From an uncultured Candidatus Saccharibacteria bacterium (lineage in GTDB: Bacteria; Patescibacteriota; UBA1384; XYA2-FULL-43-10; 1-14-0-10-43-13): DNA of 64,000 nucleotides. Positions 1 to 64,000 of the stretch are shown in pieces. The notes under the pieces were generated by a model. That model was not told the DNA's origin, ran no database searches, and saw nothing but the letters and a program-made list of their open reading frames with translations. A program made the position numbers and the translations under genes. Location: assembly GCA_964543385.1 (NCBI GenBank), contig CAZIYE010000001.1:215868-279867 (forward strand), read 5' to 3'. How positions within the stretch are numbered: the stretch's first letter is position 1; the number at the start of each line of letters is the position of its first letter.

Positions 1-210
1 TTGAAGGTTTGGTTTAAACTTTCTTTTTGTGTGGATTTGTGAGTGAGAAATCTGGTTACCCGCAACTGAACTTTTATAACATATGGCACATCTTCCCATT
101 TGTATTCTCCTTGAAAAAATGATTGGTAAAGAACTAAACTTTTTGATAAAATATATAGAGTCTATCAAAGACTTAAATATTTTATCAGAATTAGTTAATT
201 TAATCAACCC

Positions 211-891
211 ATGTTTATATTATCTCTGCTACAACAACAACTCAGTTTTAATGATCTCTTAATTGTCATCACTACTTATGTTGGGGGAATAATTGTAAGT
301 ATTGGTTTCCATGAGTTTGCACATGCTTATGTTGCTAATAGATGTGGCGATCCAACAGCAAGATATGAAGGCCGAATGACATTAAATCCCTTAGCCCATC
401 TAGATATGGCTGGGACTTTTCTGCTCTTTCTTATTGGATTTGGGTGGGGAAAACCAGTTCCTATTAATCCAAACAACTTTCGAGGCAAAAACGATAATCT
501 GAAAGTTGCTTTCGCCGGAATTGTAGTCAATCTAATAACCGCTTTCCTTTTATCGATACCAAAATATATCGCCCTCGACCACGGCATTATGACCGACTCA
601 TCTATATGGCTATGGGCGCTAGATTCCCTAATCAATATCAATATTATACTAGCCGTTTTTAATTTACTGCCTGTGCCGCCCCTTGATGGATCACATCTTT
701 TCGAAAACTTTCTCGACGAGGATACATATAAGACTCTACAAAATATCGGCCCCACTATTCTAATGGGGGTTATTGTTCTGGGAGTAGTTACGGGACAATC
801 AATTATCTGGAATTACTGGATTGATCCACTCTCAAGGGGAATATCTATAGTATTCTCTCAGATAATTCTTCCGATAATTAATATATTATAA
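211..891 (+). CDS. Site-2 protease (peptidase M50) family zinc metalloprotease, multi-TM
   Basis: HEFAH (HExxH) motif within a TM segment, downstream LDG motif (PPLDGSHL), hydrophobic throughout. Confidence 0.8.
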   Translation: MFILSLLQQQLSFNDLLIVITTYVGGIIVSIGFHEFAHAYVANRCGDPTARYEGRMTLNPLAHLDMAGTFLLFLIGFGWGKPVPINPNNFRGKNDNLKVAFAGIVVNLITAFLLSIPKYIALDHGIMTDSSIWLWALDSLININIILAVFNLLPVPPLDGSHLFENFLDEDTYKTLQNIGPTILMGVIVLGVVTGQSIIWNYWIDPLSRGISIVFSQIILPIINIL

Positions 892-912
892 TCTAAGTAT
901 ACTCAGGATCCA

Positions 913-1725
913 CTAGTTTGAAATATCCATATTGGCAACCATATACCCAACACCAAATGGGTTCTCATATGAGTAGACCTTTGCTTTGTAGCTCTTTTGA
1001 GATATAGCACCTAGCAATATCAATGTCGAACGATAACCACACTCCCCTGCCTTCTCAACAAAATCATCATCCATATTCAACACTGAATAATCATCACCTT
1101 TTTTGATCAAAGATATAAATTCATTATCAAACTTTTCGCCATTAAAGGTTTCTCCTGCCTGGGACTCCTGACCTATCCTATGACTCAAATCACCTGAAGC
1201 GATGATAGCTATTCGGCTATTTGATTTTTTTTCACAGACCTCTGATAAGATCTGCCCAAACGCATAATGCTCGGCCTTCGATGCGGTAGAATATCCAATA
1301 GGAAGTATTTTATGGGAGAAATCTAGTTTTTGACTCAAAAAATAATAAGGCACTGTGACACCGTGATCCAATTCATATTCACCGTCACCATTATCATAAA
1401 AAATTGCTGGTAGACCTTCGTCCTCGGACTTATCGACAATCTCTGCAGCCAATTCAATATCGTTTTTAACGTGACGCTCATAATCAGAGTTATTAAATGA
1501 GTTAAAAGAAGCGTACAAGTCAGACATGCCGCATATATTAAATAAATGCGGATAATGAGCCATGTGGGGAGAAATAAAAATTATTACATCTGGGTCGGTA
1601 TCAGCCAGCTTTTCACCCATCTTCAAAAGAGCATCTTTTGTTTTCGCAATCTTTTTTTCATCACCCTTACCAATAAAAGGTACTAAAACTGGTGGATGAG
1701 GCACAATACCTGCAAAAACAATCAT
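913..1725 (-). CDS. LigB/MEMO1-like protein (class III extradiol dioxygenase fold; AmmeMemoRadiSam system B-like)
   Basis: N-terminal AGIVPHPP, internal SPHMAHYPH and ASGDLSHR His-containing motifs typical of the LigB/MEMO fold; SD AAAGGA upstream. Confidence 0.5.
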   Translation of the reverse strand: MIVFAGIVPHPPVLVPFIGKGDEKKIAKTKDALLKMGEKLADTDPDVIIFISPHMAHYPHLFNICGMSDLYASFNSFNNSDYERHVKNDIELAAEIVDKSEDEGLPAIFYDNGDGEYELDHGVTVPYYFLSQKLDFSHKILPIGYSTASKAEHYAFGQILSEVCEKKSNSRIAIIASGDLSHRIGQESQAGETFNGEKFDNEFISLIKKGDDYSVLNMDDDFVEKAGECGYRSTLILLGAISQKSYKAKVYSYENPFGVGYMVANMDISN

Positions 1726-1783
1726 GCTATTCCTTTTCGTTTAGTTATTATGAAATTATTATAACAAAAAGGTGAATAACTAA

Positions 1784-2005
1784 CTAATTATTATCATTAG
1801 ATCTGGTGGCAAGAGATATAATCATATATATAGCAGCCACTCCTACTATGTCATAAATTAATTTTGTAACAAAGGTAGCTTGACCAAAAATAACTTCTAC
1901 AAGATTGAAGTCAAATATACCAACCAACCCCCAGTTCACACCCCCAACAATTAAAAGCACTAATACGATCCAATCAATTGTGTTTAAGCGAAACATTTGT
2001 TTCAC
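1784..2005 (-). CDS. DUF378-family small membrane protein
   Basis: 73 aa, two TM helices with GGVNWGLVG motif; GGAGGTG SD upstream. Confidence 0.6.
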   Translation of the reverse strand: MKQMFRLNTIDWIVLVLLIVGGVNWGLVGIFDFNLVEVIFGQATFVTKLIYDIVGVAAIYMIISLATRSNDNN

Positions 2006-2078
2006 CTCCCTTTATTGTTTTAATAATGATTATAAATATAAATTATTAAGACATAAAATAAATAGCATAAAATACAAA

Positions 2079-2110
2079 AAGACAGAATATTAAAACTCTG
2101 TCTTTTTGAT
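2079..2110 (-). terminator. Rho-independent terminator downstream of large surface protein gene
   Basis: agacag..ctgtct stem followed by T-run on minus strand. Confidence 0.45.
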
Positions 2111-2147
2111 TTAGCCTAGTTAAAAATGGCCAATTTTATTGCATTCT

Positions 2148-5100
2148 CTAATTTGCTTGAGTCGTTGCTGCAGGAGTGCTTGGCACAGTACTTTTAACCT
2201 GGGTTGTAATATCACTAGGAATATCTGCAGATTTAAGAATCGCATCAAAGAATGACTGTAGAGATGGATCCACTTTAGTAGTTTTCCCACTTTCGGCTAC
2301 GGTAGTGAATGGATCTGAAGTCATTATATCTTTAGGTCTAGGGCACATATTATAGAAGGCGTCGCTAAGATTGGTATAACGCTTTACACAATTATATTCT
2401 TCACCATTTATAAAACGATACTCTTTTTGAACTGAACCATACCACTTGCCCTGAATAGTAGTCTTCATGACATCACCCATCACAGCAAGCATCTGTTCTG
2501 GAGTCTGACTACCTATTAATGTATATGGCTGATGACCGCTCCAGAAATACCAATTCATAAACTCTGTTGTCGAAGGATTTCTCCCCAGCATCTCTTTATA
2601 GACAGCAAATATCTTAGCAGAGCGAGCTTTCTGTTGATCTGGCGTTAGCTTGACTGGTGGAATCTGATAAACCCTTATGGTCTTCAACAGTTTCTTGAGG
2701 CTATGAGCATAATATACTTCGCTCATATCATAGTTTTGCGTGCCTGATATCATCTTTGGTGTTGGAGGTGTCAACGGTCTCTTGTCATTGCCGCCAAGAC
2801 TAACAGAGAATCCAGGTCCAGCCAGCTTAAATCCACCCTTTGCATTTTGACCGATGGACAACGGAATTGGTATAGGGCCGACAGGTACAAAACCACCTAT
2901 CCCTAATCCCCCATCTTTGCCTATAGACAGGCTAACTCCGACTCCAGCTAGGCTTCCAATCGGCAAGCTAGCACCAGTGATCCCATTTTTGTCGAAACCA
3001 ACACCTATATTCCCTAATCCTACAAGCTGGCCGACATTCACGGAGCCGCTGACAGAACCATTTAATCCGATACTTATACCACCCATGGAATTGCCGCTAG
3101 AATCATTATATGCATAATTCATAGCCAGATTACCCTTACTATCAAAGGCCATACCTAGATTGCCACCTGTGGTTATTTCTTTAGTACGAGCGACCTCTTT
3201 TGTTTGCTCTTCTCCAGTTGCTGGATCTATTACTGCTTTACCATCAGCTCCAGTAACTAAAACCTTGTCAAAAACCTGCTTACCCTGACCGTCTAACACA
3301 TTGACGGTCTTTACGTCAAATTTAGAGAGATCAACGCTACCAGATACTACACCTCTTGTGTCGATCATTAATGAACCCGCCCCTGACATGATTTTCTCAC
3401 CTAAAATATTTTTTGCTGAATTTGGCAATAATTTATCCAAAGGCAAAGGAATCTGGAATGATTTAGTATTAGCATTGTAAGAGAAAAGTTGCCCAAAGGC
3501 CTTGAATGATCCACCAACGCTCCCGTCTCTAGCTACCTGTATTGAGGTCATCTCAAAATACTTGCCGTCTTGGCCAAGCGAAATATAAGCATTACCATCT
3601 AATTTATTTAAATCAGCATAAACATTACCATTTCTGTCTGAAACTAAGCTGATTTTTTGTCCTGCAAATTCAACAGGTACATTTGCAGTATATTTCTGAG
3701 TAAATGGATCAAATGCAATATAACCAATTGACTCGAAACAACCATCTGATTGGGCACCACCAGCACATGCAACCTTTTTCTTTATCGAGGTAACATATTC
3801 CATATGACCAGTTGCAGTATTCATCGATACACCTGTTCGATAGGAAGTTTTCAAAATATCATTACTTTCGATCATATTGCTAACATATTCAGCAAACTCC
3901 AAAGTCTTGATAGTATCGGCGTTGCCCTTAGATACTGATTGTATACCTGCAACAGTCGATTTCATTGCATCTAGATTGAATGGAATAGTTGAAAGATATG
4001 AAGTTATAGCTCGCTGATCATCAATATTGTTTGGTCGCATTGCAGCTGCCATAAGCGAAGCACAGCTACCAACGCAATAACCATTGTTCTTGGATATATC
4101 CTCTGCTATTGCCTTAGAATTATCGTTTAAAAATATAATTGTTTCTAAGCTAAAATATTTATCCGCTCCTGTTGCAGAAGCAGTAGCTATCAAAGTCTTC
4201 ATTGCATCGGCTTGTGCTCTTGCAGAATCATCAATCTGCGCCGTCTGATCTGCTGATAAATCCTTTTCATTTGCAGCAATGGTATTAGTTAAGAAATTCC
4301 ATGCGGTAAGCAATGGATTTGCCACCCCGTCCCATACACGAGCAAAAATATTTAAATCTTTTTCTGCCACACTGGCTGGCGTTTCTGGAACTCCAGCATT
4401 AGGGCCAACCGTATTAGTACTATCAGTTCTTTTTAAAGCAGCAATCTCTGGCTTTGCTAGTAGATCCATCACTATTTCCATATTTCTAGCAAATGGCTCC
4501 GCTAACTTCTGATCCTTATCGATCAAGTTTGCCTCATACATTGGTTGATTTAAAGCATTGTGGAGTATAGTTTCTGCTTCTGTATGATTGCTACTTGCCC
4601 AACTTACGCCATCTTTAGACCAAACAGTACCATCCCATTTATATCCCAAATAATCCTCTGAAATTTGCTGGATCAATTCCTTATCAGATTTTACTTTTAT
4701 AGCTTGGATATCAGGTTTAGCGAGTGTTATTTGAAGCTGTTTATTCAAAGCATCGGCATGATTGACAGCTGCCGGATTAGTCTTTGCTTGGTTATAAGCC
4801 GCCAGAGTTTCGTTACATTGATCATGAAGTAAATTTTCAGCAGGTGTATGTTTGGCCCTATCCCAAGTGTCGCCGCTATCATTAACCCAAGCCCCGGTGA
4901 CTTGCTTGCCATTTAGAGTCCAAACCTTGTCAGGGTTCCAGATATAACCCAAATAACCATCCGAGATGTCACTAACTACTTGGGCTGCTATTACAACTTT
5001 ATTATTTGCGGAAGCGGCAACTGTCGCAGGCTTTACCATGATAGCATTTGCAGCTTTTATCTGCTTATCAAGTTCCAGAGCATTACTTTTAACAGGAGAG

Positions 5101-5558
5101 TCAACGGTTTGATTAGCAACATACAATGCCTGATTTAATGCACTATGAAGTTCAATATCGGTTTGACTATGCCCTTCATTGGTCCAAACTTTGCCATTAT
5201 TATCAACCCAGGCTCCCTTAACCTCTTTGCCGTTTATAGTCTGAGCTTGATTTGGATTCCACTTATAACCAAGCTTGGCTTGAGAAACAGTACTGATAGC
5301 ATCAACTGTACTCATGGCTTGAAGCTTGTAGCTCCTACTTGCATCGGCTTTAGGAGCAGTAGTAGTCTGTATCGCAGGCAAAGCAGAGCTATCTGCACTA
5401 ATCAAGTCCGTAAAGAAAAATACAAATCCACAAACCAAAAACAGAATCGTTGATATAAGTAATATCAAGGCCTTTTTATCAATAGAGCTTTTACTTTTCA
5501 TCTCCCTCCAAAACATTATTACAATTACATATAAAATTACATTAGAAACAATCGCCAA
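2148..5558 (-). CDS. Large membrane-anchored surface protein: N-terminal TM, three tandem ~60-aa repeats, Gly-rich low-complexity region, C-terminal DUF4214-like domain
   Basis: 1136-aa ORF; N-terminal hydrophobic helix; three repeats of LGYKWNP..GAWV..W...LHSALNQ..Y.AN; GxG-rich stretch; C-terminal FAVYKEMLGRNPSTTEFMNWYF resembling DUF4214 consensus. Confidence 0.7.
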   Translation of the reverse strand: MAIVSNVILYVIVIMFWREMKSKSSIDKKALILLISTILFLVCGFVFFFTDLISADSSALPAIQTTTAPKADASRSYKLQAMSTVDAISTVSQAKLGYKWNPNQAQTINGKEVKGAWVDNNGKVWTNEGHSQTDIELHSALNQALYVANQTVDSPVKSNALELDKQIKAANAIMVKPATVAASANNKVVIAAQVVSDISDGYLGYIWNPDKVWTLNGKQVTGAWVNDSGDTWDRAKHTPAENLLHDQCNETLAAYNQAKTNPAAVNHADALNKQLQITLAKPDIQAIKVKSDKELIQQISEDYLGYKWDGTVWSKDGVSWASSNHTEAETILHNALNQPMYEANLIDKDQKLAEPFARNMEIVMDLLAKPEIAALKRTDSTNTVGPNAGVPETPASVAEKDLNIFARVWDGVANPLLTAWNFLTNTIAANEKDLSADQTAQIDDSARAQADAMKTLIATASATGADKYFSLETIIFLNDNSKAIAEDISKNNGYCVGSCASLMAAAMRPNNIDDQRAITSYLSTIPFNLDAMKSTVAGIQSVSKGNADTIKTLEFAEYVSNMIESNDILKTSYRTGVSMNTATGHMEYVTSIKKKVACAGGAQSDGCFESIGYIAFDPFTQKYTANVPVEFAGQKISLVSDRNGNVYADLNKLDGNAYISLGQDGKYFEMTSIQVARDGSVGGSFKAFGQLFSYNANTKSFQIPLPLDKLLPNSAKNILGEKIMSGAGSLMIDTRGVVSGSVDLSKFDVKTVNVLDGQGKQVFDKVLVTGADGKAVIDPATGEEQTKEVARTKEITTGGNLGMAFDSKGNLAMNYAYNDSSGNSMGGISIGLNGSVSGSVNVGQLVGLGNIGVGFDKNGITGASLPIGSLAGVGVSLSIGKDGGLGIGGFVPVGPIPIPLSIGQNAKGGFKLAGPGFSVSLGGNDKRPLTPPTPKMISGTQNYDMSEVYYAHSLKKLLKTIRVYQIPPVKLTPDQQKARSAKIFAVYKEMLGRNPSTTEFMNWYFWSGHQPYTLIGSQTPEQMLAVMGDVMKTTIQGKWYGSVQKEYRFINGEEYNCVKRYTNLSDAFYNMCPRPKDIMTSDPFTTVAESGKTTKVDPSLQSFFDAILKSADIPSDITTQVKSTVPSTPAATTQAN

Positions 5559-5637
5559 TTCGATGACTAATTAATATTTTAGTGCTTTATATTTTGTCTG
5601 TCAAATTGTCCCAAAAAACAAAACTATAGAAATAATA

Positions 5638-6015
5638 CTAGTATGGGAAGGGCCCTGGGATCTCCGGTCCCGACATTGGCGTCGCCTCTCCTTGTCTTTG
5701 TGGCCGACTGTTCTCAGGGATATCATTAGTAGCTTGATTTGATTGGCTATCTTGAGAATTGCTTTGATCTTGTTGCACGGTCGCAGAGCTATCTTCCTCC
5801 GGAGATTTTTCTGCCTCCGGCGTAGACTCTGGCGGCATTTCTTCTACGACTGGTACTGGCTGAGGAGATAATTTTTCCTCTTTAGGTTTTTTAATAAAAG
5901 AATATAAAGCAAAACCAGCGATAACGACTATCACAGCCACTACTACAAAATTCATAATCATCCTCAAATTTCTTCTCTTCTCATCCATATGAATAACATA
6001 CATTTTATTTACCAA
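5638..6015 (-). CDS. Hypothetical membrane-anchored protein with Pro/Glu/Ser/Gln-rich tail
   Basis: 125 aa, one TM helix then low-complexity acidic tail. Confidence 0.45.
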   Translation of the reverse strand: MVNKMYVIHMDEKRRNLRMIMNFVVVAVIVVIAGFALYSFIKKPKEEKLSPQPVPVVEEMPPESTPEAEKSPEEDSSATVQQDQSNSQDSQSNQATNDIPENSRPQRQGEATPMSGPEIPGPFPY

Positions 6016-6058
6016 TTCTGAAAGGTAACATGTTATAAAAATTAAAAAAGGATATATT

Positions 6059-6232
6059 GTGCCACCAAAATATATTTGTATTACGGATGACTTCTACACA
6101 GACAATAAAGCAGACGCAATGGATCATATAGACATGCATCCCCGCCATGAAATAGTAGAAATCGTCAGAGACAATCAGGGAACAATTGAGACAAGATTAA
6201 TTAAAGTCGTCTCAGAGAAGAGTCTAGAATAG
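6059..6232 (+). CDS. Possible small protein (57 aa, GTG start), not in ORF track
   Basis: AAAGGA SD 8 nt upstream of GTG; ORF VPPKYICITDDFYTDNKADAMDHIDMHPRHEIVEIVRDNQGTIETRLIKVVSEKSLE. Confidence 0.25.
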   Translation: MPPKYICITDDFYTDNKADAMDHIDMHPRHEIVEIVRDNQGTIETRLIKVVSEKSLE

Positions 6233-6236
6233 AGCC

Positions 6237-6848
6237 TTATCTTTTTATTAATTGTATTAGGAAAAAGATAATTCCTGCGCCCAAAACAATGAAACCAAGG
6301 TATTCGATGGAAATCACAAGCATTAGAACAATTACTGGCAAATATATTAAAAATAATAACAAAAATGCGCCTCTCTGATTATTTGAAAAAATCGCTAGAA
6401 TAAATGATGCAAGGAGAGAAAGCACTGAGATTAAAATAATGAGTGGACTCGCCCCTAAAAGATTACGTTGCAGACAAATACTACTTTGAGTTGCCAGTTG
6501 GCAATAAATCATTAAGATACCTAACATGGAGTATGTTACTAACACGATAATAATAATTAAACGACAATCACCCCTCCAGCAGGGGCCCAAAATACCACTA
6601 ATAAATTTAACTGGAAAAACAAGATTAGAAAAAACCCTACCATTTCTTTGATCATTGAATTTAACAACTCCCATAGCTTCATCTACTTTTTGTCTAACCT
6701 TTATACCTATATCAGAGACTAGCTCCTTCTCTATTTCTTTCTCAATCTCTTCCTCAATCTTTTTATCAATATGCTCAGGCAATTTTTTTATTTTTTCGTC
6801 TATCTCGCTCTCAATTTTCTCTGATTTTTTTATCTTGCGATGTGCCAT
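6237..6848 (-). CDS. Hypothetical membrane protein with KE-rich N-terminal coiled region
   Basis: 203 aa; EEIEKEIEKE repeats then 4 predicted TM helices. Confidence 0.5.
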   Translation of the reverse strand: MAHRKIKKSEKIESEIDEKIKKLPEHIDKKIEEEIEKEIEKELVSDIGIKVRQKVDEAMGVVKFNDQRNGRVFSNLVFPVKFISGILGPCWRGDCRLIIIIVLVTYSMLGILMIYCQLATQSSICLQRNLLGASPLIILISVLSLLASFILAIFSNNQRGAFLLLFLIYLPVIVLMLVISIEYLGFIVLGAGIIFFLIQLIKR

Positions 6849-6997
6849 GCTTCCCCATTATTTATATTGAACTCACATTACTACTTTTTAAAGCATCCCG
6901 TTTTGTTGCATTTATCAATTTTAGATATTTCATATTTTATAAATAGAGTTAAAAATGAGAAAAGAGGATTCAAAAAATATTAATTGAAAGGATTCTT

Positions 6998-7210
6998 ATG
7001 GCAAGAGACGTAGGAGGAATCGGACCAGCTAATATTATGAAACAAATGAAAGGAATCCATTTCCCTGCAACTAGAAGCGAAATAGTGGAATTAGTCAAAA
7101 ATGGACCAGGACCAGATACAGATCAAGTTATTGGGATTGTCGAAAAATTACCTGAAAAAGAATACAAATCAGTAGCTGAAATTATGAAAGAAATAGGTAA
7201 AATCGAATAA
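6998..7210 (+). CDS. DUF2795-family small protein
   Basis: 70 aa with GIHFPATRSEIVELV motif characteristic of DUF2795. Confidence 0.6.
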   Translation: MARDVGGIGPANIMKQMKGIHFPATRSEIVELVKNGPGPDTDQVIGIVEKLPEKEYKSVAEIMKEIGKIE

Positions 7211-7311
7211 TTGAGATAGTACGAATAAACATGAATAATCATCACCGCTATTTAGTGTTGCACTATTTTGTTGGATTTAATATTCTGTATCCTATATTAA
7301 TATTGAGAATA

Positions 7312-7388
7312 CGGGGATTAGCGCAGCCTGGTAGCGCGCATCGTTCGGGACGATGAGGTCGTGAGTTCAAATCTCGCATCCCCGACCA
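7312..7388 (+). tRNA. tRNA-Pro (anticodon CGG)
   Basis: Cloverleaf folded by hand: acceptor cggggat/atccccg with C1-G72 (typical of bacterial tRNA-Pro), anticodon loop ttCGGga, T-loop ttcaaat, encoded CCA. Confidence 0.85.
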
Positions 7389-7440
7389 ATTGACAAAGAT
7401 ATAGGCTTTGTTAATATTAAGCGTATGAAGAATTATCGGA

Positions 7441-7500
7441 ATACTATTAACATTAATATAAATCACCCTTCGGCGGCGAATTATTAATGTTAAAAAAATA
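7441..7500 (+). repeat. Perfect 12-bp inverted repeat (ttaacattaata / tattaatgttaa) flanking a 24-nt loop, just downstream of tRNA-Pro
   Basis: seen directly; followed by terminator hairpin. Confidence 0.4.
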
Positions 7501-7511
7501 TTCGATAACAT

Positions 7512-7540
7512 CACCGCCTAAAGGGCGGTTTTTGTTTTTA
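7512..7540 (+). terminator. Rho-independent terminator after tRNA-Pro region
   Basis: caccgcc taaa gggcgg followed by tttttgttttt. Confidence 0.55.
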
Positions 7541-7597
7541 GATAGCTTGGATTAGGTGTTGCCAAATCTAGTCCAATACTGTCTAAGGAGACCGACA

Positions 7598-7930
7598 ATG
7601 ATAATCCAGGGAATAATCCAAAACTTCCTGACCGAACGGGGAGCTTTTGGACAATTGTATCCTGAGCTACCATTTACAATTAACACTTGTGCCGGAACAA
7701 TAAGTATTCCGGACAATCGACTACCGCTAGAGCAACGAAAATCCTACCTCCGTAGAGCAAACCTTTCAAGCAAACCTGTTCTCACCATCGAAGAAAATAC
7801 GATTACAGTGAGAACAGATAAGTTGGAAATATCGCTTACCAGAGATAGTGATATTAGTTGGACTGGCACTATGACAGCCATAGATGCTCGCATTGAGAGC
7901 GATGGCGTAGTTGCCACGGAGACCGGCTAA
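7598..7930 (+). CDS. Hypothetical protein (110 aa), GC-elevated
   Basis: AAGGAG SD 8 nt before ATG at 7598 (ORF track start 7556 is an upstream extension); hairpin 7918-7941 spans the stop. Confidence 0.5.
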   Translation: MIIQGIIQNFLTERGAFGQLYPELPFTINTCAGTISIPDNRLPLEQRKSYLRRANLSSKPVLTIEENTITVRTDKLEISLTRDSDISWTGTMTAIDARIESDGVVATETG

Positions 7931-7941
7931 TGCCGGTCTCC
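7918..7941 (+). terminator. Hairpin ggagaccggc-taat-gccggtctcc overlapping stop codon
   Basis: 10-bp perfect stem; weak T-tract. Confidence 0.35.
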
Positions 7942-7969
7942 AGACCAAATTTCGTTTAAAAGTTAAATT

Positions 7970-8003
7970 GTTGACAACAATATCAGTAAAGGACTATAAA
8001 TAT
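7970..8003 (+). promoter_or_regulatory. Sigma70-like promoter TTGACA-N18-TATAAA
   Basis: ttgaca acaatatcagtaaaggac tataaat. Confidence 0.35.
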
Positions 8004-8027
8004 ATTAATGAAACAAAATCATAAAAA

Positions 8028-8090
8028 TCTCCTCCTCGTCCTCCTTATTAGCCCAACCCAGCGGTGGTGATTTTTCTTGATGTAAAATAA
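8028..8090 (+). CDS. Candidate leader peptide MKQNHKNLLLVLLISPTQRW (20 aa), Leu-rich
   Basis: lies between promoter (7970) and terminator (8119-8138) upstream of gene 8191; no obvious SD. Confidence 0.2.
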
Positions 8091-8118
8091 ATAATATCGT
8101 TTAGCACTTCAAAATATC

Positions 8119-8138
8119 CCGCCGCAAGGCGGTTTTTT
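8119..8138 (+). terminator. Intrinsic terminator/attenuator hairpin ccgcc-gcaa-ggcgg + T6
   Basis: seen directly; located in 5' leader of 8191..8571. Confidence 0.5.
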
Positions 8139-8190
8139 CGTATTGATCTTTGGAGCTTGGGTCATCCCAGGCTATCAAAGATCAAGGAGA

Positions 8191-8571
8191 ATGCCGATGG
8201 ATTATATCCAGAATCCAGACGTCAACCTAGGACTTGACTCTCGAAGATTGGAGTCAGGCTGGACTGTAGTATTGAGGGTTATCCCGAAAAGGAATGGCGG
8301 GGAGGTCTACGAAAGCCACGGAAATGGCACAAACCTCAAGGAAGCAATCATCGACGCTGCCCGCCAAGCATTCGCGATTCCCGAAACCATAGTCATAGTT
8401 GAGGAGAGCTATCATAACAAAGTGCGCTGCCTTTTCTACAACTATGCCTCGACTGAATACACCGGCGAGTATCCATGGAGACTCGCTCTGGCATATTCAA
8501 TGCTTTTCTATCTGTTGCATAAGCAGATGAAAACAAAGGCCAAGAGCTTTAAAACAATTATCCTGGCCTAA
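8191..8571 (+). CDS. Hypothetical protein (126 aa)
   Basis: AAGGAGA SD before ATG at 8191; ORF track start 8143 is an extension. Confidence 0.5.
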   Translation: MPMDYIQNPDVNLGLDSRRLESGWTVVLRVIPKRNGGEVYESHGNGTNLKEAIIDAARQAFAIPETIVIVEESYHNKVRCLFYNYASTEYTGEYPWRLALAYSMLFYLLHKQMKTKAKSFKTIILA

Positions 8572-8637
8572 TCTATTCCGTTGAATCATAGCAAGGCTAT
8601 GATATGTAAATAATAGCGATCCTATTATTTACACTCC

Positions 8638-8668
8638 GAGCACCCCGTCGCACAGCGGGGTGCTTCCT
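8638..8668 (+). terminator. Terminator hairpin gagcaccccg-tcgcacag-cggggtgctt
   Basis: 10-bp stem, third of three consecutive hairpins in 8585-8668. Confidence 0.45.
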
Positions 8669-8671
8669 TTA

Positions 8672-8953
8672 TTATAGGTTCTTTATTTTTTCCTGTGTCT
8701 TTACTGCTATTGTATGTAAAAATTCAAACAACTCCCCTGCTTCTGCCTCCGATAAACCAATTTTCCGAGCAAATTCTAACCTTTTTGCCAAAACATTTTT
8801 TTTCCTATCCGAATCAATTATCGGTAAAGCAAAATTTTTCTTGAATTCCCCAATTTGGCTAGCAATTTCAATCCGCTCCAACAAAAGTTTGAGCATCTTC
8901 TCGTCAACTTCATCTATCCTGAGCCGCAACTCGCTTAATACTTTGTTTTCCAT
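8672..8953 (-). CDS. Chorismate mutase (AroQ class)
   Basis: 93 aa; LRxRIDEVDEKMLKLLLERIEIASQIGEFK matches the AroQ helix-1 signature. Confidence 0.75.
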   Translation of the reverse strand: MENKVLSELRLRIDEVDEKMLKLLLERIEIASQIGEFKKNFALPIIDSDRKKNVLAKRLEFARKIGLSEAEAGELFEFLHTIAVKTQEKIKNL

Positions 8954-9053
8954 ATTTCTCCAATTTTAATTGATAACTAAATAATACTATTAAAATAGCG
9001 AGATTAAAAACAACTCCTTAATAAAGAAGCAATTTATTGCTAAAATAGAATAT

Positions 9054-9848
9054 ATGAGAAAATATTTTCAGTATTTCGTCACTGTTCTCAAGGTTAATAC
9101 AGCATACAAAGCTGACTATTTTTTGAGTTTAATTTTAGATGCTGTGTTTTTCTTCATCTCATTTGCGCTCTGGAAGGCAATATTTCAGGAAGGTAATATC
9201 CAAACAATTGATACTTATTCATTAAGAGATACTGTTACTTACTTTTTTATAACCGCAATTCTTTTTCGACTCGATGTCTCCGGCTCCATGTACATGGGCA
9301 GCATGATTTGGAATGGATCTTTTACAAATGATTTAATTAAACCATGGAGAGTAACAGTTGTCACAATAATGGATGTCCTTGCTGAAAAATTTTTTACTAT
9401 TCTGATGTTCATACCAGTCGCCATCCTAATATTTTTATCAGCTTATCAATACATTATTTTGCCAGAAATGCCAAACCTGCTAATGTTTTGTGTCTCTGTC
9501 ATTTTGGCTTTTTTTATGATGATAACCTTCAATTTGGTTATTCACGCTCTCACATTTCGTTTTGGTGACCAAGATGCTAATATTGAACTTTTTAACTACA
9601 TAGCAATTTTTTTAGCAGGTGCAACATTTCCCCTTTCCTTCTTGCCAGATCGCATCTTTGCAATTTTTAATGCTCTCCCCTTCAAAAATATATTCTTCAC
9701 TCCAATCCAAATTTTTCTAGGCAAAATGCCAATAGACAAAATCTATAGCAGCTGGATAGAAACAATTATCTGGACTATTATTTTCTACCTGATATATAAA
9801 ATTATTTATCAAAAAGGGTTAAAGCTTTACACAGGGACTGGGCGATGA
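9054..9848 (+). CDS. ABC-2 type transporter permease subunit
   Basis: 264 aa, 6 TM helices; 4-bp overlap with next permease and adjacent ABC ATPase. Confidence 0.6.
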   Translation: MRKYFQYFVTVLKVNTAYKADYFLSLILDAVFFFISFALWKAIFQEGNIQTIDTYSLRDTVTYFFITAILFRLDVSGSMYMGSMIWNGSFTNDLIKPWRVTVVTIMDVLAEKFFTILMFIPVAILIFLSAYQYIILPEMPNLLMFCVSVILAFFMMITFNLVIHALTFRFGDQDANIELFNYIAIFLAGATFPLSFLPDRIFAIFNALPFKNIFFTPIQIFLGKMPIDKIYSSWIETIIWTIIFYLIYKIIYQKGLKLYTGTGR

Positions 9849-10648
9849 TTCAACAAATAAAAAAATTTCTTAAAATCAATATGATCATTTTTCGAAATGC
9901 TTATATTAGAGATTCCAAAATACCTGGATTGGTCGCTACCAATATCATTATACAGCTCTTGGACATATCTATCTCCCTCATTTTTTTTGACATTGTTTTT
10001 GCCAACACCAAAACTCTGGCAGGTTGGAATCTCTACCAAGTCATATTTCTATACGCTTTTATTAAATTCATCGCCAGTCTACAAAGCGCATGGACAAAAA
10101 AGGGGTTGAAGTCTTTAGCAGTTGAATTAGTGAGGTTGGGCGATTATGACTTCTTCGCAACAAAGCCATTTGACTCAATGCTTCTGGTATCAATCAGCAA
10201 GCCAAGACTTTATTCTTTTATCGCCCTAATTTTTGAAGTAGGACTGATGATATATGCAGCGTCAAGATCCGGTATTAATATGGGGGCAGAAAATATTTTT
10301 TGGTTCTTATTTTTAACTATTTTCAGTATTACTCTTTTTTACTTCCTAAGCGTTATTACTGTTGTTCCAGCTTTCTGGACAACTAGGCTTTATTCACTCA
10401 CCGATTTTATGAACAGAGCAATTCAGTTCGCCAAATATCCAAGCGGAGTTTTTCCCAATCTGTTAAGGACACTGCTCTCGACAGCATTTCCTATTATTAT
10501 TGTCTCTTATTTTCCTGTCAGGACGCTCTTTTATCCACCCCAAATTAGCTATATTATATATATGGTGCTAATCACTTTTCTGTTCGGCTTTGTTGCTAGA
10601 AAGTTATGGAGATCAGGCGAAAAAAACTACGGTAGTGCCTCAAGTTAA
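9845..10648 (+). CDS. ABC-2 type transporter permease subunit (second)
   Basis: 267 aa polytopic membrane protein, operonic with ATPase. Confidence 0.6.
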   Translation: MIQQIKKFLKINMIIFRNAYIRDSKIPGLVATNIIIQLLDISISLIFFDIVFANTKTLAGWNLYQVIFLYAFIKFIASLQSAWTKKGLKSLAVELVRLGDYDFFATKPFDSMLLVSISKPRLYSFIALIFEVGLMIYAASRSGINMGAENIFWFLFLTIFSITLFYFLSVITVVPAFWTTRLYSLTDFMNRAIQFAKYPSGVFPNLLRTLLSTAFPIIIVSYFPVRTLFYPPQISYIIYMVLITFLFGFVARKLWRSGEKNYGSASS

Positions 10649-10657
10649 TTTAAAAAT

Positions 10658-11614
10658 ATGAATATTATATCTGCAAAAAATATCTTTAAGGGATTTACTA
10701 AATCAAGTTTTAACTGGAAAAATTTTCATTTTGATAAATCTGAGACTTTTGCAGTCAGTGATCTTAGTCTTGAAATTAAAGAAGGTGAATTTGTTGGATT
10801 CCTTGGACCAAACGGTGCCGGCAAAACCACTTTTCTAAAAATGCTCTCTGGTATCATTTACCCAACTTCCGGAGAAGCGCAAGTTTTGGGTTTCACACCG
10901 TGGGAACGTAACTTTGATTTCCTGCGTCAAATTGCTATTGTTATGGGCCAAAAAAATCAGCTTTGGTGGGATTTGCCAGCGATTGATTCGTATAAAATGC
11001 TGAAAGAAGTTTATGACATCGATGATAAGAGATTCAAACAGAATCTAGACTATATGGTTGATTCTCTTAACATGCGCGATCTTTTGACAAAGAGGCTTCG
11101 CAATATGTCTCTAGGAGAAAGGATGAAATGTGAGCTAGTCGCCTGTTTTCTTCATGATCCAAAGGTTATTTTTCTAGATGAACCGACTATTGGCTTGGAT
11201 GTTGTTTCTGGTCAAGCAATCAGAACATTTCTCAAAAATATAAACAAAGAAAAGAAATGTACCATTATTTTGACAAGTCATTATATGGCCGACGTTGATG
11301 AACTATGTAAACGTGTTGTTATTATAAATAAGGGTAAAAAAATTTACGACGGTGATCTGGAAAAATTAAAGACCAAATACGCCCCTGAGAAAAAAATACA
11401 GATCTTTCTCTCCTGCCTTGAAGATAGAGAAAAATTTGCCCGCATACCTATCAAACAGAAAAAAATTTGGGATGGAAATGGCATTATAACCGTACCGAAA
11501 AATAAACTTGGAGATGTAGTGACACAAGTATTTGATATATTCCCAGCCGAAAATATCACGATCTCCGATCCAGATACGGAAGAAGTTATCAGCAAGATAT
11601 TTTTAGAAAAGTAA
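10658..11614 (+). CDS. ABC transporter ATP-binding protein
   Basis: Walker A GPNGAGKTT, signature LSLGERMK, Walker B IFLDEPTIGLD. Confidence 0.85.
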   Translation: MNIISAKNIFKGFTKSSFNWKNFHFDKSETFAVSDLSLEIKEGEFVGFLGPNGAGKTTFLKMLSGIIYPTSGEAQVLGFTPWERNFDFLRQIAIVMGQKNQLWWDLPAIDSYKMLKEVYDIDDKRFKQNLDYMVDSLNMRDLLTKRLRNMSLGERMKCELVACFLHDPKVIFLDEPTIGLDVVSGQAIRTFLKNINKEKKCTIILTSHYMADVDELCKRVVIINKGKKIYDGDLEKLKTKYAPEKKIQIFLSCLEDREKFARIPIKQKKIWDGNGIITVPKNKLGDVVTQVFDIFPAENITISDPDTEEVISKIFLEK

Positions 11615-11684
11615 TAGTTTTAACTAAAGCACATTACATTCTTAACAAATTACATTTTTTATAGTAAGGTTTTTATGTAATTAT

Positions 11685-11760
11685 CGGGGTGTAGCGTAGT
11701 TGGTAGCGCGCATGGCTGGGGGTCATGAGGTCGTGGGTTCGAGTCCCGCCACCCCGACCA
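11685..11760 (+). tRNA. tRNA-Pro (anticodon GGG)
   Basis: acceptor cggggtg/caccccg (C1-G72), anticodon loop ctGGGgg, T-loop ttcgagt, encoded CCA. Confidence 0.85.
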
Positions 11761-11824
11761 ATAAAAATATCATTTTAATAAATAGTATTTGACCATTAGC
11801 CCTATTTTCGTCTAAAATAATAAC

Positions 11825-13012
11825 ATGAAAATAATATTAGCAACTGAAAGTTTTCTCCCAAACGTCTCCGGCGTTGCCGTCGCCACTGAAAATCTTGCGA
11901 ACAATCTAACTGCTGCCGGACACGAAGTCTACGTCTTTTGTCCTAGCCGAAATTTCGAATCTCACGTAGATAAGGAATTCAAAAAATACCAAGTTGTCCG
12001 ATTGAAATCTATAATAAATCCTTTCCGCAAGGGATTTAGAATCACTGCAGCATCAAACAAAGAAATGCTAGATAGGGTTAGTGAAATTGCTCCCGATCTT
12101 ATACATCTTCAGGATCCAGCAGCCATTGGCACAGGTTTGCGTGACGCCGGTAGAAAACTTGGAATACCGATAGTTATCACCAACCATTTCAGTCTGGAGT
12201 ATGCTTTGTCCTACGTTCGTTTCCTAGGAATAATGATTCCGATTGCAAAAAATACGCTAGTAAAATATTTGGTTAATTTCTACAATAAATGTGATTATGT
12301 AGTAACCCCTACTGAGACATTCGCAAAGCAAGTAAGAAGCTGGGGCGTCACTTCTCCGGTCAAGGCAGTATCTAATGGTATTCTTTTTGACCGTTTCCAA
12401 AAGAAATTCACTAAGCAGGATATTGAAAAATTTCGCGAGAAATATCACCTTCCAAATAACCCTTCGGTATTATACCTCGGTAGAGTCGATAAAGATAAAA
12501 GTATTGACGTTTTAGTAAATGCTGCAAAACAGGTTACCGATAAAGTTAATGCTCACTTCATTATTGCCGGATCTGGCGACGAAATTGATAATATTATAGC
12601 GATGACAGAAAATCTTGGGATTCGTAATTTCTTTACATTTCTAGGAAGAATAGATCACGAGAGTGATGACTTTCTTGAAATTTATAAGTCATCTGCCCTA
12701 TTTGCGATTCCCTCTACTATAGAAACACAAAGCCTGGTCACCCTAGAAGCAATGTCGTGCAGTCTCCCAGTAGTTGCGGCAGATGCAAATGCATTGCCGG
12801 AGCTCGTTAAGACAAAGCTAAATGGCTATCTATTTACACCGTCAGACCATAAAGAGATGGCTGACCATATTATAAAAATAATTCAGAATAAAAAATTAGC
12901 CCAGAAAATGGGACAAAATTCTGCTCATATCGCTTCCGACCATGAAATGTCGCTAGCCTTCGGACATATGCTTGATTTATATAACAATGCTATTTTGGAA
13001 AAAAGAAACTGA
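11825..13012 (+). CDS. Glycosyltransferase family 4 (GT-B, glycos_transf_1)
   Basis: 395 aa; C-terminal EAMSCSLPVVAADANALPELV (E-x7-E motif). Confidence 0.8.
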   Translation: MKIILATESFLPNVSGVAVATENLANNLTAAGHEVYVFCPSRNFESHVDKEFKKYQVVRLKSIINPFRKGFRITAASNKEMLDRVSEIAPDLIHLQDPAAIGTGLRDAGRKLGIPIVITNHFSLEYALSYVRFLGIMIPIAKNTLVKYLVNFYNKCDYVVTPTETFAKQVRSWGVTSPVKAVSNGILFDRFQKKFTKQDIEKFREKYHLPNNPSVLYLGRVDKDKSIDVLVNAAKQVTDKVNAHFIIAGSGDEIDNIIAMTENLGIRNFFTFLGRIDHESDDFLEIYKSSALFAIPSTIETQSLVTLEAMSCSLPVVAADANALPELVKTKLNGYLFTPSDHKEMADHIIKIIQNKKLAQKMGQNSAHIASDHEMSLAFGHMLDLYNNAILEKRN

Positions 13013-13282
13013 ACTAAAAAAGCTCTGCTCAGGGTAAATTGGTCTTTTAGAGACAAGTGGGTGACCTCACGTTCTAACCACAGTCAGAACAAATATTAGT
13101 CCGAGTCTCGGCTCTGTAAAAACAGAGACGGATCCCTTAGTAACAAAAGTGATAGCCCAATTTATGACCCAAGACAGAGCCAAATCCATAATATAACAAA
13201 AGAACCTTAATTAAAATCGTAGATATCAACAGGGTTATTTTTTTTAATAAATTGCAAAAGGCAAACAACAAAACACTTCTTT

Positions 13283-13311
13283 GATAAATCTTGCAATCGC
13301 TGGTATAATTA
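13283..13311 (+). promoter_or_regulatory. Sigma70-like promoter TTGATA-N17-TATAAT
   Basis: ttgata aatcttgcaatcgctgg tataat 20 nt upstream of ATG 13333. Confidence 0.4.
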
Positions 13312-13332
13312 CAGTTAAACAAGAATATTATA

Positions 13333-15525
13333 ATGAATAAACCCCAACTTTTTGTTAAATCAGCCTGCCTGATTACCCAGGAAAAGTTAGATAGAAGAGA
13401 ACTCGCTTGTGGAAAATTTCAGAGCGAGCTAACATCTGACAATTTTTTATTTTATCTTATAGAATTGAATTTTTGCTACCCGAACTCAAAAGTTGTAAAA
13501 AAGATTACGCAGATTATAGAGAACAATTGCAAAACATCTGGCGATACCATATCAGAAGAAATATTTGAGAAAATTCTTCAAAATATAAATGAAGGACTTG
13601 GACGATTATCCGAATCAGGCGAGAATGCTTGGCTCGGTAATTTAAATGCAATTATTGGCCTGATAGACGGAAAAAATCTATTGATGGCACAGACAGGGAA
13701 CACTACCGGCTACATATTCCGCAAAAATAAAATATCATCAATAAACGAGAAAAATACCAATACTAGTTTTCATCCGCTAAAGACCTTCATAGATATTACT
13801 ACAGGTCAGCTCACAAACGAAGATAGATTAATTTTTGGTAACACCGATCTTCTATCAAGAATATCCCTAGATCGAATAAGAACTATTATAAAAAATGATA
13901 ACTATCAAGAAGAAACGTTAGAACTATATAGATATCTCAGAAAGAATAAGTCGTTTGATGTAAATGCAGTCTTTATAGGTGTTTCCGATCAAGAAATAAA
14001 AGAATTATCCGAAGGATTCAAAGATATTTTGCCTATCGACGCTCCCGACGAAACCATAAAAAATTTCATTGATAAAATCGTCATCCCTAGCTGGAAGGTT
14101 ATTTCCTCCGCTACACTATCATCTTCAAAATTTATTTTTAATCATTCTAAAAAAGCATTATCCAAGTCACATAGCTATTGGAAAGAAAACCTAGGACCAA
14201 GATCTAAAGAGATTATATCAGTTGGAAGTAAATCGCTTGCAGGAAATATTTCAAAGATTACAACTAAATTTCCGAATATCCAAGAATTATCATCTTCCAA
14301 AAATCTGCCCAAGATAAAGATGAAAACCAATTCATATCTCAGTTCAAAGACTAAAAACAAACTATTATCAGCCTTGCAAATACTATGGCAATATACCAAA
14401 AATCTTAAATTTTTGTTTTTGAAAAAAAATAGGAAGTATCTTTATGCAATCCTGATTCTGATATTTCTATCGTTTGGATATATAAAATTAAAACAGAATA
14501 ACGATAAAAAGTCTGAAAAAGTAAAACAAGTGCAACTTCTTAATTCCTATGACAAAGCCAATGATGATTTTGCCAAAATTAGAGAAGATATTGCTCTCGG
14601 AAAAGATATTGGCAACGAGAAAATTTACGAGACTTTGGCGATGGCCGAACGTGCTAAAGAAACTCCAGCAAATGCAGAGAAAGCAGAGAAGCTTGTCAAA
14701 GAAATAAAATTATTAGTAGACGAAAAAACTAAAACAATTAGATTCTATCCTGAAAAATCCAGCATTTTTGCCGATAAGACACAGTCTATCTCCCTGCTCG
14801 GGAATGTAATTTATGGAATAAATGAAGATGGTAAAGTTTATTCTTTAGATACTAGGGAGAAAAATAGTGCTCTTATAGCCTCTCTCAACAAAGACGCGGG
14901 GATACCTATAGCTACAACAATCTCCGGTCAAGGCAACAAACTGCTTATCACCACCTCTGAGAAACGACTTTTTGCTATGGATATTTCCTCAAAAACAATT
15001 GAGGAATCGAAAATTAATGCAGATCCGAACACGTGGTCTCAGTCGAACGCAATAGCCGCTTATTCATCAAATATTTATCTCCTGGCTTCCGATAACGGCG
15101 TTATATGGAAACACACCACAAAAGAGGGAGGATATTCCAAGGGACTCTCATATGTGGACACTAAAAAGATTAGCATCCTTGGATCAGTTGATTTCTCAGT
15201 TGATGGCAATATTTATGTCCTTACAAACGAGGGGTCCGTTGTAAAATTTGTTAAAGGGTCACCAGAATCTGATTTCTCTATCAAAAATATTCCCTTGCCA
15301 AATGATAAAATACTAATTCCAAAAAAGATTTTTACCGACGAGGATACAAACAGTATCTTTGTCTTAGACAAAAAATTAGATCGAATTATCAAATTTGATA
15401 AGTCTGGTGATTTCAGTAACCAATACCTGCTTGATGGCAAACCAATAGATAGCTTTGTTGTGAACGCAAAATTACAAAAAATATGGATTCTTTCACAGGG
15501 CAAGGTCTACGAAGGAAATCTTTAG
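13333..15525 (+). CDS. Hypothetical membrane protein: N-terminal cytoplasmic domain (possibly PP2C-like), central TM helix, C-terminal beta-propeller-like repeats
   Basis: 730 aa; TM YLYAILILIFLSFGYI; C-terminal recurring G.IY.L...G.V.K patterns; N-terminal GNTTGYIF and LIFGNTDLL weakly resemble PP2C motifs. Confidence 0.6.
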   Translation: MNKPQLFVKSACLITQEKLDRRELACGKFQSELTSDNFLFYLIELNFCYPNSKVVKKITQIIENNCKTSGDTISEEIFEKILQNINEGLGRLSESGENAWLGNLNAIIGLIDGKNLLMAQTGNTTGYIFRKNKISSINEKNTNTSFHPLKTFIDITTGQLTNEDRLIFGNTDLLSRISLDRIRTIIKNDNYQEETLELYRYLRKNKSFDVNAVFIGVSDQEIKELSEGFKDILPIDAPDETIKNFIDKIVIPSWKVISSATLSSSKFIFNHSKKALSKSHSYWKENLGPRSKEIISVGSKSLAGNISKITTKFPNIQELSSSKNLPKIKMKTNSYLSSKTKNKLLSALQILWQYTKNLKFLFLKKNRKYLYAILILIFLSFGYIKLKQNNDKKSEKVKQVQLLNSYDKANDDFAKIREDIALGKDIGNEKIYETLAMAERAKETPANAEKAEKLVKEIKLLVDEKTKTIRFYPEKSSIFADKTQSISLLGNVIYGINEDGKVYSLDTREKNSALIASLNKDAGIPIATTISGQGNKLLITTSEKRLFAMDISSKTIEESKINADPNTWSQSNAIAAYSSNIYLLASDNGVIWKHTTKEGGYSKGLSYVDTKKISILGSVDFSVDGNIYVLTNEGSVVKFVKGSPESDFSIKNIPLPNDKILIPKKIFTDEDTNSIFVLDKKLDRIIKFDKSGDFSNQYLLDGKPIDSFVVNAKLQKIWILSQGKVYEGNL

Positions 15526-15606
15526 TATAATAAACATCGGTTACGTGACATAAAATGACTATACACTTTAAAAAAAAAGATCAAGCCTTTTCTGATCACT
15601 GCTATA

Positions 15607-16167
15607 GTGCTATTAACTATTTATGTCTTGTTTTGCTATTTCGGAAACCGCAATATTCTCATGCCAAGTCAGTCATCAGACAACTACAACCTACCTCCTC
15701 TTGTCGAGGGAACAATCAATAATGCGTTTATCTCTTTAACTTTCCAGGACTCTACTGATAAAAAAACAGCCAACGAGATTATTGCCGAGTATAGCAAAAG
15801 TTACTCTTTCAAAACCGGATTTTTTCAGGATAGGTCTTGCGATCTATATATTATTCCAAAAACAAATGCACAGTCAGATATTGCTTTTTTGGAGAAGAAA
15901 TTAAACTTTTATCTCATCGAGGATGGATCACATGTTAATCTCAAGAGCAAAGAGATCAGTCAAAGCATTCACGCTGTAATTGATGGCTCGACTTGTGACG
16001 AGGTGAAAAATAGATTAGATGCTTTCAATTATGAGCTATATGATAGCTATTTTACGCCGATATATAGCAACATCGAGGTTCCCAATATTAAAGTCAAAAA
16101 AGAGTTGCTAAAAATAATGCAACGCGACTCTCGATTCCAAAAAGCAGAATTTGATTATCCTGTATAA
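15607..16167 (+). CDS. Hypothetical protein with N-terminal hydrophobic anchor
   Basis: 186-aa ORF, non-ATG start in track; alternative ATG at 15664. Confidence 0.45.
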   Translation: MLLTIYVLFCYFGNRNILMPSQSSDNYNLPPLVEGTINNAFISLTFQDSTDKKTANEIIAEYSKSYSFKTGFFQDRSCDLYIIPKTNAQSDIAFLEKKLNFYLIEDGSHVNLKSKEISQSIHAVIDGSTCDEVKNRLDAFNYELYDSYFTPIYSNIEVPNIKVKKELLKIMQRDSRFQKAEFDYPV

Positions 16168-16298
16168 CTTAGAGCTATCGTAAAATGTTTGGCAGCTAGA
16201 ATATAAAAAATACTCCGTTAACCATTGGAGTATTTTTTATTAGTTGCCTGTTATATATCAGTAAGGATATTGGTCTATAATGAAGTCATTATCATGTT

Positions 16299-18005
16299 TT
16301 ACATCTTCTCCGGCGCTTCGATACCACAAATATTAAGAGCATTTGCCAGGGCATATCTTGTAGCAAGAATGAGGGATAGACGAGCAGAAGTCAATTCTTT
16401 ATCTTCCGATAACACCTTGCATGAATTATAAAAATCATGGAATAGGCTAGCTAAATTATAGGAAAAGTGGGGGAGAGCCTGTATTTGGAAATTTTCAGCA
16501 GTTCCCGTCACAATTTCTGGAAATTTAATTATTTCCTTTATAAGTGCCAACTCCTTATCACTATTTAATAACTCTAAATTTGTCTTGTCCCTTAAAATCA
16601 CTCCGGACTCCTCTGCCCTCTTCAAAATACTACATATCCTAGCATGAGCATATTTTATATAAAAAACCGGATTCTTCTCTGAAGTATCGGCTGCCAGATC
16701 TATGTCAAAATCAATTGGCGTATTATTATTTTGAGAAATAATAAAATATTTAAAAGCGTCAGGATGAACCCCTGCCTCTATCACAGCTCGCAATGTAACA
16801 AAGTTTCCAAGACGCTTGCCCATGCTGGTCGCTTCACCAGACTTTTTTAGTCTCACATATTGATACAAAACAATTTCTAAGTTTTTCGCGGGATAGCCGA
16901 TAGCATCAAGCGCAGCTTTCATTCGAGGAATATGACCAGAATGATTAGCACCCCAAACATCGATTAATTTCCCTTCTCTACCAACTTGATCAAATTTACC
17001 AAGATGATAAGCAATGTCATTTGTAAAATATGTTAGAGTTCTTTCCTCATCGCTTTTTACTAATACTGATTCAGTGTCTGACAGATCTATATCATCGGGA
17101 CGTTTAAACCATAGAGCACCGTCTTTTTCCGCAACTACTCCCCTGTCTTTCAATTCCGTGACCACTTTATTAGGTCGACCATTATTTAAAACTTCACTCT
17201 CTCTGGTCCACTTATCAAACTTGATTCCAACCAAAGCTACATCATTTTTAATATTCTCAATCATTATATCGAGACCTCTTTGTGCAAAAAATTCTATCCT
17301 TGCATCATTATTCGAAATCTTTTTAATTTCCTCAGTAAAACTTACTTGGATTATCTTCGATGTTTCTTCTATATATTCACCGGGGTAGCCACCATCTGGA
17401 AACTCAATATCTGGGTCCGTTTTGACTTCATACCAATAATGCAATGACTTACCAAATTTGGTTATCTGTCCGCCAATATCATTAACATAAAATTCATCTG
17501 TGACTTCATATCCCAAGAACTTGAATAAATTAGACAGCGCTAAGCCGATCGGGCCACTTCTGGCATTGCCAACATGCAAAGGACCTGTTGGATTAGCCGA
17601 AATATATTCTACATTTACTTTTTTCCCTTTGTTGATAGTACTCTTGCCATAGCTATCTTTTTCCCTTAAAACATTCTCCAATTCGGCAAAATAAATACCA
17701 TTCTTGAGAAAAATATTAATAAACCCAGGACCAGCAATCTCAACTTTTTCAACATCAGGATCTTTTAATAATTCGGATTTGATTGATTTAGCAAGATCTC
17801 GAGGATTTTTATATGATTCAACACTTCCGTCGCCGACGTGAGAATCAGTAATTACTGAAACAGCACGGAAATGAGTCATTGCAACGTTAGTGGCAAAGTC
17901 CCCCATTTCCCTTTTTGGTGGCTGATCAATAATAAAATTGACCAAGGCATCAATCCCAATATTTTTTAAGGCTATAGTAATTTTATCTTTAATCAATTGT
18001 TTCAT
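16299..18005 (-). CDS. argS: Arginine--tRNA ligase
   Basis: HIGH-type motif ANPTGPLHVGNARSG, KMSKS-like ATSMGKR, typical ArgRS length and C-terminal M. Confidence 0.9.
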   Translation of the reverse strand: MKQLIKDKITIALKNIGIDALVNFIIDQPPKREMGDFATNVAMTHFRAVSVITDSHVGDGSVESYKNPRDLAKSIKSELLKDPDVEKVEIAGPGFINIFLKNGIYFAELENVLREKDSYGKSTINKGKKVNVEYISANPTGPLHVGNARSGPIGLALSNLFKFLGYEVTDEFYVNDIGGQITKFGKSLHYWYEVKTDPDIEFPDGGYPGEYIEETSKIIQVSFTEEIKKISNNDARIEFFAQRGLDIMIENIKNDVALVGIKFDKWTRESEVLNNGRPNKVVTELKDRGVVAEKDGALWFKRPDDIDLSDTESVLVKSDEERTLTYFTNDIAYHLGKFDQVGREGKLIDVWGANHSGHIPRMKAALDAIGYPAKNLEIVLYQYVRLKKSGEATSMGKRLGNFVTLRAVIEAGVHPDAFKYFIISQNNNTPIDFDIDLAADTSEKNPVFYIKYAHARICSILKRAEESGVILRDKTNLELLNSDKELALIKEIIKFPEIVTGTAENFQIQALPHFSYNLASLFHDFYNSCKVLSEDKELTSARLSLILATRYALANALNICGIEAPEKM

Positions 18006-18014
18006 CTTGTTGAC

Positions 18015-18088
18015 TGATACTTAATATTATTTCTAGGCGCTTTCAAAGCTTCATGCGCTTGCAACCGTCGAAATAATATTAAGTATCA
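18015..18088 (-). promoter_or_regulatory. Perfect 19-bp inverted repeat (tgatacttaatattatttc / gaaataatattaagtatca) with 36-nt loop in the tyrS-argS intergenic leader
   Basis: seen directly; ends 9 nt upstream of argS ATG; no T-tract. Confidence 0.5.
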
Positions 18089-18096
18089 TAAATAAC

Positions 18097-19266
18097 CTAT
18101 TTAATCCTGTAAAACTTTCTTTTTCCAGCTTGGATAACCAATCCTTTTCTCACCCCAATGACTGTCTTTGGATCAGTTATTTTTACTTCATCTATCTTGA
18201 CTCCACCCTGCTCTATCAACCTTCTTGCTTCGCTACTAGAACCAACAGCGCTAAGATTTATAAGTAAAAGCGGTAATTCGTAATTACCCTCTGTGATTCT
18301 GATCTCTGGAATATCTGTTGGTAATTCTTTATTAGCAAACACATTAATAAATTCCTCTTTTGCCTTCTGAGCCCCACTTTCGGAGTGATACATACTAGTA
18401 ATTTTACCAGCAAGATCTATCTTTATATCTCTAGGGTTGCCGCCTGCGGCAAGTTTTTCCTTAATGGCACTGATCTCTTTTTCAGATGAATCGGTCAAGA
18501 GTTCATAATATTCTAATATAAGTTCATCAGGAATTGACATAACTTTACCGAACATACTATTTGCATCCTCTGTCAAACCAATATAGTTATCAGCCGATTT
18601 GCTCATTTTTACCTTGCCATCAAGACCAACAAGAAGTTTGGTAATAAAAACATCCTGAGGAACTTGGCCCATCTTCTTTTGCAACTCACGCCCAGCCAGC
18701 ATATTGAATTTCTGATCATTGCCCCCAAATTCAACGTCTGCCTTAAGTACAACTGAATCATAAGCCTGCATCAAGGGATATAATAACTCATGCAATCCAA
18801 TATCATTATGGGCATCTAAACGTTTTACAAAATCATCTCTCTCCAATATTTGAGCTACGGTGAATTTTCCAGTTATCTGCAAAATATCATTAAAATTCAT
18901 TTTTGAAAACCACTCTGAGTTGTATCTAACTTCAGTTTTTTCAACATCAAGAATCTTTCCGACCTGCTCGAAATAAGACTTTGCATTATTCTTTATCTCA
19001 AGGTCAGACAGCACAGGTCTCGTAGCATTTCTACCAGAAGGATCACCTATTTTTGTAGTATAATCGCCAATAAGAAAAATTATTGTGTGTCCCTCATCCT
19101 GAAGTTTTTTAAGCTTCCGAAGTTGAACTGTATGCCCCAAATGAATATCTGGCCTTGTTGGATCGACACCATACTTTATTCTTAGCTTCCTATTTTTCAA
19201 TTTTTCTCTCAGAGACTTCTCATCAATAATCTCGGCAATACCTTTTTGAAAAAAATCTTCGGTCAT
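18097..19266 (-). CDS. tyrS: Tyrosine--tRNA ligase
   Basis: HIGH motif PTRPDIHLGH, KMSKS motif present, C-terminal S4-like RRLIEQGGVKID. Confidence 0.9.
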   Translation of the reverse strand: MTEDFFQKGIAEIIDEKSLREKLKNRKLRIKYGVDPTRPDIHLGHTVQLRKLKKLQDEGHTIIFLIGDYTTKIGDPSGRNATRPVLSDLEIKNNAKSYFEQVGKILDVEKTEVRYNSEWFSKMNFNDILQITGKFTVAQILERDDFVKRLDAHNDIGLHELLYPLMQAYDSVVLKADVEFGGNDQKFNMLAGRELQKKMGQVPQDVFITKLLVGLDGKVKMSKSADNYIGLTEDANSMFGKVMSIPDELILEYYELLTDSSEKEISAIKEKLAAGGNPRDIKIDLAGKITSMYHSESGAQKAKEEFINVFANKELPTDIPEIRITEGNYELPLLLINLSAVGSSSEARRLIEQGGVKIDEVKITDPKTVIGVRKGLVIQAGKRKFYRIK

Positions 19267-19318
19267 AAAACCTCACTATGTATGTTAAAAAAGACAGTTA
19301 TTTGATATAATTTTCCTG

Positions 19319-19347
19319 TTTACATCCTATCAATTTGAACATATAAT
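19319..19347 (+). promoter_or_regulatory. Sigma70-like promoter TTTACA-N17-TATAAT upstream of PBP1A
   Basis: tttaca tcctatcaatttgaaca tataat. Confidence 0.45.
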
Positions 19348-19366
19348 GTAAAGAAAAGGTCCTTCG

Positions 19367-22201
19367 ATGAAATCTCATCACTGGCAAACGATAAAAGATA
19401 AAATTTCTTTCGGTCTTAAACACCATAAAAAAAATAGAAATATACCGAAAATGATCCTAACAATTTTCGGATATTCTATATTAGCACTCTGTTTTGCATC
19501 CGTACTTATGTTTGCGTGGTTTTCTAGAGATCTGCCTACACCAAGCAAGATTGCTGGACGCAAGCCAACTGTTTCTACAAAGATTTATGATCGCACAGGC
19601 CAAACCCTACTATATGAGACTGGCGAACAAAAACGAACACTTGTCACAAGTGATCAAATATCTAAATATTTGAAAGATGCAACGGTTGCCACAGAAGATG
19701 CAAATTTCTACAAACACAGAGGTGTTGACTTCAAGGCGATTCTATCTGCGGTAGTAGAAAAAGTAACAGGCAAAAGAAGACTCGCACGCGGCGGATCAAC
19801 TATTACCCAGCAATATGTAAAAAATGCTCTTTTGACCTCTGATAGATCGATGGTTCGAAAAATTAAAGAGGCTATTCTTTCCGTTGAGCTTGAATTTATG
19901 TTCAAGAAAGATGAAATACTTTCTATGTATCTAAACGAGATCCCTTATGGCAATGCTACGGCCGGCGCCGAAGCAGCTGCAAGGACATATTTTGGGAAAC
20001 AGGCTAAGGATTTAACGCTTGCTGAGGCAGCGACATTGGCAGCTATACCTAAGGCACCTACCTATTATTCCCCTTATGGTACTCATGTAGACAAACTCAT
20101 CATCCGCAAAAACTATGTTTTAGATCAAATGGCAAAGAGCGGTAGGATTACTACCCAAGAAGCAGAGGAAGCCAAGAAACAAGATACTACTACTCTTGGT
20201 ATTGCTCTTAAACCACGTAGAGATTCCATGTTAGCGCCACATTTTGCAATGTATGTGATGGAAAAAATCGCTGACGAATTTGGAGAGGAAAAAATACAAA
20301 AAGAAGGCCTAAAGATAATTACTACTCTTGATTATGACAAGCAAAAAATAGCCGAGCAAGCTATCACTGACGGCGCACCAAAGTTAGCAAAATATGGCGG
20401 TACAAATGCTGCACTCGTAGCAATCGATCCGAAAAACGGTCATATTCTAAGTATGGTTGGCTCAAAAGATTACTTCGATGTTTCTATTGATGGCAATGTA
20501 AATGTCGCCGATTCTCTTCGCCAACCAGGTTCGTCCTTCAAGCCATTTGCCTACGCCACAGCGTTCAAAAACCCCGAGTATTCTCCATCAAAGATAATTT
20601 ATGATTTTCAAACAGATTTTGGTAAATATATTCCCCACAACTATAATGGCAAATCCAACGGTCCCGTTACTATGCGTATCGCGCTTTCCAACTCCCTGAA
20701 TATCCCTGCCGTCAAAGTAATGGCACTAGCAGGATTGGACAATGTAATAAAAACTGCTTCCGATATGGGAATTACCACACTAAACCAGCGTGACAGGTAT
20801 GGACTCTCATTAGTTCTAGGATCAGGAGAAGTCAAACCGGTAGAAATGGCTGGGGCTTATTCTGTCTTCGCAACAGGGGGAATAAAAAATCCAACTACCC
20901 CCATATTGAAAATCACTGATGCAAGTGGTAAAACAGTTTACGATTTTGAAAAAAATAAAAAGCCCTCTAAACAAGTCTTGGATCCGCAGGTTGCTTACGA
21001 GATCTCCAGTATTCTTTCAGACAATAAATCCAGAAGTGTAATATTTGGCGCCAACTCACCATTACACTTTCCAGAAAGAGCTGTAGCGGCAAAGACAGGT
21101 ACTACAAATGATTTTAAAGACGCTTGGGCAGTTGGATATACTCCTTCTATCGCCGTGGCAGTTTGGACTGGAAATAGTAATGCAGCAAAAATGAAAGTAG
21201 GAGCTGACGGCTCAATTATAGCAGCTCCAATCTTCCACAATTTTATAGATAAGGCCTTGGCCAATGTCCCAAATGAGGAATTTGTACGGCCAAAAGGTAT
21301 CCAGGAAGTTACAGTGGAAAAATATTCCAATAAATTACCAAGTGCCTATTCTCAAGAAACAGTTACTGACATATTTGCTGAATGGCAAGTTCCCAAGGAG
21401 CAGGATGACCTTCACAAGATCTACCGTGTTTGCAAAGGCACAAATAAACTAGCGCCAGAGGGCATGGATCCAACCATGGTTGAAGAAAAAGTTTTGACTG
21501 ATCTACACTCAGAAATGCCAAGCAACCCAAATTGGGAAGGACCTGTTCGGGCATGGGCAATGGCAAATGCTTTGACCGCTGATGTCCCAACTGAGACTTG
21601 TGACGCCCAAAATTTTGCTCCTACTATTTCCATAATTAGCCCATCAAGCGGAGCTACAATATCAGGTGAAGTGAATATATCAGCATCCGCAAATAGTTCA
21701 TATGGCATTAAAAAAGTAGAATTCTTTCTAGACGATGTTTTTATCGGTAGTAGCGCATCTTCCCCTTATACGATTGACTATAATCTTTCAACAGGAAATG
21801 TTGCTTCTGGTTCTCATAAAATATCTGCCGTTGTCACAGATGAACACAATATTACTAGTCGGAATGAAATACCAGTTAATGTTCAAGATTCTAAGCCGAT
21901 TATTTCAGTGACATCTTTCAAAATAATTACCAACCCCATACTCTCGTATGAAATAAGTTGGACAACAGATCGTCCCACTATTTGGGAAGTGGCATATAAT
22001 TCAAGTGTTGTCCCTGCTCAATATATTTCCTCTTCCCCAGAAGAGTCGAAGAGCCACAAAGCGCTTATCACCAACCTTCTCCATGGTCTAAAATATAATT
22101 TTATCATCCACGCAACAGACACAAACCAAAACAGCGCTGAATATAAAGGAGACTTTACGACTCCGCTGAGCGCTGAAAATGACGACAAAATAGACCTATA
22201 A
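19367..22201 (+). CDS. mrcA: Class A penicillin-binding protein (PBP1A; GT51 + transpeptidase) with C-terminal Ig-like/FN3-like extension
   Basis: N-terminal TM; GT51 motif EDANFYKHRGVD; transpeptidase SSFKP (SxxK), SNS, KTGTT; ~230 extra C-terminal residues with beta-sandwich-like character. Confidence 0.85.
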   Translation: MKSHHWQTIKDKISFGLKHHKKNRNIPKMILTIFGYSILALCFASVLMFAWFSRDLPTPSKIAGRKPTVSTKIYDRTGQTLLYETGEQKRTLVTSDQISKYLKDATVATEDANFYKHRGVDFKAILSAVVEKVTGKRRLARGGSTITQQYVKNALLTSDRSMVRKIKEAILSVELEFMFKKDEILSMYLNEIPYGNATAGAEAAARTYFGKQAKDLTLAEAATLAAIPKAPTYYSPYGTHVDKLIIRKNYVLDQMAKSGRITTQEAEEAKKQDTTTLGIALKPRRDSMLAPHFAMYVMEKIADEFGEEKIQKEGLKIITTLDYDKQKIAEQAITDGAPKLAKYGGTNAALVAIDPKNGHILSMVGSKDYFDVSIDGNVNVADSLRQPGSSFKPFAYATAFKNPEYSPSKIIYDFQTDFGKYIPHNYNGKSNGPVTMRIALSNSLNIPAVKVMALAGLDNVIKTASDMGITTLNQRDRYGLSLVLGSGEVKPVEMAGAYSVFATGGIKNPTTPILKITDASGKTVYDFEKNKKPSKQVLDPQVAYEISSILSDNKSRSVIFGANSPLHFPERAVAAKTGTTNDFKDAWAVGYTPSIAVAVWTGNSNAAKMKVGADGSIIAAPIFHNFIDKALANVPNEEFVRPKGIQEVTVEKYSNKLPSAYSQETVTDIFAEWQVPKEQDDLHKIYRVCKGTNKLAPEGMDPTMVEEKVLTDLHSEMPSNPNWEGPVRAWAMANALTADVPTETCDAQNFAPTISIISPSSGATISGEVNISASANSSYGIKKVEFFLDDVFIGSSASSPYTIDYNLSTGNVASGSHKISAVVTDEHNITSRNEIPVNVQDSKPIISVTSFKIITNPILSYEISWTTDRPTIWEVAYNSSVVPAQYISSSPEESKSHKALITNLLHGLKYNFIIHATDTNQNSAEYKGDFTTPLSAENDDKIDL

Positions 22202-22204
22202 CAA

Positions 22205-23500
22205 TTATTTAAACAGACTTATGATCTCTATAATATTTTTTGGCTGTGATATAGCCTCATAACCAAGAGCTTTTGCTTCTTTTTCCCGATCTTTTTGCCG
22301 AACTACTTTTCGGACTTCTCCAAGAAGTCCAACTTCTCCGAACAAAACCAGACTATCGGGCAAAGCTTTATTTAGATATGAAGATATTATTGCTGTACAC
22401 ACTGCCAAGTCAACGGCGGGCTCATTTAACCTTACTCCACCTATCACGTTCAGATATACATCAGAGTTGGCGAGATTAATTTTAGTCTTCTTAGATATCA
22501 CGGCTGCCAACAAATTCAGACGATTTAAATCAAAGCCAGAACTTGTTCTCTTGGGATAACCGAAATGAGTAGATATCACTAGAGCTTGGATTTCCAACAA
22601 TATCGGTCTAGTTCCTTCGAGGGCTACAGTCACAACGCTCCCTGGACTATTTGTGCGTTCTGATAAAAATAATTCAGATGGATTCTTTACTTCGATCATC
22701 CCCTCTTCCTGCATCGAAAAAATTCCAACTTCATTAGTGGCCCCAAAACGATTTTTTACTCCACGCAATATCCTTGCATCACCAAACCGCTCTCCCTCTA
22801 GATAAAGTACCGTATCGACTAAATGCTCTAAAATTCTTGGACCTGCTAGATTTCCCTCTTTTGTTACATGGCCAATAAGAATAACCGGAATGTTATGTTT
22901 CTTTGCAAAATTCTGTAAAAATATTCCACATTCTCTCACCTGGACGATACTTCCAGGAGTTGCGTCATAATATTCTAGGAAAATAGTTTGAATTGAATCA
23001 ATAATTAAAAGACTAGGATTATTCTTCAAAACATCGGCTTCAACTTGTCCAATATTACCCTCGTTGACGAGCATAATGCTTGGGTTCTTAATAGATAGCC
23101 TGTCCGCTCTCATTTTAATCTGAGAGACAGATTCCTCTGCTGATAGATAAAAAACATTGTCCAAATTATTGGCAACTTGCAGAATAAGTGTCGATTTGCC
23201 AATTCCCGGTTCACCGCCAAGAAGGATAATTGATCCGGGGACTATTCCACCGCCCAGAACTCGATCTAGTTCAGATATACCGGTAGAGATCCTATTTGAC
23301 TCTGATGTATTTATCTCACCGATCTTCTTAACTTCGAAATTACTTGATTTTCTATTTTTAGAATTATTCGATCCAGCATTTTTTATTTTCAATTCTTTGA
23401 GCGTGTTCCAATCACCACAAGCAGAACATTTACCGCTCCATACTGAAAACTCGTTGCCGCAACTTTCACACAGCCAAATTGTAATATCTTTCTTTGCCAT
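22205..23500 (-). CDS. radA: DNA repair protein RadA
   Basis: N-terminal C4 zinc finger CESCGNEFSVWSGKCSACGDW, Walker A GEPGIGKST, KNRFG motif, Lon-like C-terminal domain. Confidence 0.9.
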   Translation of the reverse strand: MAKKDITIWLCESCGNEFSVWSGKCSACGDWNTLKELKIKNAGSNNSKNRKSSNFEVKKIGEINTSESNRISTGISELDRVLGGGIVPGSIILLGGEPGIGKSTLILQVANNLDNVFYLSAEESVSQIKMRADRLSIKNPSIMLVNEGNIGQVEADVLKNNPSLLIIDSIQTIFLEYYDATPGSIVQVRECGIFLQNFAKKHNIPVILIGHVTKEGNLAGPRILEHLVDTVLYLEGERFGDARILRGVKNRFGATNEVGIFSMQEEGMIEVKNPSELFLSERTNSPGSVVTVALEGTRPILLEIQALVISTHFGYPKRTSSGFDLNRLNLLAAVISKKTKINLANSDVYLNVIGGVRLNEPAVDLAVCTAIISSYLNKALPDSLVLFGEVGLLGEVRKVVRQKDREKEAKALGYEAISQPKNIIEIISLFK

Positions 23501-23514
23501 ACTATTTTTTTGAT

Positions 23515-24210
23515 CTAATTAAGTGCAGCTAAATCTTGATCAGCCTCTTCAAATTGGCTGGCGAGTCTCTTTTGGTAGCTCAGAAATTGCGACTCTTGGA
23601 GATTTTGACTCAAGTTCACGAAACCATTTGATGGCAATTGTTCTGTGTCACTTCTTAGGATATAGACCTTAATTCCCTTTTTTATAAGCATATTTATTTG
23701 CTCTCTAACATCCAAGGCGAGATCATTATAATTTTTTATAAACAATACTTGCTGCAGTTGATGAGGCGTTTCGGCTCTAGAGAATGCTTCTCTAAGTGAA
23801 TTACTAGCAAAAAAATTATCAGGATCATCGCCCACTAATGAATGGTGTATAGTTTTGATCGTTTCTCTAAGTGCCTTAGGATCACCATCCAAAAGATTTA
23901 AGGAAAATTGGTTAGATTTAAAAGGCTCAATCCCCGTACCGACCTCCATCTCCTCATTCTTCGGAATCTTCGACTCAAGGATAGAACGAATAGTCTCAAA
24001 TTCAACCTTATCTATAAGCACACCCTTATTTGATATGGATAGACTATCTAAAATAGAATTAATAATTCTGTCAACGACATCATCATTAGTATTCTTCTGA
24101 TCTAAAACTTTTAGCAATACCTCCTCTACCTGTTCTTCGGTGACGGTCATAAGCATATCCTTTAATGACATATGCTCATTTATAGATGTCTCGTAATGCA
24201 TTTGGTCCAT
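23515..24210 (-). CDS. Hypothetical acidic protein
   Basis: 231-aa ORF operonic with radA. Confidence 0.5.
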   Translation of the reverse strand: MDQMHYETSINEHMSLKDMLMTVTEEQVEEVLLKVLDQKNTNDDVVDRIINSILDSLSISNKGVLIDKVEFETIRSILESKIPKNEEMEVGTGIEPFKSNQFSLNLLDGDPKALRETIKTIHHSLVGDDPDNFFASNSLREAFSRAETPHQLQQVLFIKNYNDLALDVREQINMLIKKGIKVYILRSDTEQLPSNGFVNLSQNLQESQFLSYQKRLASQFEEADQDLAALN

Positions 24211-24220
24211 TCTATAAGTC

Positions 24221-25747
24221 TTATTTTATTATTTCTTTCAATTCATCCAATTGCTTTTGCACTGCATCAATTTTTGCTTTGATCTCAGCACTCTTATCAA
24301 CGGTAGCTGCGGGCTCATTAATCTTGATCTCAGGCACCGCACTGCCTGTCACAACTGCTCCATTTTTAATAAATGTGTCCAGAGATGCTGCATTGTCGAA
24401 ACCAGCGACCTTATTTGTCTTAGCATCAAATAATACCGTCTTCGCAATACCTGCGGCATCATTCGGTATTATCGAGAGCAACCAATAAAGATCTTTGCCA
24501 ATTTTGAGCGGTCTTGGCTCTGCTAGATTAAATGCATCCCAGCTATAAGTTGGAAACTCTCTTTTAATATAATCAGCTGCCGCAACAGGACCCGTTAACT
24601 GTGAATTTTGATCATACTCAACAATTTCTCTTTTGCCCGTCGTTGCATCAAAGATAAAAATCTTATAGACACCGTATGACCTGCCATATGGCTCAGCTAC
24701 GACTAACTGTTTGAATCCTTCGTTTGTGGACACATGAAATATTTTCTCACTCCCCGGTAAGGCGACTGTCTCTGTTTGATTTTTATGCAAAAACCACTTG
24801 TTTAGAAGACCACCTTTGTAAGCATATGAATCAGTATAATAATTCACCAGCTCTTTTGGATACAACCGATTATTCTTAAGGAAAGAAATGTTTTGTGCTT
24901 CTTCTGGTGTGTAATCAGATATATAGCCGCCAGCATCAACTAGCATCACACCTGCCCAGTAAGGTACTCGAAAAGGAAAACCCTTGTAGCCGATATAAGG
25001 CACAGCCGTTAGCCAATTGCCACTATCATCTTTCAAATACACTGGTTCTGATGAATAATCAACGCCATATTTCTTTAATTTCAGTTGATAATATAAATTA
25101 TCAAAAATTCCGATCCCCTCTGAGTATTTAAATTCCTTGTCCTCAATGGCCACTTTTTTATCGATAGTATCAACTTCAACAGTCACAAAACCATTCAATT
25201 TGTTAGTAAAATATAGTATTCCGCCATCTGGCAATCTAGGGAAAACTCTCTTTAATTTGCCATCAACCATGACGATTTGCGAATCACCCAACATCTCCTG
25301 AGGATTTTGAAAAGTATCAGCAGCATAACGCTTTGCGACCTGTTTTGGCGTCAGTCTAATTGGTTCGAAATTTGGCAAATCGACTTTTGCCTCATAGGTA
25401 ACTTGTTTCGCAGTCAAAAGATATCTGATCTCGCTCTCAAAATTAAGAGCTACAAAAATAAGAATTAAAAAGACTATATAGCCAGAAATAATCAACGGTG
25501 AAACTTGATTTGATGCCTTGAATGTATAGTTTTGCATTCCCGTAGGTACCATAGTAATTTTGCCAAACTTCTTTAAAAGAAGAGCGACGCCGGCGATCAA
25601 TGCAACGATCAAAATACCTTTGAGAGGGCTAACCACAAAAAGCATATAGAAACCGTGAAAAAATGGCCTAAATAGCCAAATAAGTAGGACCAAAATAACA
25701 ATCCAAATAAGAGAACGAGGATTTATCTTTTTCATAAAATCACCCAA
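24221..25747 (-). CDS. Hypothetical membrane protein with large extracytoplasmic domain and C-terminal coiled coil
   Basis: 508 aa; 3-4 N-terminal TM helices. Confidence 0.55.
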   Translation of the reverse strand: MGDFMKKINPRSLIWIVILVLLIWLFRPFFHGFYMLFVVSPLKGILIVALIAGVALLLKKFGKITMVPTGMQNYTFKASNQVSPLIISGYIVFLILIFVALNFESEIRYLLTAKQVTYEAKVDLPNFEPIRLTPKQVAKRYAADTFQNPQEMLGDSQIVMVDGKLKRVFPRLPDGGILYFTNKLNGFVTVEVDTIDKKVAIEDKEFKYSEGIGIFDNLYYQLKLKKYGVDYSSEPVYLKDDSGNWLTAVPYIGYKGFPFRVPYWAGVMLVDAGGYISDYTPEEAQNISFLKNNRLYPKELVNYYTDSYAYKGGLLNKWFLHKNQTETVALPGSEKIFHVSTNEGFKQLVVAEPYGRSYGVYKIFIFDATTGKREIVEYDQNSQLTGPVAAADYIKREFPTYSWDAFNLAEPRPLKIGKDLYWLLSIIPNDAAGIAKTVLFDAKTNKVAGFDNAASLDTFIKNGAVVTGSAVPEIKINEPAATVDKSAEIKAKIDAVQKQLDELKEIIK

Positions 25748-25822
25748 TTAATTATTGTAATTAATTTGATTATACAATGATTAACTAAAGAATCATATCG
25801 TCCGCGGATCACCGTATAATCT

Positions 25823-26182
25823 CTACTTCGAAATAAAACTAATAGATAGAGAATTAACACAATGACGAATATTCTTAGGTGTCAGATTTTCCCCTTCGAA
25901 AATATGGCCTAAATGGGCGCCACAATTAGCACAAGTTATTTCAGTTCTAACCCCATCAGCATCAGGAATATGCTTTACTGCACCCCGAAATTCATCGTCG
26001 AAAGCCGGCCAACCACAGCCGGACTTGAATTTAGATTCTGAACTATAAAGAGGATTATTACACCTAGCACAAACATAAACACCATCATTGAAAAAATCAT
26101 TATATTTGCCAGAAAAAGGTGGCTCAGTAGCCTTATCTGAAATTACTTTTTCTTGTTCCGGAGTAAGTTTGTTATATTTCAT
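25823..26182 (-). CDS. msrB: Peptide methionine-(R)-sulfoxide reductase MsrB
   Basis: CxxC ... CxxC zinc motifs (CARC, CANCGAHLGHIF) and RHCVNS catalytic motif. Confidence 0.8.
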   Translation of the reverse strand: MKYNKLTPEQEKVISDKATEPPFSGKYNDFFNDGVYVCARCNNPLYSSESKFKSGCGWPAFDDEFRGAVKHIPDADGVRTEITCANCGAHLGHIFEGENLTPKNIRHCVNSLSISFISK

Positions 26183-26357
26183 GTTTTAATTGTAAAACAA
26201 AAAAGAATAAAATACATTGACTATTCTCTACATAAGAGTAATGTTAAATGCATAGGGTACGGTTTTAAAAAGGATTCGTCTTTTCTTAGACCTACTCGGG
26301 AGAGTCGCAGCATACGGGCTCTCTCTTTTTCTTGCCATTTTACAAAAAGAATATAAA

Positions 26358-26392
26358 AAAAATACCTCTAACTTTTGTTAGAGGTATTTTTT
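26358..26392 (-). terminator. Bidirectional terminator hairpin acctctaac-ttttg-ttagaggt flanked by A/T runs
   Basis: seen directly. Confidence 0.5.
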
Positions 26393-26401
26393 GTAGAGTA
26401 C

Positions 26402-26563
26402 TTACTTATCGTATTTTTCAACAAACTTTTTAATTTCCTCAATGTTTTCCAAGACGAGCTTCGCCTTTTTCACACCAAATTGAAAAGGATATTTATCCTC
26501 TTCATCATTTTTCAGAACGATCATCTTATTACCTTTGAACTCTGACTCAGACACAATAGCCAT
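26402..26563 (-). CDS. Small hypothetical protein (53 aa), not in ORF track
   Basis: Strong SD AAGGAGAG 7 nt upstream; MAIVSESEFKGNKMIVLKNDEEDKYPFQFGVKKAKLVLENIEEIKKFVEKYDK; terminator downstream. Confidence 0.45.
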   Translation of the reverse strand: MAIVSESEFKGNKMIVLKNDEEDKYPFQFGVKKAKLVLENIEEIKKFVEKYDK

Positions 26564-26745
26564 AACTACTCTCTCCTTTAATTTTTTACTGAATATATCT
26601 TACCAAAACTAGTGCCAAAATTGTATGTACTTAATGCATAAATATCTACAGAATAAACAGGTATTTACAATTGCTGTATAATGCATTGAGGGAATGCTTC
26701 ATCAGAAGCAAATTTTTCAACGCAGAAAGCAAAGGAGAGTGTTTG

Positions 26746-27825
26746 ATGAGGTCGCTACCGACCATCAGTTTTGCTGGAAAAGTAGGATCTATAGTTCTGG
26801 GAGGTATGGGTGGGTTAGTAGGAACACCAAAGTTAGCAGCAACCGTTGCAAACGAAGGTGGTGTCGGAACCGTCTCATTCGTAGCGCTAGACCGCTATGT
26901 CGAGGCAAAGACCGGCTGCAAAGCAACCCCCCAAGAAGCATCCAGATTTGCCATCGAAGAGGCAAAAGGGCTGCGCCATGACAAAGCAGGACCAATTTTC
27001 CTGAATGTTATGACCCTCATGAATGACTATAGACCCTCAGTGTTAGGTGCTGTTGAGGCAGGAGCAGACGGGATCATTGCTGGAGCAGGTCTTCCAACCG
27101 GCTTAGCAGAGATTGTTGGCGATGCCGACATAGAGCTGTGGCCAATTGTCTCCTCAGCACGAGCCCTTGCGATCATCTGCCGTTACTGGGCAAAACGAGG
27201 CAGAAAACCAAGTGGCGTTATTATCGAAGGACCGCTCGCCGGCGGTCATCTTGGCTTCAATTTCGAAGATATCTACAAGCCCGAGTACCAACTCGAAGCA
27301 ATCTTTGTAGATATACTGAGACTTTGCCAAGAGCAGGACATTCACCAAATAGTCGTCGCTGGCGGCATTTGGGATACAGCAGACATCGTTCGCTGGCTCG
27401 ACTTAGGCGCCACAGGCGTCCAACTAGGAACACGCTTCCTGGCAACAGAGGAAAGTGGTGCCTCTGACGACTTCAAGGCAGCAATTGTAAAAGCCACAGC
27501 TGCCGACATCGTAGTTGCGATGAATCCAGGATCTCCATCCGGAATGCCCTTCAGGGTCATCGCAGACTCGCCCGGTTATATCCAAGCCCTTCGGCGAGAT
27601 CGACAATTCCGCTGCATGTTGAAATACATGCTCCACGATGGGTCATGCAGAGCTACACAAAGCACAGACCATTTCTGCATCTGCGACGGCCTCCTATCAG
27701 CCGTTGGCCGACATCCCGACAAGAGTGCACTAGCGCTCTATACTTGTGGCACAAACGCCGCAAGAGTTGACCGTATCATGACGGTCAAAGGCCTCATGGA
27801 TGAACTCAAAGGTATCACAAAATGA
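26746..27825 (+). CDS. Nitronate monooxygenase (NMO)/FabK-like FMN-dependent oxidoreductase, in a GC-rich island
   Basis: GGMGGLVGTPKLAATVANEGGVGTV matches the NMO N-terminal signature; AAAGGAGAG SD before ATG 26746 (track start 26671 is an extension); local G+C clearly above flanks. Confidence 0.7.
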   Translation: MRSLPTISFAGKVGSIVLGGMGGLVGTPKLAATVANEGGVGTVSFVALDRYVEAKTGCKATPQEASRFAIEEAKGLRHDKAGPIFLNVMTLMNDYRPSVLGAVEAGADGIIAGAGLPTGLAEIVGDADIELWPIVSSARALAIICRYWAKRGRKPSGVIIEGPLAGGHLGFNFEDIYKPEYQLEAIFVDILRLCQEQDIHQIVVAGGIWDTADIVRWLDLGATGVQLGTRFLATEESGASDDFKAAIVKATAADIVVAMNPGSPSGMPFRVIADSPGYIQALRRDRQFRCMLKYMLHDGSCRATQSTDHFCICDGLLSAVGRHPDKSALALYTCGTNAARVDRIMTVKGLMDELKGITK

Positions 27826-27850
27826 TCCCTCGCATCGACACCGTCGCCTG

Positions 27851-27890
27851 CCCTTCAGTTTACTGGATGGCAGGCGACTTCTTTTTCATA
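27851..27890 (+). terminator. GC-rich terminator hairpin gtcgcctgcc...ggcaggcgac + T-run
   Basis: seen directly. Confidence 0.5.
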
Positions 27891-27904
27891 AGATCAAAAA
27901 AAAT

Positions 27905-29356
27905 TTAAACTTTACCTAGATCTAATTCATCATCAAACCTTATTTGACTGACGAAATCAGGCATATGACTGACCATGATTAGAGCGCCCTCATATTTATC
28001 AACCGCCTTGGCAATTATTGGCAAATGACGGAAATTAATATGATTTGTCGGCTCATCTAGAATCAAAAGCCCCGGTTGCATCAATGTCAGACGTGCAAAA
28101 GATAGCAAACCCTTTTGTCCTTCTGACAAATCACTAACTTTATGGCCCATCAAGTCTCCACCGATTAGAAAACCGGCTGCAATAGAACGCATTGCCTGTA
28201 TATCCATACTGCCGATTTTAGCACTGCAAAGTGAATCAAAAACAGTCTGGTCGAAATCAAGATTTGAAAAATCCTGACTATAATATCCGACCTTGGCTTC
28301 ATCCAAGATCTTGGCATACTGATTCTTGCCGGATACTAGCGAACGCAAGAATGTACTCTTGCCAATTCCGTTTGGCCCAGTCACAATAAAATGCATTCGT
28401 TTACGGATAATCTTTTCAACTTCTCTTACTCGAGTCTCGTGATTACGGAAAGCGGTCAAACCACTGATAGTCACAAGATCACCAACAATGTCCTGTACTG
28501 GGATATTGAATTCTTTAATAGTCCTATCCTCGTGTCTAACATCGACAATTTCCTCTTCCATTTCAGCAGCTTCATCCTTCAATTTCTGAGCTAATTTTCG
28601 CATCTTACCACCCTTATTGGAAAAGAAGTTCACTTTTTCTTTGCGATCTATAATCGATCTTTTTAGTTGAGCGTTTTTTCGCTCCTCACTCTGAACTCGT
28701 CTCGCGATCTCTTCCACCACTGAATAATAGTCACCGACATAATACTCAATCTTGCGACTGAAAACATTTAGATAAATTACACCTTCTGTAAAACAGTTCA
28801 AAAAGTCAGCATCATGCGAAATAACGATCACCGTCTTGTTGTATCTGATCAAAAATTCGATTAAGTGGTCAATCCCTGCCTGATCAAGATTATTGGTCGG
28901 CTCATCAAGTAGTAAAATGTCTGAATTCTGGATCAGAGCATATGCCAACAAAAGTCTTGCTTGCTGTCCGCCAGAAAGGTCCCCTACTCGCCTACCGATT
29001 GGAATATCGAGATTTACCGCATCCATAACTTTGTGGATTTTGCTCGGCAAATCATTTGACCGAATCTCAAAGGCTTTGGCAAAATATTCTTCCACAGACA
29101 AATCAAGATCTTCACGAGCCACAACTTGGCGGGCAGTGGCGATAGTAATGTCTTTGGCAATATTGATCTGACCTGATTTCGGCTTTATTTCTCCGGTAAT
29201 CATGCCAAAGAGAGTGCTTTTGCCTGCTCCGTTTTGTCCCATCAGAGTAATCTTGGAATTTCTGCGAATAGAAAAAATAGCCTCATCGAGTAGAGGCTTA
29301 TCATGCTGATATTCAAAACAAACATCATCAAATCTTAAAATAACTTCTTCACTCAT
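27905..29356 (-). CDS. ABC-F family ATPase (two tandem ABC domains, no TMD)
   Basis: Walker A GQNGAGKST and GPNGIGKST, signatures LSGGQQ and LSEGQK, charged linker between domains. Confidence 0.8.
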   Translation of the reverse strand: MSEEVILRFDDVCFEYQHDKPLLDEAIFSIRRNSKITLMGQNGAGKSTLFGMITGEIKPKSGQINIAKDITIATARQVVAREDLDLSVEEYFAKAFEIRSNDLPSKIHKVMDAVNLDIPIGRRVGDLSGGQQARLLLAYALIQNSDILLLDEPTNNLDQAGIDHLIEFLIRYNKTVIVISHDADFLNCFTEGVIYLNVFSRKIEYYVGDYYSVVEEIARRVQSEERKNAQLKRSIIDRKEKVNFFSNKGGKMRKLAQKLKDEAAEMEEEIVDVRHEDRTIKEFNIPVQDIVGDLVTISGLTAFRNHETRVREVEKIIRKRMHFIVTGPNGIGKSTFLRSLVSGKNQYAKILDEAKVGYYSQDFSNLDFDQTVFDSLCSAKIGSMDIQAMRSIAAGFLIGGDLMGHKVSDLSEGQKGLLSFARLTLMQPGLLILDEPTNHINFRHLPIIAKAVDKYEGALIMVSHMPDFVSQIRFDDELDLGKV

Positions 29357-29461
29357 ATCTTGGTCTCAAAATAAAAAAGGCGTAACCTACGCCATTGGTA
29401 TTATTATAGCACATTCATCACAAAAGTACAGATATTAACAACAATTGTTTCTCTTTTTATC

Positions 29462-29497
29462 GTTGCGGAGCTCTGGTTTATCAGAGCTCCGCAATCT
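29462..29497 (-). terminator. Terminator hairpin cgttgcggagctctg...cagagctccgcaat
   Basis: 14-bp near-perfect stem immediately after small ORF 29506..29598. Confidence 0.45.
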
Positions 29498-29505
29498 TTT
29501 CCACA

Positions 29506-29598
29506 CTATTTACTACTTGTAAGCGGTCCAAGACCTTTTTGTTTCTTGTTCTTCTTTGGCTTCTTGACCTCTTTTTTAGCACCCTTATCTTTTCCCAT
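29506..29598 (-). CDS. Candidate small highly basic peptide (30 aa) MGKDKGAKKEVKKPKKNKKQKGLGPLTSSK
   Basis: SD AAGAGGG 5 nt upstream of ATG, terminator right after stop; not in ORF track. Confidence 0.3.
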   Translation of the reverse strand: MGKDKGAKKEVKKPKKNKKQKGLGPLTSSK

Positions 29599-29666
29599 AT
29601 AACCCTCTTTTTATTTAATTATTTTTATTCTACCAGAAAAAATTGATTTATTGTAAAAGATGATTA

Positions 29667-29888
29667 CTATTTTCTTTGTCTAATAAATTCTATTTCTAGC
29701 GCAATATAGCCAATCCCAAGTATGATCAATCCGCCAATCACCTTCTGACTTGGAATATTAAAAGTCGTGGTACCAAAATAATTGAACAACCAAGTTACTG
29801 CTCCAATTGCAAATATCGTTGCCCCCGCCAAAATCAAGAACATCGCAACCCCAAGAAATGAAACTTTGTTTGGATCTCTTGAAAACAT
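29667..29888 (-). CDS. Small membrane protein (73 aa, 2 TM)
   Basis: ORF track; two TM helices. Confidence 0.4.
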   Translation of the reverse strand: MFSRDPNKVSFLGVAMFLILAGATIFAIGAVTWLFNYFGTTTFNIPSQKVIGGLIILGIGYIALEIEFIRQRK

Positions 29889-30078
29889 AGTCCTCCTTAT
29901 AATTATTATTTGCTCTCAAATAGTTCTATGGCGAATCCAGTAGGATCTTTTATAAAAGCATAGCACTTCGTGAGTTATTCATAAAGCCAAGATAACGATC
30001 TTTATCGCTTATTATGAAGTTATCATAGAAACATCAAGAAAAGATGAAGAAGATTCTTTATCCCATCTCTTGATCGGA

Positions 30079-30423
30079 TTAGACTTCATTATGTAATCTA
30101 TAGCATTTACAGGGTTTCTGCTTCAATATCTCCACCTGCTCCTCGGGTGTATTAATGAATTCATTCTGAATATTACTACCGGTAGCTAATTCTTCGTCCA
30201 ATTCGGAATTATGTTTCCATCCTCGCCTTATAATCTCGGCTGCTTCTTCCTGATGGCGATTATAGAGCGCTTTTAGCTTACCTGCCCATCTTTTTGTCTC
30301 AGGATGGTTAGAATATCCCTTTTTCTCTTCCGTTAGGATATTCCAGATAGCATGAAGCTCTCGATGTTCGCCAAGTAGATGATTGTCACAGAGAAGTTCT
30401 GGTTTTAGATCCCAAATACGCAT
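30079..30423 (-). CDS. Pyrimidine dimer DNA glycosylase (T4 endonuclease V / DenV family)
   Basis: N-terminus MRIWDLKPELLCDNHLLGEHRELHAIW parallels T4 EndoV [28 protein letters not shown]. Confidence 0.55.
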   Translation of the reverse strand: MRIWDLKPELLCDNHLLGEHRELHAIWNILTEEKKGYSNHPETKRWAGKLKALYNRHQEEAAEIIRRGWKHNSELDEELATGSNIQNEFINTPEEQVEILKQKPCKCYRLHNEV

Positions 30424-30445
30424 ATAAGTTTTTAATAAAAATTAG

Positions 30446-30973
30446 TTATTTGTTTTTAGTATATACTGCATTGAGTGTGGTGAATATTGCATCATCGAAA
30501 TCAGCGGGCTTCATCTCGAGTATCATACCAGAGACGTCGTTCAAATAATCTACTCCTGCTTGCCATTCAATAGTTGGATGATAAGTATAGTTTTCCAAGG
30601 TATCAGCAGCCTTGATTATTAGTGCATCTTGACCGGCTTCGATACAATTGGCTACCATTTTTCTCTTGCGCTCTTTTTTGTCGGCTATACTGTCATCTTT
30701 TGTATTGGCAAGGACAAAATCAGCCACTTCTTTACCAAATATATTAGTAATTTCGTCGATAGTTGTATCTGTATCCTCAAGCAAATCATGCATAAAGCCG
30801 GCCAAAACAATTTCTACTCTATAGCCATGATCATATAAATAAATCCCCACGTGTATAGAGTGAAATAAAACTGGTTTTGTAAGCCCATCGGCGTTTTTGA
30901 ATTTTTCGGTTATAAGAAAAATTGCTTTTTCAATTTCTTCTCTATTTAATGTTTCCTGTTTCTTCTCTGGCAT
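30446..30973 (-). CDS. HD-domain phosphohydrolase
   Basis: H...HD motif (FHSIHVG ... FMHDLLEDT). Confidence 0.7.
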   Translation of the reverse strand: MPEKKQETLNREEIEKAIFLITEKFKNADGLTKPVLFHSIHVGIYLYDHGYRVEIVLAGFMHDLLEDTDTTIDEITNIFGKEVADFVLANTKDDSIADKKERKRKMVANCIEAGQDALIIKAADTLENYTYHPTIEWQAGVDYLNDVSGMILEMKPADFDDAIFTTLNAVYTKNK

Positions 30974-31065
30974 TTTTATCCCTTATAAATTTAGTCTTCT
31001 ACCACTACTTTAGCACTTTAAACCTAGTCAATAAAGTTAGCGCATATTCAACAAAACTAAGCGCT

Positions 31066-31212
31066 TGACAAACATGATGTAATATCATATTATTTATTCA
31101 ATGACAAACAAGACTTTAAAAGTTAGAAGAGAAATCACCCTTTAGCACTTGGGTCTTTTCGCATTTCTAACTTTCCAAAGATACTGCAGCCCAAGTGGCT
31201 GCTTTTTTTATT
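31066..31212 (+). ncRNA. Candidate small RNA: promoter TTGACA-N17-TATTAT, ~110-nt transcript with internal hairpin (agttagaa/ttctaact), intrinsic terminator gcagcc-caagtg-gctgc-T7
   Basis: all elements seen directly; no ORF with SD inside. Confidence 0.3.
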
Positions 31213-31350
31213 TTATATTCCATAACTATCACATGATTTACTTAGACCAAAAATTATCAAATTTGAGAAGACATGCCAGAGCTATATCGGCAGGCTATTT
31301 TCTCGTTGGGATAATCTAGGCTTAAGTGATTTAAGATATTCCATAAAAAA

Positions 31351-31378
31351 AATAGCCCCGCCAGGGCTATTTTTTAGT
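31351..31378 (+). terminator. Terminator hairpin tagccc-cgcca-gggcta + T6
   Basis: seen directly, 20 nt upstream of CDS 31401. Confidence 0.45.
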
Positions 31379-31400
31379 ACTTTAAAAATCCATAAGGGGG

Positions 31401-32408
31401 ATGACAGAAATGTCAAAAATATTTCACCTGCTGTCTCTATATATGACAGCAAAACAAGTGCACCAAATAATTATGGAAGAAGCTGCTGATGGCACGCTGC
31501 TTCCGCGAACTTTCTTCAGTGTTTTCAAAGCACTGTGGCGTGGAGATGGCTATGTCATCATTGTATGGGGCATCGCCATCGCTTACGCCGAATGCCACAC
31601 CAGTAAAGCCTTTCACTCGATTCATTCGGTGATATCAAAGAAGGGCTATAACGGCTGGCACCTAGCAATGCTAGCGTTAGCCAATCGCCTCCAAGAATGC
31701 CAGCGTCGTGATAGAAATAAGATCATAATCCTGGCATGTGCACCAAATATAGCAAGCTGGTATCGAAAATTTGGCTTCGAAATCCAGCCAAAAGAAAGTG
31801 CACCGAAGTATATTTGGGGCGGCCGCACTGCAAAGCAGTGGGCCGTATGTAATCGAGTCTGGATGACCTGCACCAGATCGTCCTATCTCAACAAGAGGAG
31901 ACAAGGTACCATGGCTAGACCCAACGCTTTTGTCAAAATTTCAGGCAATTTGCTTGAAAACGCAGCCGTTCTTGAGTGGCTGCGCGAACTTGCAAGATTC
32001 TACTTCGTCGTCATTTGTATCGGCGGCGGAGAGCAAATCAACGCCGTCTACAAAGAAAGAGGCCTGCCAATTAAATTTGGGCCTCTGGGTCGCATCACCA
32101 GATCGCTAGAAGAGCGTCAAATCGCCAGGGATATCCTCGAGGAAAACCAGGCGATCATCCAAGATTTACTCGACGAAAAAGAGATCAATGCACGGGTAAT
32201 CATCCCCGTCGAGGAAATAGGCGGGGTTCTCTGCCACATCAACGGAGATATCATGATGCTGGCAAGTTATCTCGGCTACGACAAACTGTTCATCCTGACC
32301 ACGAAAGACAGAGTCGAGAAGAAGCAACTCTGGCTCAAACAAGTCGGCGAAGTCTTCACAGTTATTGAGAAGGGCACGCTCGACAAAGTCGAGGTGATCG
32401 GCTTCTGA
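31401..32408 (+). CDS. Fusion protein: N-terminal GNAT-like acetyltransferase domain + C-terminal amino-acid-kinase (AAK) family-like domain; GC-elevated
   Basis: GNAT motif-A-like SKKGYNGWHLAM; C-terminal FVKISGNLL...VVICIGGG resembles AAK nucleotide-binding motifs; internal in-frame ATG at 31911 with GAGGAG SD; many antisense ORFs indicate raised G+C. Confidence 0.5.
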   Translation: MTEMSKIFHLLSLYMTAKQVHQIIMEEAADGTLLPRTFFSVFKALWRGDGYVIIVWGIAIAYAECHTSKAFHSIHSVISKKGYNGWHLAMLALANRLQECQRRDRNKIIILACAPNIASWYRKFGFEIQPKESAPKYIWGGRTAKQWAVCNRVWMTCTRSSYLNKRRQGTMARPNAFVKISGNLLENAAVLEWLRELARFYFVVICIGGGEQINAVYKERGLPIKFGPLGRITRSLEERQIARDILEENQAIIQDLLDEKEINARVIIPVEEIGGVLCHINGDIMMLASYLGYDKLFILTTKDRVEKKQLWLKQVGEVFTVIEKGTLDKVEVIGF

Positions 32409-32472
32409 CCAGCGGCAAATGAGAATTTGGTCGCACCAACTAAAGCGTCCCGATGCAAATCGGGGCGCTTCT

Positions 32473-33129
32473 TTATTTACTCAGAGTACCAACAATCGGG
32501 TATTTAGCAAGAGCACTTTTTGCATGCCGACTATAAAAAGCATTTGTTAATTCTTTGCCCGCATAATGAGAAAAATGTTTACCTTGTTGAAAAACACTAG
32601 AAAGATCATACACCTGACCATCTACAGCAACATAGGCTGGCTGATCATTGACGCCATTGAATTTAGCAAGTTCAGCAACAGTAAATGTTTTAGACGCAGT
32701 ATTATTTGAGGTTTGATTTTCCGATTGCGTCTGGCCATTATCAACTATATTACTATTCAAAGATTCTTTTTTATTATCGATAACATCAGATTGCACTTTG
32801 GAAGTTTCTGAATCTGTCTTCGGCGTGATATAAAAACGATCAACATAGATAAAACCTGAGACAAAAAGAAGATAGAAAAGAGCAAGTATAGTGGCAGTAA
32901 AAACATTCCAGATACACCAACGCTTAAAAGCCAAATGAATGGCATAGTAAGTATGAACCACAAAAGCAATTATCACTATGAAGGCAAGATAATTTAAATG
33001 AATTTTACTCGCTAAGGAAGAGCTAATAATACCTTTCGTCATGCCATAGCCGCTAATGAGATATAGGAGCATGCCAATCAATAAAACCCAAGCCGAGATA
33101 CGATCAATTTTAATAAGAAATTTTTGCAT
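32473..33129 (-). CDS. Membrane protein (4 TM) with C-terminal cytochrome b5-like heme/steroid-binding domain
   Basis: FTVAELAKFNG...AYVAVDGQVYDLS...HYAGKE resembles the cyt-b5/PGRMC fold signature. Confidence 0.5.
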   Translation of the reverse strand: MQKFLIKIDRISAWVLLIGMLLYLISGYGMTKGIISSSLASKIHLNYLAFIVIIAFVVHTYYAIHLAFKRWCIWNVFTATILALFYLLFVSGFIYVDRFYITPKTDSETSKVQSDVIDNKKESLNSNIVDNGQTQSENQTSNNTASKTFTVAELAKFNGVNDQPAYVAVDGQVYDLSSVFQQGKHFSHYAGKELTNAFYSRHAKSALAKYPIVGTLSK

Positions 33130-33137
33130 AATTTTTG

Positions 33138-34850
33138 TTAATCCTTTGCTTTTATATCAATAATATTTAGTGATAATTTTTTATCCCCTCTCCATTCTTC
33201 CTGATTCAAAGAAAAAGCGATGTTATACGATTTATCATAATTTATCATACTTTTTTCAAATGGGAAGTTGAAATAAATAGACTTTATCTTCGAATCTTTT
33301 TCTTTTGCCATCGCAGAAAAATGATTGGAATCTTTACCCACAAAACGGAAGTTTTCAAAGGCTATATCCCCTGCCGTGAAAACCGGTCTGGGGTTAGCCA
33401 AACCGAATGGCTCAAATTGCAAAAGTTCCTCAAAGAGCTTGAAGGTCATCTCTGGAAATTTAACCTCAGCATCGATAGAAACTTTTTTGATTAGATTATC
33501 ATCACTTATTTCCTTATTAGAGATATCTGTCAGAGCGTTCACGAAATCTCCAAATTTTTCCCGAGACACAGAGAGCCCTGCTGCTCCTTTGTGTCCACCG
33601 TATTTATTGATTAGGTCTTTAATTTTCTCCAAAAGTTCAACAATATTTACTCCCGAAACACTTCTGGCGCTACCAGTATAATCATCTTTACCAATTGAAA
33701 ACAAAATCACTGGTCTGGCATATTTTTCCACCAATCTGCTCGCCGTAGGACCGATAATCCCCTTGGTCCACTTGCCAGAGACAATGATGATCTTATTTTT
33801 ATATAAGCCCTCTTCTTCAATCTTTTTGATCGCTTCACGTTCGAGACTATCCATTTCAGCTTGTCGTTCTTCATTTTTCTCGTTAAGAGATATGGCTAAT
33901 TCTTTTGCCTCATTTGGCACGTTAGTAATTAGAAGCTCGAAAGATTTAGTCGCCGAGTCCATGCGGCCTGGTGCATTTATCCTGGGAGCTATCTGAAAAC
34001 CGACTGCATATGCGCCAACATTTTCTGGCAAAATATTCGACACTTTATAGAGTTCTTGCAAGCCTAAATTTTTTGTCTTTCTCAAAACCATTAGCCCATA
34101 TTTGACCAAAGCTCTATTTTCGTCAGATAGGGGAACCACATCGGAGATCGTAGATATTGCTACCAAATCGAGATTCCACTTTAAAAACTTTTCATCCAAT
34201 TCTTTTGGAAAATATTTTGACAAGGCTTGGATCAATTTATAGCCGACAGCACAACCACATAATTCTTTGAAAGGATATTTATCCCCTTCCCTTTTTGGGT
34301 TTATCACAAAATTTGCCTTTGGGATCTCTTCACCCGGTAAGTGATGGTCGGTAATAATAAGGTCAACACCCTTTTCTTTGCAATAAGACGGCTCAGTAAG
34401 ATTTCTAATTCCTAGGTCAATAGTAATAACAAGAGAACAACCCTTTCCGATAAGATTGTCTATCCCCTCTTTGGACAACCCATAGCCACCTTCACGATTT
34501 GGGATGTAAACATGCGCTTCAACGCCAATGGCCCCAAGAGCCCGGTACATCAGTGCTGCTCCTGGAATTCCGTCAGCATCATAGTCTGAAAAAATGCCAA
34601 TTTTTTCTTTGTCTTCTACCGCTTTTTTGATTCTCTCAACTGCCCCCGCCATATCAGTCATTAGATAAGGGTCATATAGATCATCACTAAAATTTGGTTT
34701 AAAAAACTTAAGTTTCTTTTCCTCATCATCCTTATCGAAAATTACTCCCCTATTATAAAGAAGCTGATCTATTAACGAGTCAAATTTACGCTCTTTTACC
34801 TCCCAAATTTTTTCCACGATCCCTCTATGATTAACCAAATTATTAAACAA
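33138..34850 (-). CDS. recJ: Single-stranded-DNA-specific exonuclease RecJ
   Basis: DHH motif IITDHH, DHHA1 GGHKGAAG, typical length. Confidence 0.85.
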   Translation of the reverse strand: MFNNLVNHRGIVEKIWEVKERKFDSLIDQLLYNRGVIFDKDDEEKKLKFFKPNFSDDLYDPYLMTDMAGAVERIKKAVEDKEKIGIFSDYDADGIPGAALMYRALGAIGVEAHVYIPNREGGYGLSKEGIDNLIGKGCSLVITIDLGIRNLTEPSYCKEKGVDLIITDHHLPGEEIPKANFVINPKREGDKYPFKELCGCAVGYKLIQALSKYFPKELDEKFLKWNLDLVAISTISDVVPLSDENRALVKYGLMVLRKTKNLGLQELYKVSNILPENVGAYAVGFQIAPRINAPGRMDSATKSFELLITNVPNEAKELAISLNEKNEERQAEMDSLEREAIKKIEEEGLYKNKIIIVSGKWTKGIIGPTASRLVEKYARPVILFSIGKDDYTGSARSVSGVNIVELLEKIKDLINKYGGHKGAAGLSVSREKFGDFVNALTDISNKEISDDNLIKKVSIDAEVKFPEMTFKLFEELLQFEPFGLANPRPVFTAGDIAFENFRFVGKDSNHFSAMAKEKDSKIKSIYFNFPFEKSMINYDKSYNIAFSLNQEEWRGDKKLSLNIIDIKAKD

Positions 34851-34876
34851 TTTACCTGCAATCCACTATCTACCCT

Positions 34877-35683
34877 CTACTTATAATACGCCCAGCCATC
34901 TACTCGAATATCAACATATTCTTTTATATCCTGACGTTTAGAAACCAATACTTTCTTCAAATTTTCCAGCTGCTTTTTGCTACTTCTTAGAGTATTAAAT
35001 TTTATATAGAACCCAGCATCAGTTTTCAAAACAACATCAAATGTTGTCTCACCAACTTCAAAATCAAGCGGTTTTATATTTACAGTTTCATAAAAATTAC
35101 TATTAATATTTACAATAAATGCGATGAAATTTGGAGAAACCAGTTGTGTTCCTGGTACAACCGGTAAGTTTGTCTTATCTATTATTTTTGATAAACCGGC
35201 ACCCTCATCACCAACGATTCTCCGGACAACTTCACCCTGATCACTGACGAGATAAACACTATCGCCGGATTGCCAGCTTATTTTACCCTCTCGCTCCAAT
35301 AGAACTATTTTAATAGCATTTGGAATGCCTCTATAAATTTCCACCGATTTTATCTCTGGAAACTTATTCAACAAAGTTCTCTTCGTTCCCTGAATATTAA
35401 AACGGAAGATATTTTGACCAGTCGGTATGGATTCTTTGACCAAATCTTTCGACAATAAGGAGTTACCCTCAACGATTATTTCTCCAACCCTAAACCAACT
35501 TGATAATAGAAAAACGTAGCCTAAGATACACAACAATATAACATATAGTAATATCTTAAATCCCCACTTGGGAAATGAGTTTTGACTCTCGTCTTTAGAC
35601 CTAGCGCCAAAAAGCTGAGGCGCTTTATACCTCTTGATATTGATTCCCTGTCCGCGTCTAACTTTTTTGTTGAAAGCTACCAT
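34877..35683 (-). CDS. ftsQ: Cell division protein FtsQ/DivIB (POTRA domain)
   Basis: N-terminal TM then FRVGEIIVEGNSLLSKDLV POTRA-like; position after murB in dcw cluster. Confidence 0.6.
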   Translation of the reverse strand: MVAFNKKVRRGQGINIKRYKAPQLFGARSKDESQNSFPKWGFKILLYVILLCILGYVFLLSSWFRVGEIIVEGNSLLSKDLVKESIPTGQNIFRFNIQGTKRTLLNKFPEIKSVEIYRGIPNAIKIVLLEREGKISWQSGDSVYLVSDQGEVVRRIVGDEGAGLSKIIDKTNLPVVPGTQLVSPNFIAFIVNINSNFYETVNIKPLDFEVGETTFDVVLKTDAGFYIKFNTLRSSKKQLENLKKVLVSKRQDIKEYVDIRVDGWAYYK

Positions 35684-36615
35684 TTGCCAATATATTCGAC
35701 TTCTTCGCCAAGTCTAATGTTTGATTTGCTCTCTACTAAATCCTTGGCCTTCTCGGCCAGAGAACGCACATCTGTAGCAGTCGCGTTTTTCTTATTTATT
35801 AGGAAATTAGCATGTTTCTTGGAGAATTCAGCGCCACCAACTCTAAGTCTTTTAGCCCCTGCGCTATCCAGCAAATAACCGGCTGATTGCTCTTTACCCA
35901 AACCGTTATTTTTGAAAAAACTACCCGAAGAGGCCTCACTTAAAGGCTGAGAATTCTTTTTCTTTGCGATGCTTTCCTGCATCATTCTCAATATCTCATC
36001 CTTGCGCCTTTGGACCAATTGCAAGGTTGCAGTCAGAATCACTGGTTTAAATCTAGAATCACTGTATTCTCTCTTTAACCTAGAGGAACGATACGAATGG
36101 TCCATCCAACTTGCTGAATGCTTAACAATCGTCATTTTATCTTCGCCAGGCAACATAATAGTCAAAGATTTTACAAAATCACCGATTTCATGACCAAATG
36201 CTCCAGCATTTCCATATATGGAACCCCCTATTGTTCCAGGAACGCCGAACAGAAATTCCAATCCTCCGAGATCTCTCCCAGCCGCCAAATTTATAAGTTT
36301 ACCGAGGTTTACTCCCCCATCAGCTATAACAGTAGAAAAATTTGGACTAAATACAATATTTGACGATTCATTCTTTATTACGATACCGGGAAAACCAGCA
36401 TCCGATGGGACAACATTATACCCTCCTCCCAAAACAAAGTAGGGAATCTTATATTTATAAGCAGTGGAAACAGCATTCACTAAATCTTCGATTCTTTTTG
36501 CTACATAGAAAAAGTCTGCGACTCCACCGACCTTTAAGCTAACATAGTCTTTCAACACGACATTTTGTTTCAGATCTTCCCCAAGCTCTTTGCGAAGAAT
36601 TTCGTCGTTAGTCAT
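35677..36615 (-). CDS. murB: UDP-N-acetylenolpyruvoylglucosamine reductase
   Basis: FAD-binding VGGVADF..., GGGYNVV, SGSFFKN motifs. Confidence 0.85.
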   Translation of the reverse strand: MTNDEILRKELGEDLKQNVVLKDYVSLKVGGVADFFYVAKRIEDLVNAVSTAYKYKIPYFVLGGGYNVVPSDAGFPGIVIKNESSNIVFSPNFSTVIADGGVNLGKLINLAAGRDLGGLEFLFGVPGTIGGSIYGNAGAFGHEIGDFVKSLTIMLPGEDKMTIVKHSASWMDHSYRSSRLKREYSDSRFKPVILTATLQLVQRRKDEILRMMQESIAKKKNSQPLSEASSGSFFKNNGLGKEQSAGYLLDSAGAKRLRVGGAEFSKKHANFLINKKNATATDVRSLAEKAKDLVESKSNIRLGEEVEYIGKW

Positions 36616-37879
36616 GCGCCTCCTTCAGAATTTCATCAGAAATTTTATATACGGGAGGAATGCCAATAGTAAGAAGGACTGAATTTTTGTTTAAGTTATC
36701 TTTAAGATAATCAACTATCTCCTCATCACTCGCGAAATATTTCGCGTTGTTCGTCTTCTTGTTAATAGCTAGCACAAGATCTTCTGAAGAAATATCCAAC
36801 ACCTCGTCACGTCCGGGTACAAAAAATATTGGCTTAACAATCACCTCGTCAGCGTCAGCAAAAGAATCTGCAAATTCAGATAATAGAGATAAGATCCTTT
36901 TGTATTGATGTGGCCAAAAGACAACAACCCTATGTTTATCTGTGTACCTCTCCTTAAGCGCCGACAATGTAGACTTAATTTCAGTAGGATGATGACCATA
37001 ATCGTCGACTAGATCAGCGCCATTGTATTGGCCCTTCAATTCAAAACGACGGTGGGCATTTTTAAATTTAGATAATACCTTGGTAACATCCTCTTGTTTT
37101 ATCTTTAGACAATCAGCAAGAGCCAAAACTGACATCGCATTCTGAAGATTATGTTTACCAGGGATAGCCATCTCGAAATCTATATGGTTATATTTCTCAG
37201 AATCCCTGCCGTAAAAAACAATTTCTGCCTTAGTTTTTGATTTAGTCACAACATCGAGAATATTTTTGTCATCAGCACAAGCGATGATAATTCCATCATC
37301 GGCCACATTGTTTAAATATTTAATAAAAGTCTCTTTTATCTCAGGAAGACCTCCGGGATAAGTATCAAGGTGCTCTTCTTCGATATTAGTTAGGATTAAA
37401 ATATTTGGCCGAAAGTCCAAGAAACTTCTATCATATTCGCAAGCCTCCATGACAAACCAATCTGATTTACCGAATCTTATTACATCATTATCAAATTCTT
37501 TTAGTCTATCCCCGACTAAAACAGTCGGATCAAAACCAGCTTCAATCAGCAAAAGGCCAACCATCGATGTGATAGTGGTCTTGCCGTGCATACCAGAGAT
37601 TGCAATTACTTTCTTATCCTTTGTCAGCTCGCCAAGCAATTCTGATCTTTTGACAACCTTAATCCCCAATCTTTTTGCAGCCGCTACTTCAACCCAACCA
37701 TCGCAACCAGGATTGACTGCTGATGTCCTAACAACAACATCAACATCAGGAGCTACGTTAGTTGCCGAATGACCGCCACTCTTAAGATCTGATCCGGAAA
37801 CCGTATGGCCAATATTTTGTAAATATTTTTTAATGCCCCTCATCGAGATGCCCTGATCTCCGATCAAGTGATATTTCAT
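36608..37879 (-). CDS. murC: UDP-N-acetylmuramate--L-alanine ligase
   Basis: N-terminal IGDQGISMRG...GHTVSGSD and P-loop GMHGKTTITSM. Confidence 0.85.
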   Translation of the reverse strand: MKYHLIGDQGISMRGIKKYLQNIGHTVSGSDLKSGGHSATNVAPDVDVVVRTSAVNPGCDGWVEVAAAKRLGIKVVKRSELLGELTKDKKVIAISGMHGKTTITSMVGLLLIEAGFDPTVLVGDRLKEFDNDVIRFGKSDWFVMEACEYDRSFLDFRPNILILTNIEEEHLDTYPGGLPEIKETFIKYLNNVADDGIIIACADDKNILDVVTKSKTKAEIVFYGRDSEKYNHIDFEMAIPGKHNLQNAMSVLALADCLKIKQEDVTKVLSKFKNAHRRFELKGQYNGADLVDDYGHHPTEIKSTLSALKERYTDKHRVVVFWPHQYKRILSLLSEFADSFADADEVIVKPIFFVPGRDEVLDISSEDLVLAINKKTNNAKYFASDEEIVDYLKDNLNKNSVLLTIGIPPVYKISDEILKEAHD

Positions 37880-38988
37880 AAAACCTCTTTCAAAATATTA
37901 TCTGAGACAATTTTTAATCCACTTTGTGGAAATATTCTCTCATATTTTTCGGATAATGTCTCGATATTTGGTTTCTCGGCCATAATTTCATCGATTAATT
38001 TTGTCAAAACATCGGGATTCAAATCCTTATCATGAAGGATAGGGAAACCAGTAATAGCGCTTATTTCCTTTGCGTTTTTATTTTGATGGTCACCGGATGA
38101 ATGTTGATATGGCACCATAATCATTGGCTTTCTGAGGATTGCAATTTCAGCCAAAGTATTTAGGCCGCAGCGGGTTATAATCAGGTCTGCCTTTTTCATT
38201 GCTATATACATCATATTTTTGTCATCAACAAAACTGAAAAAATCTTTTACAAAATATGAAGACTTCATATCACTGCAAAGACCATCTTTGGCGTCAGTCG
38301 CATCGTCATAAGAAAATGTTCCCGTTTGATGGATTATATTGTATCTGGGTAATAAATTGTCCAAGGAGGCAATAACCGTATCGTTGACGATCTTTGATCC
38401 CTGACTACCACCAGTTACTAATAAAGTTGGCTTATTATTATCAAAACCAAATTCAAAATGGCCAGTGTCAGCAGGTATTCGAACAAGCTGACCAACAAAT
38501 TCTACTTTGCTAGACCATGGATACTGCTGGAAAAACTTGGCAGGAAAACCGGTGAATATCTTCTTTGCCCCATCTGCAGCTATCCGGTTAGAAAAACCCA
38601 TTTCAATATCAGATTCATGAATGTAATAAGTTATCCCAAGTACTCTAGCCCAAAAAGTAATTGGCAAAGACACGTATCCCCCTTTAGCAAAAATAACTTT
38701 TGGTCTTATGTCTATCAATAAAAACAATGCCTGAAAAAAACCAATCGTTAATTTAAATAATTCGATAATATTTTTCCAAGTTATAACACGGTGCATTTTT
38801 CCGGCAAAGATCTTATGGTATCCTGGAATCTTACCGTAAAAATTTTCTTCGATTTCACCGCCCGCACCAACAATAGTTAGCTTTAGTCCCTCATATGTTT
38901 TAAGAATTTTATATATTTCGAAAATTGGCACCACATGACCGCCAGAACCACCACCAACGAGTAATACATTTTGCTGAGTTTTTTGCAT
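37876..38988 (-). CDS. murG: UDP-GlcNAc:undecaprenyl-PP-MurNAc-pentapeptide GlcNAc transferase
   Basis: GGGSGGHVVP (G-loop), GT28 architecture. Confidence 0.85.
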   Translation of the reverse strand: MQKTQQNVLLVGGGSGGHVVPIFEIYKILKTYEGLKLTIVGAGGEIEENFYGKIPGYHKIFAGKMHRVITWKNIIELFKLTIGFFQALFLLIDIRPKVIFAKGGYVSLPITFWARVLGITYYIHESDIEMGFSNRIAADGAKKIFTGFPAKFFQQYPWSSKVEFVGQLVRIPADTGHFEFGFDNNKPTLLVTGGSQGSKIVNDTVIASLDNLLPRYNIIHQTGTFSYDDATDAKDGLCSDMKSSYFVKDFFSFVDDKNMMYIAMKKADLIITRCGLNTLAEIAILRKPMIMVPYQHSSGDHQNKNAKEISAITGFPILHDKDLNPDVLTKLIDEIMAEKPNIETLSEKYERIFPQSGLKIVSDNILKEVL

Positions 38989-38990
38989 AT

Positions 38991-40109
38991 TTACCTTCTG
39001 CTTTCCATAATTTGGTGCTTCGATATATTAGTTAAAATCCCAACCGCTGCAAGTAAAACTACCAATGATGTACCACCATAACTGATGAAAGGCAACGGTA
39101 TGCCCGTAAGAGGGATCAGAGAAAACATTGCTGCAATATTTATAAACATTTGGTAAAAGACCCAGATAACAATCCCTGAAGCTAAAAGCCTGGCAAAAAT
39201 ATCCGGAGCATTTCTTACTATTTTTAACCCCCTAAAAGCTATCAAGGTGAAAACTACGATTACCAGTGCAGCCCTCACAAAACCAAGCTCTTCGCTGACA
39301 ATAGCAAATATCGAGTCGGTGTGCGCCTCCGGAAGATACAAATATTTCTGTCTACTTTGGCCAAAGCCCAAACCCCATAGTCCGCCTGAGCCGATAGCAA
39401 TCAAAGCATTTTGAATATGGTATCCTGCCGCTAAATTATTATCACCGGGGTTTAAGAAAGTGAGCAGTCTCTGCATTCGATATGGCTCAATCTTGATTGC
39501 TATCCAAAGCAGTGAAGCTGCAAGCCCACCAGCACCGACAATTTGGTATATAGGGGCACCAGCCATTATAAATATTCCAGCTGCGATAAGGGAGAAGATG
39601 GAGAGAGTTCCAAGATCTTTCTGAATTAACATTAAGAATGCAATGAATCCCACGATTCCAACAAATGGCCAAAACATTTTTTTGACTTTTTCTACACTAT
39701 CACCCTGACGTGCAAACCATCCTGCGAGATATACAAGGAAGGTTAGCTTGGCAAATTCAGCAGGCTGGAAATTTATTGGACCGATGTGAATCCACCGACC
39801 AGATGAAGCAAAACCAAAAGGATGCAGTAGTATAGGTAACGCTAATAAGAAAATAGTAATAAAGAAACAAATGCCAGCGTATTTTAACCAATATTTGTAA
39901 CTGATAGCCTGAAAGAATACCCAAACGGCTAATCCAAGCAAAACAGTAGAAATCTGCTTTTTCAGGAAAAGTTTATCAGTGCCATTATCAGTGATCTCTA
40001 AAGAATAGTATTTAGAAACAGAATAAATCGCGATTAATCCAAAGGCGATTAATCCAAAAACTAACAATGATAATAAATAATCTGAATGTTTTTTATTTGT
40101 CTTGTTCAT
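38991..40109 (-). CDS. ftsW: SEDS-family peptidoglycan polymerase FtsW
   Basis: 10-TM FtsW/RodA family; dcw position between murD and murG. Confidence 0.8.
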   Translation of the reverse strand: MNKTNKKHSDYLLSLLVFGLIAFGLIAIYSVSKYYSLEITDNGTDKLFLKKQISTVLLGLAVWVFFQAISYKYWLKYAGICFFITIFLLALPILLHPFGFASSGRWIHIGPINFQPAEFAKLTFLVYLAGWFARQGDSVEKVKKMFWPFVGIVGFIAFLMLIQKDLGTLSIFSLIAAGIFIMAGAPIYQIVGAGGLAASLLWIAIKIEPYRMQRLLTFLNPGDNNLAAGYHIQNALIAIGSGGLWGLGFGQSRQKYLYLPEAHTDSIFAIVSEELGFVRAALVIVVFTLIAFRGLKIVRNAPDIFARLLASGIVIWVFYQMFINIAAMFSLIPLTGIPLPFISYGGTSLVVLLAAVGILTNISKHQIMESRR

Positions 40110-41547
40110 TTTGTTTTTTTAAGCCAGCAACTGCCTGGCTAAATTTTTTTCCCCTGTCCTTATAATTCTTGAACATGTCAAAACTTGCACAGGCAGGAGA
40201 AAATATCACAATGTCTCCTGCTTTAGCAATACTCTCTGCTCGCAAGACCACATCTTCTAAGGATGAAAATCCTGAAAATATCTTCCCTTTATATTTAGCT
40301 TCTATCAAGGCAGCTTCTATTTTCGACGCTTCCATGCCTATAAGAATAGTAGCAGTTACATTGTTATTTGATATTATCTCGGCCATTTCTTTAAAGTCTG
40401 CACCCTTAGGGCTACCACCAAGAATAAGAATCTTATCATCTCTAAATGACTTAATCGCTGCAATTGTCGGTCTAGGATTTGTTGCGAAAGAGTCATTTAT
40501 ATATTTTACGTCATCAATTTCAGCAACGAGCTCAAGCCGATAGGGGAGACCGACAGTATTTTTTACAGCCTCAGATATTACCGAAATATCTGCACCTAAA
40601 ATATTGCCAACAATTGCGGCAGCTGCGATATTTTCAAGATTATGCCGACCAAGTAGATTTATCTCGTCCTCAGTGCAAATCAACTCTTCCCTATCATTCT
40701 CCCCTCTCAGAAAAACGCCATTTCTACCATCAACTTCTTTTATATATGCTATCGCCTCTTGATTTGTAGAGGGAGAGAAATAGCGAACATTAGATTTCAA
40801 TTGAGAAATAAAACTCTTATCAAATGATGAAGCAATGTTTAAAACAGCAAAGTCAGACTCACTCTGATAAGCTAGAATGCTTTCCTTAGCACTATGATAT
40901 TCTTCAATGTTTTTGTGATAATCAAGATGGTCAATGTCTAAATTAGTCACTACGCCAATATGTGGACTCTTTTGCATATCGGCAAGTTGAAAATTGGATA
41001 ATTCAAGAACAACAAAATCTTCTTCCTTAAGCTGTGGAATCAGACCAATGGCTGGGTAACCAATATTGCCAGCCAAATAAACATCCCTCTTTGTTTCTTG
41101 TTTCTTGTTTCTTGTTTCTTGTATAAGTATTTCAGCTATAAGGTTTGCCGTCGTTCCCTTGCCCTTAGTCCCTGTAACTCCGATAACCATGGAAGGACAC
41201 AAATCCAAGAAAAGCTTGATTTGACTGGAAACCTGTATCCCCTTTTCTCTAGCTTCAACTAATTTGGGATGATTAAAATATACAGACGGTGAACGAAAGA
41301 TAATATCAAAGTCATCTACAACTAAATCGCAGGTATTTGTTTCTAGTTTTTTTACGATTTTGTCACTATTAAATATATTTTTTAGAGATAAAATTAATTG
41401 TTCTTCGGTAGATTGCAATAAATCTGTTTCATTTTTCTGATCAAAAACTGTAATTTTAGCAACCTTATCAGACAAAAAGTCAGCCAAAGCAATCCCCTCT
41501 ATGCCCAGACCCAGAACTGCAACTCTTTTGTCTTCAAATGAAGTCAT
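40093..41547 (-). CDS. murD: UDP-N-acetylmuramoylalanine--D-glutamate ligase
   Basis: P-loop GVTGTKGKGTT; Mur ligase domains; contains low-complexity insert QETRNKKQETKR encoded by 7-mer repeat. Confidence 0.85.
   Translation of the reverse strand: MTSFEDKRVAVLGLGIEGIALADFLSDKVAKITVFDQKNETDLLQSTEEQLILSLKNIFNSDKIVKKLETNTCDLVVDDFDIIFRSPSVYFNHPKLVEAREKGIQVSSQIKLFLDLCPSMVIGVTGTKGKGTTANLIAEILIQETRNKKQETKRDVYLAGNIGYPAIGLIPQLKEEDFVVLELSNFQLADMQKSPHIGVVTNLDIDHLDYHKNIEEYHSAKESILAYQSESDFAVLNIASSFDKSFISQLKSNVRYFSPSTNQEAIAYIKEVDGRNGVFLRGENDREELICTEDEINLLGRHNLENIAAAAIVGNILGADISVISEAVKNTVGLPYRLELVAEIDDVKYINDSFATNPRPTIAAIKSFRDDKILILGGSPKGADFKEMAEIISNNNVTATILIGMEASKIEAALIEAKYKGKIFSGFSSLEDVVLRAESIAKAGDIVIFSPACASFDMFKNYKDRGKKFSQAVAGLKKQNEQDK
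41093..41120 (-). repeat. Tandem heptanucleotide repeat (gtttctt)x4 inside murD coding sequence
   Basis: seen directly. Confidence 0.8.
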
Positions 41548-42569
41548 TATAAATTACCGCCTCCGATTACTGCCAAAGCAAGTCCTGCAACGGCTGATAC
41601 TGCACCCAGAACCCAAAATCTCATCGTGATTTTATACTCCGGCCAACCGACTGCTTCAAAGTGATGATGAATTGGAGAAGAAAGAAAAATCTTTTTCCCC
41701 TTGCGAAGTTTTTTAGATAGAAATTGTACGATAAAACTTAAACCTTCAATAGAAAAGACTGAGGTAATAAGGAAAAGTGGTATAACTGCATTTGTTAAAA
41801 ATGCGACCACGCCCAATGTCATTCCTAGGGCCATACTGCCAGTGTCTCCCATAAAGAATCGTGCAGGCGGAATATTAAACCAAAGAAAAGCAAAAAGCGC
41901 GCCCATCACAGTGGCGCAAAAAACAGCTAGACCAGCTTGACCTTGTAGCATTGCTATAATAGCAAATGCTCCGTAAGAACATGCGAAAATTCCACCAGCC
42001 AAACCATCTAGACCATCAGTTTCATTGGAGGCAAAAGCCATCCAAACAAGAACTACAATGAATAATGGTATATACCAGATACCGATACTAAAATCACCAA
42101 GCGCTGGTATATGAATAGAATTCCATCCCAATTTGTAATAAAACCACCAAGCACCGATAGCTGCAATGGTTGCGTAGAGAGGAAACTTTTGTCTGATTGT
42201 TAACCCACCACCCTTTTCGCCAATACCACGAACATTCAAAATATCGTCTATTGCCCCCACTATACCAGTAGCAATTAGTGAAAATAATGGTAGCCATGTA
42301 GCGGTTCTGGACAGATTAAAAAATAAAGTTAAAAATGCTGCTGTTATCCAAATCAACAAACCGCCCATTACTGGAGTGCCAGCCTTCTTCTCATGCAATT
42401 TCGCCATTATTGGCGCAGATTTAGCATCCCTTATAGTTTTGCCCATCTTATATTTATAAAGAAAATTAGTTAAGACTGGCGTCCACGCGATTGCAATCAA
42501 AAAAGATGCGATACCGGTCCAAAACATTCTAAACAATACTTGAGGTTCAATGGTAAAAGTTTCCAACAT
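41547..42569 (-). CDS. mraY: Phospho-N-acetylmuramoyl-pentapeptide transferase
   Basis: 10-TM MraY family, conserved D-D-xxD/N and HHH region (PIHHHFE). Confidence 0.9.
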   Translation of the reverse strand: MLETFTIEPQVLFRMFWTGIASFLIAIAWTPVLTNFLYKYKMGKTIRDAKSAPIMAKLHEKKAGTPVMGGLLIWITAAFLTLFFNLSRTATWLPLFSLIATGIVGAIDDILNVRGIGEKGGGLTIRQKFPLYATIAAIGAWWFYYKLGWNSIHIPALGDFSIGIWYIPLFIVVLVWMAFASNETDGLDGLAGGIFACSYGAFAIIAMLQGQAGLAVFCATVMGALFAFLWFNIPPARFFMGDTGSMALGMTLGVVAFLTNAVIPLFLITSVFSIEGLSFIVQFLSKKLRKGKKIFLSSPIHHHFEAVGWPEYKITMRFWVLGAVSAVAGLALAVIGGGNL

Positions 42570-42579
42570 TATCTCCTAT

Positions 42580-43842
42580 TCATTTTACATTCTTCTTCTT
42601 TAGCCAGAAATTACTTTGACGAACCAATAGCTGACCAGCCTGACTCGTATCAAGCATAAGCTTCTTAGTTATTTCTTCAAAATAATTTTTATTTTGGCTT
42701 GCCTTGATTAATACAAGATCACCCTTCTTGATTATTTCTTCAAGATTTTTATACAAATCCTCTTTGGAATCAAAAACTGCAGAATTTTCTTTATCCCCAT
42801 ATCCCTGTTGCATGATCTTTGAATTAGGCCCTATGAAAATAGCAAAGTCGCACTTTCCTTTTGCATATTGACCAATTATTTTATGAGCCTCTTTTTCAAA
42901 GCTACCAAGCTCATTCATATTACCAATAATTGCAACTTTTCTTGAATCATACTTCATTTTACTAAGCACGTCGAGAGCAGCCTTAACTGCCTCTGGATTA
43001 GAATTATAGGTATCATCAATAATATTTATTCCGCGCCTTCCTCTGACAAGATGCATCCTGCCGCTTGTTGGCACAAGCTTCTCTAATGATTTCTTGATCT
43101 GCAAAGACTGAATACCAAATGACTGTCCGATAGCAAAAGCTATTAACTGCGAATAAACAAACTGATCGCCTAACAAGTCTGATTTAACGGCAATATTTTG
43201 TCCTGTAGTTACTATGCGATAGTTAGTACCAGCAAGATCAATCTCTATATTGTCTGCACGATAATCAACATCTTTGTTTTTGATACCAATACGGACCAAA
43301 TCGTTATTATGCAACTTTGATAGTTCATGATCATCAGCATTAATAAATATCTTTCCAGCAGGTTTCACTATATCAATAAGCGATAGCTTTTCTTTTTTGA
43401 GAGCGTCAAAATCCTTAAAGTTTGCTAGATGTGCAGGTGCAATCAAAGTAATTACTCCGATGTCTGGCCTTACAATTTCAGAAAAATAACTGATATCACC
43501 AGGATGTTCAACTCCCATCTCTAAAATGAGGTATTTTGGATATTTCTTTTCAAGAGTCCTGAAATAAGCCTTAATCAAAAACCAAGGCCAAAGCAACTTA
43601 GAGGGAAGGCTATCATAGCCCATTATGGTTAGAGGAATTCCTATTTCTGCATTCAAGCTACCATAATTTTTGCGGACTTGTTCGCCAAATTTGTCATGAA
43701 GGACCTGAAAAACTGCTTCCTTTGCAGAACCCTTACCTGCTGATCCAGTTATGCCTATGACAAAAGGTTTATGTTTATTGATAACTCTTTTCGCAAAGCT
43801 TGCCAGAATTAAATAGATAAATTTTAAAACCATATTCTTCAT
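42580..43842 (-). CDS. murF: Mur ligase (MurF-like; only one MurE/MurF-type ligase present in the cluster)
   Basis: P-loop GITGSAGKGSAKE; C-terminal GNMNELGSFEKEAHKIIGQYA resembles MurF. Confidence 0.55.
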   Translation of the reverse strand: MKNMVLKFIYLILASFAKRVINKHKPFVIGITGSAGKGSAKEAVFQVLHDKFGEQVRKNYGSLNAEIGIPLTIMGYDSLPSKLLWPWFLIKAYFRTLEKKYPKYLILEMGVEHPGDISYFSEIVRPDIGVITLIAPAHLANFKDFDALKKEKLSLIDIVKPAGKIFINADDHELSKLHNNDLVRIGIKNKDVDYRADNIEIDLAGTNYRIVTTGQNIAVKSDLLGDQFVYSQLIAFAIGQSFGIQSLQIKKSLEKLVPTSGRMHLVRGRRGINIIDDTYNSNPEAVKAALDVLSKMKYDSRKVAIIGNMNELGSFEKEAHKIIGQYAKGKCDFAIFIGPNSKIMQQGYGDKENSAVFDSKEDLYKNLEEIIKKGDLVLIKASQNKNYFEEITKKLMLDTSQAGQLLVRQSNFWLKKKNVK

Positions 43843-43885
43843 AATCTGTTCTAGCCCTAACTTTATTATTTTATAAAACTATTGA

Positions 43886-45628
43886 TCACTTTACCGGCTC
43901 TGTTGGCGGTATCCGATAATGATAATTTAACAGAAAAGAAGCAAGATCACCAAATAGAGGAGCCGCTGTTGTTTCAGCATATTTTGCCGTTTTGGGTTTG
44001 GTCAATTTTACAATCATTGCAAATTGCGGATTATCAATCGGAGCGATACCAGCAAGTGAGTGATTATAAATGCCAAGATTGGTTTCATTGTTTTCATATC
44101 CACCTTCTGGTTTAGGAATCTGTGCAGTACCTGTTTTAGCACCAACCTTGAAACCCGGCACCCCTGCCTTTTTAGAGTGACCATTGACTACCACTGAGTA
44201 GAGCATATTCTGCAAAGACTTGGCTGACTGCTCGCTAACTACCTGCTCGCCTTCTTGTTTTGAGACTTTTTTCTCGCTGCCATCAGCGAAAATCATCTTA
44301 TCAATCACATGAGGATAAATATATTTTCCGTTATTTGCTATTGCAGCATATGCAGCAACCATCTCAATAGGAGTTACAGAAATTCCCTGACCAAATGAAA
44401 TATTGGCCGTCTGGATATTTCTCCATTCTTTCAGAGGTGGTACGCGACCAGATATCTCCGTATCCAGGTCAATACCTGTTTTACTCAGGAGACCAAAAGA
44501 TTTTATGTATTTGTATAATGTATCCTTGCCAAGTTTTTCTGCAAGCCAAGTCATTGCCACATTATCAGAATTTTCCAGGACCTGAGTCATAGTTTCTTCA
44601 CCGAATGCCTTGTCTTCAGCCGTATGTATCTCATAGCCGTCAACAACTGTAAAATTACTAAATTTTTCTTTGGTATCAGGCGTCACATCACCATGATCAA
44701 TCGCCGATGCCATAACTATTGGTTTCATTATGCTGCCCGGCTCATAAAGATGCGATATGGCGGGATTCATAAACAAACTTGGATCTTTATCTGCTTGCTC
44801 TCGATAATTATTTGGATCATAAGACGGTAAATTTGCCATTGCAATGATCCCACCAGTTTTTACATCCATAATTATGACAGTTCCTGAATCGGCCTGATAG
44901 GTAGTTATGGCCTCGCCTAATTTTTTTTCTACATAGTACTGGACAGCCCTGTCTATAGTAAGAACATAGCTCGTACCATCTGCCGGATCTTTTTGTTCTA
45001 ATAAATTAATTATTCTCCCAAGAGTATCTTTTTCTCCCCTAACATTGCCTTCTTTACCCTGAAGCTCACTATTGTAATGTCCTTCAAAACCATAATTACC
45101 AATACTATCTGAATTCACAAAACCAAGCAGCTGAGCGGCTAATATACCTTCTGGATAATACCGACTGTATTCAGGCATGACATAAATTCCAGCAATTTTG
45201 CTGTTTTTTATCTCATTGGCCTGGTCAAGAGATAACCCTCTTCTTATTGGCGGAATATATAATTTATCATTATTAATTTTAGAAAAGACTTCGCCTTCTG
45301 GAAGAAGCAAAAGTTTTTCAAGATTTTTTGCCACCTCAGCCTTATTTTTGATATGTCTTGGGACAACCCAAATAGCAAACTTTTTCATATCAAAAGCCAA
45401 TGGATAGTAAGATTTAGGATCAATCGCCGAATCATGAACCAATATTTTCCCGCGCTCAGCAATCTGACTCTTTTCAAAACGCTGTTGTCCCTGTGCCAAG
45501 GCCAAATAACGAACATGATCTACGATTTGAATCCCCGCCATTTTTGACAAAAGAATAAGCGATGATAAAACAATAACCACACTCAAAGCTTTGAGTCTTG
45601 TCTCAATTGTACGTTTATATTCGCCCAT
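43886..45628 (-). CDS. ftsI: Class B penicillin-binding protein (FtsI/PBP2-like transpeptidase)
   Basis: N-terminal TM, dimerisation domain, SIMK (SxxK), SDN, KTGTAQ. Confidence 0.85.
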   Translation of the reverse strand: MGEYKRTIETRLKALSVVIVLSSLILLSKMAGIQIVDHVRYLALAQGQQRFEKSQIAERGKILVHDSAIDPKSYYPLAFDMKKFAIWVVPRHIKNKAEVAKNLEKLLLLPEGEVFSKINNDKLYIPPIRRGLSLDQANEIKNSKIAGIYVMPEYSRYYPEGILAAQLLGFVNSDSIGNYGFEGHYNSELQGKEGNVRGEKDTLGRIINLLEQKDPADGTSYVLTIDRAVQYYVEKKLGEAITTYQADSGTVIIMDVKTGGIIAMANLPSYDPNNYREQADKDPSLFMNPAISHLYEPGSIMKPIVMASAIDHGDVTPDTKEKFSNFTVVDGYEIHTAEDKAFGEETMTQVLENSDNVAMTWLAEKLGKDTLYKYIKSFGLLSKTGIDLDTEISGRVPPLKEWRNIQTANISFGQGISVTPIEMVAAYAAIANNGKYIYPHVIDKMIFADGSEKKVSKQEGEQVVSEQSAKSLQNMLYSVVVNGHSKKAGVPGFKVGAKTGTAQIPKPEGGYENNETNLGIYNHSLAGIAPIDNPQFAMIVKLTKPKTAKYAETTAAPLFGDLASFLLNYHYRIPPTEPVK

Positions 45629-45647
45629 AACGTTATATTACCAAAAA

Positions 45648-46010
45648 TTAGTTCACTTTGGCTAAATTTGTTTTATCATTAGTAAAATTTACGCTAGATA
45701 CCGGCTCCATGACTTGCTTTTCAATACCACTATCGATCACTCTGAGCGCCTTCAATCTTGTCTGTTCTGCCTCTAGACGTTCTTTTTCAAGCATCAGTTC
45801 ATCTTTTTTTGATTCAATATCTCTAACTCGGACGCTTCTAGATGCTCCTGCTGTCGATTGGCTTAAATAGACCACAGCTAAAACAGCGACGATAGTAAGT
45901 GCAATAAACTTTATTGCATTAGGTCCAACTACAAAGCCCTTACTTACTGTTTTCTTTTTTTTGCCTAATCTAATTGAATTTGAATTTGTAACAATAAAAT
46001 CTCTCGCCAA
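45648..46010 (-). CDS. ftsL: Cell division protein FtsL-like (bitopic, coiled coil); TTG start
   Basis: 120 aa, single TM then coiled coil; GGAGG SD 5 nt before TTG; position upstream of ftsI. Confidence 0.5.
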   Translation of the reverse strand: MARDFIVTNSNSIRLGKKKKTVSKGFVVGPNAIKFIALTIVAVLAVVYLSQSTAGASRSVRVRDIESKKDELMLEKERLEAEQTRLKALRVIDSGIEKQVMEPVSSVNFTNDKTNLAKVN

Positions 46011-46129
46011 TTTGCCTCCAGGGATATTAATCTTAGTTGCTGCCAGCCATTTTTTGTTTTCTTGCCCCGTGAAATATTTCTTTCAAACATTATTTCAATG
46101 GGGTGTTTCTTCGCCCAAATTTTTGTTTT

Positions 46130-46240
46130 TGTCCCTCACCTCTCGGATTGACTAGAATCAGAAAGGTGAGGGGTTAGGCTCTGCCCCTCCTTTGTCCTCC
46201 TCCGAGCCTCAATAATGAAGCGTATACAAATGAGAACGGG
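46130..46240 (-). other. Structured non-coding element where rsmH would normally lie: 9-bp hairpin ccctcacct/aggtgaggg plus hairpin ggctc/gagcc enclosing purine-rich GGAGGAGGACAAAGGAGGGG (minus-strand sense)
   Basis: seen directly; no ORF >40 aa with SD in 46011-46346. Confidence 0.4.
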
Positions 46241-46346
46241 TTAGAGCCTAAAGTACAGGCTGGCAGCAATAAAATCGATTTCCTATTTCTTGCTACAAAT
46301 TGTAAATGTACTAACTTTCTACTCTCGACCCTCTACTATCTACTTT

Positions 46347-46778
46347 CTAGAAACCGATCTCTGATAATTGCTCCGCTACTTCCTCGGAATTGTTTTCCAT
46401 GTCTGTTTTGAACTCATTCCACTTTTCCTCTGCCCAAATCTCCAATCTATTATGCATCCCTGTTACAACTACCTTGCCTTTTATTCCAGCATAATCAGCT
46501 AAATACTTAGGCACATTTACTCTGCCAACTTTATCAAGTTTCAAATCCATCGCGCCGGAAAGGATAAATCTGCCAAAGCTTCGGGCATTCTTTTGCGTTA
46601 TTGGTAATTGCGATACTTGCTCGGCTATCTTTTCCCATTCAGCCTCAGTATAAAGCCACAAACATCCATCAAGTCCACGAGTTAGGATCAAGCCTTTCGC
46701 TAATTCATCACGAAACTTAGCCGGCACCGACATTCTCCCCTTCTCGTCTAAGCTGTGTTGATACTCACCAATGAACAT
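46347..46778 (-). CDS. mraZ: Transcriptional regulator MraZ
   Basis: MFIGEYQHSLDEKGRMSVPAKFR matches MraZ N-terminus (double DxxxR); start at conserved MF (track start is an upstream GTG). Confidence 0.85.
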   Translation of the reverse strand: MFIGEYQHSLDEKGRMSVPAKFRDELAKGLILTRGLDGCLWLYTEAEWEKIAEQVSQLPITQKNARSFGRFILSGAMDLKLDKVGRVNVPKYLADYAGIKGKVVVTGMHNRLEIWAEEKWNEFKTDMENNSEEVAEQLSEIGF

Positions 46779-46785
46779 TATGTTT

Positions 46786-46810
46786 CCCACTTTTTACCAC
46801 TTTTTACCAC
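46786..46810 (-). promoter_or_regulatory. Putative MraZ operator: three direct GTGG(G) repeats at 10-bp spacing (GTGGtaaaaaGTGGtaaaaaGTGGG)
   Basis: seen directly 7 nt upstream of mraZ ATG; MraZ proteins are known to bind GTGG[G]-N5/6 direct repeats. Confidence 0.5.
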
Positions 46811-46881
46811 ATGTATCTATTTTATGCGTACTATATAGATACGTCAACAACCCAAAAGATACTTTTTTGTGGATAATAAAA

Positions 46882-46912
46882 AACTGGCCTGCCTTTTAAG
46901 CAGTCCAGCCTT
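46882..46912 (-). terminator. Terminator downstream of glyQS
   Basis: ctggcctgcc...gcagtccag hairpin with T-run on minus strand. Confidence 0.4.
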
Positions 46913-46930
46913 TTATTTTTCTAATTTTAT

Positions 46931-48298
46931 CTAGCCAATTTTATTTAAAATAAAATCTTTTATTTCAACTATTTTTACTCTCTCTTGCTCCATTGTATCC
47001 CGGCTACGCAAAGTCACAGTTTTATTTTCTATAGAGTCAAAATCAACCGTGACACACCAAGGAGTGCCAATTTCATCCTGACGACGATAGCGTCGACCGA
47101 CCGAACCAGATTCGTCATAAAAAGTATTAATTCCGGCCTGTTTTAATTCTTTTACGATATTGGCGGCAATTTCAGGTAGTCCCTCTTTCTTTACAAGCGG
47201 AAATACTGCAACCTTAATAGGCGCAATTTTAGTATCAAGGCGGAGGGTTACCTCCCCTGCTTTTCGACCATCGCTACCATCAGATTCATCGTAGGCGTCA
47301 ACCAAACAGGCAAGCATCGCCCTGTCGACACCGAGAGCAGGCTCGACAACAAATGGCAAATATTTCTTGCCTGTTGCCTCATCAAAATATTTCAAGTCTT
47401 GTCCAGATATTTTTTCATGCTGTCTCAAGTCATAATCAGTTCTTTGCGCGATACCACCAAGCTCAGAAATACCAAATGGAAAATCATATTCAACATCGGA
47501 TGTCCCTGCTGAATAATGAGATAATTCCTCTTTGGTATGCTCGCGGATTGATAGATTATCGTCCTTGATACCGATCTCTTGGTAAAACTCTTTCGCTTTT
47601 TCGACCCAATATTTATACCACTTCTGACTTTCTTCGAGGCTTGCTTCAACAAAAAATTCGATCTCCATCTGTTCAAATTCACGAGTACGGAATATGAAGT
47701 TTCCAGGTGTTATCTCATTTCTGAATGACTTACCGATTTGAGCAATACCAAATGGAGGCTTGATCCTGGTTGATTGAATAACGTTTTTGAAATTTAAAAA
47801 GATTCCTTGCGCGGTCTCCGGTCTCAAATATGCAGTAGCAGCAGAGTCTTCAGTTGCACCAACGAAAGTTTTAAACATTAGATTAAATTCTCTTGGCTCA
47901 GTAAATTGCTTTGAGCCACAGGCCGAACATTGATTCGCTTCTTTAGCCTTTCCACCAATAAATTTCCCTTCGCGCATATTGTCTTCGCGATAACGAGAAT
48001 GACACTCCAAACATTCTACTAATGGATCGCTAAAAGATTTTAGATGACCAGAAGCTTCCCAAGTCTTTGGGTTTTGGATAATTGCAGAATCTAAACCGAC
48101 AATATTGTCCTCACTAGTAACAAATTTCTTCCACCAGTAATCCTTGATATTTTTTTTCATCTGACTACCAAGAGGCCCAAAATCAAAAGCATTTGCAAAC
48201 CCACCATAAATCTCACTTGCCGGATAAACAAATCCCCTTCTCTTGCAAAGAGAAATAATTTTTTCCATCAAGTCATTTTTGTTCTGTTTGTTTTCCAT
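46931..48298 (-). CDS. glyQS: Glycine--tRNA ligase (alpha2 dimeric class II type)
   Basis: class II motifs and anticodon-binding domain; N-terminal MEKIISLCKRRGFVYPASEIYGGF typical; SD-supported ATG at 48298 (track start extended). Confidence 0.85.
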   Translation of the reverse strand: MENKQNKNDLMEKIISLCKRRGFVYPASEIYGGFANAFDFGPLGSQMKKNIKDYWWKKFVTSEDNIVGLDSAIIQNPKTWEASGHLKSFSDPLVECLECHSRYREDNMREGKFIGGKAKEANQCSACGSKQFTEPREFNLMFKTFVGATEDSAATAYLRPETAQGIFLNFKNVIQSTRIKPPFGIAQIGKSFRNEITPGNFIFRTREFEQMEIEFFVEASLEESQKWYKYWVEKAKEFYQEIGIKDDNLSIREHTKEELSHYSAGTSDVEYDFPFGISELGGIAQRTDYDLRQHEKISGQDLKYFDEATGKKYLPFVVEPALGVDRAMLACLVDAYDESDGSDGRKAGEVTLRLDTKIAPIKVAVFPLVKKEGLPEIAANIVKELKQAGINTFYDESGSVGRRYRRQDEIGTPWCVTVDFDSIENKTVTLRSRDTMEQERVKIVEIKDFILNKIG

Positions 48299-48442
48299 TA
48301 ATCTGCCTTCTTTATAATGAATAGAGCTAAAAAAACTATAACACCTTAACACCATATTGACAATCTATAATATTTCAACTTTTTATTAGACTACCAATAT
48401 ATCACCTTTCAAAACACTGTCTTGCCCAATTCTCTTTATAAA

Positions 48443-48471
48443 AAAGACCCTGCAAATGTGGGGTCTTTTTT
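48443..48471 (-). terminator. Bidirectional terminator aagaccc-tgcaaatgt-ggggtctt with flanking A/T runs
   Basis: seen directly, downstream of GT2 gene. Confidence 0.5.
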
Positions 48472-48491
48472 ATAATCGGCAAGCTCTCTGC

Positions 48492-49508
48492 CTAGTATCT
48501 TCCTACCTTGTTCCAGGCAAATCTTTGATGCTTCTTGATAGTTGCGGCGACCCTAAAAAGTGCATAAAAATATGAAATAATATTCATGATGTAAAATACT
48601 GGAAATAACAGGATATACGGTATTATCCACCACTTTTTTTCAATAATTGAGATCAAAAAGGCACATACGTAGATTGTCGCAAACATCCCAGAAACGATAT
48701 TTAAAATTATGGAAGGATAAAATATCGCAAGTGTCAATGAAGCTATCCAGATAAAATTATCCAGAAATAGGAAATTCAGTTCGAAATTATATTTAGAATT
48801 GATCTTGTGAAGTTTATGTTGAAAATAGTTCTGCCATGTACCCGTATTCCAGCGCAGAACTTGTCTCCAATAGTCTTTTATTGTGAGCGGGTCTTGAGTT
48901 ACTACAATTGCCTTTGATACATAAACCACTTCCCCCAACTTTCTCTGATGAATCTGAATAGTGAGATCAAAGTCCTCGGTCAAAGTTCCATTTTTTAAAT
49001 CTAGTTTTTTTAGTACTTTGCTGCTGTACATTGAGGCGCAACCAGGGGCAACGGTAATTACTCTGACAAAGTTCTGAGCATTTTTGTATACCCTATGAGA
49101 AAGCCCATACTCAAAGGTTCTAAATGCACTGATAAGACCTTTTTTGCGAGACTTAACAGTCCCCACTATCAATGCAGGATTTTCAGCAAGATGAACTTTT
49201 ATTTCCTCTAAAAAATTTGGGTCAAGCTCGCTATCTGCATCGGAAAATAGCACATATTTGTATCGTTTGATCAGTTGATACTTGTCAATAATTTTCTCCT
49301 GAGCGAGAGCCTTGCCGTGGTTTTTGCCTAAATCCAAAACAAATACTTCTTCCTTCCTTGCTAAACTCACTGTTCTATCCGTTGAACCATCGCTTACTAC
49401 ATAGATGTCCTTCTTATTAAAAATATTTTTTAAAGAACGCAAAGAAGAGGAAATAACCTTTTCCTCATTAAGGGCGGGTATAACCACGCAAAATTCTCTT
49501 TTGGTCAT
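48492..49508 (-). CDS. Processive family-2 glycosyltransferase (cellulose/chitin/PNAG-synthase-like) with C-terminal TM helices
   Basis: DGSTD, DADSE (DxD), GTLTEDFDLT (TED) and QVLRW (QxxRW) motifs; 3-4 C-terminal TM helices. Confidence 0.75.
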   Translation of the reverse strand: MTKREFCVVIPALNEEKVISSSLRSLKNIFNKKDIYVVSDGSTDRTVSLARKEEVFVLDLGKNHGKALAQEKIIDKYQLIKRYKYVLFSDADSELDPNFLEEIKVHLAENPALIVGTVKSRKKGLISAFRTFEYGLSHRVYKNAQNFVRVITVAPGCASMYSSKVLKKLDLKNGTLTEDFDLTIQIHQRKLGEVVYVSKAIVVTQDPLTIKDYWRQVLRWNTGTWQNYFQHKLHKINSKYNFELNFLFLDNFIWIASLTLAIFYPSIILNIVSGMFATIYVCAFLISIIEKKWWIIPYILLFPVFYIMNIISYFYALFRVAATIKKHQRFAWNKVGRY

Positions 49509-49621
49509 TATTTATTTCTCAACTTTTTAATTAATTTCGATGGTACAAAAATCACTCCCGCAAAAAAAGTAACCGCGAGGTGTCCCAAAAAACTTGGGCC
49601 AAATGCAAATGGAAAGTACAT
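49508..49621 (-). CDS. 37-aa hydrophobic single-TM peptide translationally coupled (TAATG overlap) to GT2 synthase
   Basis: AAGGAG SD 5 nt upstream of ATG; MYFPFAFGPSFLGHLAVTFFAGVIFVPSKLIKKLRNK; stop overlaps GT2 ATG. Confidence 0.4.
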   Translation of the reverse strand: MYFPFAFGPSFLGHLAVTFFAGVIFVPSKLIKKLRNK

Positions 49622-49836
49622 GTTGCTCCTTCTTTATTACTACCTTATTTACTTGTAACGATTAAGAACTATCTTACTTTTACTGAATGGTTTTTTTAGT
49701 AGTAAATGTCCTAATCAAGCAATACTTGCAATAAGCTAAAGTTATATAAAATCACAATTACAAAATCTGGTTTTAAATGTAAAACAATAGCATAGGTAAA
49801 AATCCATACAATTAAATAACAAGCAAGGAAAGGAAA

Positions 49837-52482
49837 ATGAACAAAACGATTTTTAAATTTATTGTCATCTTCTCTGTTTTAACCTCTGGACTAGTACCGG
49901 CTCCATATTCGAGCAAGGCTAAGGCTGTAGAAAACAATTTGGTATCCAACCCATCGGTTGAACAAATTGACAGCACCACCAATATCCCTGTCGGTTGGAA
50001 GAATGGTAATTGGGGTAGTAACATAACGTCCTACTCGGTTAACTCCATCGGATATAACAGCGATAGAAGCCTTAGAGTAGATATCACCAATTATCAAGAT
50101 GGTGATGCCAAATGGTATTTTGATAAGGTTACCGTTGATCCAACAAAAAAATATATATTCTCTGATTACTATCAATCTAATATATATAATGAAGTAGTTG
50201 CGGAACTAACAGATCTAAATAACAATGTTAGTTACCAATGGATGGGCGGTTTACAGGCGAGCACAGACTGGACAAGATCATCGTTTGAATTCGATGTACC
50301 AGCCGGAACAGCCTACCTAACTATTTATCATTTAATTAATTCCAATGGATTTCTAACCACTGACAGTTACACAATAAATGAGGTGGTCAATGAAAATGCC
50401 ACAATTACTGACAACGTACCAAATAATAGTTTAGAACAAATAAATTATCAGGATAATTCCCCTCTCTCTTGGAATAAGAATAGTTGGGGCACAAACACAG
50501 CTTCATTTGAATATTTAAACACCGGTCATACCGGTAGTAAATCAGCCAAAACTATAATATCTGACTATACTAGTGGTGATGCAAAGTGGTACTTTACACC
50601 TCAACAAATTGTCGGGGGAAAGACATATCAGTTTGCCGACTATTATCAATCCAGCATACCTTCACAGGTGATTCTAATGATCACCAAAAGTGATGGTAGC
50701 GTTGTATATCAGGAGCTAAAAAGCACCGAGCCAGCATCTGACTGGAAAGAATATAGTGATAATTTTAATATAGCTACCGATGTCTCAAACATATCGGTAT
50801 TGCATGTTATTTCTGCATCAGGATTTCTCATAACCGATGACTACTCTATTAAGGAAGTAATCCCTGAAAACGTTATCTATACCGATAATGTTCCAAATGC
50901 TGGGGCAGAGCAGGTTTCAGCAAATAGCAACTTACCCCTAGCATGGAATAGCAACAGTTGGGGCACTAATACGGCTACTTTCGAATACCTAGATACTGGC
51001 TATAGTGGTGCAAAATCTCTCAAAACTAGCATCTCTGGCTACACAGATGGTGATGCTAAATGGTATTTTAATAAGATAGCCCTAAATCCTGCTAGATATA
51101 CATTCTCTGATTATTATAAATCAGATGTGGCCTCTGATATCGTTGCCGAATTTGAAGATCAAAATGGCAATATCAGTTATCAATGGCTCGGGACATTTCC
51201 GTTATCAAGTGAATGGGCCGAGGCCTCTGTTAGCTTCGACCTGCCTAGCACAGCCAAATACTTTGCAATATTTCATCTTATTAGTCAAAATGGTTTCTTA
51301 ATAACTGATGATTATTCGATCAAAAAATCAGAAGATCGATCTCCTGATTTAACTATCCCAAATGGCAATGTCGAGGAAGTTTCCACTACAGATATCCACC
51401 TTCCATCTGGGTGGTCGACAGACAAATGGGGTACAAATACAGCTTCATTTGAGTATTTAAACACCGGATACAATAGTAACCGATCATTAAAAACCACTAT
51501 TTCCGCTTACACGAGAGGTGACGCTAAATGGTATTTCAATCACCAAAATGTTATACCGGGAACAACTTACCAATTTTCAAATTATTACCAGTCCGACATT
51601 CCCTCACAAGTAACAGTCGAGATAATAAAAGAAGATGGTAACTATGACTATCTGAACTTAAAGGTTGCCGAAGCATCGGCTACATGGCAGAAATACACCG
51701 ATACCTTCTCGATACCACTTGGGGTTAGTCAAATAACGATATTTCACTTTATCTCAGCAGTCGGTTTTCTTGTTACAGATAATTATTCGATAAATTCTTA
51801 CCAGCCAACCAGTTTTAGCAGACCAATTGTAAGCTTAACTTTTGACGATGGCTGGGAGGATAATGTCACTACTGCTTTGCCGGTTATGACTCAATATGGG
51901 TTCAGATCAACTCAATATTATGCAACCACTTTTATCAATAATAATCAGGCTGAGGCTGCCATCAAGATTGGCCAATTTGTCCTTGCGGGGCATGAAATTG
52001 GATCACATAGTATTACACATCCGGATCTGACAACTTTAAGCGAGGCTGATTTAATTGCAGAGATAGCAAGTTCCAAGGCGACTCTAGAAGGAATTGCTGG
52101 GTTAGGCAATATCAAGGCATTTGCAACACCATTTGGTGCCTATAATGCAAATGTAGTTACGAAAATACTGGAATATTATGAATCCCATCGTAGTACTGAC
52201 GTTGGCCTTAATACTAAAGATACCGCCAATATTGATAACATCCGGGTTAAGAATATGCTCTATAGCACCACTCTTGCAGAATATCAGTCATGGATCGACC
52301 AAGCTGTCCGTGATAATGCCTGGCTTGTCCTCGTTTACCATCGTGTTGCTGATAATCCTGGCGCTTATGATAGCTACATCTCGGATTTCGCCGCTCAAAT
52401 GCAGTATGTTAACAATTCAGGGATAACCGTTTTGCCTGTCAGCGAAGCCTTAACCGAAATCACAACACAAATCACGCTATAA
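49837..52482 (+). CDS. Secreted protein with four tandem ~150-aa CBM-like beta-sandwich modules and C-terminal CE4 (NodB) polysaccharide deacetylase domain
   Basis: Signal peptide; four repeats sharing WGTNTASFEYLNTGY...GDAKWYF...YQFS.YYQS...GFL.TDDYSI; CE4 motifs SLTFDDGWEDN, GHEIGSHSITH, ATPFGAYN; AAGGAAAGGAAA SD. Confidence 0.8.
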   Translation: MNKTIFKFIVIFSVLTSGLVPAPYSSKAKAVENNLVSNPSVEQIDSTTNIPVGWKNGNWGSNITSYSVNSIGYNSDRSLRVDITNYQDGDAKWYFDKVTVDPTKKYIFSDYYQSNIYNEVVAELTDLNNNVSYQWMGGLQASTDWTRSSFEFDVPAGTAYLTIYHLINSNGFLTTDSYTINEVVNENATITDNVPNNSLEQINYQDNSPLSWNKNSWGTNTASFEYLNTGHTGSKSAKTIISDYTSGDAKWYFTPQQIVGGKTYQFADYYQSSIPSQVILMITKSDGSVVYQELKSTEPASDWKEYSDNFNIATDVSNISVLHVISASGFLITDDYSIKEVIPENVIYTDNVPNAGAEQVSANSNLPLAWNSNSWGTNTATFEYLDTGYSGAKSLKTSISGYTDGDAKWYFNKIALNPARYTFSDYYKSDVASDIVAEFEDQNGNISYQWLGTFPLSSEWAEASVSFDLPSTAKYFAIFHLISQNGFLITDDYSIKKSEDRSPDLTIPNGNVEEVSTTDIHLPSGWSTDKWGTNTASFEYLNTGYNSNRSLKTTISAYTRGDAKWYFNHQNVIPGTTYQFSNYYQSDIPSQVTVEIIKEDGNYDYLNLKVAEASATWQKYTDTFSIPLGVSQITIFHFISAVGFLVTDNYSINSYQPTSFSRPIVSLTFDDGWEDNVTTALPVMTQYGFRSTQYYATTFINNNQAEAAIKIGQFVLAGHEIGSHSITHPDLTTLSEADLIAEIASSKATLEGIAGLGNIKAFATPFGAYNANVVTKILEYYESHRSTDVGLNTKDTANIDNIRVKNMLYSTTLAEYQSWIDQAVRDNAWLVLVYHRVADNPGAYDSYISDFAAQMQYVNNSGITVLPVSEALTEITTQITL

Positions 52483-52550
52483 TATACCATACAAAAACAG
52501 GCTAGATATCTAGCCTGTTTTGTTGTATCAAAAGCTATTCTTTTATGTAG

Positions 52551-53291
52551 TCATCCTACCATCTTCAAGAACTTCTTGCTCTTCAGCTCTTGCTCCAGAA
52601 TGTTTTGTATATACTTCGCCAATAATTCTTCCGCCTCGTATTGAACTTCCCCGCCAAACTTCAGTAAATTAATTCTCGCAAAATCATTCTTTTCTATAAA
52701 TCTCAAAAGCTTGATTGTCTCATCTGAAATCGTATGTCCGTGATGAAATTTTCCTTGGCAATTTTCGCAGATTATGCCACCCTCAATCGCATCCCAAAAA
52801 TTTTTTTCTGGAGTTATTTTTTCCTTACAGTGAATACAATTGTAGAGTTCGGGCTTAAAACCCAGTGCCTCTATCAACTTCAGTTCGAAAGCCCTTACAA
52901 AAATAAGTCTGTCTGTTTTTTCTAATGATTCAAGAGAGGAAACAAACAGAGCAAAAACATCATTTAATCTCTGTTCTTCTTGCAAAAATTTATCAATCAA
53001 TTCTCCCAGAAAAAAGGCCTGTGCGGTTTTCCTGATATCTGTATGTATATTAGAGAAATCATTCTCTATTCGTGCACCTGTTACAGTATAAAAAGTTTTC
53101 CCTTCATAAAACTGCAGATCTAATAACATAAATGGTTCTAGTGAACCGGCTAGATGAGACTTTATCTTTCTTATACCCTTTGCAATAACTTTAACTTTTC
53201 CAAAACGTTCAGTAAAAACAGTTAATATCTTATCAGCTTCACCAAAATTAATCCCCCTCAAAACTATCCCTTTTGTTTTGTATGTTGCCAT
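52551..53291 (-). CDS. recO: DNA repair protein RecO
   Basis: N-terminal OB-fold MATYKTKGIVLRGINFGE.DKIL and C-terminal zinc finger CIHC...CENC. Confidence 0.8.
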   Translation of the reverse strand: MATYKTKGIVLRGINFGEADKILTVFTERFGKVKVIAKGIRKIKSHLAGSLEPFMLLDLQFYEGKTFYTVTGARIENDFSNIHTDIRKTAQAFFLGELIDKFLQEEQRLNDVFALFVSSLESLEKTDRLIFVRAFELKLIEALGFKPELYNCIHCKEKITPEKNFWDAIEGGIICENCQGKFHHGHTISDETIKLLRFIEKNDFARINLLKFGGEVQYEAEELLAKYIQNILEQELKSKKFLKMVG

Positions 53292-53337
53292 ATTAGAAAA
53301 GGATAACAAAAGACGAGATAAAAGAGAAATTATTTGA

Positions 53338-54093
53338 CTACTGATTGCGCCGCTGTAATATTTCTTCAGCTTTTTTTAGTTGCTCAGGATTATTTATACC
53401 GAGACCCTCACCAATCTCAGAGACAGGAATACATAAGACTTTTTTGTTTTGATTTGCAGCAATTTTTATCATGTCGGTTAGGTAATATTCCCCTTGAGCA
53501 TTATTGGTGCTCAATTTATCATAATTACCCCAAAACCAATCAGCATCAAAGATATAAAAGCCAGGATTACACTCCTCGATATCTAGTTGTTCCTCACTGC
53601 AATCTTTTTGCTCAACAATATCAACTACATGATTGCTTTCATCCTTAATAATTCGCCCAAAAGCCCAAAATCGAGGATTATTAAAAACTACCGAAAGCAT
53701 AGCTATTGTAGGCTTCTCCTTTTCATGGAGATCAATCAGCCTCCTAACAGTTTCCGGTTTATACAATGGATTGTCGCCATAGAAGACTATTATAGATTCT
53801 GCTTTGCCTTTAAGCACACTCCTTGCTTGGGCTGCTGCATGGCCAGTACCAAGTTGTTGTTCTTGCACTGCGTACTCAACTTCGTCGCCAAAATATTCTT
53901 CAATAAGCTCTTTTCTATATCCCACAACCAAAACAACCTTTTTTATGCCAGCATCTTTTATTAATTTGACGCTATGATATATCACTGGCTTTCCAGCCGC
54001 CTCAAACATAACTTTTGGAATTGGCGAGGCTACACCCTCATTCATTCTAGTCCCCTTGCCCGCAGCAAGTATTACAGCAGCATATTTCTCCAT
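53338..54093 (-). CDS. Sugar-1-phosphate nucleotidyltransferase; GlmU N-terminal (GlcNAc-1-P uridyltransferase) domain-like, lacking LbetaH acetyltransferase domain
   Basis: AVILAAGKGTRM and QQLGTGHAAAQA motifs as in GlmU; 251 aa. Confidence 0.7.
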   Translation of the reverse strand: MEKYAAVILAAGKGTRMNEGVASPIPKVMFEAAGKPVIYHSVKLIKDAGIKKVVLVVGYRKELIEEYFGDEVEYAVQEQQLGTGHAAAQARSVLKGKAESIIVFYGDNPLYKPETVRRLIDLHEKEKPTIAMLSVVFNNPRFWAFGRIIKDESNHVVDIVEQKDCSEEQLDIEECNPGFYIFDADWFWGNYDKLSTNNAQGEYYLTDMIKIAANQNKKVLCIPVSEIGEGLGINNPEQLKKAEEILQRRNQ

Positions 54094-54198
54094 GCGATGC
54101 TCCTTGATCTTAAAATTAGTTAACGATTCGAGTATAGCAAAAAATTATTATAAAACGAAAGGGCGAAACACCTATTTTAAAGGTGTTTCGCCGGCCAT

Positions 54199-54504
54199 TC
54201 ACCAAGCATAGTGAGCTCGTGTCCCCCTTTTTTTATCTTGTCCCTTGCAAATAGCAAAGAGCTGACGTGCAAACAGGATTTCGATAGTCGAAAAATCTGT
54301 AAGCTGTGCGACTAAATCCTCTTGGCAAGTCGCACCATGATTGATCAAATTGATCACCTGTTGGGCCTTTTCGCCCAATAGAACGATCTGACCAACCGCA
54401 TGAGGTCTTCTGGATTCTGGTAGCCCCATGATGGAAGCCACAAGATCAGCAGTTGCATTATCAAGCATCGATGCTTCCCCTTCTCTGCTATCTGGTTCGG
54501 ACAT
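54199..54504 (-). CDS. Hypothetical protein in GC-elevated patch
   Basis: 101-aa ORF; G+C clearly above flanks. Confidence 0.35.
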   Translation of the reverse strand: MSEPDSREGEASMLDNATADLVASIMGLPESRRPHAVGQIVLLGEKAQQVINLINHGATCQEDLVAQLTDFSTIEILFARQLFAICKGQDKKRGTRAHYAW

Positions 54505-54777
54505 AAAATGTCCCCCCTTTTGTTTGATATACTGAGATCCGATAGCTACCTATCCGATCTCTCCAGACAAACAAAAAACTGGCCCAAGCCAGCTATTTAT
54601 TCACTATTATTAATTTATAATTCGACTACACAAAAAATGCCGGCTTTACCAGATAATCAGATTGCCACCACCAATTTTGTGAATGATTAATCATTTCTAA
54701 TATATTAACATAAGCGATAATAATTTAAAAAGTGGGTGGGGCCGCTTATTAGGCGGCCACCCGGTCGAAAGAATGTC

Positions 54778-55041
54778 TTAATTGCATAATGCAATCCTCT
54801 GACATTCAAGATGATGGATTGGATAGTCCTTCATCAGAAAATAATAACGAGTTATCGCCTTGAGGCGCTCATTCAAGATGATGCCACACCGAGCAAATGC
54901 GTCAAAAGCATCACTTTCGCTTGATGCAGCAAGAACAACTGGGGGTAAGAATTCTTTGGCTAATGCCATTAACTCTTTGCCGCTAATAACCGACCTATCC
55001 TTGGAAGAACGATCAGGACGGCAGAAATAGCTACTCATCAC
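54778..55041 (-). CDS. Hypothetical protein in GC-elevated patch
   Basis: 87-aa ORF. Confidence 0.3.
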   Translation of the reverse strand: MMSSYFCRPDRSSKDRSVISGKELMALAKEFLPPVVLAASSESDAFDAFARCGIILNERLKAITRYYFLMKDYPIHHLECQRIALCN

Positions 55042-55497
55042 ACAGCTCCTTTGGGGTTTTTGGTATTATACAGCGACTTGCATAAGCAAATCGCCATAAA
55101 TAACAAAAAATCTGGCCTTTTGGCCAGCTTTGTTAAATTTTTTTTATAACTTTATGAACTTTTAATTAAAAATTGCTGGCCTTTGGTCAGATGTAAAGTA
55201 AAAGTAAAACCAGTTTTTAGTAGTAATAATATTCATCGATATAATCAATCTAGCAAATCATCATTTTGATGTCAATTAAACAGCTTGGGTGACGGGAGAG
55301 TGCTGTATACATGTTGCCAGCACTCTCCCCGACCTTACATTTGAATTGTCGCCGGATCCTTTAGGCACTTGCCCTTAGGATGATGGCGACGGCACTTGGG
55401 ACACCACACGGGGATGTCCACGCCATCAGATGGCGTTGAGGGGGGAATCCATGGTTGCCGCTTTCGCGGCATCTCAGAGGGGGTTGTCGGCATGATT

Positions 55498-55929
55498 TCA
55501 CTCCAACTGATAAGAGGTGTAGCCCACCTCGGCGATACGGCGGGGAACGACGTCCCACGAGTTGGGACAGACAGTGCACTGGTAATGACCATTGCTGGTC
55601 ATGATACCATTGTTCGCGCGACACTCAGTGCAGTACCTGTCGGTCAATCGGAACTTCTCACCATTTCCGATAGCATAGGCCGGGAAACGATGCCCGAAGA
55701 TGTTGGGGAATACCGTTCCTCCGAAGAGACGGACGTTGATGTGACCGTCACTGGTTTCTACGAAGGCGTCAGGGATGACCAGCATCCTGAGATGGCGATT
55801 GTGCATCCATGCATTAGTCATTACCAATTCCGGTATGTTAGGAAGACAGTCATTGAAACGCTCCCCAGAGCGAACGATGATCGAGCCGATCGGTTTGATA
55901 CGGCTCTTAGGGCGGTGACGATTCGGCAT
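55498..55929 (-). CDS. Hypothetical Cys-rich protein (CxxC...CxxC), possibly zinc-binding; coding frame uncertain in GC-rich segment
   Basis: 143-aa ORF with CTEC ... CTVC; several overlapping ORFs on both strands so frame assignment is tentative. Confidence 0.3.
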   Translation of the reverse strand: MPNRHRPKSRIKPIGSIIVRSGERFNDCLPNIPELVMTNAWMHNRHLRMLVIPDAFVETSDGHINVRLFGGTVFPNIFGHRFPAYAIGNGEKFRLTDRYCTECRANNGIMTSNGHYQCTVCPNSWDVVPRRIAEVGYTSYQLE

Positions 55930-56110
55930 AACAGGACTCCTTTGTCAGGGGATTTGACGAACAAATTCGTCTATATGAGGTATATAGCAAAATAAGCAAT
56001 AAATCAAGTTATGAGATAATTATTGCTTATGACAATTCTTTATCGAGTTCACTAAATTTATTACCTGCCAAAAATTGGTTTGAGATTATCTGTGTTACTT
56101 CCTTGCCAAA

Positions 56111-56470
56111 TCATTTAGGAATCTCAAAATTTCTCTTAGTATCCTCATTGTCAAAGACAACCTCAGCCAAGACAAGACCTTCTAATTTGCCATGAAATAT
56201 ATCGACACGAATCTCCGTAACTAGAGATGAGATATAATACCGAGTCTTCTCAAGTCTCTTTTTTGTCAAAGGCCAGATAAGATCGAATTCTTCTTTTGAT
56301 ATATTGATATTTTCATATTCACGAATCCCTTTATCAAAAGGAATTGGCATTGATTTCTTTGTAATTGAATATAGATTACCTTTTTGCAAATTCTTGTGGC
56401 TTCGCCACCAACACCAAAATAGCCCTATTCTATTTCTTCATGAGCACATTGATCCATGTTTTTTGGAGAT
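56111..56470 (-). pseudogene. Probable degraded CYTH-domain (triphosphate tunnel metalloenzyme) gene: intact C-terminal part, disrupted N-terminus
   Basis: 92-aa ORF (non-ATG start) ends ...VDIFHGKLEGLVLAEVVFDNEDTKRNFEIP like the CYTH C-terminus; upstream out-of-frame MDQCAHEEIE-stop resembles the CYTH EIERKF start. Confidence 0.35.
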
Positions 56471-56553
56471 TTTTTACTAAATAGGTTGCTTCAATTCTAA
56501 TCGTCTTCACTCCTTGTTCATATTCCGGTCATTAAATAAATTTGAAAATAAAA

Positions 56554-57420
56554 TTAACGCTGACAAACAGGACAGTAATGAGTACCTCGACCACCGACTG
56601 TTATCCTTTTTATGACATCATTGCATCCCCTTGGACAAAGCTCGCCAGTTCTATGGTAAACATTCAGATAATTTTGCATTCCGCCCTTTTTTCCATCTGC
56701 GTCGACATAATCACTATCAGTCGTGCCGCCATATTTAATCGCTTTTTCCAGAATCATTATAGTTGATTTTATAATCTTTTCCCATTCATCCCGAACGATA
56801 TCTTTGACTTTTCGCAGAGGAGAGATCATAGAATCGAAGAGAATTTCATCAGCATAAATATTGCCTATTCCAGCAACAATAGCCTGATCCATCAAAAATT
56901 GTTTGATATTTTTGTTCGGCATCCTACCAGCTTTTCGAAAGAGATATTCTGCTGTAAATCCTTCAGAAAAAGGTTCTGGTCCATAACTTTCCGTAAAGAT
57001 TCTATCTATTTCTTCTTTTGGCAAAAGCTTACACCAACCAAACTTTCGCATATCATTAAAAAATAATTTTGACCCATCATTAAAATAAAATATCATTGCC
57101 GTCGTCGAATTTGGGAGTTTTGCATGCCAATTATGATCGGGGTGGCCACCCGCGAACCGATCATCTGCAGCTTTCAACTCTTGCCTGTATATCAGCTGTC
57201 CTGTCATTTTGAGATGAAAAAGCAAATATTTATTGTTTGATAATCCAAAAGCAATTATTTTTGCCCGACGTTCTATGCTGAAGATTTCACAACCAACCGC
57301 TTCTATCGCGCTGCCAAAAAAAGACTTGGGGAATAAAATATCAATATCGACTATCTTCTTGCCGACAATTCTTTGGCTTAGTCCCCTTCTGATTGTCTCT
57401 ACCTCTGGTAATTCTGGCAT
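56554..57420 (-). CDS. mutM: Formamidopyrimidine-DNA glycosylase
   Basis: N-terminal MPELPEVE, H2TH region, C-terminal zinc finger CPRCG...CPVCQ. Confidence 0.9.
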   Translation of the reverse strand: MPELPEVETIRRGLSQRIVGKKIVDIDILFPKSFFGSAIEAVGCEIFSIERRAKIIAFGLSNNKYLLFHLKMTGQLIYRQELKAADDRFAGGHPDHNWHAKLPNSTTAMIFYFNDGSKLFFNDMRKFGWCKLLPKEEIDRIFTESYGPEPFSEGFTAEYLFRKAGRMPNKNIKQFLMDQAIVAGIGNIYADEILFDSMISPLRKVKDIVRDEWEKIIKSTIMILEKAIKYGGTTDSDYVDADGKKGGMQNYLNVYHRTGELCPRGCNDVIKRITVGGRGTHYCPVCQR

Positions 57421-57433
57421 ATTAAAAAATATT

Positions 57434-58123
57434 TTAAAGATAAGTTATCGCCTGGCTCAAACTCTTGATTTTCAAATTATCATCATCTTTTGATGCCCCC
57501 GCGATAACTGATGTCCTCATAGGATCATCCTTGTCAGCATCTTTTCGCTGTATTTCAATTGAGATACAATTTGGAAATGATTTTTTAACGTTTCGAATCG
57601 TATCTGCTCGATCGTCAATAATAGCAAATCTATCTCCGTCTGTCACCAGTTTATCAAGATATTTCCATTTTTGGATATCAGTAATGTAAATGTTGTCAAA
57701 ATATAAATCAACACCGGCATTAACTATTTTTTTCCTCTGGAAGCCAATATCACCAAGGGAAAGCAGATCTAATATGTAAAGATCACGGTCGAGAGATTTT
57801 AAAAAGTCAAAAGTATCGGTATAAATAAATTTTGATACTTGAGAATAAGATTCCTCAATCGCCGTTGATATACTTTTCTGGTCAAAAACCCTCACCTCTC
57901 TAAGTCTTTTAGCAAGACCCTCAGGTGAAAACTTATAGTCTAAGCACTCCTCCCTATATTTTTCCAGAATTTCTTCTGCCGAGAATCCAGCGCCTTCAAA
58001 GATCTTGAACAAAATCTCTCGATACAGACTTGTATCAAAAATCGTCCCATCAAAATCCAAGAAAATTCTTGTTTTAGCCATTTTTTGATCAATCATTAAT
58101 AATTTTCTATATAATAATAGCAA
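57434..58123 (-). CDS. HAD-superfamily hydrolase
   Basis: motif I FLDFDGTIFDT, downstream HAD motifs. Confidence 0.7.
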   Translation of the reverse strand: MLLLYRKLLMIDQKMAKTRIFLDFDGTIFDTSLYREILFKIFEGAGFSAEEILEKYREECLDYKFSPEGLAKRLREVRVFDQKSISTAIEESYSQVSKFIYTDTFDFLKSLDRDLYILDLLSLGDIGFQRKKIVNAGVDLYFDNIYITDIQKWKYLDKLVTDGDRFAIIDDRADTIRNVKKSFPNCISIEIQRKDADKDDPMRTSVIAGASKDDDNLKIKSLSQAITYL

Positions 58124-58145
58124 CTTCCGTATGGCTTATAAAGCG

Positions 58146-58174
58146 GTTGACAAAATTATCACACTTATATAGTA
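58146..58174 (+). promoter_or_regulatory. Sigma70-like promoter TTGACA-N17-TAGTAT upstream of padR; near-palindrome ATTTATTGATAAAT at ~58240 as possible operator
   Basis: seen directly. Confidence 0.35.
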
Positions 58175-58299
58175 TAAAGATACTAAGACGAGCGAGGGAA
58201 TGCTCATTTTTTAATTTATATATTTTGAAATTTATTCATTTATTGATAAATTGCCAAATAATAAAATGGATGAATGGATAAATAACACGGAGTGTCGCT

Positions 58300-58644
58300 A
58301 TGGATTTGACAAGAGAAGGATACTGGCGAAAATTGATAAATCAGGGTTTGATCAAATTCTTTTTGCTCAAAGTTTTATATAAAGATAAAGAGAGCTACGG
58401 TTATAGAATTGTCAAAAGAATAGAAGAATTATCAGACGGAACATGCCGACCGACCGAATCAACAATTTATCCTGCTCTAGAACAGCTAAGAAAAGACGGC
58501 TATGCGATTACCAGAGAGGTCTCTGCTGGCGCTAGAAAAAGAATAATTTATTCACTTACAGAATCTGGCAGAGCTGCATACAGAGCTGCTGCGAAATCCT
58601 ATGGTGAAATAATACCATTACTGAGAGAATCTATACTTCTCTAA
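58300..58644 (+). CDS. PadR-family transcriptional regulator
   Basis: wHTH core GYRIVKRIEELSDGTCRPTESTIYPALEQLRKDGY. Confidence 0.75.
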   Translation: MDLTREGYWRKLINQGLIKFFLLKVLYKDKESYGYRIVKRIEELSDGTCRPTESTIYPALEQLRKDGYAITREVSAGARKRIIYSLTESGRAAYRAAAKSYGEIIPLLRESILL

Positions 58645-58719
58645 GCTATATCCATTTAAAAAACTTGACATATTTGCTATACTTAAGTAGGTTAGATAAT
58701 TAAAAAAATCAGGAGAAAT

Positions 58720-58767
58720 ATGACAATTGATCCATGTGGTGGCTGCTGCGGCGGCTGCGGTAAATAA
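58720..58767 (+). CDS. Tiny Cys-rich peptide gene: MTIDPCGGCCGGCGK (15 aa)
   Basis: Canonical SD AGGAG 6 nt upstream of ATG; stop followed 8 nt later by terminator; 5 Cys in 10 residues. Confidence 0.35.
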   Translation: MTIDPCGGCCGGCGK

Positions 58768-58774
58768 ATAAAAA

Positions 58775-58801
58775 AACCTCTGAGAAATCAGAGGTTTTTT
58801 T
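58775..58801 (+). terminator. Bidirectional terminator cctctga-gaaat-cagagg + T7
   Basis: seen directly. Confidence 0.55.
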
Positions 58802-59369
58802 ATTCCAAACAATTTACTATAGATTCGTATTTATTTTTCATCATTTTTTTTGCTTGCAAACTCATTTTTGACCAACTTCTTTGGACTTTCTTCAAAACCC
58901 AATCTGAACCTTCCTCTATGCTAAGTCCCTTTTCAACATATGCAAGATAAAGCAGTGATTTAAAGTTTTCGATATGTGCCATTGCATCAGCATCAGCTAC
59001 AACTTGTTCTTCCAAAATTGTTTTTTCAACATTTACACTGCCTCGATGAGACAATATGCACTTTTTTACTAATTCAATTTTTTCTCTAGGATAATTATAC
59101 TGACTCAACAGTTCATCGGCCATTCTAGCACCTTCTATGTGGTGGGTATCGGCGAATTTTCCGTTTGAAATTGCAGCATAATCATGCAAAAGACAAGCAA
59201 TCTCTATCAACTCAACGTCCAATGAAAGCTCTTTTGCTAGTTTTTTACCAAAAAAGACTACCGTCTTAACATGATAATCCCAATCTGCTGGTCCGTAGAT
59301 ATTATTTGGCGATTGACAAGCTTCCCATACAATCTTTTCAATCGATTTTGAAAGATTTTTGTTCTTCAT
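58800..59369 (-). CDS. HD-domain phosphohydrolase
   Basis: HD motif LLHDYAAIS, additional His/Asp ligands. Confidence 0.7.
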   Translation of the reverse strand: MKNKNLSKSIEKIVWEACQSPNNIYGPADWDYHVKTVVFFGKKLAKELSLDVELIEIACLLHDYAAISNGKFADTHHIEGARMADELLSQYNYPREKIELVKKCILSHRGSVNVEKTILEEQVVADADAMAHIENFKSLLYLAYVEKGLSIEEGSDWVLKKVQRSWSKMSLQAKKMMKNKYESIVNCLE

Positions 59370-59409
59370 AGGGGAATTTTACCATACAAAAAAGCCAATT
59401 TATACTCTA

Positions 59410-59531
<122 letters not shown>

Positions 59532-59725
59532 TAACTTACAAATTGGCTTTGTTTTGAAAGAATGCCTTTCAAATGGAGTAAGATTAAAGAGAATCTTACC
59601 CCCATTTGAAAATCAACATGAGCTCGATCCAGCATGCCAGCATCGCCCCTCATCCTTTCGCAAAGAAAGGATGAGCGAGTCGTGCCAACACAAAGGTATC
59701 TTAAACGCTCGACAATTACTGGAAT

Positions 59726-59747
59726 AATCCAGAAATTACTAGTCAAG
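59726..59747 (-). repeat. 3' arm of 22-bp perfect rRNA processing stem (pairs with 62658..62679)
   Basis: aatccagaaattactagtcaag is exact reverse complement of cttgactagtaatttctggatt. Confidence 0.7.
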
Positions 59748-59754
59748 AAAATAT

Positions 59755-62578
<2,824 letters not shown>

Positions 62579-62657
62579 TTTTCTTTAGAGGTCGAATAAT
62601 TGGAGACAAGATTTCTTATTGCTAAGAAGTTCTGTCCCCACTACCCGACATAAATAT

Positions 62658-62679
62658 CTTGACTAGTAATTTCTGGATT
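62658..62679 (-). repeat. 5' arm of 22-bp rRNA processing stem
   Basis: see 59726..59747. Confidence 0.7.
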
Positions 62680-63077
62680 CGTATAAATACGAATGAAATT
62701 ACTATTTGAGAAATTTTTATTATCGGAAGATAACTCTTAAATGAAATTACATTATTATAATTACTCGTTATAATTATCTTTTGTGTGCTTGCATAGAGAT
62801 CAATAAATGATCTTGCAGGTATATACAAACACTATGAAATTGTTAAGGTTCAGGGCAAAAAATGCAATTTATGAAACTTTTGCCTCATAGTTACATTTTT
62901 GTCAAATATAATGGATATTTTGACCAAAAAATCAATAAGCAGATATTTGTCCCGCGTATGCTGGGATAGTTTACCCGCAACCCCCCTGTGTAGTGTGAAA
63001 TAAGTTCTAACTTTTACTTACTAAAAGAGAATGTATCATATTTAAATTACTATTGTCAACACTTTTTACATGACCAC

Positions 63078-63106
63078 TTTCTAAGATTGACAATTTAGCG
63101 TTTTTT
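63078..63106 (+). promoter_or_regulatory. Sigma70-like promoter TTGACA-N17-TAAAAT
   Basis: ttgaca atttagcgttttttact taaaat ~40 nt upstream of ATG 63148. Confidence 0.35.
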
Positions 63107-63147
63107 ACTTAAAATATCCCCAGTTCGAGTGGAGGTTTATCCAGAAA

Positions 63148-63612
63148 ATGCGCAACGAGATCGTCATCGACATCGATGGAACACTCACCCTACCACGAAT
63201 CGGAGATTTTGAGAGATTCCTTACTCCATTTCAGTCACCTCTTGTGGCAGCCGGTCTTGCTCCGGAAATTGGGTTGTATTTTTACAACTTGAAGCCAAAC
63301 ATGAAGATGATCGAATGGATAAAAAATATTCCAGCAGACTATAGCATAACTATGTTGACCGGACGCTACAATGCGTTTGATTACATAACGCGCAGATGGC
63401 TGTTGAAATATGGTATTCTCTTCAATTCTCTGGTCTTTACGCCTTTTGGCGAAAAAGATATCCAGTTCAAGATCGAATATGCGCGCGCCCACGAAAGTCG
63501 GATAGCGCTCATGATCGATAATATGAGACACATCAGAGACGGTGTTGCCGAGATAATCGGCGATCGTTCCGTCCTCTGGACTGATCTCACCCTTTCCCCC
63601 GCTGCTCTGTAA
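63148..63612 (+). CDS. HAD-like phosphatase (DxDGT motif), GC-elevated
   Basis: VIDIDGTLT motif I at N-terminus; 154 aa. Confidence 0.5.
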   Translation: MRNEIVIDIDGTLTLPRIGDFERFLTPFQSPLVAAGLAPEIGLYFYNLKPNMKMIEWIKNIPADYSITMLTGRYNAFDYITRRWLLKYGILFNSLVFTPFGEKDIQFKIEYARAHESRIALMIDNMRHIRDGVAEIIGDRSVLWTDLTLSPAAL

Positions 63613-63657
63613 AGACCAGCGGGATTTCTTTATCCAAGAGAAATCTATTCGATAAGA

Positions 63658-63975
63658 TTATCGAACTAAAAAATAAACAAATATTAAAGTAACTAATTGA
63701 GTAGCGATGCCCCATATGAGGTTAGGCTTGACTGTTGAATGTATTTTTTCATGAAACATAAAAAGCTTACTTCCGAGATAGCTTTTTCGAAACTTTTTGC
63801 TCCAAAAAGGCACATTATCGAAGATATCTGGCAGCAATCCGCCAAAAGCACCCCACAGAAAAGTACTGGATAAGGATATTTCTGGTTTCAAAAGTAATAT
63901 TAACAAAATAGTAAGAATTAAATCAGAACCAGTGAATACCCACTGCTTCCATGTCCATTTTCCATCCTCTAACAC
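63658..63975 (-). CDS. Hypothetical membrane protein
   Basis: 105-aa ORF with 3 TM helices. Confidence 0.4.
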   Translation of the reverse strand: MLEDGKWTWKQWVFTGSDLILTILLILLLKPEISLSSTFLWGAFGGLLPDIFDNVPFWSKKFRKSYLGSKLFMFHEKIHSTVKPNLIWGIATQLVTLIFVYFLVR

Positions 63976-64000
63976 ATTATCGAAGTGAGGGATTGCATCG

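Follow-up and report, generated by a model that had tools for sequence, protein, structure and literature searches.

A family of Cys/Gly-rich micro-ORFs linked to a PadR-family regulator gene in Berkelbacteria

The padR locus and its micro-ORF

The DNA analyzed here (the window, a stretch of 64,000 nucleotides) contains a micro-ORF of 15 codons located between a gene coding for a PadR-family regulator and a convergent gene coding for an HD-domain protein (Table 1). This arrangement was described in the first-pass annotation, and domain searches agree with it for both neighbors: the PadR domain PF03551 was matched with 67.2 bits (the cut-off is 27), and the HD domain was recognized as well. The AGGAG Shine-Dalgarno (SD) sequence in front of the micro-ORF and the intrinsic terminator behind its stop codon, both proposed in the same annotation, were confirmed in the sequence.

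Table 1. Genes and sequence signals of the padR locus in the window
Feature	Positions	Strand	Basis or details
padR promoter-like site TTGACA-N17-TAGTAT	58147-58175	+	promoter scan, 10/12 matches
padR leader box TAAAGATAC-N3-GACGAGCGAGGGA, followed by a small hairpin and T-run (terminator-like)	58176-58212	+	comparison
Hairpin ACAC-GGA-GTGT enclosing the padR SD (GGAG, 58289-58292)	58285-58295	+	recurrent design
padR, 114-aa PadR-family regulator, short LmrR-like subfamily 2	58300-58644	+	PF03551
Promoter-like element TTGACA-N7-TGcTATACT (extended -10) in the padR-to-micro-ORF spacer	58665-58683	+	comparison and scan
SD AGGAG of the micro-gene	58711-58715	+	4 nt 5' of ATG, read from sequence
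Micro-gene, product MTIDPCGGCCGGCGK	58720-58767	+	15 codons and stop; ATG 58720-58722, TAA 58765-58767
Two-way intrinsic terminator A7-CCTCTGA-GAAA-TCAGAGG-T7	58770-58801	both	RNAfold and comparison; A7 58770-58776, stem 58777-58783, loop 58784-58787, stem 58788-58794, T7 58795-58801
HD-domain gene, convergent	58800-59369	-	PF01966, 50 bits

The product of the micro-ORF, MTIDPCGGCCGGCGK, contains four cysteines and not five, as had been claimed earlier. They occupy positions 6, 9, 10 and 13, with the spacing C-x2-C-C-x2-C (CxxCCxxC). The mature peptide would have 15 residues, or 14 if the initiator methionine is removed before threonine. A degenerate pattern describing CGGCCGGC matched the window once and had no matches in 100 shuffled sequences, even when two mismatches were allowed. 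When the 64 kb were searched in all six frames, only four ORFs of 8-60 amino acids with at least four cysteines and at least two CxxC motifs were retrieved, and the micro-ORF at positions 58720-58767 is the sole Cys/Gly-dominated one among them with a canonical GGAG-type SD.

The terminator hairpin is the dominant structure predicted by RNAfold, and the 171-nt region has a z-score of -3.6 relative to shuffled sequences. The A-run of the terminator starts two nucleotides past the micro-ORF stop codon and, on the other side, the stop codon of the HD gene (58800-58802) overlaps the T-run. The generic terminator scan did not pick up this hairpin, we think because extension of the stem by pairing of the A-run with the T-run consumes the T tail. 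From its sequence, the element is predicted to end the padR/micro-gene transcript and, on the opposite strand, the transcript of the HD gene.

At 114 amino acids, the PadR protein belongs to the short form of the family (ca. 110 amino acids with a single C-terminal helix). Among solved structures, LmrR entries 8qdf and 3f8b come closest to it, with residues 20-107 aligned. In total, 143 homologues were found, with 67-100% identity among the matches listed; the names of their sources, where given, are Berkelbacteria, Patescibacteria and unclassified bacterial MAGs. One homologue bears the automatic name "YqjI".

Most orthologous loci keep TTGACA and a TATA-type -10 element upstream of padR. The exact 12-mer GACGAGCGAGGG, which has a single occurrence in the window, is present in 31 loci, where it is found once per locus, on the plus strand upstream of padR, and nowhere else there. 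With at most two mismatches, the leader box was recognized in 33 distinct leaders, in which it lies 47-213 nt before the padR start. Its hairpin was listed by the terminator scan at positions 58190-58205, and the 3' partner in this hairpin is variable among loci. The hairpin that encloses the padR SD follows a recurrent design (4-7 nucleotides, then GGA or GAA, then the complement of the former). Of 76 distinct regions upstream of padR, at least 24 have this design, with many different stems, and, as judged from these sequences, it shows a covariation pattern. No operator upstream of padR is claimed: inverted repeats of the GTAT...ATAC type near the -10 element are too short and AT-rich to be scored. 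For the near-palindrome ATTTATTGATAAAT (58238-58251), put forward earlier as a possible PadR operator, no conservation was seen even in L010 and L040, the nearest relatives, and it therefore has no support in this role.

Divergently from padR lie fpg and a gene coding for a HAD hydrolase. These make up a conserved upstream synteny, while the downstream genes are not conserved; in the window, 5S and 23S rRNA genes follow on the minus strand past the HD gene. Metal, Fe-S and maturase genes were sought in the annotated neighborhood, which yielded only housekeeping genes (PBP, MraZ, tRNA synthetase, glycosyltransferase, RecO, fpg, HAD and HD). No metal-transporter or metal-sensor gene was found as a conserved neighbor across the loci, and no feoB was found among the called or annotated neighbors of padR and the micro-gene.

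Conservation and coding status of the micro-ORF

For comparison, 116 loci with PadR orthologues were collected. Species-representative genomes contributed 30 of these loci and metagenomes 77, and contigs with database homologues were used as well. All the loci come from one lineage with conserved synteny. Approximately 40 distinct Cys/Gly-rich micro-ORFs of 12-62 codons were found downstream of padR, on the same strand, in these Berkelbacteria/Patescibacteria loci; MSIEPCGGCCGGCGK, MTDPCGGCGSCGGC, MGPGCGGCGNCG, MYDPNGGCEGCDGCGCC, MILGGCGSCGGCGGGCATDENNG, MLRFGCDCDGCPGCGTEEETK and MSDEKDPKKPADEQTEGCGPCCDKCGCGCGPEDEEQEDK are examples of their products. For 68 distinct loci, the downstream DNA extends over 300 nt or more. 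Of these, 30 have a micro-ORF no further than 300 nt after padR, and in nine more it follows on the same strand at a distance of up to 2.7 kb. No copy of the micro-gene is present within the DNA available in about 40% of the distinct padR loci. In the clade whose PadR proteins are at least 80% identical, the micro-ORF is present in 29 of 35 loci, or in 30 of them if one additional padR-adjacent member, MSDPCGGGSCGGGCCG, overlooked by the CxxC filter, is included.

The signals flanking the micro-ORF recur as well. A GGAG, AGGA or GAGG sequence is located within 18 nt 5' of the start codon for 35 of 37 distinct family peptides, and a hairpin with a T-run follows the micro-ORF in 25 of 27 distinct loci. 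ORFs that pass the strict criteria occur elsewhere in the same loci at ca. 0.02 per kb per strand; in the downstream stretches of 102 loci about one strict match was expected and 32 were observed. Conservation and these background counts rule out a chance ORF.

Despite changes in length (12-62 amino acids, a 5-fold range) and in DNA sequence, the family retains the Cys pattern (mostly CxxC), the reading frame, the start codon and the SD. When the window was compared with the three relatives nearest to it, no alignment was possible for the DNA 5' of the promoter-like box in the spacer, and the SD and the ORF were conserved. The ORFs differ by single-codon indels, and the Cys/Gly core differs only by third-position (synonymous) changes. 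The terminator stems of these relatives have different sequences that are always complementary. Conservation with synonymous variation in relatives, which the first-pass annotation had named as a check of its proposal, was thus observed, and frame disruption amid conserved DNA in close relatives, which it had named as the refuting outcome, was not seen. The pN/pS ratio calculated from seven close pairs, a small sample in which the pairs are not independent, is 0.31 (19 synonymous and 20 non-synonymous changes). Codon usage gave no extra signal, the preference for TGC being 0.76 in the micro-ORFs vs 0.72 in padR of the same loci.

One may ask whether the locus acts without a protein product, either as a leader or attenuator that senses the supply of Cys or Gly tRNA or as a GC-rich hairpin in the padR 3' untranslated region with an incidental ORF. 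Like leaders of the thrL/pheL type, the micro-ORF has ca. 15 codons, is rich in one or two amino acids and is followed closely by a terminator, and the Cys/Gly codons can themselves fold into a small hairpin according to RNAfold (roughly at positions 58739-58758). Nothing in Rfam reached the gathering score for the micro-gene region; Thr_leader (29.3 bits) and Phe_leader (27.4 bits) were matched below the gathering score of 55, and these matches reflect the general layout of a small ORF plus a terminator. Unlike thrL and pheL, however, the micro-ORF is associated with neither a downstream operon nor an antiterminator. No co-directional gene is conserved past the terminator, where genes vary by locus and where the window has the convergent HD gene; the rejection of a leader peptide in the first-pass annotation therefore stands. 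The predicted fold consists of independent hairpins only, with no antiterminator alternative. The constancy of frame, start codon, SD and amino acid pattern despite altered nucleotides and large changes in length, together with the pN/pS ratio, also speaks against a non-protein function, which we consider highly improbable. An attenuator or other RNA-only element is contradicted by the comparative data.

On the strength of these comparisons, we regard the micro-ORF as one of a genuine family of genes that is conserved in ultra-small bacteria (Berkelbacteria) and lacks annotation; its members are very probably translated. As judged from the sources of its members, the family is restricted to Berkelbacteria and related Patescibacteria. 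The ca. 40 homologous peptides at orthologous loci bear out the earlier suggestion that a genuine stand-alone micro-gene had been missed by annotation; taken as a whole, the earlier interpretation is partly supported.

Linkage to padR and expression

Since the PadR-based loci had all been found via PadR, a search with a peptide profile was run in addition. Six of the members found by the peptide profile alone were located in their contigs (P0121, P0123, P0125, P0127, P0128 and P0130), and in every case padR precedes the micro-ORF on the same strand, at a distance of 80-113 nt. The association with the PadR gene that had been proposed from the window is thus a tight linkage, whether the loci are ascertained via PadR or via the peptide. 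Since the loci belong to one lineage with conserved synteny, part of this linkage could be due to inheritance and not to function.

A terminator separates padR from the micro-ORF in just one of 27 distinct loci, and the shortest gaps between the two are 39-41 nt (in L021 and L048). Since the adjacent padR lacks a terminator of its own and the gap is short, a shared transcript is most likely, and padR and the adjacent micro-gene are probably co-transcribed. The micro-gene would then be carried as a second cistron on the padR transcript, whose 3' end would be set by the terminator just past the micro-ORF. From this apparent shared transcription unit we infer that the micro-gene is under PadR control, in which case the level of the micro-peptide would follow whatever signal the PadR repressor answers to.

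In the clade that includes the window, the micro-gene may be additionally served by its own promoter-like element in the spacer. The window, L010, L043, L044 and L057 share the version TTGACAnnTnTGnTATAMT of this element, and L104, L019 and L004 share the version TTGACAGGnTTGnTATAAT; the DNA upstream of it is not alignable among these loci. The promoter scan scores the element as TTTAAA-17-TATACT with TG. In about ten loci, a cupin gene, an IS3-type transposase pair, genes coding for PspC-like membrane proteins or a TolB-like gene are found between padR and the micro-gene, and the micro-ORFs separated from padR in this way retain their SD and terminator. Since other genes intervene, the micro-gene must be expressed on its own in these loci, and it appears that the micro-ORF can also work as an independent gene.

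Peptide composition and possible functions

The amino acid composition was determined for 40 family peptides, with Met1 excluded. Gly accounts for 27.5% of residues, Cys for 20.8%, Glu for 10.5%, Asp for 9.4% (20% for the two acidic residues together) and Pro for 6%. Aromatic residues make up ca. 1% (Phe and Tyr, with no Trp) and His 0.4%; nine peptides have one or two aromatic residues, and three have a His. There are 3-6 cysteines per peptide, most often four, and the 138 gaps between neighboring cysteines include 78 of the CxxC type, 27 of the CC type and 20 of the CxC type. The net charge ranges from 0 to -14, and no hydrophobic segment or signal peptide was found in the family peptides. 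Short forms start with M-[TS]-(I)-D-P or M-G-P, and long forms carry extra acidic, Lys-containing tails that flank the core on both sides. For one 41-amino-acid member, AlphaFold2 returned a model with a pLDDT of 54 and no secondary structure, as would be expected for a metal-free thiolate peptide.

Ten members of at least 20 amino acids were searched against Pfam and NCBIfam at E <= 10. There was no significant match, and no metallothionein family profile was matched even at this threshold; the only hits were compositional near-matches to FeoB_associated (E = 0.7), DUF6587, the iron-sulfur subunit ArrB (E = 0.32) and an MNIO-class RiPP peptide (E = 1.1). When 5.8 billion protein clusters were searched by a word-indexed method with a profile built from the long forms, the micro-family was returned; the few long forms present there are unnamed or called "hypothetical protein", and the short forms are absent. 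A DUF6587 protein, P0126, also surfaced in this search. An exhaustive HMM search of 1.84 billion representatives retrieved nine proteins, all belonging to the micro-family and all unnamed or "hypothetical protein". A literature search for PadR-linked Cys-rich small proteins, for bacterial metallothioneins in Patescibacteria and for metal sensing by PadR returned nothing specific.

Among the known systems that we compared, the peptides resemble metallothioneins in several respects: they have a low mass (12-62 amino acids), a high content of Cys (20-30%) in CxC, CxxC and CC motifs, are rich in Gly and Ser, nearly lack aromatic residues and His, and are predicted to have no fold without metal. 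Very small metallothioneins exist in nature, for example the copper metallothionein of the fungus Neurospora crassa, which has ca. 25 amino acids and is rich in Cys, Gly and Ser. Unlike metallothioneins, to which they have no detectable sequence relationship, the micro-peptides are encoded by as few as 12 codons, have 3-6 cysteines, occur in Patescibacteria and are fixed behind a PadR gene.

Since the peptides are small, Cys-rich, almost free of aromatic residues and His, and without a predicted fold, we favor the reading that they are minimal metallothionein-like micro-proteins that bind soft metals, are probably oligomeric, and are expressed with PadR and under its control, a reading to which we give roughly even weight. 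The composition suggests that metal is probably bound via thiols. The peptide would be soluble and unstructured alone, and its four (range 3-6) closely spaced thiols in CxxC, CC and CxC motifs would bind Zn(II), Cu(I) or Cd(II), possibly in an oligomer, making it a minimal metallothionein-like metal buffer or sink. Four thiols in eight residues are insufficient to form a metallothionein-type cluster alone, and oligomers would therefore be needed. Since length, Cys number and spacing drift freely, a loose thiolate chelator fits the family better than a precisely built site. To our knowledge, PadR proteins are not classical metal sensors, which counts against a role in metal handling. For CxxC peptides, binding of Zn2+ is stronger than that of Fe2+ by a factor of 50-100 (PMC11339926). 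As far as sequence can tell, the micro-peptide would work most like a metallothionein, yet it is a member of no known metallothionein family, and its relatives appear to form a non-homologous, far smaller, PadR-linked family that previously escaped annotation.

The product might instead be a minimal Fe-S peptide, with its cysteines coordinating a [4Fe-4S] or [2Fe-2S] cluster in a monomer or a dimer. It would then act as a carrier in the manner of a tiny ferredoxin, as a store of clusters, or as a sensor of iron or oxygen. The host organisms are anaerobes, which agrees with such a role. The motif CxxCxxC is present in 27 of the 40 family peptides; CGSCGGCGGGC and CGGCGGCDAGC follow the C-x2-C-x2-C-x3-C spacing and CGGPCPDCGGC the C-x3-C-x2-C-x2-C spacing, which are of the ferredoxin type, and the non-significant match to ArrB was the sole NCBIfam near-match of one member. 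Short peptides with a full four-Cys site do bind Fe-S clusters in water (PMC11339926), and FeoC forms a [4Fe-4S] cluster with its Cys motif (PMC8749426). However, the window peptide and its clade have CxxCCxxC and not CxxCxxC, no Fer4-type match to Pfam accompanies the ferredoxin-like motifs, and neither a partner enzyme nor an Fe-S assembly gene is linked to the locus. The free drift in Cys number (3-6) and spacing is again better suited to a loose chelator than to a defined cluster site, and CxxC favors Zn over Fe (PMC11339926). Overall, we consider an Fe-S peptide unlikely.

Like the FeoB-associated Cys-rich small proteins (PF12669), DUF6587 and the tail of FeoC, the micro-ORFs are small and encode a GCGGCxxC-type motif; small ORFs of this type are thought to bind iron or an Fe-S cluster, although their translation is unproven (PMC8749426). 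The resemblance is confined to the motif: the compositional matches to these families are weak (E = 0.7-9), the best of them reaching 10.6 bits vs a gathering score of 27. Unlike FeoB-associated proteins, which have an N-terminal membrane helix and are encoded beside feoB, the micro-peptides have no hydrophobic segment.

Another system with which the family can be compared is the E. coli repressor YqjI/NfeR, a PadR-family protein with a Cys/His-rich N-terminal metal-binding extension. In both cases, a PadR DNA-binding domain is associated with a short Cys-rich, Gly-containing segment, which in YqjI/NfeR is fused to the repressor and in Berkelbacteria is a separate downstream gene. The peptides also resemble synthetic ferredoxin maquettes and the "protoferredoxin" (Gly-Cys-Gly)n: one natural member, MILGGGGCGGCGGCDAGCG, contains GCGGCGGC. 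Maquettes of this kind have 12-16 residues with four cysteines spaced by two or three mostly Gly residues and bind Fe-S clusters in vitro (refs 15, 69 and 70 of PMC11339926). They are laboratory constructs, and the window peptide has the spacing CxxCCxxC. We mention as a speculative and rather doubtful extension of these likenesses that the micro-peptide could be a minimal thiolate scaffold, (Gly-Cys-Gly)n, of the "protoferredoxin" type that binds Fe-S or metal and acts as a detachable sensing module of PadR, i.e., a YqjI/NfeR-type extension split off as a gene of 12-15 codons.

Thiols could also be of use without metal. In this case, the micro-gene would encode a low-molecular-weight thiol or a sacrificial sink for oxidants or electrophiles, PadR would sense the same stress, perhaps via Cys49, and the divergent HAD-fpg genes would be part of the response. 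Cys49 of PadR is invariant in an alignment of 12 sequences, the conserved divergent neighbors include fpg, involved in repair of oxidized guanine, besides the HAD gene, and the density of thiols in the peptide is high. On the other hand, synteny in a single lineage may lack functional meaning, no thiol-recycling enzyme is linked to the locus, and a plain scavenger has no need of conserved CxxC spacing. We also know of no PadR protein for which redox sensing by a single Cys has been established. Such a thiol/redox peptide is, in our opinion, decidedly unlikely.

Finally, the peptide could be a RiPP precursor whose cysteines are converted to thiazoles (as in linear azoles of the microcin B17 type), thioethers or other products by maturases encoded elsewhere in the genome. 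The core of microcin B17 is similar in composition to the Gly/Cys-rich core of the family, and mccA and pqqA set a precedent for free-standing precursor genes of 7-24 codons. The near-match to the MNIO-class RiPP peptide is weak and not significant, and no precursor family model of NCBIfam was matched. The short forms MGPGCGGCGNCG and MGPCDSCGGGKCC are too short to accommodate a leader, with 3-5 residues preceding the first Cys, and the long forms have acidic tails on both sides, which is not a leader-plus-core layout. No YcaO, radical-SAM or other maturase is present in the annotated 43.9-59.4 kb of the window, none is conserved in related loci, and the genomes are very small, as judged by the longest contigs of 0.67-0.87 Mb. 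A RiPP precursor is accordingly a quite improbable interpretation, and a metallothionein-like peptide remains the one that we favor.

Genes of 12-20 codons escape standard annotation. Here, a family of such size is conserved in Patescibacteria, whose genomes are reduced, so that any gene still kept in them is likely to matter. If the peptides do bind metal or Fe-S, they would be among the shortest natural metallopeptides and, since their chemical synthesis is trivial, a tractable model of how minimal Cys/Gly peptides handle metals in cells. If the micro-peptide were in fact a split-off sensing module of PadR, it would be among the smallest functional metalloproteins encoded by any genome. Binding of metal or Fe-S by the peptides would also provide a first clue to the signal to which this widespread PadR regulator of Berkelbacteria responds.

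Conserved elements of the padR leader

The region upstream of padR, the gene for the 114-aa PadR-family regulator, carries a conserved leader box followed by AT-rich repeats and a small hairpin (see the table). Each of 31 loci contains a single exact copy of the leader-box 12-mer, with none elsewhere in the locus. Its 3′ partner differs among loci and pairs with it in different registers, with a T-run usually next; the arrangement as a whole is therefore, judging from sequence, terminator- or attenuator-like. In some loci, a second ACGAGGGA is present within a hairpin loop. An Rfam search with the leader box returned no match.

Features of the padR region and promoter-like arrangements in the window
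Feature	Position	Strand	Remark
Leader box TAAAGATAC-N3-GACGAGCGAGGGA	58176-58212	+	Conserved; directly 3′ of the padR promoter-like site
AT-rich short tandem repeats	58213-58284	+	Form long imperfect inverted repeats
Small hairpin ACAC-GGA-GTGT	58285-58295	+	padR Shine-Dalgarno in loop and 3′ arm
TTGACA 7 nt 5′ of TATA-type hexamer	58665-58683	+	
Same arrangement, further copy	5586-5604	-	
Same arrangement, further copy	31065-31083	+	

The hairpin at the padR Shine-Dalgarno is one example of an N4-7-GGA/GAA-N4-7 design. Of 76 distinct loci, at least 24 share this design, and the sequence of the stem takes many forms among them. By analogy, such presentation of GGA in hairpin loops appears reminiscent of CsrA/RsmA binding sites.

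Since pairing of the plus strand within the AT-rich repeats of the window, as judged by eye, uses G-U wobbles, the inverted repeats suggest RNA hairpins. The near-palindrome at 58238-58251, which the first-pass annotation had put forward as a sequence to test for PadR binding, falls inside this repeat region.

The spacer between padR and the micro-ORF

AT-rich short tandem repeats that make up long imperfect inverted repeats are also present in the spacers that separate padR from the micro-ORF (15 codons in the window) in six related loci (L007, L046, L049, L069, L070 and L073). Across the leader and spacer copies, the repeat unit (GATAAAT, TTAGAAAT, GGATTTC and others) varies with lineage. 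Among 18 padR-to-micro-ORF spacers, fold z-scores were below −2 in 8, the lowest being −8; the window's own spacer gave no such signal (z = 0.2).

Placement of TTGACA only 7 nt before a TATA-type hexamer is an unusual geometry for a putative promoter. At both further copies, a second −10-like hexamer is added at the normal 17-nt spacing.

Insertions and neighboring genes

In the related locus L005, two LAGLIDADG homing-endonuclease genes were called at 5580-6197 and 7344-7835, both on the minus strand and 1.2-3.5 kb downstream of padR. The counterpart of this stretch in the window (59753-62574) is occupied by the 5S and 23S rRNA genes on the minus strand. If the rRNA position is taken from the window, the relative that carries L005 may have introns in its 23S rRNA. 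In the window itself, the 23S match runs without interruption over model positions 1-2925 (2822 nt). An IS3-type transposase pair lies between padR and the micro-gene in L063 and L068 (3600-4810), and genes for PspC-like and related membrane proteins occupy this interval, on the opposite strand, in L080 and L089. Elsewhere in the window, a 143-aa ORF (55498-55929, minus strand) had no match in a Pfam search; its C-terminal 49 residues contain CxxC...CxxC pairs and are zinc ribbon-like in appearance.

PadR Cys49

Residue 49 of PadR (58444-58446) is a single cysteine located just before the recognition helix. It is invariant across an alignment of 12 PadR orthologues that are 68-100% identical, one of which, P0071, is encoded at a locus without an adjacent micro-gene.
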